NCBI GenBank assembly: GCA_018694295.1
Contig: JABHNK010000055.1
Span: 65,232-129,231 of the forward strand
Source of the DNA: Waddliaceae bacterium
GTDB taxonomy: Bacteria > Chlamydiota > Chlamydiia > Chlamydiales > JABHNK01
Reading direction: 5' to 3'
DNA length: 64,000 nucleotides
Shown: positions 1-64,000 of the stretch, in pieces
How positions within the stretch are numbered: position 1 is the first letter of the stretch
Layout: each line of letters starts with the position of its first letter
Position numbers and translations under genes: made by a program
The notes under the pieces: generated by a model
What the model was told of the DNA's origin: nothing
What the model saw: the letters and a program-made list of their open reading frames with translations, nothing else
The model's database searches: none

Positions 1-178
1 AGAGAAAGAAAACAATTTAGCTGGGGAATTCTCCCCCAGCCCCCCATTTTTGAAAGGTGGTCTGTAAATGGTAAACGGTGAACTTTTTAAAATCCTCGGG
101 GTTCTAGGGGTGAAACCCCTAGCCCGCCTACTGTTCTCTCTGTGTCCTCTGTGTCTCTGTGGTGAAAAATCCTATTCC
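1..178. repeat. Window-truncated copy of a dispersed MITE-like intergenic element (right half with ctctgtg words and ggtgaaaaatcctattcc end)
   Basis: Aligns by eye with 39894..40045 and partly with 13275..13363. Shared blocks: gggttctcccc..ccccc, cggrgttctaggggtraaacc, ttctctctgt, ccgtgg/ctgtgg words, ggtgaaaaatcct. Contains heptamer run gtaaatg/gtaaacg/gtgaact at 64..84 and hairpin ctagggg-tgaaa-cccctag at 104..122. Confidence 0.6.
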
Positions 179-181
179 GAA

Positions 182-210
182 ATTCTTCTATCCGCTATTT
201 ATGGTAGAAT
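182..210 (+). promoter_or_regulatory. Possible extended -10 promoter for the pelA-like gene
   Basis: tgGTAGAAT (TG at 202..203, tagaat at 205..210), about 58 nt upstream of the ATG at 268. The -35 region is weak. Confidence 0.3.
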
Positions 211-267
211 CAACTATTACCCAAAAATGGCATGTTTTGAACCGTGCCAAAAATTAAGAGGGAAAAC

Positions 268-2439
268 ATGAAAACTACTGTCATCGCTTTATTATTATCT
301 TTTTGTGCGGCCTTTACGTTATATGCCGAGAAGGTCGAGATCCCCAGGACGATCCTTGTTTTGATAAATTCTTCCAATGACCCTTTTATTACCGAAGACT
401 ATAACGTCGTACACTTCAGTGCAGAGAGCGTCTTGAACCATCTTGGCATGAATGTCCGCTACCACGACGTCTCTAAAGGTCTACCTTCTGATGATAGTCT
501 TGACGAGATATACGGTATTCTTTCATATTTCACCGACGCCACCATGCCACGAGCAAAAGAATATTGTCTATGGGCGACAGAGCAGATCGACAATGGCAAG
601 AAGTTCGTGGTATGGCGTAATTTCGGTGCTTTCCGCGATGCCGACAGCGACGAGGAAACTTCCAAGGACTTGGTTGCTCTATTTTTCAGGAAGCTCGGCC
701 TTGAATACCTTGAGAATTGGAGCGACTCCCCTTTTCTCATCGACATCGTCGAGAAAGACGATACTATGATGGACTTCGAGAATTCCATCGAAGGCACCGT
801 CGAATTATATGAGCAGTTTCTTTCTGCAGATGCCGAAAACAAAGTATATCTCAGGCTGAACCGTTCTGACCTCGACTTTGGTGACAGTGACGCTATCGTG
901 ACGACGCCATCTGGTGGTTTTATCATGGACGGGTGTGGGCTTTTCATCAACTACATCGACAAGCGCATGCGTTGGTATATCGACCCTTTTAAATTTTTCA
1001 GCGAAGCTTTTGTCATAGAGGAGATCCCTTCTTACGATACAACTACTCTCTTTGGCAAAAGGATATTATATTCTCATATCGACGGCGACGGCATGAGGAA
1101 TATCTCTTTAGAAGACAAAAAGACGCCCTCTGGAAACATTATCTTCGAAGAGATCCTCAAGAAATATTCTCTGCCGATATCGGTATCGTTTATAACGGCA
1201 GAAACCAACGCCCGTTATCTCGGCAGTGCCAAAACAGAGTCACTCGCTAGGGAGATTCTTAAGTTCGACAACATCGAAGGCGGCATCCATGGATTCGCAC
1301 ACCCTCTCGACTGGTACAAAAAAATAGTATATTTCCCTATCAACAACTACTCGAAAAAAATCTACAACATACAAGAACTCGAGCTCGAAAACTCCGAGTC
1401 GTCTTATCTTTCGGGAGCTCGCGCTACTGTCGGGTGGAAGGAATACTTGGAAGCTGAGACCTTAGAAGCAGCGGAATACGTAAACGAAAACCTTATGCCT
1501 CCAGGAAAGCGCGTCGCTATAAACATGTGGACAGGAAACTGTAGGGCCCCTGCCGATGCTATCGCTATCGTTGATTCTATGGGCATAGCAAACATAAATG
1601 GCGGAGACACACGTTTCGACAGAGCAAACCCTTCGTATACCGGCGTTGCCGCTCTGACACGGCAAGATAAAGGTATGGTACAGTTCCAGACGAGCAACTC
1701 CAATGAGAACATATATACCAACGACTGGACGGGACCTTTTGATGGTTTCTCCTATGTCATCGAGAGCTTCATCCAGAGCGAATACCCTACTCTCGTCGCC
1801 TCCAAGCCTCGCAGAGTTCTGCCAATGAATATATACTATCATTTCTATAGCGGTGAGAGGGAAGACTCCGTACGTGCAACGAAAGAAGCATACGATTATG
1901 CTCTTTCTCAAGACGTCATACCAATTTTCGCCTCGGAATATGTTAAAGCGGCGCGCGGTTTCGTCGAAGGCAAGACTTTCATCCGCGATGACGACTCCTG
2001 GGAATTCCGCGACTATGGTCATTGCAGGACGATACGCCTTAATAGTAATACTATCTTCCCTGACATGGCACGTTCTGAGAACGTCTTAGGCTTTGTCGTA
2101 TGGGAAAGCTACTGCTACATCCATCTGTCTGAGGGTGATAGTGCCGTTCTATATCTTTCTAATAGCGCTCCAAAAGTTCCATTGTTAGAAAGCTCTTCGG
2201 CGATAGTCTATAATTGTAAGATATCGAAGGGAGATATATCTTTCGAGTCCCGAACCTTCCGCGAAGAAGAGTATACTTTCGTTAATATGGGGCGTTATTC
2301 GAAATATGACGTTACCATGAAGCTTCTTGGCAGCGATGATATTTTCTATAGCAAGAAGATAAAATCTGACAAGAAAGGAAAGCTTATTGTTCGCGCTCCG
2401 AAGTCGGAGGCTTTTTCTATAAAAGTCCTCTTGAAATAA
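268..2439 (+). CDS. Secreted polysaccharide deacetylase, PelA-like by position (CE4-type metal-site motifs)
   Basis: The track ORF 244..2439 starts on GTG. The ATG at 268 has a GAGGG RBS and opens a signal peptide (MKTTVIALLLSFCAAFTLYA). It has a CE4-like motif 1 (SHIDGDG, nt 1075..1092) and motif 2 (H-x3-H, IHGFAHP, nt 1288..1302). It is the first gene of a pel-type cluster. No GH166-like hydrolase motifs were recognised. Confidence 0.5.
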   Translation: MKTTVIALLLSFCAAFTLYAEKVEIPRTILVLINSSNDPFITEDYNVVHFSAESVLNHLGMNVRYHDVSKGLPSDDSLDEIYGILSYFTDATMPRAKEYCLWATEQIDNGKKFVVWRNFGAFRDADSDEETSKDLVALFFRKLGLEYLENWSDSPFLIDIVEKDDTMMDFENSIEGTVELYEQFLSADAENKVYLRLNRSDLDFGDSDAIVTTPSGGFIMDGCGLFINYIDKRMRWYIDPFKFFSEAFVIEEIPSYDTTTLFGKRILYSHIDGDGMRNISLEDKKTPSGNIIFEEILKKYSLPISVSFITAETNARYLGSAKTESLAREILKFDNIEGGIHGFAHPLDWYKKIVYFPINNYSKKIYNIQELELENSESSYLSGARATVGWKEYLEAETLEAAEYVNENLMPPGKRVAINMWTGNCRAPADAIAIVDSMGIANINGGDTRFDRANPSYTGVAALTRQDKGMVQFQTSNSNENIYTNDWTGPFDGFSYVIESFIQSEYPTLVASKPRRVLPMNIYYHFYSGEREDSVRATKEAYDYALSQDVIPIFASEYVKAARGFVEGKTFIRDDDSWEFRDYGHCRTIRLNSNTIFPDMARSENVLGFVVWESYCYIHLSEGDSAVLYLSNSAPKVPLLESSSAIVYNCKISKGDISFESRTFREEEYTFVNMGRYSKYDVTMKLLGSDDIFYSKKIKSDKKGKLIVRAPKSEAFSIKVLLK

Positions 2440-2440
2440 G

Positions 2441-2531
2441 ACCACGGAACCTTTTCAATGATCAATGTAAAAAAACTCACTTTTATTGATAATTGATAAC
2501 TGATAACTGATAATTGAAAAGGTTCCGTGGT
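2441..2531. repeat. 91-nt palindromic intergenic element with a heptamer core (second copy at 16812..16923)
   Basis: Arms accacggaaccttttcaat / attgaaaaggttccgtggt enclose tgataat-tgataac-tgataac-tgataat-tga (2487..2517). It starts 2 nt after the pelA-like stop and probably acts as a hairpin terminator. Confidence 0.75.
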
Positions 2532-2580
2532 AGTATATTCTTAAGGTGCTGCTTTATTTCCTCTTTCAAATATTAAAAAA

Positions 2581-2610
2581 ATAACATACATTACGAGTAA
2601 TGTATGTTAT
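2581..2610. promoter_or_regulatory. Perfect 14+14 bp palindrome upstream of the pelB-like gene (candidate operator or RNA hairpin)
   Basis: ataacatacattac-ga-gtaatgtatgttat ends 24 nt before the ATG at 2634. No other copy was seen in the window. Confidence 0.35.
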
Positions 2611-2633
2611 AAGCAAATGACCTAAAGGAAAAC

Positions 2634-5285
2634 ATGGGAATACCGTGGTGGAAATCAGCACTGTTTTTTATGGCGATCTTATTATTAAGTATCGCGATAT
2701 TCCCTACTGGCCGTCAGCTTGGCAAGTTTTATCACTACAGCAAGAACTTCGACGATGCTGATTTATATCTTTCTAGCCGCTATGATCGTGATCCTTCCGA
2801 CGAAGGAAATTCTCAGCGATATCTTTCTTCTCTTTTATTTTTCAAAGATTTCGATAAGTTTGAGGAAATCAGCGACGAGCTTTTAACCGTCATCCCCGAA
2901 AGCTTCTTGCTACACGAAGTTGTTGCTCGCTATCATGAAGAGCGCATGCGCTACCAGGAGGCCAGCTTTCATTGGGATAAGATGCTGGAGCTTATGCCTA
3001 TAGACGCCAACGTCCGCGACAAACTAGTATCATATTACAGTATAAACCAGCAATATGACAAACTTATAAAGGTCTATGAGCGTGACATTAGCGTCGCAGC
3101 AAACAACCTCGACAGCTACTATTCTTTGGCGCTTTTATATTCGTTACGTCACGACATTACTAATGCTAAGCGTATATATTCTAAGATAATAGAAGACTTC
3201 CCTTATGAAAGAAAATCCAAGATACGCCTTGCTCAGCTTCATGAATATTCTGGTGACGTTGCTCTTGCTATATCGTTATATCGTAGAGTTTCTGAAGAAA
3301 ACCCCGAAGACAGAAGTGCGATGGTCGCTCTTGGCAACAAGCTATTGTCGTATTCTGAAGTCGACGGTTTTATGTCTTTCTTAGAACGCTTCCAGGGAAA
3401 ATATCCCGGCGATACTCTTTACTATGACGAGCAAGCGTCGCTATATCTTGGTATAAAGGACCGTATTAACGCTATTGCTTTGATAGAAAAAGAATACCTT
3501 CGTTCTCCCGATAATCTTGCGTTATTATTTTCTATGGGTGAGCTTTACTTCGAGATAAAAGACTACAGCAAAGCTCTCGACATCCTAGAAAAATACAATT
3601 CGAAGACAACAAAGGACGACTATCGTTCTTACCATCTTCTTGGCGATGTTTTTGCTGCTGTTGGTGACAAAGCATCTAGCGTCAATGCCTATGAGCATGC
3701 TTTTGAGCTTGTGGAATATAATGTTCCACAAGATTCTTTCTCCGATGATATCGTCAATGAAAAGTCCTACACAAAAAAGCTTTCTCTTTACGAAGAATAC
3801 CGCAGTCGTTTCCCGGAAAAGGCTGCCCCTGAAGCAGAGGTCTCTTATGCTGTAGCCGTCCAGGAGGCTTTTCCTTTAGAAGATGTAGTATCACGCACTG
3901 TTGATATGGAGATCGCAGAAGTATGGATTCTGTGGAAGCTTGGTCGCCATGATGAAGCCATCGCCAAAAGCGATGAACTTTCAAAGCAGCACCCCAATAA
4001 TACTGAGCTGACATATTTCTTGATAAACTCATATTTCGAGCGAAATATGACGGCGAAAGCCCGCAAGCTTTATGATGTCCTAGAGATGAAAGGCCCCTAC
4101 GACGCCAATCTTAAAGAGTTGAAGTTCTCTCTTCTTATTCAAGAAGGTCGTTGGTCCGAGGCTTATGCTCTCTCTGAAGAGTTTCTAGTAGAAAGCCCTT
4201 TCAATGACTACAGCGAAGATCGCGTTTATATTCTTACGAAGATGAAGCGCTGGCGCGAAGCCAAAAATATCTACGAGGAAAAGATCGCCGCTCGGGATGC
4301 CGCTGGGGCTCCTCACAACGACCGCTACATTTGGGATGCTCGTTCTGCCATAGAAGAGGGCTCTGACCTTTTATGGAGCGACGTTATATACGAACACGAT
4401 AGCAACACAGAACGGCACTATACCATAGAAGCAGGATGTCGTAGTTGGCTTTCAGAGTCTTTACGATTATCGGCTGTTGCCGCTAGAGAATACCACAAAC
4501 GTGATGAAGAAGAAAACCCTGTTGCTTCTGCCGTCAGCGATAATGTTTCTTCTATTACATTGCGTGCGGAGAAATTTTTAAACTACAGCTTCACTGCAGA
4601 AGGTCACGTTTCCTTGCCATCTTATGGTGATGAGACCTTCCCTGAGTTTGGCGTTAAGGCTCTATATAATAGGACTCGTTTTTATGACTTGGAGTCATAT
4701 ATTTCCTATACCCACGACCGTCTAAGCCGCGACCTCGACAAGCTCCCTATAGAGATGCAATACAACACTCTAGAGGCCTTCGGCAAGGTGTATCCCAATA
4801 ACATCCTTTCACTAGACTATCTTTTCCGCAGTGAGTGGTATCATTTACCTGGGAAATATAATACCGTCAATGGCAACTCTTCTTTAGGCTACAAAATATG
4901 GAACGAAGTAGAGCTTGGTATATTGCTTATGAATCGTCCTTCGTGGAATTTGTCTTTGATAAACCATGTATATCAATCGCATTGGGTAAAGCCTTTCGAC
5001 GAGGCCGGCCAGGTCGTTGATTTGGGCGAGAAGGAAAAGGCGTGGTATGGCGGGTTGTATGGCGAGTTTTTTGTTAAGACGCTATCGCGAACGTCGTGGA
5101 GTTTATATAGAAAACACAATTCCTCCAAGGGTTTCTACTCCACGCTTTTTGCTATGTCTTCGGAGTTCTGGGTCCGCGACGATGCTGTCTTAACGATATC
5201 TTTAGACCACAAATACAAAGACGACACTGCTGACATCCGCACCGTCTCTAACGATATAACGGCGAATTTTAAGGTGTTACTATAA
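2634..5285 (+). CDS. pelB: PelB-like TPR scaffold fused to a C-terminal outer-membrane beta-barrel
   Basis: 883 aa. It has an N-terminal TM anchor (WWKSALFFMAILLLSIAIF) and about 550 aa of TPR-like helical repeats. The C-terminal ~300 aa is rich in alternating aromatic and polar residues, typical of a porin. Its position is second in the pel-type cluster. The assignment rests on architecture and synteny. Confidence 0.6.
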   Translation: MGIPWWKSALFFMAILLLSIAIFPTGRQLGKFYHYSKNFDDADLYLSSRYDRDPSDEGNSQRYLSSLLFFKDFDKFEEISDELLTVIPESFLLHEVVARYHEERMRYQEASFHWDKMLELMPIDANVRDKLVSYYSINQQYDKLIKVYERDISVAANNLDSYYSLALLYSLRHDITNAKRIYSKIIEDFPYERKSKIRLAQLHEYSGDVALAISLYRRVSEENPEDRSAMVALGNKLLSYSEVDGFMSFLERFQGKYPGDTLYYDEQASLYLGIKDRINAIALIEKEYLRSPDNLALLFSMGELYFEIKDYSKALDILEKYNSKTTKDDYRSYHLLGDVFAAVGDKASSVNAYEHAFELVEYNVPQDSFSDDIVNEKSYTKKLSLYEEYRSRFPEKAAPEAEVSYAVAVQEAFPLEDVVSRTVDMEIAEVWILWKLGRHDEAIAKSDELSKQHPNNTELTYFLINSYFERNMTAKARKLYDVLEMKGPYDANLKELKFSLLIQEGRWSEAYALSEEFLVESPFNDYSEDRVYILTKMKRWREAKNIYEEKIAARDAAGAPHNDRYIWDARSAIEEGSDLLWSDVIYEHDSNTERHYTIEAGCRSWLSESLRLSAVAAREYHKRDEEENPVASAVSDNVSSITLRAEKFLNYSFTAEGHVSLPSYGDETFPEFGVKALYNRTRFYDLESYISYTHDRLSRDLDKLPIEMQYNTLEAFGKVYPNNILSLDYLFRSEWYHLPGKYNTVNGNSSLGYKIWNEVELGILLMNRPSWNLSLINHVYQSHWVKPFDEAGQVVDLGEKEKAWYGGLYGEFFVKTLSRTSWSLYRKHNSSKGFYSTLFAMSSEFWVRDDAVLTISLDHKYKDDTADIRTVSNDITANFKVLL

Positions 5286-5286
5286 A

Positions 5287-5676
5287 ATGAAAAAGAAGAA
5301 ACACAAAATCCTTATCCTCGACGGCGACAAGGCCACGCTCAAGATCATAGCGAAGTATTTATCGTGGAATGGTTTTTCTGTAGATACTATGAATGATGCA
5401 GAAGAAGTATTGTCGCGTATTGAGAAGAAAAAATACTCTCTTGTCATCTGTGACGAGCTCCTTGCTCCCGACAATGGGTATGCTTTGTGTGAAAAGATAA
5501 GAGGCCATAGCAAAGAGGTCGTGTCTGCGGTAAATATCATCATCATTGCCGCCGAAGACCCCGACATTGAAAAGTATGCCACTTTAAAACGTTGCAATGC
5601 TTTCTTCTTAAACAAATATGCAAGCCCAGGAAGGTGGCTTAGCAAGATAAAACTTATCATTGGAGACGACCAATAA
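5287..5676 (+). CDS. Stand-alone response-regulator receiver (REC) domain protein
   Basis: 129 aa. Acidic pocket ILILDGD, phospho-acceptor context SLVICD (Asp56, nt 5452..5454), and a conserved Lys in FLNKY. It starts 2 nt after the pelB stop, and its stop overlaps the next start (TAATG at 5674..5678). Confidence 0.7.
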   Translation: MKKKKHKILILDGDKATLKIIAKYLSWNGFSVDTMNDAEEVLSRIEKKKYSLVICDELLAPDNGYALCEKIRGHSKEVVSAVNIIIIAAEDPDIEKYATLKRCNAFFLNKYASPGRWLSKIKLIIGDDQ

Positions 5677-7097
5677 TGCTAAAGAAAAAACCTTACATCA
5701 TAGAGACTATCGTCGCCTTTATCCTATACGACATCGTCAACTACCTGCTATTCCGTGGAGACCTCGGCTTCAGGGAAGTATACTGGCATCCTTATTGGGT
5801 CGTCGTCCTTCTTATGCCTTCGCGTTATGGCTTCTCTGCAGGCGTCTTCGCCAGTATCGTCGCGATATTTCATGTGTTCTTCATAAACATCGGATATGTA
5901 TCTTCTATGACGGAATTTCAGGAGCTCGTAGAAAAAGTTGGCGCTGTGCTACCTCTTGCTTTCATCACCGTCGGGATGACCTTGGGAGCGCTGAGACAGA
6001 AATACAAGAACCAGGAAGAGAAGAGAGCGGAGATTATAGAGAAACAAAAAAACGATATGCTTCGTGTGCAGGACGACCTCGACAGGGCGGTAAAGGTCCG
6101 CGACGCTTTAGAGAAAAAGATCGTAGGAGAGACTTCTACTATAATGACGATGTACGAGATCTCAAAAAAATTCGGGTCTTTGAAAGTCGAAGACATATAT
6201 TCCGGATGTCTTGATATCCTCGAGAATCTTTTTCAAGTTGATGTCTCTTCTTTATATATCATAGAAGGCGGCTATTATGTCCTCAAAGCCTCACGCAACT
6301 GGGCAGAAAGCTCTGAAGTCGAAGGGAAGATAAAGCTCGACGGCAGCATCATGGATCTTGCCAGGAAAAAGAACGGCATCGTCACGGCGAAAGACATCGT
6401 CTCCGACAAAGACTCCCAGAAATACTTCTCGGAATACAGCAAGCTTTTAGCGATGTTCCCGATACGCAATGTCGAAGGAGAATTTATCGGAGCAGTAAAC
6501 ATCGAGAAGATGAGCTTTATACTGTTCAACGCCACGAACATAAACCTCATGGAAGTCATCGTCAACTGGATGAGTTCTTCCTTACAAGCTTTGATGACAA
6601 ACGAAGCTTTACAGGGACAACTTCCTTGGGACAAGGAATACAAGGTGTGTCACCACTCGTATTTCGACAATATCCTCGAACATGAATTCCTTCGCGCCAA
6701 AGAGCACGGCTTCAAGCTTACCGTCTCTTTAATAAAGATCGAAAAATTCGGGTTTCTAAACAAAGAATCCCAGCGTCTAACATTAAACTCCCTGATAGCG
6801 CTGTTAAAGCGTCATATGGGAAACCTCGACATTATCTTCCACTATAAATTCGATGGCACCATAGCAATAATATCTCCGATGAAAGACGGCAAGACAACAA
6901 CTTCCGATATCGGAAAGGTGGTAAAAGGGTGGAAAAAAGTCAGCGCTACCGGAGAAAAAGATTCTGTACATACAGAGCTAGTATTTTCTACATCAGCGCT
7001 TACAAAGAAGATGAAAGATCATTCTGCGTTGTTAAAGCCTGCTCTAGCGGGATGTAAGCTTAGTAAGCCTTCATTTGCCTCAAAAAAAAAGAAGTAA
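5676..7097 (+). CDS. pelD: PelD-like inner-membrane protein (TM region, coiled coil, GAF-like domain, degenerate GGDEF domain)
   Basis: 473 aa. The N-terminus has about 4 TM helices. The middle region is GAF-like (SLYIIEGGYYVLKASRNW). The C-terminal domain aligns to GGDEF but is degenerate (KFDGT in place of GGDEF). The RxxD I-site position reads GNLD (nt 6819..6830). Confidence 0.6.
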   Translation: MLKKKPYIIETIVAFILYDIVNYLLFRGDLGFREVYWHPYWVVVLLMPSRYGFSAGVFASIVAIFHVFFINIGYVSSMTEFQELVEKVGAVLPLAFITVGMTLGALRQKYKNQEEKRAEIIEKQKNDMLRVQDDLDRAVKVRDALEKKIVGETSTIMTMYEISKKFGSLKVEDIYSGCLDILENLFQVDVSSLYIIEGGYYVLKASRNWAESSEVEGKIKLDGSIMDLARKKNGIVTAKDIVSDKDSQKYFSEYSKLLAMFPIRNVEGEFIGAVNIEKMSFILFNATNINLMEVIVNWMSSSLQALMTNEALQGQLPWDKEYKVCHHSYFDNILEHEFLRAKEHGFKLTVSLIKIEKFGFLNKESQRLTLNSLIALLKRHMGNLDIIFHYKFDGTIAIISPMKDGKTTTSDIGKVVKGWKKVSATGEKDSVHTELVFSTSALTKKMKDHSALLKPALAGCKLSKPSFASKKKK

Positions 7098-7100
7098 AAA

Positions 7101-8213
7101 ATGGAAAACAACAAACGTAACATCTTACTACTTTCAATGATGATTGCAGGCCTTTCATCGGAAGCCTCCCTGCTTCCGATGTTCTGGTATGATATAAGCA
7201 TCGTGGCTCTCTGCGTCGTACATATATTTGCGTGTACACTTTTATCTATAACGCTATATTTTTGGAACCTTGAAGAGCGCAGCTTCGAGCATCCTTTGGC
7301 TTTCTATGGGCTACTTTTGATGATAACATTCCCCGTCTTCGGGTTGCTGGCTTTGTCGTTGTTATTCGTCACAGCGGGATGGTTTCGCGAGAAGATGGTG
7401 ATGGGCTCCTACAACGACTACAAAGAGCACATCACAAAAAAAGGCATAAACATCGACGTCTCCAAAGGGCATATCGAAGGTCTTCGCGATATAAGAAGCG
7501 AGATAAGCTTCGACTCATTCATCGACGTCATCAAAGGTGAAGATTCCAAGAAAAAATCACAGGTAGTCAACAAACTCTCCGAAGACGTCTCCAAGGAAAA
7601 CATCTCTCTCCTTAAAGAGGCTTTAAACGACGCATCGCAGGACGTACGCTTCTATGCCGCTGATGCCCTGATGAAAGTCGAAGGGAATATCAACAACGAG
7701 ATCGCCGTCGCAGAACATATGGCTCAGCATCGCGGTGGCTCTTATGCTGCTGGTGCTATGATAAAACTCGAAGACAAGATCGGCAACGAGATCGCCATCG
7801 CCAAGATGATGACACAGCGTCGTGGTATGATGAAAGACTTCCTACGTCTTGGCGACATATACCAAGACTATGCTTTCAGTGGTCTTCTGGAGAAAAACTC
7901 CCAGAAGCATTATTTCTCTCTAAGCTGCGAAGAGTACCAGAAGGCTTTGGATATCGAGACGGGACAGCCGAAAGTTATGTTACGATATATCCACAGCCTT
8001 CTACAGCTAGGAGAGCATAAGCATTCGCAGAAAATGCTGAAACAGCTTTCGAAGATATGGAAGACGAACAATGACATACACTTCCTCAGTGCTTCGATGG
8101 CATTCTATCTTAATAAGTTCGGCGACATAAAAAAACATCTAGAAAAGATCGTCCTCGAAGATCTCGACGACGAAAAAATAGAGACGGTGAAATTTTGGCT
8201 ACAAAAGACATAG
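7101..8213 (+). CDS. PelE-like membrane protein with a helical-repeat (TPR/HEAT-like) cytoplasmic domain
   Basis: 370 aa. It has N-terminal TM helices, then helical repeats (DVRFYAADALMKVEG; YQKALDIETGQPKVMLRYIHSLLQLGEH). It occupies the pelE position. The assignment is by topology and synteny only. Confidence 0.45.
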   Translation: MENNKRNILLLSMMIAGLSSEASLLPMFWYDISIVALCVVHIFACTLLSITLYFWNLEERSFEHPLAFYGLLLMITFPVFGLLALSLLFVTAGWFREKMVMGSYNDYKEHITKKGINIDVSKGHIEGLRDIRSEISFDSFIDVIKGEDSKKKSQVVNKLSEDVSKENISLLKEALNDASQDVRFYAADALMKVEGNINNEIAVAEHMAQHRGGSYAAGAMIKLEDKIGNEIAIAKMMTQRRGMMKDFLRLGDIYQDYAFSGLLEKNSQKHYFSLSCEEYQKALDIETGQPKVMLRYIHSLLQLGEHKHSQKMLKQLSKIWKTNNDIHFLSASMAFYLNKFGDIKKHLEKIVLEDLDDEKIETVKFWLQKT

Positions 8214-16957: not shown

Positions 16958-17875
16958 CTACAGAGCCTCTCTTGGCGACGCAAAGGCATGGTCGACGAGG
17001 TCGTCGATCTTTGCTGTGCCTGCGCACATGACGGTATCGGCACCTCCCCAGTAGAGTTTTATTGTGCCATCGTCTTCGGGGACAGCTCCGCAGGTGAATA
17101 CGACGTTAGGGACATATCCGGTACGTTCCCAAGGGTCTTCGGGTTCGAGGATCCAGTTGTCGCCTATGGCGAGGACTTTTGCTGGATCGTTGAGGTCATG
17201 GACAGCGACGCCTAGGCGGTATACGCTTCCTGCCATCGTCGGGAATACGCCGTGGTATATACTTAGCCATCCTTTTTCTGTCTTTATCGGTGGTGCTCCT
17301 GGGCCTATCTTCATCTCGTCCCAATGGTATTGTTTTGGAAGCATAGCGATTTCAGAGTCGCCCCAATATATAAGGTCGTTGGAGTATGACGCCCATATTG
17401 CCCACGGGCATATATCGGTATGGTGTCTGTCGAGGCGGGCGTATCTGCCATTAATTTTCTCTGGGAAGAGAACGAAATTCCTGGCGTCGGGATGTGATAT
17501 ATATGATATGCGCTCGAGAGTCTTGAAGTCATCGGTTTTGGCAAGACCAATACGTACGCCATAACGCGAGTATGCGCTATATGTTATATAAAAAGATCCT
17601 TCGAGGAATGTTATCCTAGGGTCTTCGACGCCATGTTCTTCGTAGGTGCCTTCTCCTGTCATGAAAGGCTCTGGTGCTGCTGTGAAGTTGAAGCCATCGT
17701 CGCTGGTGGCGAGACCTATTATGCTTCTGCCATTGTGCAGGTGCGACCTGAAGAGCATATAGTATATGCCTTCGTGTTTTGTTACGCCGGCATTATGTAC
17801 CGTCGACACCTGATAAGGTATATCATCTTTTGTTAGGATAGGGTTATTTTGGTATCTCGTTATAAGATCTGGCAT
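16958..17875 (-). CDS. GH130-family glycosidase / beta-mannoside phosphorylase-like protein
   Basis: N-terminal pattern YQNNPILTKDDIPYQVSTVHNAGVTKHEGIYYMLFR and the five-bladed propeller-type repeats are typical of GH130. Start chosen at ATG 17875 (MPDLITRY). The longer start at 17920 is an alternative. Either start overlaps the upstream gene end. Confidence 0.75.
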   Translation of the reverse strand: MPDLITRYQNNPILTKDDIPYQVSTVHNAGVTKHEGIYYMLFRSHLHNGRSIIGLATSDDGFNFTAAPEPFMTGEGTYEEHGVEDPRITFLEGSFYITYSAYSRYGVRIGLAKTDDFKTLERISYISHPDARNFVLFPEKINGRYARLDRHHTDICPWAIWASYSNDLIYWGDSEIAMLPKQYHWDEMKIGPGAPPIKTEKGWLSIYHGVFPTMAGSVYRLGVAVHDLNDPAKVLAIGDNWILEPEDPWERTGYVPNVVFTCGAVPEDDGTIKLYWGGADTVMCAGTAKIDDLVDHAFASPREAL

Positions 17876-18905
17876 GTCGGCCTCCTTGGCGTCTGAAAAT
17901 TTCATGGTAGACTTTTTCATAATTTTCTACCATAACATCCAAGGAAAAATTTTGTTCTACGCGGTCGCGGCATGCTTTTCGGGAGATTGTATCGATCTTA
18001 TGTATCGCTGCGACGGCGTCATCGACATCTTCGACGACGAATCCTGTGGTGCCATCGGCGACGACTTCTCGGCAAGACCCTCTGTCGAGAGCTATTACCG
18101 GAACTCCTACCGCCATAGCTTCTGCCATGACGAGCCCGAACCTTTCTGGCAAGGTGTTGAGGTGTAGCACTGCAAGAGCTTGAGCTAAAAGCTCTTCGCG
18201 CTCGCGAGGGCCTACAGGCCCGACATACTGTATCTGTTTACCATCGATATGGGGTTTCACCATTGTCGTGAAGTATTCTTCATCTTGGATGATGCCAGCG
18301 ATGAGAAGCTCCATTCCGGCTTTTTTTGCTGCCTCGGCAGCTAGGTGTACGCCTTTATCGGGGTGTATGCGTCCTAGGAATACGAGCTTATCACCGGACT
18401 TTTCGTTGTATGTAAAGTCTTTTAGGTCGATGCCGTTGTATACCGTATCGACATATTCGAGGCCGGGGTCTCTGTCGGAGTCGCTGATGGAGACGAAATA
18501 TGAGGTGTCACGGTATTTGTGATACGCCGGCAGAATCTTCGGCGACGAGAAGCCATGGATGGTGGTGAGCATCGGCGTATCGATAAGACGCGAATATGTC
18601 AGTGGCAGAAAATCATAATTATTATGGATGAGGTCATATTCGCTGGCGCGTTCCATAACTTCGGAGATATGAAGACATTCCGATACTTTTGGGTCTTGCT
18701 GTCGGTCTTCTTCGTAGCTTTTATCGACGGCGGATACGAGGTTCGCCTTGGTGATGGAATCCCCTGTAGCGAAAAGCGTGACGTCCCACCCGCGACGTAC
18801 GAGACCTTCGGTGATATTGCTAGCGACGGTCTCCCATGCGCCATACTGTCGCGGCGGCGTGCGCCATGCACATGGCGACAAGACGGCGATACGTTTCGAT
18901 GCCAT
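17844..18905 (-). CDS. Glycosyltransferase family 4 (GT-B)
   Basis: MASKRIAVLSPCAWRTPPRQYGAWE start and GT4 E-x7-E region (LPERFGLVMAEAMAVGVPVIA). The start was moved to ATG 18905, 1 nt after the upstream stop; the track ORF reaches 18974. Confidence 0.8.
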   Translation of the reverse strand: MASKRIAVLSPCAWRTPPRQYGAWETVASNITEGLVRRGWDVTLFATGDSITKANLVSAVDKSYEEDRQQDPKVSECLHISEVMERASEYDLIHNNYDFLPLTYSRLIDTPMLTTIHGFSSPKILPAYHKYRDTSYFVSISDSDRDPGLEYVDTVYNGIDLKDFTYNEKSGDKLVFLGRIHPDKGVHLAAEAAKKAGMELLIAGIIQDEEYFTTMVKPHIDGKQIQYVGPVGPREREELLAQALAVLHLNTLPERFGLVMAEAMAVGVPVIALDRGSCREVVADGTTGFVVEDVDDAVAAIHKIDTISRKACRDRVEQNFSLDVMVENYEKVYHEIFRRQGGRHARSYNEIPK

Positions 18906-18906
18906 A

Positions 18907-21273
18907 CTACACCTCCACAATGTTTTCCATGGTGTTTTTATTTTTTTCTGGGATCTCTTCTGGGAAGAAGACATCGCTTGGCAAGGTATGAAGTTTCAAC
19001 AACGCGAGGAACCATGCCAACGTCGATTCTGCACCTTGGTTTCTGTTGGGCCCTGTAACCTGAAGTCCATCGCAGCACCCTCCTGTTATAGGGTCGTACA
19101 GTGGAACCTGCAGGTCGTTATATCCCAAGAACCATCTGAAGCATCGTGATGCTTCCGTCACCCACTTTCTATCTTTAGTAACGCGATATGCTTCGACACA
19201 TGCTTCGACGAGAGCTCCTGCATCGATAGGCTGCTGATCAAAGCGTGCGCTTTTCTTTTTGTTTCTCTCTTTCCATCCAGCATTTCCTACTATCGTTATA
19301 TGTCCTTTTTCGCTGGTCTGTATATCGAGAAGCCACTGCAAAGATTTAAGCCCTGCTTTTATCATAGCGTCGTTTTCTAGTCCTTTCCCTGCTACAAGCA
19401 AAGCCTGTGGGAAGCGTGCGTTGGCATATGTTAAAATGTCTTCAAACCACGGCCAATCTTCTGAAGCATTACCTTCATAAAGGCCATACAATTTTTTCGC
19501 CAAAGTTTTTCTCATACCTTTTACGAAAGCGTCGCCACCAAAACGGCGCAGATAAACTTCTATGCCGATAAGTGCGAACATCCAGCTTCGTGGCGAAGAA
19601 AATTTCTCTACGGCAGGAAGTCCATCGACGAAGAAACATGCCGCAGGTCTTGTGATATCGTCGCTTAATGACGACGATGCCACGACACCAAGGCTCCATA
19701 ATGCTCTACCGTGGGAGTCTTCACTGCCGGCCTTTTCAAGCCACTTTCTGTCGTACGAAAGGAAGTTCCTGAAACGTCCTACTTTGTCGTCGAAAGCTGC
19801 GTGGATGAAAGAGATGTAATTTCTTACTAGTGGCAGGACGTTATCATCTTTATAAATGCCATAATGGTTCGATACCGCTATCAATGCCCTTGCGTTATCA
19901 TCGACACAATACCCATGGAATCTGTTAGGTATGGAATATGTGGCGTGCTGGAATATCCCTGTGTCGTCTGTCATAGCATATATATATCGAAGGTCTATCT
20001 TAGGAAGGGTCATCATGCCGTCAGTTACCTGTCCTTCAGTGTTCATTGTTCGCGGGTGCTGCCCCCTTTCCTCGAAAGCTTCCTGAAATATCTTAGCATA
20101 AGATTTCCCCACTGCAGACCATACCATGTCACGGCCTTGGTGGTATGCTTTTTTCCTTATAGAATGACGATGAACGGCATCATCGAGAAGATGGACGATA
20201 TTCTCTGCGAGAGCTTTGCTGTCACCGAAAGGGAACAATATACCGCGCCCTTCAGCGAGAAGCTCTTCGGCGTGGCGGTATGGTGTCGAAACTACTGGCT
20301 TTCCGGCGCCGGCGGCATACGCCAGCGTCCCTGATGTTATCTGCTCGGCATTATGGTATGGCGTTACGTAGACATCAGCGCTTCCTATGTATTCGCATAG
20401 TTTCTCTAGGGAGACGAACTCATCGACGAAGATGACATTGTCTTCGAGGCCTAGCTCTTTTGTGAGAGCAACGAGGCTTTCGCGATATTCTTCGCCGTGG
20501 TCGCGCTTAACATGTGGATGTGTCTTCCCGAGACATATATATACGGCGCGCGGATGTTTTTTCACGACATCAGCCATTGCCTTTATGGCAACTTCGATAC
20601 CTTTTCCTGAAGATAACAATCCAAAGGTAAGGATAACATCGCGTCCTTCGACGCCGAAGTTGTCTTTGTAGTAGTTGGGGTCAATAAACGAGACGTCTGG
20701 TATGCCGTGTGGTATCATAGCGAGCTTCGTATCAGGGATGTCGTATACTTCTTTGAGGATCTTCTTAGCATATTCCGTCATAACAACGACCTTACTAGAC
20801 AGCTGTATTATCTCTTCTGTAACTCTACGCTGATCGTCGTTAGGATGTGACAGAACGGTATGCATATTTGTTATTATAGGCATATGGAGGTCGCGCATCA
20901 TCTCGAGGAGATGTTCTCCAGCAGCGCCACCATAGATACCATATTCATGCTGGATAAGGACGACTTCGGTGTTGTTGTAGTTCATATAGTCGGCGACGCT
21001 AGCGTAGTCTTTGGCGACATCATCACGAAGCTGTAGCCTAACCATCTCGGGGTACGGATACCCTTCGACGACGTCGTCCATAGCAACGGCGTATACACGA
21101 TCAGCGCCCATCTCTGCGGCCATACATTTACATGTGTCTTCAGTAAACGTCGCAATACCACACATCCGCGGCGTGTAATTTCCGATGACAGCGATCTTCC
21201 CGAGGGCAAGACTTCGATACTGCATCCTGTGCATCGCCATGCTTTTGCTTCTTGCATTTTTAGGCATCGTCAT
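18907..21273 (-). CDS. Fusion protein: N-terminal GT4 glycosyltransferase plus a ~370-aa C-terminal helical (alpha/alpha-barrel-like) domain
   Basis: 788 aa with an AAGGAG RBS. The N-terminus is KIAVIGNYTPRMCGIATFTED and the GT4 core contains TPYHNAEQITSGTLAYAAGAGKPVVST. The C-terminal half (YCVDDNARALIAV.., SHGRALWSLG.., AGALVEACVEAY) resembles a glycoside-hydrolase-like toroid. Confidence 0.65.
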   Translation of the reverse strand: MTMPKNARSKSMAMHRMQYRSLALGKIAVIGNYTPRMCGIATFTEDTCKCMAAEMGADRVYAVAMDDVVEGYPYPEMVRLQLRDDVAKDYASVADYMNYNNTEVVLIQHEYGIYGGAAGEHLLEMMRDLHMPIITNMHTVLSHPNDDQRRVTEEIIQLSSKVVVMTEYAKKILKEVYDIPDTKLAMIPHGIPDVSFIDPNYYKDNFGVEGRDVILTFGLLSSGKGIEVAIKAMADVVKKHPRAVYICLGKTHPHVKRDHGEEYRESLVALTKELGLEDNVIFVDEFVSLEKLCEYIGSADVYVTPYHNAEQITSGTLAYAAGAGKPVVSTPYRHAEELLAEGRGILFPFGDSKALAENIVHLLDDAVHRHSIRKKAYHQGRDMVWSAVGKSYAKIFQEAFEERGQHPRTMNTEGQVTDGMMTLPKIDLRYIYAMTDDTGIFQHATYSIPNRFHGYCVDDNARALIAVSNHYGIYKDDNVLPLVRNYISFIHAAFDDKVGRFRNFLSYDRKWLEKAGSEDSHGRALWSLGVVASSSLSDDITRPAACFFVDGLPAVEKFSSPRSWMFALIGIEVYLRRFGGDAFVKGMRKTLAKKLYGLYEGNASEDWPWFEDILTYANARFPQALLVAGKGLENDAMIKAGLKSLQWLLDIQTSEKGHITIVGNAGWKERNKKKSARFDQQPIDAGALVEACVEAYRVTKDRKWVTEASRCFRWFLGYNDLQVPLYDPITGGCCDGLQVTGPNRNQGAESTLAWFLALLKLHTLPSDVFFPEEIPEKNKNTMENIVEV

Positions 21274-21421
21274 CTATCTCCTTTATTTAACCAATGTTTG
21301 TGATATATCCTCTTACCACAGCAAACAATACCACGGAGTCATCGTTATTGGCAATACATACAATCCGGCAGAATTATAACTTGTTAATATTTGTGTTTTT
21401 TTGGTAAGATATGTGTTCTTC

Positions 21422-21505
21422 GCGGAAGTGGCGAAATTGGTAGACGCGCTATCTTGAGGGGGTAGTGACTTAATTGTCGTGGGGGTTCGAGTCCCCCCTT
21501 TCGCA
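21422..21505 (+). tRNA. tRNA-Leu (anticodon GAG)
   Basis: GCGGAAGTGGCGAAATTGGTAGACGCGCTATCTTGAGGGGGTAG + long variable arm + GGGGGTTCGAGTCCCCCCTTTCGCA. Anticodon loop is TTGAGGG. Confidence 0.9.
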
Positions 21506-21524
21506 ATCTATAGATAAAAAAAAA

Positions 21525-21555
21525 GCCGAGGTTATTAAGACCTCGGCTTTTTTAT
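21525..21555. terminator. Bidirectional rho-independent terminator
   Basis: Hairpin gccgaggt-tattaag-acctcggc is flanked by an A9 run upstream and ttttttatttt downstream. It lies between tRNA-Leu (+) and the euo-like gene (-). Confidence 0.8.
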
Positions 21556-21574
21556 TTTCATGTATTATAAAAAA

Positions 21575-22042
21575 TTAGCTTACTTTGCTTTTCTCTTCTA
21601 CAGAACCTTTTTCAAGATAACTTTTGCGGTACTCTTCGATAGCGTCAGTATGGACAACCCATGCTGCACCACAACGATGAGCTTTCATGATGCCAGCGCG
21701 CGTAGCATAATATATCTTCTGCGCAGGGACTTCGAGCATTCTTGCAACTTGATTTATAGAATAATACCCTTTTCCGTTGTCGAAAAGAAGTTCTCCATTA
21801 TAGACAGACTTCGTTCTAGAATATTTATTCTTACGATACTCTTCAAGATCAGCGAGGTCAATAGTCCAACGCGTAGTCTTCTTAGTAGCCTTAAGCTTCT
21901 TAAGCTTAATAGCAACATAGATAGCTTGGCGCGTAACATTGTTGAGCTTCGCAGCTTCGGTGATTGACAATATCTTATTTTCAACCTTTTGAGTACACCC
22001 TTCATCGGCACACATCTTTTCTACCTCATTATATTCAGGCAT
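21575..22042 (-). CDS. euo: EUO-like DNA-binding protein (two excisionase/MerR-type HTH modules)
   Basis: 155 aa. Contains LSITEAAKLNNVTRQAIYVAIKLKKLKA..RWTIDLADLEEYRKNKYSRTKS..GELLFDNGKGYYSINQVARMLEVPAQKIYYATRAGIMKAHRCGAAWVV. This matches my recollection of chlamydial EUO. A very AT-rich upstream region follows. Confidence 0.6.
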   Translation of the reverse strand: MPEYNEVEKMCADEGCTQKVENKILSITEAAKLNNVTRQAIYVAIKLKKLKATKKTTRWTIDLADLEEYRKNKYSRTKSVYNGELLFDNGKGYYSINQVARMLEVPAQKIYYATRAGIMKAHRCGAAWVVHTDAIEEYRKSYLEKGSVEEKSKVS

Positions 22043-22286
22043 ACTGTTCTCCTTGTTATTATATTATATAATTTTTAAAATATATTTTATGTTGTTTATT
22101 ACGTTTTAGTTTATATTATATGTAAAAACAAAAAGATTATTGCATATAAACATAATTAAAACAAGTATTTTCTATATATTACTAAAAATTTTCTTCTTAC
22201 TGAAAAATGTGGTTTTTCAAAAAAAATGATGAAATTAAGGGATCTGGTGAGCTATTGTTTCATTCTTCGCAATCACGGGCTATAAT

Positions 22287-24176
22287 ATGTTTCGTCGCGT
22301 TCTTTATTTTTTGTTATTTTGCTGTTCTTTAGAGGGTGGCTTCCCTGCTATTGACGGTGATATTGTATGTTCTAAGGTCTCTGATATTGCTTCTGCGCAC
22401 ATGAAATATGACTGTATTAACGAGGAGCTTATTTCTCGTGCTTTTTTAAATTTCATTGACGACCTTGATCCTTTGAAGTGTTATTTCATCCGTTCTGACA
22501 TTGAGCGCTGGCTTTTGCCGTCGTCGGAACTGCTTCGTTCTGCTGTACTCGACTACAATAGTGGTGATTTCTCTTCTTTTGAGGAGATTTTCTCTATTAT
22601 GTCCAAGGCCATAGAGCGTCGTTCGAGCTTTGCTATTGATGATATCGAGGGTATTATTCCAGAATCGCTAGGTTCTGATTTTTTTCATCGTCTTGACTGG
22701 GCTGATGATGAGGGTGCTCTTTGTGAACGCATTGCTTTTGTCCGTGATTTGGAGCTTCGTGCTGCAGAAGGTTTTGGTGACGAAGGGGGGCGGCGTGCTC
22801 TTGCACGCATTGCCAAGAGGCGACGATTTCATGAAGATGATATCCTTAACGATAATATCGTTGAGCGTATCAGGTATTTTTTCACTACTGTTTTGAAGGC
22901 TTTAGCGTCTTCTTTCGACGCTCATACGATGTATTTCACCCCTGCCGAGGCGCAGCAGCTTCTCATCGACATCCAGCAGCGCATTTTTGGAATAGGCGTA
23001 CAGATTCGCGATGACCTTGATGGTTTTACTGTTACCGACATCCTCGACGAGGCGTCAGCGGCATTCCAAGACCTTGTTGTTGGCGACAGGATCGTCGCTG
23101 TAGACGGTATTTCTGTTGTCAAGATATCTATCGAAGAGCTTGCTGATCTCATCCGCGGCGAGAAGGGTTCCGAGATTATTCTTACCGTCGTCCGCGATGG
23201 TGTTGATGGAGACTTCGACGTCGCCATAACAAGAGAAGAGTTTATTATCCCTGATGCCCGCATTGAGACTTCTTTCGAGCCTTTCGGTGATGGAGGCATT
23301 GCCGTAATAAAGCTTCATAGTTTCTACCAAGACCCTTGTTTTTCTTCTGCCGGTGATATTTCTGCTGCTATAAAAGAGTTGAACCTTTCTTATAAACTAT
23401 CAGGTGTTGTCCTTGATCTTCGTGGTAATGGCGGCGGACTTCTTTCACAGGCGATAGCGGTGTCAGGACTTTTCATAACGCAGGGTGTCGTTGTCTCTGT
23501 AAAAGACAGCGAAGGCATGATATCGCGTTTTCGAGACTTCTCAGGAAAGGTTTCATGGGACGGCCCTCTTATCATCGTCACTGACAGGCTTAGCGCTTCG
23601 GCGTCGGAGATAGTGGCGCAGACGCTCCAGGATTATGGTCGCGCTATAGTTATTGGCGACGACCACACCCTCGGAAAAGGAACCTTTCAAACTTTTACCG
23701 CCGACGACTCCCAAGAGGGCGTCATCTCCGCCGAAGGAGAATATAAGGTAACGCGAGGGATGTATTATACTGCCTCGGGGAGGAGCCCTCAGCTTACCGG
23801 CGTCATCCCCGACATCGTCGTCCCCGGTATTTTCGCTATGCGTCCCATCGGCGAGAAATATGCGAAGTACCCCATTAGCAACGATATTATTGTTCCTTCT
23901 TTTGATGACGACATGGAAGACCTTCCTTTTCTTCAGCGCAAACGCATATCGAAGATTTACTCGTACAACATCCAGAAAAAGCTTACCACCTACACCTATC
24001 ATCTTGCTACATTGCATAATAATACCATGAAGCGCTTAGAGAACAACAACCGATATAAGATGTTCCTAAAAGACCTTTCCTCTGGCGACAGCATCTCTTC
24101 AGGCTCTGAAGATTTCCAGCTTGCCGAAGCGCTAAACATCACCAAAGATCTTGTTGTTTTATGCAATGCCGACTAG
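22287..24176 (+). CDS. tsp: Tail-specific (C-terminal processing) protease, peptidase S41
   Basis: 629 aa. It has a signal peptide, a PDZ domain (GIGVQIRDDLDGFTVTDI..GDRIVAVDG), and S41 motifs (VLDLRGNGGGLL and SASASEIVAQTLQDYGRAIVIGD). Confidence 0.85.
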   Translation: MFRRVLYFLLFCCSLEGGFPAIDGDIVCSKVSDIASAHMKYDCINEELISRAFLNFIDDLDPLKCYFIRSDIERWLLPSSELLRSAVLDYNSGDFSSFEEIFSIMSKAIERRSSFAIDDIEGIIPESLGSDFFHRLDWADDEGALCERIAFVRDLELRAAEGFGDEGGRRALARIAKRRRFHEDDILNDNIVERIRYFFTTVLKALASSFDAHTMYFTPAEAQQLLIDIQQRIFGIGVQIRDDLDGFTVTDILDEASAAFQDLVVGDRIVAVDGISVVKISIEELADLIRGEKGSEIILTVVRDGVDGDFDVAITREEFIIPDARIETSFEPFGDGGIAVIKLHSFYQDPCFSSAGDISAAIKELNLSYKLSGVVLDLRGNGGGLLSQAIAVSGLFITQGVVVSVKDSEGMISRFRDFSGKVSWDGPLIIVTDRLSASASEIVAQTLQDYGRAIVIGDDHTLGKGTFQTFTADDSQEGVISAEGEYKVTRGMYYTASGRSPQLTGVIPDIVVPGIFAMRPIGEKYAKYPISNDIIVPSFDDDMEDLPFLQRKRISKIYSYNIQKKLTTYTYHLATLHNNTMKRLENNNRYKMFLKDLSSGDSISSGSEDFQLAEALNITKDLVVLCNAD

Positions 24177-25470
24177 AGAAAAGCAGCAAAACTCGGAACT
24201 TTCATAAAAGCCGGCTTAGGAAATAATGAAGCAGAGCCTTTTTTTGGCTCTATTGTTATAGGACTTTTCAAACGTTTATAGTGTTGTAATTTTTCTTTGC
24301 ACTTATCAAAAACGCTCTGCGCCACAACAGGACAATAACCTTTAGGTGGGTTTTCAAGAAAAGTACTGAACTGCTTGATCGCTGACTCTCTGTCATATAA
24401 CGTCCATGCTTTATATATCTTGCGAGCTTCTTTAAGAGCATCTTTTTCTTTACCTTTCTCCAAATTTTCTATAGAAAACATCGCACAAAAAATCAATGCA
24501 AAAAACGTCGTCTTTGTGCTAGCCCAGGAACAATTTCCAACGCTCTGACCTTTTAATCTATGAGTTGTTATTTTCGCAAAAAGATTCTTATCAATACCCA
24601 TATTACAAATATGCTCTGTAACTTCTTGTGTCTTTTTTTCCGAAGCCTCTTCGAAAGCAAATAGTTAATAATCTCTTCGAGATTACTTCTATCTATCATC
24701 GTATATACTTGTAAACCCGGATCTAGATGTAGCTTCTGATCATGATTGCTGACGACAATCTTACCACCCCGATTACATATTATAAGATAGTCTTTAAAAA
24801 TCGCCGCCATAATAAGGTGATTTTTTAGATAAACAGGCAATATCACCGGTTTCGTTTTAGACAGCTCTAATATTTTTGAAGTGTCGCGTTGAATATCACG
24901 AAAAGCCTCGAAAAGCTCTAAAGTCTTTTTTACATCTTCATCTGTAAAGGAAAAGGCCTTTTTCGTCTCTTCTTCTTGGAAAAAATTTGCTGCCGAGCTG
25001 TGCAAGGAATCAAATATAATATTTCTAAACTTACTGCTAAATCCTTCCATAGATATCGTTCTATCACCGGATTTCTCTCCTCCTTCTAAAGAAAAACGAT
25101 GTGACATCAGCTTAACAGAAAGTGCAAACGATGAAGAAAACGGCAGTAATCGCAAAGGGTCATACAAACCTATTATTGCGTCAGTAAAAATTTTCTTTAT
25201 AATAGGTATTATTCCCAAAGCGCGCTCTTTGATAGCAGAAAATTTACGTTGGCAAAGAAGCACCGGAAAAGAAGCTGCTAGAATGACGCCCTGAATCATA
25301 ACATCTATAGCCGCAAAAAACGGCGTGGCGACAGCGATAACTCTCGTCACAACGTCTTTTTTAATAAATTTCATGAAACCCTTGCTATCTGTTGCCGCTA
25401 GCGCTTCTATAGGAGATCGAACATACACTTCAATACAAAGCATATCTGCGGGTTTTATGATAAAAGGCAT
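24173..25470 (-). pseudogene. Split gene: two overlapping ORFs (24568..25470 and 24173..24601) that would fuse with one extra A in an A7 run
   Basis: The downstream frame stays open upstream of its ATG (..LFAFEEASEKKTQEVTEHICNMGID), back to a stop at 24665..24667. The upstream frame turns into a basic/hydrophobic tail (LRKKRHKKLQSIFVIWVLIRIFLRK) right after the homopolymer at 24633..24639. The N-terminal part has a bilobed hydrophobic segment (VIAVATPFFAAIDVMIQGVILAASFPVLL). Confidence 0.45.
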
Positions 25471-25540
25471 CTTTTTTCCTTAAATGGTTTAATATCAAGA
25501 TATTATTATACCATACAATTAAATTTTTGTCAATAACTGG

Positions 25541-25569
25541 TTGTATATATTAGCTTTCGGCGTTATAAT
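25541..25569 (+). promoter_or_regulatory. Sigma70-type promoter candidate for gltX
   Basis: TTGTAT (25541..25546), a 17-nt spacer, then TATAAT (25564..25569), about 43 nt upstream of the ATG at 25612. Confidence 0.45.
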
Positions 25570-25611
25570 CTCGAGTCATAACAAAAAACACTACCATCGC
25601 AGGTTTATACT

Positions 25612-27114
25612 ATGACAGTACGAGTACGTATCGCACCTTCGCCTACTGGCGACCCACATGTTGGAACGGCATATATGGCGTTATTCAACCTTATCTTCGC
25701 CCGTCACAATAAGGGTGACTTTATTTTGCGTATCGAAGATACCGACCAGAGCAGAAGCAGGGCAGAATATGAGGAAAACATCTATAAAGCCCTAGAATGG
25801 TGTGGTATTGAGTGGGACGAAGGTCCTGACAAGGGCGGCGACTACGGCCCGTATCGGCAGTCAGAGCGTCTGGACATATACCAAAAGCATTGCCAAAAGC
25901 TCATAGACGATGGCAAGGCCTACAAATGTTTCTGTACAGCGCAAGACCTTGCGGAGATGCGCGAAGTCGCACGAGGGCGTGGTGGCAGACAAGGATACGA
26001 CCGTCGTTGCAGGAACCTCAGCGCCGAGGAGATCGCCGACAAAGAAGCTTCCGGCACACCTTATGTCGTACGTCTAAAAGTCCCTCTTACTGGCGAATGT
26101 GTCTATGAAGATGCCATAAAAGGAAGAAGCACATGCCCATGGGCTGACGTCGATGACCAAGTTCTTCTCAAATCTGACGGCTTCCCAACATACCACCTTG
26201 CCAACATCGTCGACGACCATCTTATGAAGATAACACACGTCATCAGAGGCGACGAATGGATGAGTTCTACACCGAAACACGTCCTCCTTTACGAAGTCTT
26301 TGGGTGGGAGCCTCCTGTCTTCATGCATATGCCTCTACTTCTCGGCACCGATGGCAAGAAGCTGTCGAAGCGTAAAAACCCTACCTCGATATTCTACTAC
26401 CGCGATACCGGGTATCTCCCTGAAGCTTTCATGAACTTCCTCACCCTTATGGGCTATAGCATGCCCGACGACAAAGAGATATATTCTTTAGAAGATATCT
26501 TCAAAGCCTTCGACACCAAAAGAGTCGGCGTCTCTGGTGCCGTCTTCGACGTCAAGAAGCTCGACTGGCTCAACCAGCAATATATCATCAACGACATCCC
26601 CGAAGGCAGTCTATGGGACCGTATCAAAGGCTGGGGATTTTCCGACGAAGCCATGGCGAAACTTATGCCATTATGTCATACGCGGATGAAGACCTTCAGC
26701 GAGTTCATCGAGCTTTGCGGATTCTTCTTCACAACACATATCCCATATTCCGAGGAGCTGCTATGTCCCAAAAGCCTCTCTCCAGAACAATCGTGTTCCA
26801 TGATGTATGAAATGATATGGCATATGGAAAAAAACGAAGACTGGGGATCTTCAGGGATAGAAGCCGCCTCGAAAGCTGCCGCAGAGCATTTCGAAGTCAA
26901 CCATAAAAAGGTCATCATGCCTATCCTCTTCGCCGCCATCATGGGGAAAAAACAGGGACTCCCAATGTTCGGCTCCGTAGAAGTCCTCGGTAAAGACAGG
27001 GCTCGCGCACGACTTCTCCTCGCCATAGAATTCCTCGGTGGACTCTCTAAGAAAAAGATCGACAAACTCAAAAAGTCTTGGGACCGCGGGGAGACAATGA
27101 TCAATGATCAATGA
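25612..27114 (+). CDS. gltX: Glutamyl-tRNA synthetase
   Basis: HIGH motif region [12 protein letters not shown] and KMSKS-type motif KLSKRK. 500 aa. The stop TGA at 27112..27114 lies inside the heptamer array. Confidence 0.92.
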
Positions 27115-44638: not shown

Positions 44639-46383
44639 TACATACGTTCGACGGTAGTGACGCCTAGGATGTTTAGGCCTTGTCGCATTATTTGTGCAGT
44701 TGTTTCGCATAGGAGGAGTCGTTGATTTTGTTCTGCTGTCCCTTCTACTCTGCAATCCCTGAAGAAGGCGTTGAATTTCTCTGCTAGATTGTATAGGTAG
44801 TCGGTTAATCTGTTGGGAAGAAGGTCACGTGTTATTGATTCTAGTGCTTCGTTGAATCGGGCGATGTGGAGTCCGAGGGATATTTCCGAGGGGTGTTGCA
44901 GGTTTATTTTTTCTTTGATGGCCGTGATATCGACATTTATTTTTCTTTGTATTCCGTGTATACGCACGTACGAATACATAAGGTATGCTGCAGTATTGCC
45001 TTCGAATTTTAGCATCCTTTCGTAGCTGAAGGTGTAGTCGCCGGTGCGGTGGCATGACAGGTCGGCGTATTTCACGGAACCGATACCTAGTGCCTCGGCG
45101 ATGGTTGTGATATCTTCTTCGCTCATGGCGTCGTCACGTTCGTGAAGGATCTCTTTTGCGCGTTGTACTGCGTTTGTTAGGAGATCTATTAGTCGTTCTG
45201 TCTCTCCTGACCGTGTTTTGAATTTCTTTCCGTCGGGGCCAAGGACTAGTCCGAAAGGCACGTGATCTAGGCGTATCTTTTTTGTGTCGACATATTGTGC
45301 TTTTTCTGCTGCCTGGAAAATCATTTTGAAGTGTGTTGCTTGTCCGGCGTCTGTGACATATATTATTCTGTCGGCGTGTTCTTCTTCGACGCGTTGTCGT
45401 ATTGCTGCCATGTCGGTGGTATCGTAGTTATATCCGCCGTCGGATTTCTGTACCATCAGTGGCAGCGGATTACCCTCTCTGTTGACGAAGCCCTCGAGGA
45501 AGATACATTTTGCTCCGCCGGAGACTTCTACCAGTCCTTTATTTTCGAGGTCTGCAACGACATCGGCGAGCGTTGGGTTGTAGAACGACTCCCCTCTTTC
45601 GATAAGCTTCACGTCGAGGATGTCGTACACTTCCTGGTATGCGTTACGTGATATTTCGCAGATGATGCTCCATGCTTTTAGAGCGTTGCCATCACCGCTT
45701 TGCAGTGCTACGACTTCTTGTTGTGACTTCTTTTTAAAGGTTTCGTCTTCGTCGAAACGTTTTTTGCTGGCTTTATACCATGTGACGAGGTGTGTGAGGT
45801 CGGTGTCTTCGCTTCCGTCGAGGACGTGTGGCACTTCTTCTTTCATATATGCGATGAGCATGCCGAAAGCCGTGCCCCAGTCGCCGATATGGTTGAGGCG
45901 CAGGACGTCGTGTCCTAGGAACTCAAAAAGCCTTGCTAAGCAGTCTCCTATTATCGTCGAGCGGAGGTGTCCTACGTGCATTTCTTTCGCTGTATTTGGC
46001 GAGGAGAAGTCTATGACGATCTTCTGTGATTTTTCTGGTTCTTCTATGCCAAGGCGAGGATCTTCGTAGATATTTTGTACTAGCGTTGTTAGGTATGATG
46101 TTTTTATTGTGATATTGACAAACCCTGGCCCTGCGACGTCTAGTGATTCTATTATATCGCCCTTATCGACGTTTTCGCATATCGCCGCTGCTATATCGCG
46201 GGGGTTCTTCTTTAGTATTTTCGTCAGGCGCATAGCGCTGTTGCACTGGTAATGTCCACGATTTTCTTGTTTATTGGGTGTTATTTCTACGATAGTTTCA
46301 TCGAAATTGTCTTTAAGCTGAGGGAATGCCGCTATTATAGCGTCATTGAAAAATATTGCGATGGTGCTTACCATGGTTTTCAT
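44638..46383 (-). CDS. argS: Arginyl-tRNA synthetase
   Basis: 581 aa. Motifs SSPNTAKEMHVGHLRS (HIGH) and a KFKTRSG (KMSK-like) region, with an anticodon-binding C-terminus ending ..VERM. Confidence 0.92.
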   Translation of the reverse strand: MKTMVSTIAIFFNDAIIAAFPQLKDNFDETIVEITPNKQENRGHYQCNSAMRLTKILKKNPRDIAAAICENVDKGDIIESLDVAGPGFVNITIKTSYLTTLVQNIYEDPRLGIEEPEKSQKIVIDFSSPNTAKEMHVGHLRSTIIGDCLARLFEFLGHDVLRLNHIGDWGTAFGMLIAYMKEEVPHVLDGSEDTDLTHLVTWYKASKKRFDEDETFKKKSQQEVVALQSGDGNALKAWSIICEISRNAYQEVYDILDVKLIERGESFYNPTLADVVADLENKGLVEVSGGAKCIFLEGFVNREGNPLPLMVQKSDGGYNYDTTDMAAIRQRVEEEHADRIIYVTDAGQATHFKMIFQAAEKAQYVDTKKIRLDHVPFGLVLGPDGKKFKTRSGETERLIDLLTNAVQRAKEILHERDDAMSEEDITTIAEALGIGSVKYADLSCHRTGDYTFSYERMLKFEGNTAAYLMYSYVRIHGIQRKINVDITAIKEKINLQHPSEISLGLHIARFNEALESITRDLLPNRLTDYLYNLAEKFNAFFRDCRVEGTAEQNQRLLLCETTAQIMRQGLNILGVTTVERM

Positions 46384-46480
46384 AAAGATTCACCTTGAAA
46401 TTAATGTCTAGAGCATGTACATTAGCATAATTAAAGTTTAAAGTTCCAATCATTTATTATTACTACGAGGTTATACTACG

Positions 46481-47221
46481 ATGACAGAGTTTGTCATTAC
46501 TAAAACGCTAAAGAAAGATTTTATCGAGCACTTAAAGTCTCAGAAAAATCCAGATCTTCTCAGCAACTATTTTTTCTTCATTGGGGATATGCTCGACATT
46601 CATCCTGTCATCTTCCCTAAGGAGAAGAAGATATATCGCAGTGTCGACGCTGTCATCAAGTCTTTGGACGACGAGAACAAACTATGCCATGAGACTGAGA
46701 TCTTGATACATTATGGTCAAGAAGACGTCAATGACGAGACGACGACGATATATATATGCCCTTTTACTGGGAAGGTTTTCGGTGACAACACTAGTGTCAA
46801 CCCTCAAGATGCTATATACGACTGGGTGTCTAAGTGTCCTGAGAACAAAGAGCGTATTGGCGGGTTACGTGTCAAGAGGTTCCTTTTCTCTGACGATCCT
46901 GAGCTCATCAAGAGTTATATTTCCGACAATGTAAAGACGGTAAAAAAGACGGTATATTCTTCTGTTGTCAGTGGCAAGTTATTCCATAATAAGAAAGCTG
47001 TCATTGCCGATTTCAAGAAAAACTACCTCAAAGACATTTCTTTAGAAGATGTACAGAGTCAAAAGCGCTTCGACATTGAAGAGTCTTTCCTTGAGATCCT
47101 TCAGGAGTACGTTGACGAAGACGCCATCACTGAGTTTGTCGAGGCTCTCGCCGAGCATGATGAGTTCGTTCCTTACGTCACACAGTGGGCTGAGGTCGAC
47201 GAAGACGAAGAAGAGGAGTAA
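46481..47221 (+). CDS. Hypothetical protein with an acidic C-terminal tail
   Basis: 246 aa. No motif was recognised. It ends EVDEDEEEE. The coding-like ORF lies divergent from argS and 15 nt upstream of tsaE. Confidence 0.6.
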   Translation: MTEFVITKTLKKDFIEHLKSQKNPDLLSNYFFFIGDMLDIHPVIFPKEKKIYRSVDAVIKSLDDENKLCHETEILIHYGQEDVNDETTTIYICPFTGKVFGDNTSVNPQDAIYDWVSKCPENKERIGGLRVKRFLFSDDPELIKSYISDNVKTVKKTVYSSVVSGKLFHNKKAVIADFKKNYLKDISLEDVQSQKRFDIEESFLEILQEYVDEDAITEFVEALAEHDEFVPYVTQWAEVDEDEEEE

Positions 47222-47236
47222 GATCTTCTTAATACC

Positions 47237-47662
47237 ATGAAACGCTATACTACGACATCCCCTGAAGAAACCATCGCGTTGGGTCATTCCTTAGGGAATG
47301 CTCTCCCTGGTGGCAGTGTTGTATGTTTTTTCGGCGACCTTGCTGCTGGCAAGACGACGTTCATCAAAGGCCTTGCTTCTGGAGCTTTGGGATCTTCATA
47401 CGACGACGTCAACAGTCCAACTTTCGTATATCTCAATATCTATGGCGAAGAAAGGAAGATCTACCATTTCGATTTATATCGCCTTGATAATAGTGATGAT
47501 TTCCTTGCTAAAGGTTTCGACGAATATCTTCATTGCGGCGAAGACATCTGCTGTATAGAATGGTCTGAGAAGATAAAAGACCTTCTTCCTGAGGGTTATA
47601 TCTCCGTTACCATGGTCCATAGCGGCGATGGTGCGCGTACCATCACCATCGAGGGAACATAA
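47237..47662 (+). CDS. tsaE: tRNA threonylcarbamoyladenosine biosynthesis ATPase TsaE
   Basis: 141 aa. P-loop GDLAAGKTTFIKGL and motif YHFDLYRL. Confidence 0.88.
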   Translation: MKRYTTTSPEETIALGHSLGNALPGGSVVCFFGDLAAGKTTFIKGLASGALGSSYDDVNSPTFVYLNIYGEERKIYHFDLYRLDNSDDFLAKGFDEYLHCGEDICCIEWSEKIKDLLPEGYISVTMVHSGDGARTITIEGT

Positions 47663-47663
47663 T

Positions 47664-48302
47664 ATGGCGAAATATGCTTTCAAAAACATTTCTTTTGTGA
47701 CATCGGCTACGAAGCCCAGCGGGTATCCTACCTTCCGCGACTCTTCGGGCTACGAGCTTCCGGAGATTGCTATCGCTGGAAGGTCTAATGTCGGGAAGTC
47801 TACGTTATTAAACCATCTTTTCAGGAACAAGTATCTTGTGAAGACCTCTGCTACGCCTGGGAAGACACAGCTTCTGAATTTCTTCAATATCGACAGTACC
47901 TTTATTTGTTGTGACCTTCCTGGTTACGGCTATGCTCGTGTTCCTCATCGTGTCCGCAGCCACTGGGGCACTATGATCAAAGAATACCTCGAAGAACGCA
48001 AGTCTTTGAAGCTCATACTTTTTCTCATCGACATCCGCCGCATTCCCAATGACGACGACATCATGTTCCTCGAATGGGCTGCTCGTGCTGAGAAGTCTGT
48101 AATCATCGTCATCACCAAGGTCGACAAAGTCAAGAGCAACGAGAAATCCCGCAATACCCAGAAAATTCTTGGGGCTTTCGATGCTGAGAACTTGCATTAT
48201 GTCCATTATTCTGCTACTAAGAACATAGGATACAACCAACTTGTCGCCATGATCAACGAAGCGCTAAATGAAGAAATAGAGTCAGTGAACAGTGATCAAT
48301 AA
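47664..48302 (+). CDS. engB: Ribosome biogenesis GTPase EngB/YihA
   Basis: G1 motif AGRSNVGKSTLLN, G3 motif DLPGYGYA, G4 motif TKVDK. The start was set at ATG 47664, just after the tsaE stop; the track ORF begins at 47628. Confidence 0.88.
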   Translation: MAKYAFKNISFVTSATKPSGYPTFRDSSGYELPEIAIAGRSNVGKSTLLNHLFRNKYLVKTSATPGKTQLLNFFNIDSTFICCDLPGYGYARVPHRVRSHWGTMIKEYLEERKSLKLILFLIDIRRIPNDDDIMFLEWAARAEKSVIIVITKVDKVKSNEKSRNTQKILGAFDAENLHYVHYSATKNIGYNQLVAMINEALNEEIESVNSDQ

Positions 48303-48316
48303 AAAAAGGTAAAATA

Positions 48317-49066
48317 ATGGGATTGTTACAAGAAGACACTTTCGTATGTTTCGACTGCGAGTCTACGGGCCTTGACACTGAAAACGACCATATCGTTGAG
48401 TTTGCTGCCATACGTTTCACCTTCGAGGGCATTATCGACAGTGTCGAATATCTTATCGATCCTCGTGTTCCTATCCCAGAAGAAGTCATTGCCATCCACA
48501 ACATCACCGATGCTATGGTTGCTGGAAAGCCTACCATCGACAAGGTCCTTACTGAGATGTTATCGTTTATCGGCGACAGCATCGTCGTCGGCCATGGCAT
48601 CGAATATGACATCGCAATGGTCTCCAATGCTGCGAAACGCCATGGTATATCCTGCTCTCTCAAGAAAAATAAATCTCTCGACACTTTACGTCTCGCACGT
48701 CTATATGGAAAAAGCCCTGTGAATTCTTTAGAGTTTCTTCGCAAGCATTTTTCTATTGAAGAAAGAGGCGCTCACCGTGCTATGAATGATGTGGTCGTCA
48801 ACATTGAAGTTTTTAAAAAGCTCGTCGAGAGCTATAATACTACTGAAGATATCCTCGATGCTTTATCTAGGCCCATTGCGATGAAGACGATGCCTTTGGG
48901 GAAATACAAAGGCCGCGAATTTCGCGACATCCCCGAGAAATATCTATTGTGGGCCAAGCATCAAAATTTCGACGAAGACCTTCTTTATTCTATACGTCGC
49001 GAGCTTAAAAAGCGTAAAAACGTCAATTCTTTTGAGAAGTCTTCTAATCCATTTTCATCGTTATAG
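48317..49066 (+). CDS. DnaQ-family 3'-5' exonuclease with a C-terminal DUF3820-like domain
   Basis: Exo motifs FDCESTGL, GHGIEYDIAM, HRAMNDV. The C-terminal region is MPLGKYKGREFRDIPEKYLLWA. Confidence 0.8.
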   Translation: MGLLQEDTFVCFDCESTGLDTENDHIVEFAAIRFTFEGIIDSVEYLIDPRVPIPEEVIAIHNITDAMVAGKPTIDKVLTEMLSFIGDSIVVGHGIEYDIAMVSNAAKRHGISCSLKKNKSLDTLRLARLYGKSPVNSLEFLRKHFSIEERGAHRAMNDVVVNIEVFKKLVESYNTTEDILDALSRPIAMKTMPLGKYKGREFRDIPEKYLLWAKHQNFDEDLLYSIRRELKKRKNVNSFEKSSNPFSSL

Positions 49067-49144
49067 CAAATGTTTAGTCGTTTATCATTGATCATTTATT
49101 CATTATCCCTGATTGTTTGTTTTGGAGAATTAAGTGGTGGTGTT

Positions 49145-50353
49145 ATGAAAAAAAATCATTCTTTACAAGATCTTATTGGTGAGCTTTCGGGGAAGAAGGT
49201 CCTTATCCGTGTAGACTTCAATGTCCCTCTCGACGACGATGGTGTCATTGTCGACGACACTAGGATCGTTGCGGCGTTGCCGACGATACGTGCCGTCCTT
49301 GATAATGGCGGTGCTGCTATCATCATGAGTCACCTCGGAAGACCTAAGGGTGTCCGCGATGAAGCTTTTTCTCTTAAGCCTTGTGTCGACAGTCTATCGA
49401 CATTGCTTGGCATTCCTGTATTATTTGCTTCCGACTGTATTGGTGAAGATGTTTCTGCGATGAAGAAGTCTTTGAAGCCTGGAGAGGTGCTAGTATTGGA
49501 GAATCTTCGTTTCCATGCTGCCGAGACAAAGCCCGAAGAAGACTCTTCTTTCAGTGAATCTCTCGCCGACGGTGCTGATATTTATGTCAACGATGCTTTC
49601 GGTACGGCACACCGCAAACATTCTTCGACGTTTTATATTGCTAAGCATTTCCCCGGCAATGCCGTAAGCGGATTTCTTATGGACAAAGAGATCGCCTTCC
49701 TTGGCGACGCTCTTGCTGACCCCAAGCGTCCATTCTATGCCGTTATCGGTGGCGCCAAGGTGTCGTCAAAACTCGGAGTCTTACGTTCTCTTATAGAAAA
49801 CGTCGATGGCATCATAATCGGTGGTGGCATGTCATATACTTTCTTAAAAGCGCAAGGCATCGCTATCGGAGACTCTATTTGTGAAGAAGATCTCCTCCAG
49901 GAAGCTCTCGATATCATCGCTTCGTGCCGTGAGAAAGGCGTAAAATTAATACTGCCCGATGATATTGTCGTTGCCGACAGCTTCGATGAAAATGCTATGA
50001 CACAGATTATCGCCACTAAAGACGGCATCCCCGACGGATATCAGGGTATGGACATAGGTCCTAAAACAATAGAAACATTCTCTGAGATGCTTTCGTCAGC
50101 AAAGACGATATTATGGAACGGTCCTTTAGGAGTCTATGAGATGAAGCCTTTTGCAAAAGGAACGGAAGCTATAGCATATACCCTAGCAGAATCGGAAGCA
50201 ACGACGATAGTAGGAGGTGGCGACTGTGTCGCTGCCGTCAAAACTGCTGGTGTCGCCGAGAAGATATCGCATATATCGACTGGTGGCGGTGCTGCTTTGG
50301 AATATATCGAAAAAAGAACTCTCCCCTGCGTCGAGGCTCTCGTAAACCCATGA
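49145..50353 (+). CDS. pgk: Phosphoglycerate kinase
   Basis: Motifs VLIRVDFNVPL, FGTAHRKHSS, STGGGAALEY. The start was set at ATG 49145 (MKKNHSLQDL); the 25-aa upstream extension in the track ORF is not Pgk-like. Confidence 0.9.
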   Translation: MKKNHSLQDLIGELSGKKVLIRVDFNVPLDDDGVIVDDTRIVAALPTIRAVLDNGGAAIIMSHLGRPKGVRDEAFSLKPCVDSLSTLLGIPVLFASDCIGEDVSAMKKSLKPGEVLVLENLRFHAAETKPEEDSSFSESLADGADIYVNDAFGTAHRKHSSTFYIAKHFPGNAVSGFLMDKEIAFLGDALADPKRPFYAVIGGAKVSSKLGVLRSLIENVDGIIIGGGMSYTFLKAQGIAIGDSICEEDLLQEALDIIASCREKGVKLILPDDIVVADSFDENAMTQIIATKDGIPDGYQGMDIGPKTIETFSEMLSSAKTILWNGPLGVYEMKPFAKGTEAIAYTLAESEATTIVGGGDCVAAVKTAGVAEKISHISTGGGAALEYIEKRTLPCVEALVNP

Positions 50354-50510
50354 TAATAAATATTTTAAGCACTCCGGGCATTTCCTTTTTATTAACAAGG
50401 AGAGATATTTATCTTGCAAACGAATAAAAAAAACGTTATATTAAGAGCCTTCTTTTTATGTTTTAACATAATGGTGATGAAAGCAAAAAAAATACAGTTT
50501 TCAGATCGAT

Positions 50511-50538
50511 ACGCTCGTTTCCGGGCGTTGTTTTTTTT
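50511..50538 (+). terminator. Rho-independent terminator or attenuator between pgk and the nucleotide transporter gene
   Basis: 7-bp stem acgctcg-tttc-cgggcgt (one G-U pair) is followed by tg + T8. It ends about 40 nt upstream of the ATG at 50578. Confidence 0.5.
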
Positions 50539-50577
50539 AAACAATAGCTGCTATACCAATATTATCGGTATATAAAC

Positions 50578-52170
50578 ATGTCACAACCTACGAGTAAGAG
50601 CACAGGGTTCGGCAAGCTCCGTTCGTTTTTTTGGCCCGTACGTCGTTACGAGCTTAAGAAGCTTCTTCCTATGCTCATTCTTTTCTTTTTGATATCTTTC
50701 GCTTATAACATTCTGAGGGGCGTCAAAGACACTCTCATCGTCACGGCCGAGGGTTCTGGTGCCGAAGCGATACCATTCATTAAGATGTATGCGATGTTCC
50801 CTGCTGCTATATTTCTTACTGCTCTTTTCACGCGTCTTTCTACGCATTTCAGTAGGGAGAACGTTTTTTATATCATGATATCGGTATTCATGATTTTCTT
50901 CTTATTCTTCGGCACTGTGTTATATCCTAATCGTGAGCTATTACATTTACATAGTTTTGCGGCATTCTGCACTGCCAATCTCCCTGAGGGTTTCATGGGT
51001 TTTATTGCCATGATACGGTACTGGATCTTCACATCTTTCTATGTGATGGCGGAGCTGTGGGGGGCTTTACTTCTTTCTTTACTTTTCTGGGGTTTCGCCA
51101 ATGACATCACCAAGATCTGTGAAGCCAAGAGATTCTATGGTCTTTTCGCCATAGGAGCGAATGTTGCGAGCATAGTTTCCGGTCAAGTTTCGATATTTTT
51201 ATCACGGAGATCCTTCAATCCAAGGCTTCATTTCGGCAGTGAAAGCTGGGAGCAATCGCTTATGCTTCTTATTTTTGTTGTCGTCATCATCTGCCTTTTG
51301 CTTATGGTAGTATTCCGTTGGATGCACTGTCACGTTCTCACTGACCCTAAACTTTGCAATGTAAAGGCCGTTACTGAGACTGCTTCTAAGAAGACGAAGA
51401 TGTCGTTACGGAAAAATATTGCGTATATCCTTTCTTCAAAATATCTTTTAGGCGTTGCTGTTATCGTCGTCACCTATAATGTCGTCATAAACCTCGTAGA
51501 GGTCGTCTGGAAACACCAGATCAAGCTATTATACCCTTTACCTGCCGACTACAATGTTTATATGAACCAGATAACGACAATGACAGGCATTGTCGCCACT
51601 CTTATCGCCCTTCTTATCTCCGGAAATGCTATAAGAAAATGTGGCTGGACGTTTACTGCACTAATAACTCCAATAATTTTACTTGTCACGAGCGTAGTGT
51701 TCTTCGGAACTCTTCTTTTCAGCGGACATTTCAGCGACGTCTTAATATCTTTTACTGGGATGACGCCTCTTTACCTTGTCGCCTTCGTAGGATCCGCTCA
51801 AAACATTTTAAGCCGCGCCTCGAAATATACTGTCTTCGATGCCACTAAAGAAATAACTTACATCCCCCTCGATAGAGACGCTAGGATAAAAAGCAAGTCT
51901 GCCATCGACGGTGTGGGCTCTCGCATGGGGAAATCCGGCGGTGCTATAATTCACCAAGTTCTTCTTATGATCTTCGGTTCTTTGGCGGTAACAGCGCCTT
52001 ATGTCGCAGTAATTCTGATTGTAATAATCGTTGGGTGGATCATCGCCACAAAAAGGATCGGAAAGAAAGTCGACAAAGTCGTCAATGATCACGAGTTTGC
52101 TATCTTCAACAAAAACGGTGTCATTTCTGGTGAGCGTGTCGACATTTCAGCGCCTAAAAATAGCGGATAG
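50578..52170 (+). CDS. NTT/TLC-family nucleotide (ATP/ADP) translocase
   Basis: 530 aa with about 12 TM segments. The N-terminus (FGKLRSFFWPVRRYELKKLLPMLILFFLISFAYNILRGVKDTLIV) is typical of chlamydial and rickettsial Npt/Tlc transporters. Confidence 0.88.
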   Translation: MSQPTSKSTGFGKLRSFFWPVRRYELKKLLPMLILFFLISFAYNILRGVKDTLIVTAEGSGAEAIPFIKMYAMFPAAIFLTALFTRLSTHFSRENVFYIMISVFMIFFLFFGTVLYPNRELLHLHSFAAFCTANLPEGFMGFIAMIRYWIFTSFYVMAELWGALLLSLLFWGFANDITKICEAKRFYGLFAIGANVASIVSGQVSIFLSRRSFNPRLHFGSESWEQSLMLLIFVVVIICLLLMVVFRWMHCHVLTDPKLCNVKAVTETASKKTKMSLRKNIAYILSSKYLLGVAVIVVTYNVVINLVEVVWKHQIKLLYPLPADYNVYMNQITTMTGIVATLIALLISGNAIRKCGWTFTALITPIILLVTSVVFFGTLLFSGHFSDVLISFTGMTPLYLVAFVGSAQNILSRASKYTVFDATKEITYIPLDRDARIKSKSAIDGVGSRMGKSGGAIIHQVLLMIFGSLAVTAPYVAVILIVIIVGWIIATKRIGKKVDKVVNDHEFAIFNKNGVISGERVDISAPKNSG

Positions 52171-52270
52171 TTCTAGCGTATGGCTGATAGGAAAAGAACA
52201 GGATTTTTCTTTCATTTTAAGGCTCTGTACGTTATAATTCTTTTTTTATACCACAAAAATAAAGGAACCT

Positions 52271-53608
52271 ATGTCTTCACGTCTTCCTAAAGTTGCTATT
52301 GTCGGGCGTCCCAATGTTGGGAAGTCTGCGTTATTTAACAGGATCTGCAAAAAACGTATTGCCATCGTCGACGAATCTGAGGGTGTCACTCGTGACAGGC
52401 TTTATGCCGAAGCTGAGTGTTTTGGTGTAGACTTTGAAGTCATCGATACTGGTGGTATTGCTCTAAACTCCCCTCTTCCTTTCAACGAAGAGGTCAAGCA
52501 GCAAGCTTCTATTGCCATCGAAGAGGCTGATAGCATAATTTTTGTTGTAGACGGAACTGTAGGAACTATAACTCTCGACGTCGACGTCGCGAATATTTTG
52601 AAGCGTTCCGGCAAGCCTCTTATTCTCGCCGTCAACAAGGTCGACACTCTCGACCAGGAACGTCTAATCCACGATTTTCATGGCCTTGGAATTTCTAATA
52701 TCGTTGGTGTTTCAGCACTTCATGGCATAAACGTCGCAGAAATGCTCGAAGGTGCTCTTAGTCCGTTATCGTCCTCTAACGAGGGCCATTACGACAGTGG
52801 TGCTACTAAAGTCGCCATCATTGGAAGGCCTAATGTTGGGAAGTCTACGCTTATCAACACCCTTGTTGATGAAAGGCGATGTGTCGTCAGTCCTATTGCT
52901 GGCACTACGCGTGACAGCATCGACATCGAATTTTCTTATAAAGACAGCGACTATGTTTTCATCGACACTGCGGGGATACGTCGCAAGACTTCTGAGCATG
53001 AAGTTGTCGACAAGTTTGCCAGCATCCGCACTGAGCGTGCTGTCGAGCGCGCCGACATCTGTGCTCTTATGATCGACGCCCAGCAGGGAATGACTACTCA
53101 AGAGAAAAAGATCGCCCGTATGATCGAAGAGAAAGGGAAGGGATGCATACTTTTGTTTAACAAGTGGGACCTTGTCAAGGGTTTTAGGATGGAACACTGT
53201 CTTGGTAGCATCCGCGAGGAGATACCTTTCCTCAAACACTGTCCTGCTATTTTCATTTCTGCTTTGGACGGAAGGAACCTCGATAAGCTTTTCGATGAGA
53301 TCCATATTGTCAAGACCGCTTCCGAGACACGCATCAGCACTCCCCAGCTCAACGATATTGTCTCTGCTGCTATGGCGCGTGTGGCGCCTCCTATGATACA
53401 AGGCAAGAGGTTAAAGATATACTATTTGACACAGACGACGTCGACACCGCCGACGTTTATTATCTTCGTCAACAAGCCCAAGCTCATGGGAACATCATAT
53501 AAGAGATATATCTACAATCAGCTACGTAAGACACATCCTTTCACTGGGATGCCTGTAAACTTCATATTACGTGGAAAACAGCAAAAAACAATGATCAATT
53601 CTCAATGA
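52271..53608 (+). CDS. der: Ribosome-associated GTPase Der/EngA
   Basis: Two tandem G domains (GRPNVGKSALFN, GRPNVGKSTLIN) plus a KH-like C-terminus. The stop TGA at 53606..53608 lies inside the heptamer array. Confidence 0.92.
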   Translation: MSSRLPKVAIVGRPNVGKSALFNRICKKRIAIVDESEGVTRDRLYAEAECFGVDFEVIDTGGIALNSPLPFNEEVKQQASIAIEEADSIIFVVDGTVGTITLDVDVANILKRSGKPLILAVNKVDTLDQERLIHDFHGLGISNIVGVSALHGINVAEMLEGALSPLSSSNEGHYDSGATKVAIIGRPNVGKSTLINTLVDERRCVVSPIAGTTRDSIDIEFSYKDSDYVFIDTAGIRRKTSEHEVVDKFASIRTERAVERADICALMIDAQQGMTTQEKKIARMIEEKGKGCILLFNKWDLVKGFRMEHCLGSIREEIPFLKHCPAIFISALDGRNLDKLFDEIHIVKTASETRISTPQLNDIVSAAMARVAPPMIQGKRLKIYYLTQTTSTPPTFIIFVNKPKLMGTSYKRYIYNQLRKTHPFTGMPVNFILRGKQQKTMINSQ

Positions 53609-53865
53609 TCAATGATCAATGATCAATGATTAGTGAGGCGAGAGCTTCTTACAATGCTGAATAGCTGATGTTACGCGCTACCGATTTTTTACCACAAAGT
53701 TTCCCAGGATGCTTTGCCGCTCCTGCAATAAAAAGTAACAAGCCCCATTTTTACCACAGAGAGAGAAGAGAGGAATCACAGAGTTTCACAGAGAGGGGGC
53801 ACTGCCGTGTCCGTGTGATAGGAATAGCGTATAGCGAATAGAATAACTGATCACTGGTCACTGAA
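53590..53865. repeat. Mosaic intergenic repeat block (heptamer arrays plus a degenerate MITE-like copy)
   Basis: Contains aatgatc/aattctc/aatgatc x3/aatgatt at 53590..53631, ttttaccacaaag and tttttaccacagagagag..cacagag words, ggcactgccgtgtccgtgtgataggaatagcgtatagcg (compare 15416..15460), and tgatcac/tggtcac/tga at 53848..53864. Confidence 0.75.
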
Positions 53866-53884
53866 ATGCGGCGTAGCCGCATTT
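53864..53884. terminator. 9-bp hairpin abutting the clpX stop (possible terminator)
   Basis: aaatgcggc-gta-gccgcattt. There is no clear U-tract on the minus strand; a short T run follows on plus. Confidence 0.35.
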
Positions 53885-55119
53885 TACGCTGTTTTTTTCT
53901 TAGATCTTTTGATGGATGGTTTTTTGTTTGACGTTACGACTTTCTCGTCTACGACGATCTCGATAATATCTTCTTCTGAAGGGACTTCAAACATAAGGTC
54001 CAGCATTATCTTCTCTATTATCATCCTGAGGGCTCGTGCTCCTGTGCCCATTTTCGAGGCTTTATTCGCTATTTTTTTCAGGGCATTAGCGGTGAAGTGA
54101 AGCTTTACGCCTTCCATATCGAGCATATGTATGAACTGTTTTACTACGGCGTTCTTCGGGCCAGTAAGTATTTCCACAAGGTCTTCGTCTGTAAGTTCGA
54201 AGCAGCTGGCGATGCTGTTGAACCTTCCTATAAACTCTGGTATCATCCCAAAAGAGATGAAGTCTTCGGGCTCGACATGCGCGATAAGTTCGCTGACCTT
54301 CGTATGGTCGATTTCTTTTTTATCATCTTTTTTAAAGCCTATCGTGCTTTTTCCAAGGCGTTTTGCTATAACTTTGTCGAGGTTGACGAAAGCTCCACCG
54401 ACAATGAAGAGGATATTCTCGGTATTTACCTTGATATATTCCTGATTAGGATGCTTACGTCCTCCTTTTGGAGGGACATTGGCGACAGTGCCTTCTATTA
54501 TTTTTAGAAGTGCTTGTTGTACGCCTTCGCCGGAGACATCGCGTGTTATAGAGACGTTAGACGTCGTTCTTCCTATTTTATCGATCTCGTCGATATATAT
54601 TATACCCTGTTCAGCTTTAGCGATGTCGTAGTCGGCAGCTTGTACTAGACGTAAGATGATATTTTCTACATCTTCACCGACATACCCTGCTTCTGTAAGC
54701 GTCGTAGCGTCTGTTATCGTAAAAGGGACGTCGAGAATTCTCGCTAGAGTTTTAGCGATAAGGGTTTTTCCTGACCCCGTAGGGCCTATAAGCATGACAT
54801 TGGACTTGCACAGCTCAATATCGGCGGTCTTCATAGAACGTATGCGTTTGTAATGGTTATACACCGCAACGGATATGGCTTTCTTGGCGTTTTCTTGTCC
54901 TATGATATACTCATCGAGCCGTTTTTTTATTTCTCGAGGCTTCTGGATGTTGAACTCAAAATGTTCTGTCTTCTTCTCTATTATTCCCATACACAATCTG
55001 ATACATTTATCACATATATATACGTCGGGGCCGGAGATTAACTTGTCGACAGCATCTTCTGTGCGGCCACAGAACGAGCATCCAGCGGTGTCTTTAGGAG
55101 AAAACGTTTTTTTTGCCAT
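53884..55119 (-). CDS. clpX: ATP-dependent Clp protease ATP-binding subunit ClpX
   Basis: Zinc finger CSFCG..CDKC, Walker A GPTGSGKT, Walker [10 protein letters not shown]. Confidence 0.95.
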
Positions 55120-55134
55120 GGGATATTTTATAAG

Positions 55135-64000: not shown

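Follow-up and report, generated by a model that had tools for sequence, protein, structure and literature searches.

How can Pel synthesis be controlled in a bacterium whose genome carries no c-di-GMP genes? Pel is among the most widespread biofilm polysaccharides and, to our knowledge, the only established post-translational switch of its synthesis is the binding of c-di-GMP by PelD. For streptococci, the regulation of Pel in the absence of c-di-GMP is stated to be an open question (PMC12345266). The same question is raised by a Pel locus of a Waddliaceae bacterium (Chlamydiota), in a stretch of 64,000 nucleotides analysed here and referred to as the window. The locus is a true operon for Pel exopolysaccharide and represents a type of its own (GH114 / PelA / PelB-TPR / REC_d / PelD / PelE-like / HEAT / PelF / PelG), in which a gene for a receiver protein, REC_d, precedes pelD. 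The genes and domains are as follows (window positions unless marked C67).

C67:64272-65117, just left of the window: GH114 hydrolase gene (Pfam, E 9.9e-24)
244..2439, + strand: PelA homologue, deacetylase and C-terminal part (phmmer against PDB 9cgy_A PelA, E 3e-61)
2634..5285, + strand: PelB-like TPR protein, 883 aa (multiple TPR Pfam families, TPR_19 E 2e-21)
5287..5676, + strand: REC_d, single-domain CheY-fold receiver, 129 aa (Pfam PF00072, 48.7 bits; AF2; Foldseek)
5676..7097, + strand: PelD-type protein, 473 aa (AF2; Foldseek to PelD 4dn0/4dmz; profile against DgcR 6zxm)
6186-6587, + strand: GAF domain of PelD, aa 171-304 (AF2; profile against GAF 3e0y, E 8e-7)
6627-7055, + strand: degenerate GGDEF-fold domain of PelD, aa about 318-460 (profile against DgcR 6zxm, E 7.7e-11)
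6819..6860, + strand: degenerate I-site GNLD, five residues, then degenerate GGDEF motif KFDG-T (phmmer and profile alignments)
7101..8213, + strand: PelE-like helical-repeat protein, 370 aa (weak HEAT/TPR matches)
8195..10222, + strand: HEAT-repeat protein, 675 aa (HEAT_2, E 8.7e-29)
10212..11708, + strand: PelF glycosyltransferase (NCBIfam NF038011 PelF, E 2.4e-151)
11696..13066, + strand: PelG (Pfam PF16933 PelG, E 2.1e-114)

Residues 236-652 of the PelA homologue align with residues 438-832 of 9cgy_A by phmmer; PelA homologues are found in every pel locus examined, and the hydrolase role of PelA is split off here as the separate GH114 gene. The PelB-like gene, represented by two TPR ORFs in Omnitrophota loci, has its stop (5285) 1 nt ahead of the REC_d ATG. 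The PelE-like gene holds a fixed position 3' of pelD in all loci. The HEAT-repeat protein is specific to this operon type: it is found in Omnitrophota, Elusimicrobiota and metagenome loci, whereas searches of the chlamydial-type pel loci turned up no homologue. No pelC was seen in the operon, and a promoter and terminator scan of positions 1-13500 gave no decisive signal.

In the AF2 model of the PelD-type protein (pLDDT 81), membrane helices at the N-terminus are followed by a long coiled helix, the GAF domain and the degenerate GGDEF-fold domain. Foldseek aligns about 300 columns of this model with each of the PelD structures 4dn0 (E 3.1e-10) and 4dmz (E 3.9e-10), and the match to DgcR was obtained with a profile of 14 sequences. 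At the sequence level, PDB chains of PelD match over the GAF domain only (E 0.08-1.5), and no PelD-specific Pfam model is matched, the only families with E<=10 being GAF_3, GAF and DUF4118. The earlier note, aligning by eye, had read the I-site as GNLD, and this reading is exact: G382-N-L-D385-I-I-F-H-Y-K-F-D-G-T395 is encoded by nt 6819-6860. The cyclase RxxD falls on G382..D385 in two independent alignments (6d9m and 6zxm), and in both the GG(D/E)EF of real cyclases falls on the KFDG-T stretch (for 6d9m, phmmer places 'svREVDivirYGGDEF' opposite 'hmGNLDiifhYKFDG-T'). Of the homologues with RxxD, 88% have a second arginine as well; its place is taken here by Ile333, and no conserved arginine was found 29-32 residues downstream. 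In P. aeruginosa PelD, R367, D370 and R402 are each essential (PMC2170427). The homologues (3177) were collected by a full HMM scan, the word-indexed searches having returned only P0003 and P0034; RxxD is kept in 76 of 95 distant representatives and in 4 of 33 close ones. Judged by its residues, the window's PelD is without the c-di-GMP-binding arginines and keeps the membrane-GAF-GGDEF-fold architecture.

A search for GGDEF, EAL, HD-GYP-type (HD_5) and PilZ domains found none in this 97% complete, 68-contig metagenome-assembled genome, from which a cyclase gene could have been missed; by its gene content the organism is without means to make, degrade or otherwise sense c-di-GMP. A gene for a DAC-domain cyclase (DacA) is present. 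At the gene level, however, the phylum as a whole is not without c-di-GMP: of 401 Chlamydiota genomes sampled, 146 have GGDEF domains.

Nor does the operon type itself appear to be chlamydial: it is most closely related to operons of Omnitrophota and Elusimicrobiota (the loci were searched with an alignment of eight sequences, one of 33 being too diverse), and each of the five Omnitrophota genomes searched has 5-14 GGDEF genes. Because the type is common to these genomes, the I-site loss was not born of life without c-di-GMP, and the idea that this loss and the pairing with a receiver are adaptations to a c-di-GMP-free lineage has to be dropped: both are traits of an operon type common to GGDEF-rich Omnitrophota. 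That this marine, obligately host-dependent chlamydia has the type in common with them is most likely due to lateral transfer. Misbinning of an Omnitrophota contig was considered and rejected, as the window has a TLC nucleotide transporter gene and a flanking RlmN that is 52% identical to that of a genome of the same family.

If the arginines are gone, could REC_d take their place? The REC_d and pelD ORFs (5287-5676 and 5676-7097) overlap as first read: they share a TAATG, in which the last A of the REC_d stop codon TAA (5674-5676) is the first base of the pelD ATG, with a Shine-Dalgarno sequence (GGAGA) about 10 nt upstream. REC_d scores 48.7 bits against Pfam Response_reg (PF00072; cut-off 30.2), and its model is a (beta-alpha)5 fold (AF2, pLDDT 95) with a TM-score of about 0.83 to CheY in Foldseek. 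In all of 14 loci, REC_d directly precedes pelD, with a gap of at most about 90 nt (mostly <15 nt, or overlapping). Since all 14 loci hold this order at a mere 24-41% protein identity, the adjacency is not due to chance, which supports a functional tie between REC_d and pelD. No natural REC-PelD fusion was found among the longer homologues.

An intact phospho-acceptor context had been claimed for REC_d. The acceptor itself is in place, Asp56 being at the end of strand 3, but the position of CheY D13 is taken by Gly13 and that of T87 by Ala88 (key residues: D12, G13, D14, D56, A88 and K110). The family was sampled with 12 sequences that all come from uncultured organisms: the acceptor Asp is retained in three (the window, L080 and L098) and is G, S or N in the other nine. 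At the acidic pair that serves Mg2+ binding after strand 1 (D12-G13-D14 in the window), the family varies in the D13 position, while ten of 11 members have D14; three of 11 have the Thr/Ser that ends strand 4, and nine of 11 the Lys that ends strand 5, so that Asp14 and Lys110 are nearly invariant. The REC_d family thus consists, by its residues, mostly of pseudo-receivers and, with nine of 12 members lacking the acceptor Asp, its conserved function cannot require phosphorylation. We also considered a reciprocal loss, in which every locus would retain at least one of the REC Asp and the PelD RxxD, on the cue of L027 (REC Gly with PelD RPTD); it was rejected, as both are gone in most loci.

Canonical receivers are close at hand. 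Two of them, REC_a and REC_b, each a single domain, are encoded directly upstream of the operon, just left of the window. In line with the earlier note, there is no kinase in the window, but a GAF-HisKA-HATPase kinase gene (C67:62904-64178) ends only 1.05 kb left of its first base. The entire two-component set of the genome (six HisKA kinases, CheA and 10 receivers) lies at C67:28-71 kb, abutting pel; seven kinases are encoded within 45 kb upstream. This set includes Wsp-like genes at C67:49161-57110 (MCP, two CheW, CheR-TPR, CheA-REC at C67:50550-52694, and CheB); WspR, the REC-GGDEF output, was not found, there being no PF00990 match in the genome. CheR-TPR is a mark of chemosensory pathways with alternative cellular functions (PMC3447774). 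A flagellar role of these chemotaxis genes was considered and rejected, as neither flagellin nor FliG is encoded in the genome.

Similar associations are seen elsewhere. REC_a opens the operon in L027, L080 and L082, where it is up to 61% identical to REC_a of the present locus, and kinases are encoded 3' of pelG in L082 and L083. Among other chlamydial Pel operons, a PAS-kinase with a canonical receiver accompanies nine of 12 loci without RxxD and none of three with RxxD, and RxxD survives only alongside cyclase genes in the genome; these associations are drawn from related genomes, all three RxxD-bearing loci being from one family. These observations support a wiring of two-component genes to the window's and other PVC Pel operons, and suggest two alternative control schemes for one Pel machine in Chlamydiota, one with RxxD and a cyclase and the other with a kinase-receiver pair.

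We therefore keep the proposed swap of c-di-GMP for phosphorelay control in part: the I-site is lost and two-component genes adjoin the operon, but REC_d itself belongs to a family of mostly pseudo-receivers. REC_d, co-translated with PelD, would most likely form a fixed complex with it, and would serve as a docking or allosteric element standing in for the nucleotide. The signal would enter through REC_a and REC_b, to which the adjacent GAF histidine kinase, and perhaps the Wsp-like set as well, would pass phosphate, and a phosphorylated receiver would then act on the REC_d-PelD module and turn on the PelDEFG synthase. To this scheme as a whole (a laterally shared Pel type whose PelD has lost its pocket, with a REC_d-PelD module addressed by phosphorylated REC_a/REC_b) we give an even chance; it builds on what was observed of the gene order and its conservation between loci, of the residues and folds, and of a genome in which no c-di-GMP genes were found. 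The pairing of kinases with receivers is guessed from proximity only, and REC_a, REC_b and the kinases could alternatively act on transcription via an unseen partner, or on a target other than Pel. A bolder form, in which proteins alone switch the synthase, and the pseudo-receiver replaces c-di-GMP, sits permanently on the dead GGDEF domain of PelD and is addressed by phospho-receivers from a WspR-less Wsp-like array, is speculative and we would not expect it to hold in full.

The strongest competitor, which we nevertheless consider improbable, is that post-translational signalling is lacking altogether: REC_d and the dead GGDEF domain would be purely structural subunits of the synthase complex, and the amount of Pel would be governed by transcription, for which the two-component genes nearby might be responsible. 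Both modules are indeed catalytically degenerate, a streptococcal PelD without a GGDEF domain still supports Pel (PMC7112168, PMC12345266), and five chlamydial PelDs stop at the end of the GAF domain. However, canonical single-domain receivers, which lack a DNA-binding output, are kept in or beside the operons of three phyla, and therefore protein-level control fits better; Lys110 and Asp14 of REC_d are, besides, nearly invariant. Somewhat less probable still is the model of the earlier note, in which REC_d is a conventional phospho-switch and a kinase activates PelD through Asp56~P. The presence of Asp56 and Lys110 in an intact fold, the seven upstream kinases and the Asp of L080 and L098 would agree with it, but with Gly at the metal-binding Asp13 position, Ala at that of Thr87, and G, S or N as acceptor in nine of 12 members, a normal phospho-switch is unlikely. 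Least probable is that PelD still senses a nucleotide (c-di-GMP of the host or a neighbour, or c-di-AMP made by DacA) through a non-canonical site or the GAF domain, with REC_d as an accessory: selection has kept the GGDEF-fold and GAF domains across the clade and the DAC-domain gene is present, but the clade has lost both of the arginines that go with c-di-GMP binding, R367, D370 and R402 of P. aeruginosa PelD are each essential (PMC2170427), the genome is without PilZ, GGDEF and EAL, and no other ligand is supported.

The locus brings together a complete Pel operon and the whole signalling repertoire of the genome in a host-dependent chlamydia, a group for which neither exopolysaccharide nor an output of the chemosensory genes has been described so far (PMC5604735). 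We found no paper on receiver genes in Pel operons. With their conserved pseudo-receiver-PelD pair and operon-encoded kinases and canonical receivers, the PVC-type operons are a concrete candidate answer to the question posed for streptococci. The permanently docked pseudo-receiver, if true, would explain Pel control without c-di-GMP and would be the first output for the long-orphan chemosensory systems of non-flagellated chlamydiae.

Compared with P. aeruginosa, the locus shares homologues of PelA, PelB, PelF and PelG and a PelD with membrane helices, GAF domain and degenerate GGDEF fold; in contrast to P. aeruginosa pel, it has a receiver gene ahead of pelD, a HEAT protein after pelE, no pelC and a separate GH114 gene. 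The neighbouring MCP, two CheW, CheR-TPR, CheA-REC and CheB resemble the P. aeruginosa Wsp system; unlike the PelD-Wsp-WspR pathway, however, this genome has neither RxxD nor its partner Arg, neither WspR nor any GGDEF gene. The streptococcal class IV PelD is similar in that Pel is found without diguanylate cyclases, so that PelD cannot sense c-di-GMP, and its authors state the replacement regulator to be an open question (Whitfield 2020, PMC7112168; PMC12345266). There, the GGDEF domain is deleted and a dead SDR domain added, whereas the window's PelD keeps the domain with a degenerate pocket and has a dedicated receiver-fold partner and two-component genes.

Two other systems come close to the proposed control. 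The Dif/EpsW/EpsZ pathway of M. xanthus leads from a chemosensory kinase through a single-domain receiver to a polysaccharide biosynthesis protein (PMC4671073, PMC12802240), EpsZ being directly activated by EpsW~P (PMC12802240); the present locus likewise has single-domain receivers encoded together with polysaccharide genes (REC_d as part of the operon, REC_a and REC_b immediately ahead of it). Eps is Wzx/Wzy-dependent, its target is a phosphoglycosyl transferase and EpsW is a working phospho-receiver, whereas Pel in the window is synthase-dependent and the receiver adjacent to PelD is of a mostly pseudo-receiver family. In E. coli BcsE, a dead receiver and a dead GGDEF domain jointly regulate or scaffold synthase-dependent secretion; the two modules of BcsE are fused, and its GGDEF module has an I-site and binds c-di-GMP (PMC7439463), whereas the window encodes the modules as two proteins, with loss of the I-site.

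By its PelA, PelF and PelG matches the cluster is a genuine Pel locus, and the earlier note correctly read a receiver gene (REC_d) whose stop overlaps the start of a pelD-like gene. The genes discussed here are listed below (C67, full contig coordinates; otherwise window positions).

C67:61426-62533, REC_a and REC_b, two canonical single-domain receivers left of the window
C67:62904-64178, minus strand, GAF-HisKA-HATPase kinase, after REC_a/REC_b and before GH114
C67:64272-65117, GH114 hydrolase gene (by Pfam GH114), just left of the window
244-2439, plus strand, PelA homologue, matching the solved PelA 9cgy (E 3e-61)
5287-5676, plus strand, receiver REC_d, ORF of 129 aa
5676-7097, plus strand, PelD-like protein, ORF of 473 aa
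8195-10222, plus strand, HEAT-repeat protein of 675 aa, between the PelE-like gene and pelF
10212-11708, plus strand, PelF (NF038011, E 2.4e-151)
11696-13066, plus strand, PelG (PF16933, E 2.1e-114)

The TAA of REC_d and the ATG of pelD share one base (TAATG), GGAGA lies ~10 nt upstream of the pelD ATG, and the REC_d ATG begins 1 nt after the stop of the pelB-like gene. As all junctions from pelB to pelG are gaps of at most 3 nt or overlaps, REC_d lies within the operon as an internal cistron. The PelA ORF matches PelA over its deacetylase and C-terminal part only, with the hydrolase function on the separate GH114 gene; no PelC-like lipoprotein gene was seen in the cluster (window 1-13066 plus C67:64272-65117). 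Loci of this operon type in Omnitrophota, Elusimicrobiota and metagenomes all keep the HEAT-repeat protein, and no homologue was found in chlamydial-type pel loci.

A REC_d-family gene (~125-135 codons) lies immediately before pelD in all 14 loci with upstream DNA available (the window, L027, L080-L082, L084-L091 and L098); gene order thus shows REC_d as always encoded, and predicts it to be co-translated, with PelD. Its modelled fold is a textbook CheY (AF2 pLDDT 95, TM ~0.83 to CheY), with D14 nearly invariant and the D13 position variable (G in the window). Three of 12 sequences (window, L080 and L098) have the acceptor Asp and the other nine have G, S or N; the Thr/Ser position is kept in three of 11 and the Lys in nine of 11. 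Since the catalytic residues are not conserved across the family, REC_d represents a pseudo-receiver family. The intact phospho-acceptor described in the earlier note is present in the window, but judged by its relatives this Asp56 is an exception. We consider REC_d a probable partner of PelD.

In direct sequence comparison the window protein resembles PelD weakly (E 0.08-1.5, GAF domain only), so it is named PelD-type by architecture and context. In its AF2 model (pLDDT 81), helices at the N terminus and a long helix are joined by a GAF domain and a domain of GGDEF fold; the top Foldseek match is the GAF-GGDEF cyclase 4zmu (E 1.5e-10), with P. aeruginosa PelD close behind (4dn0, E 3.1e-10; 4dmz, E 3.9e-10; ~300 columns). 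The degenerate motif, G382-N-L-D385-IIFHY-KFDG-T395 (nt 6819-6860), was aligned by phmmer with 'REVD ivirY GGDEF' of cyclase 6d9m, and a 14-sequence clade profile compared with cyclase DgcR (6zxm; E 7.7e-11) puts RKSD of DgcR on the same columns as GNLD. Because the two alignments agree, the by-eye alignment in which the Arg of the RxxD I-site is replaced (GNLD) is correct. Out of 3177 homologues from a full HMM scan for PelD relatives, 128 full-length representatives were compared: 76 of the 95 distant representatives carry RxxD, against 4 of the 33 that make up the close clade (24-39% identity to the window protein). A second Arg (window position 333) occurs in 88% of RxxD-bearing homologues; the RxxD-less clade has V, M, C or I there (Ile in the window). 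In P. aeruginosa, R367, D370 and R402 are each indispensable to the binding of c-di-GMP and to Pel production (PMC2170427); equivalence to R402 is assigned by position only.

Domain profile searches of the genome (1.61 Mb, 68 contigs, 96.95% complete) gave no match to GGDEF, EAL, PilZ or HD_5; a DAC-domain c-di-AMP cyclase is present. These comparisons show a PelD lacking the c-di-GMP-binding residues in a genome apparently without c-di-GMP machinery, and this PelD is likely independent of c-di-GMP. The lack of cyclase genes in this genome does not extend to the whole phylum: PF00990 is matched in 146 of the 401 genomes sampled (in none of the 30 that belong to the small-genome family f4). The genome is itself chlamydial, by its placement in the same order as a group of 1.0-1.2 Mb genomes, its four TLC nucleotide transporter genes and a flanking RlmN 52% identical to that of a same-family genome (G025) without PelD. 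One TLC gene, a mark of a host-dependent, chlamydia-type lifestyle, is on the Pel contig (window ~50596-52068, C67:115827-117299; E 1.7e-190).

Members of the close PelD clade are found in MAGs of Candidatus Omnitrophota (L079-L083), in one Elusimicrobiota MAG (L098) and on metagenome contigs. Every window Pel protein is closer to Omnitrophota-type loci than to other chlamydial Pel operons (PelF, 43-56% versus 34-41% identity; PelG, 37-51% versus 25-30%; PelD, 32-41% versus 18-22%; PelA, 44-49% versus 26-32%). As all four comparisons agree, the cluster is of Omnitrophota type, and it was probably acquired by lateral transfer, in either direction. One metagenome contig (L027; PelD 32% identical) has helicase genes at both flanks (1-2547 and 19116-21332; Ski2/DSHCT-type and Hel308-type). 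Five Omnitrophota genomes carry 5-14 GGDEF genes each, so the degenerate I-site is a trait of the operon type and neither a result of c-di-GMP loss nor an adaptation to a c-di-GMP-free lineage.

Of the 400 genomes sampled from the phylum, 28 have PelD-like genes (17-23% identity; 29 of 401 when the source genome is counted), always in pelA..pelD-pelE-pelF-pelG clusters. Three of 15 full-length PelDs keep RxxD (G324, G146 and G252; one family, all with strong GGDEF genes); among the 12 that lost it, a GGDEF match is absent from 11 genomes and weak in one. Directly after pelG or directly before GH114, nine of 12 RxxD-less loci and 0 of three RxxD-bearing loci carry either a PAS-HisKA-HATPase kinase together with a canonical single-domain receiver or such a receiver by itself, a pattern among related genomes and not a statistical result. 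Five further chlamydial PelDs (L054, L059, L062, L063 and L066, in G136, G104, G062, G179 and G371) stop right after the GAF domain (~300-320 aa) and have no GGDEF-fold domain. They resemble the streptococcal class, which lacks a GGDEF domain and for which the published accounts give the regulation as undetermined (PMC7112168, PMC12345266).

In L027, L080 and L082 the operon opens with the gene of a canonical receiver (DD, D, T, KP), placed directly before GH114; REC_a and REC_b, the two copies in the window genome, are up to 61% identical to these. A kinase follows pelG in L082 and L083, with a receiver too in L083. The neighbourhoods show canonical receivers and kinases travelling with the Pel operon. 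The genome's six HisKA kinases, its single CheA and its ten receiver domains all lie at C67:28-71 kb, abutting pel. The island at C67:28362-65117 (~37 kb) is the whole two-component and chemosensory repertoire (6 HisKA kinases, a CheA-REC hybrid, REC-CheB-REC, CheR-TPR, two CheW, an MCP, an NtrC-like regulator and several single-domain receivers), with no such genes found elsewhere in the assembly. CheR-TPR fusions are a sign of chemosensory pathways with non-motility outputs (PMC3447774); flagellin and FliG were not found in the genome. On the minus strand at C67:47768-49140, a 272-aa HisKA-HATPase ORF comes directly after a PAS-only ORF of 167 aa; these could be one frameshift-split sensor kinase or two genes.

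A pel operon survey (PMC7112194) does not mention chlamydiae, Omnitrophota, kinases or response regulators, and our searches of the literature turned up no account of Pel operons linked to receivers. Added here are the pseudo-receiver nature of REC_d, clade-wide I-site loss despite Omnitrophota cyclases, the Omnitrophota-type cluster, the joint pattern of RxxD, cyclase genes and kinase-receiver pairs across Chlamydiota, and the signalling island adjoining pel. In the mechanism we propose from genes and models of uncultured organisms, REC_d would be a fixed PelD partner supplying a regulatory surface; REC_a or REC_b would be phosphorylated via the GAF kinase and perhaps via a Wsp-like array, and would then act on the REC_d-PelD module to activate PelDEFG. 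A route via REC_a is offered tentatively, at somewhat below even chances. The chemosensory set beside pel matches the Wsp part-list (CheR-TPR, two CheW, MCP, CheA-REC and CheB) without WspR. A precedent for the REC_d-PelD pair is BcsE, whose REC and GGDEF modules, both dead, are able to work together (PMC7439463), and the logic of the route has one in M. xanthus, where the Dif chemosensory kinase signals via EpsW~P, a direct activator of EpsZ (PMC4671073, PMC12802240).
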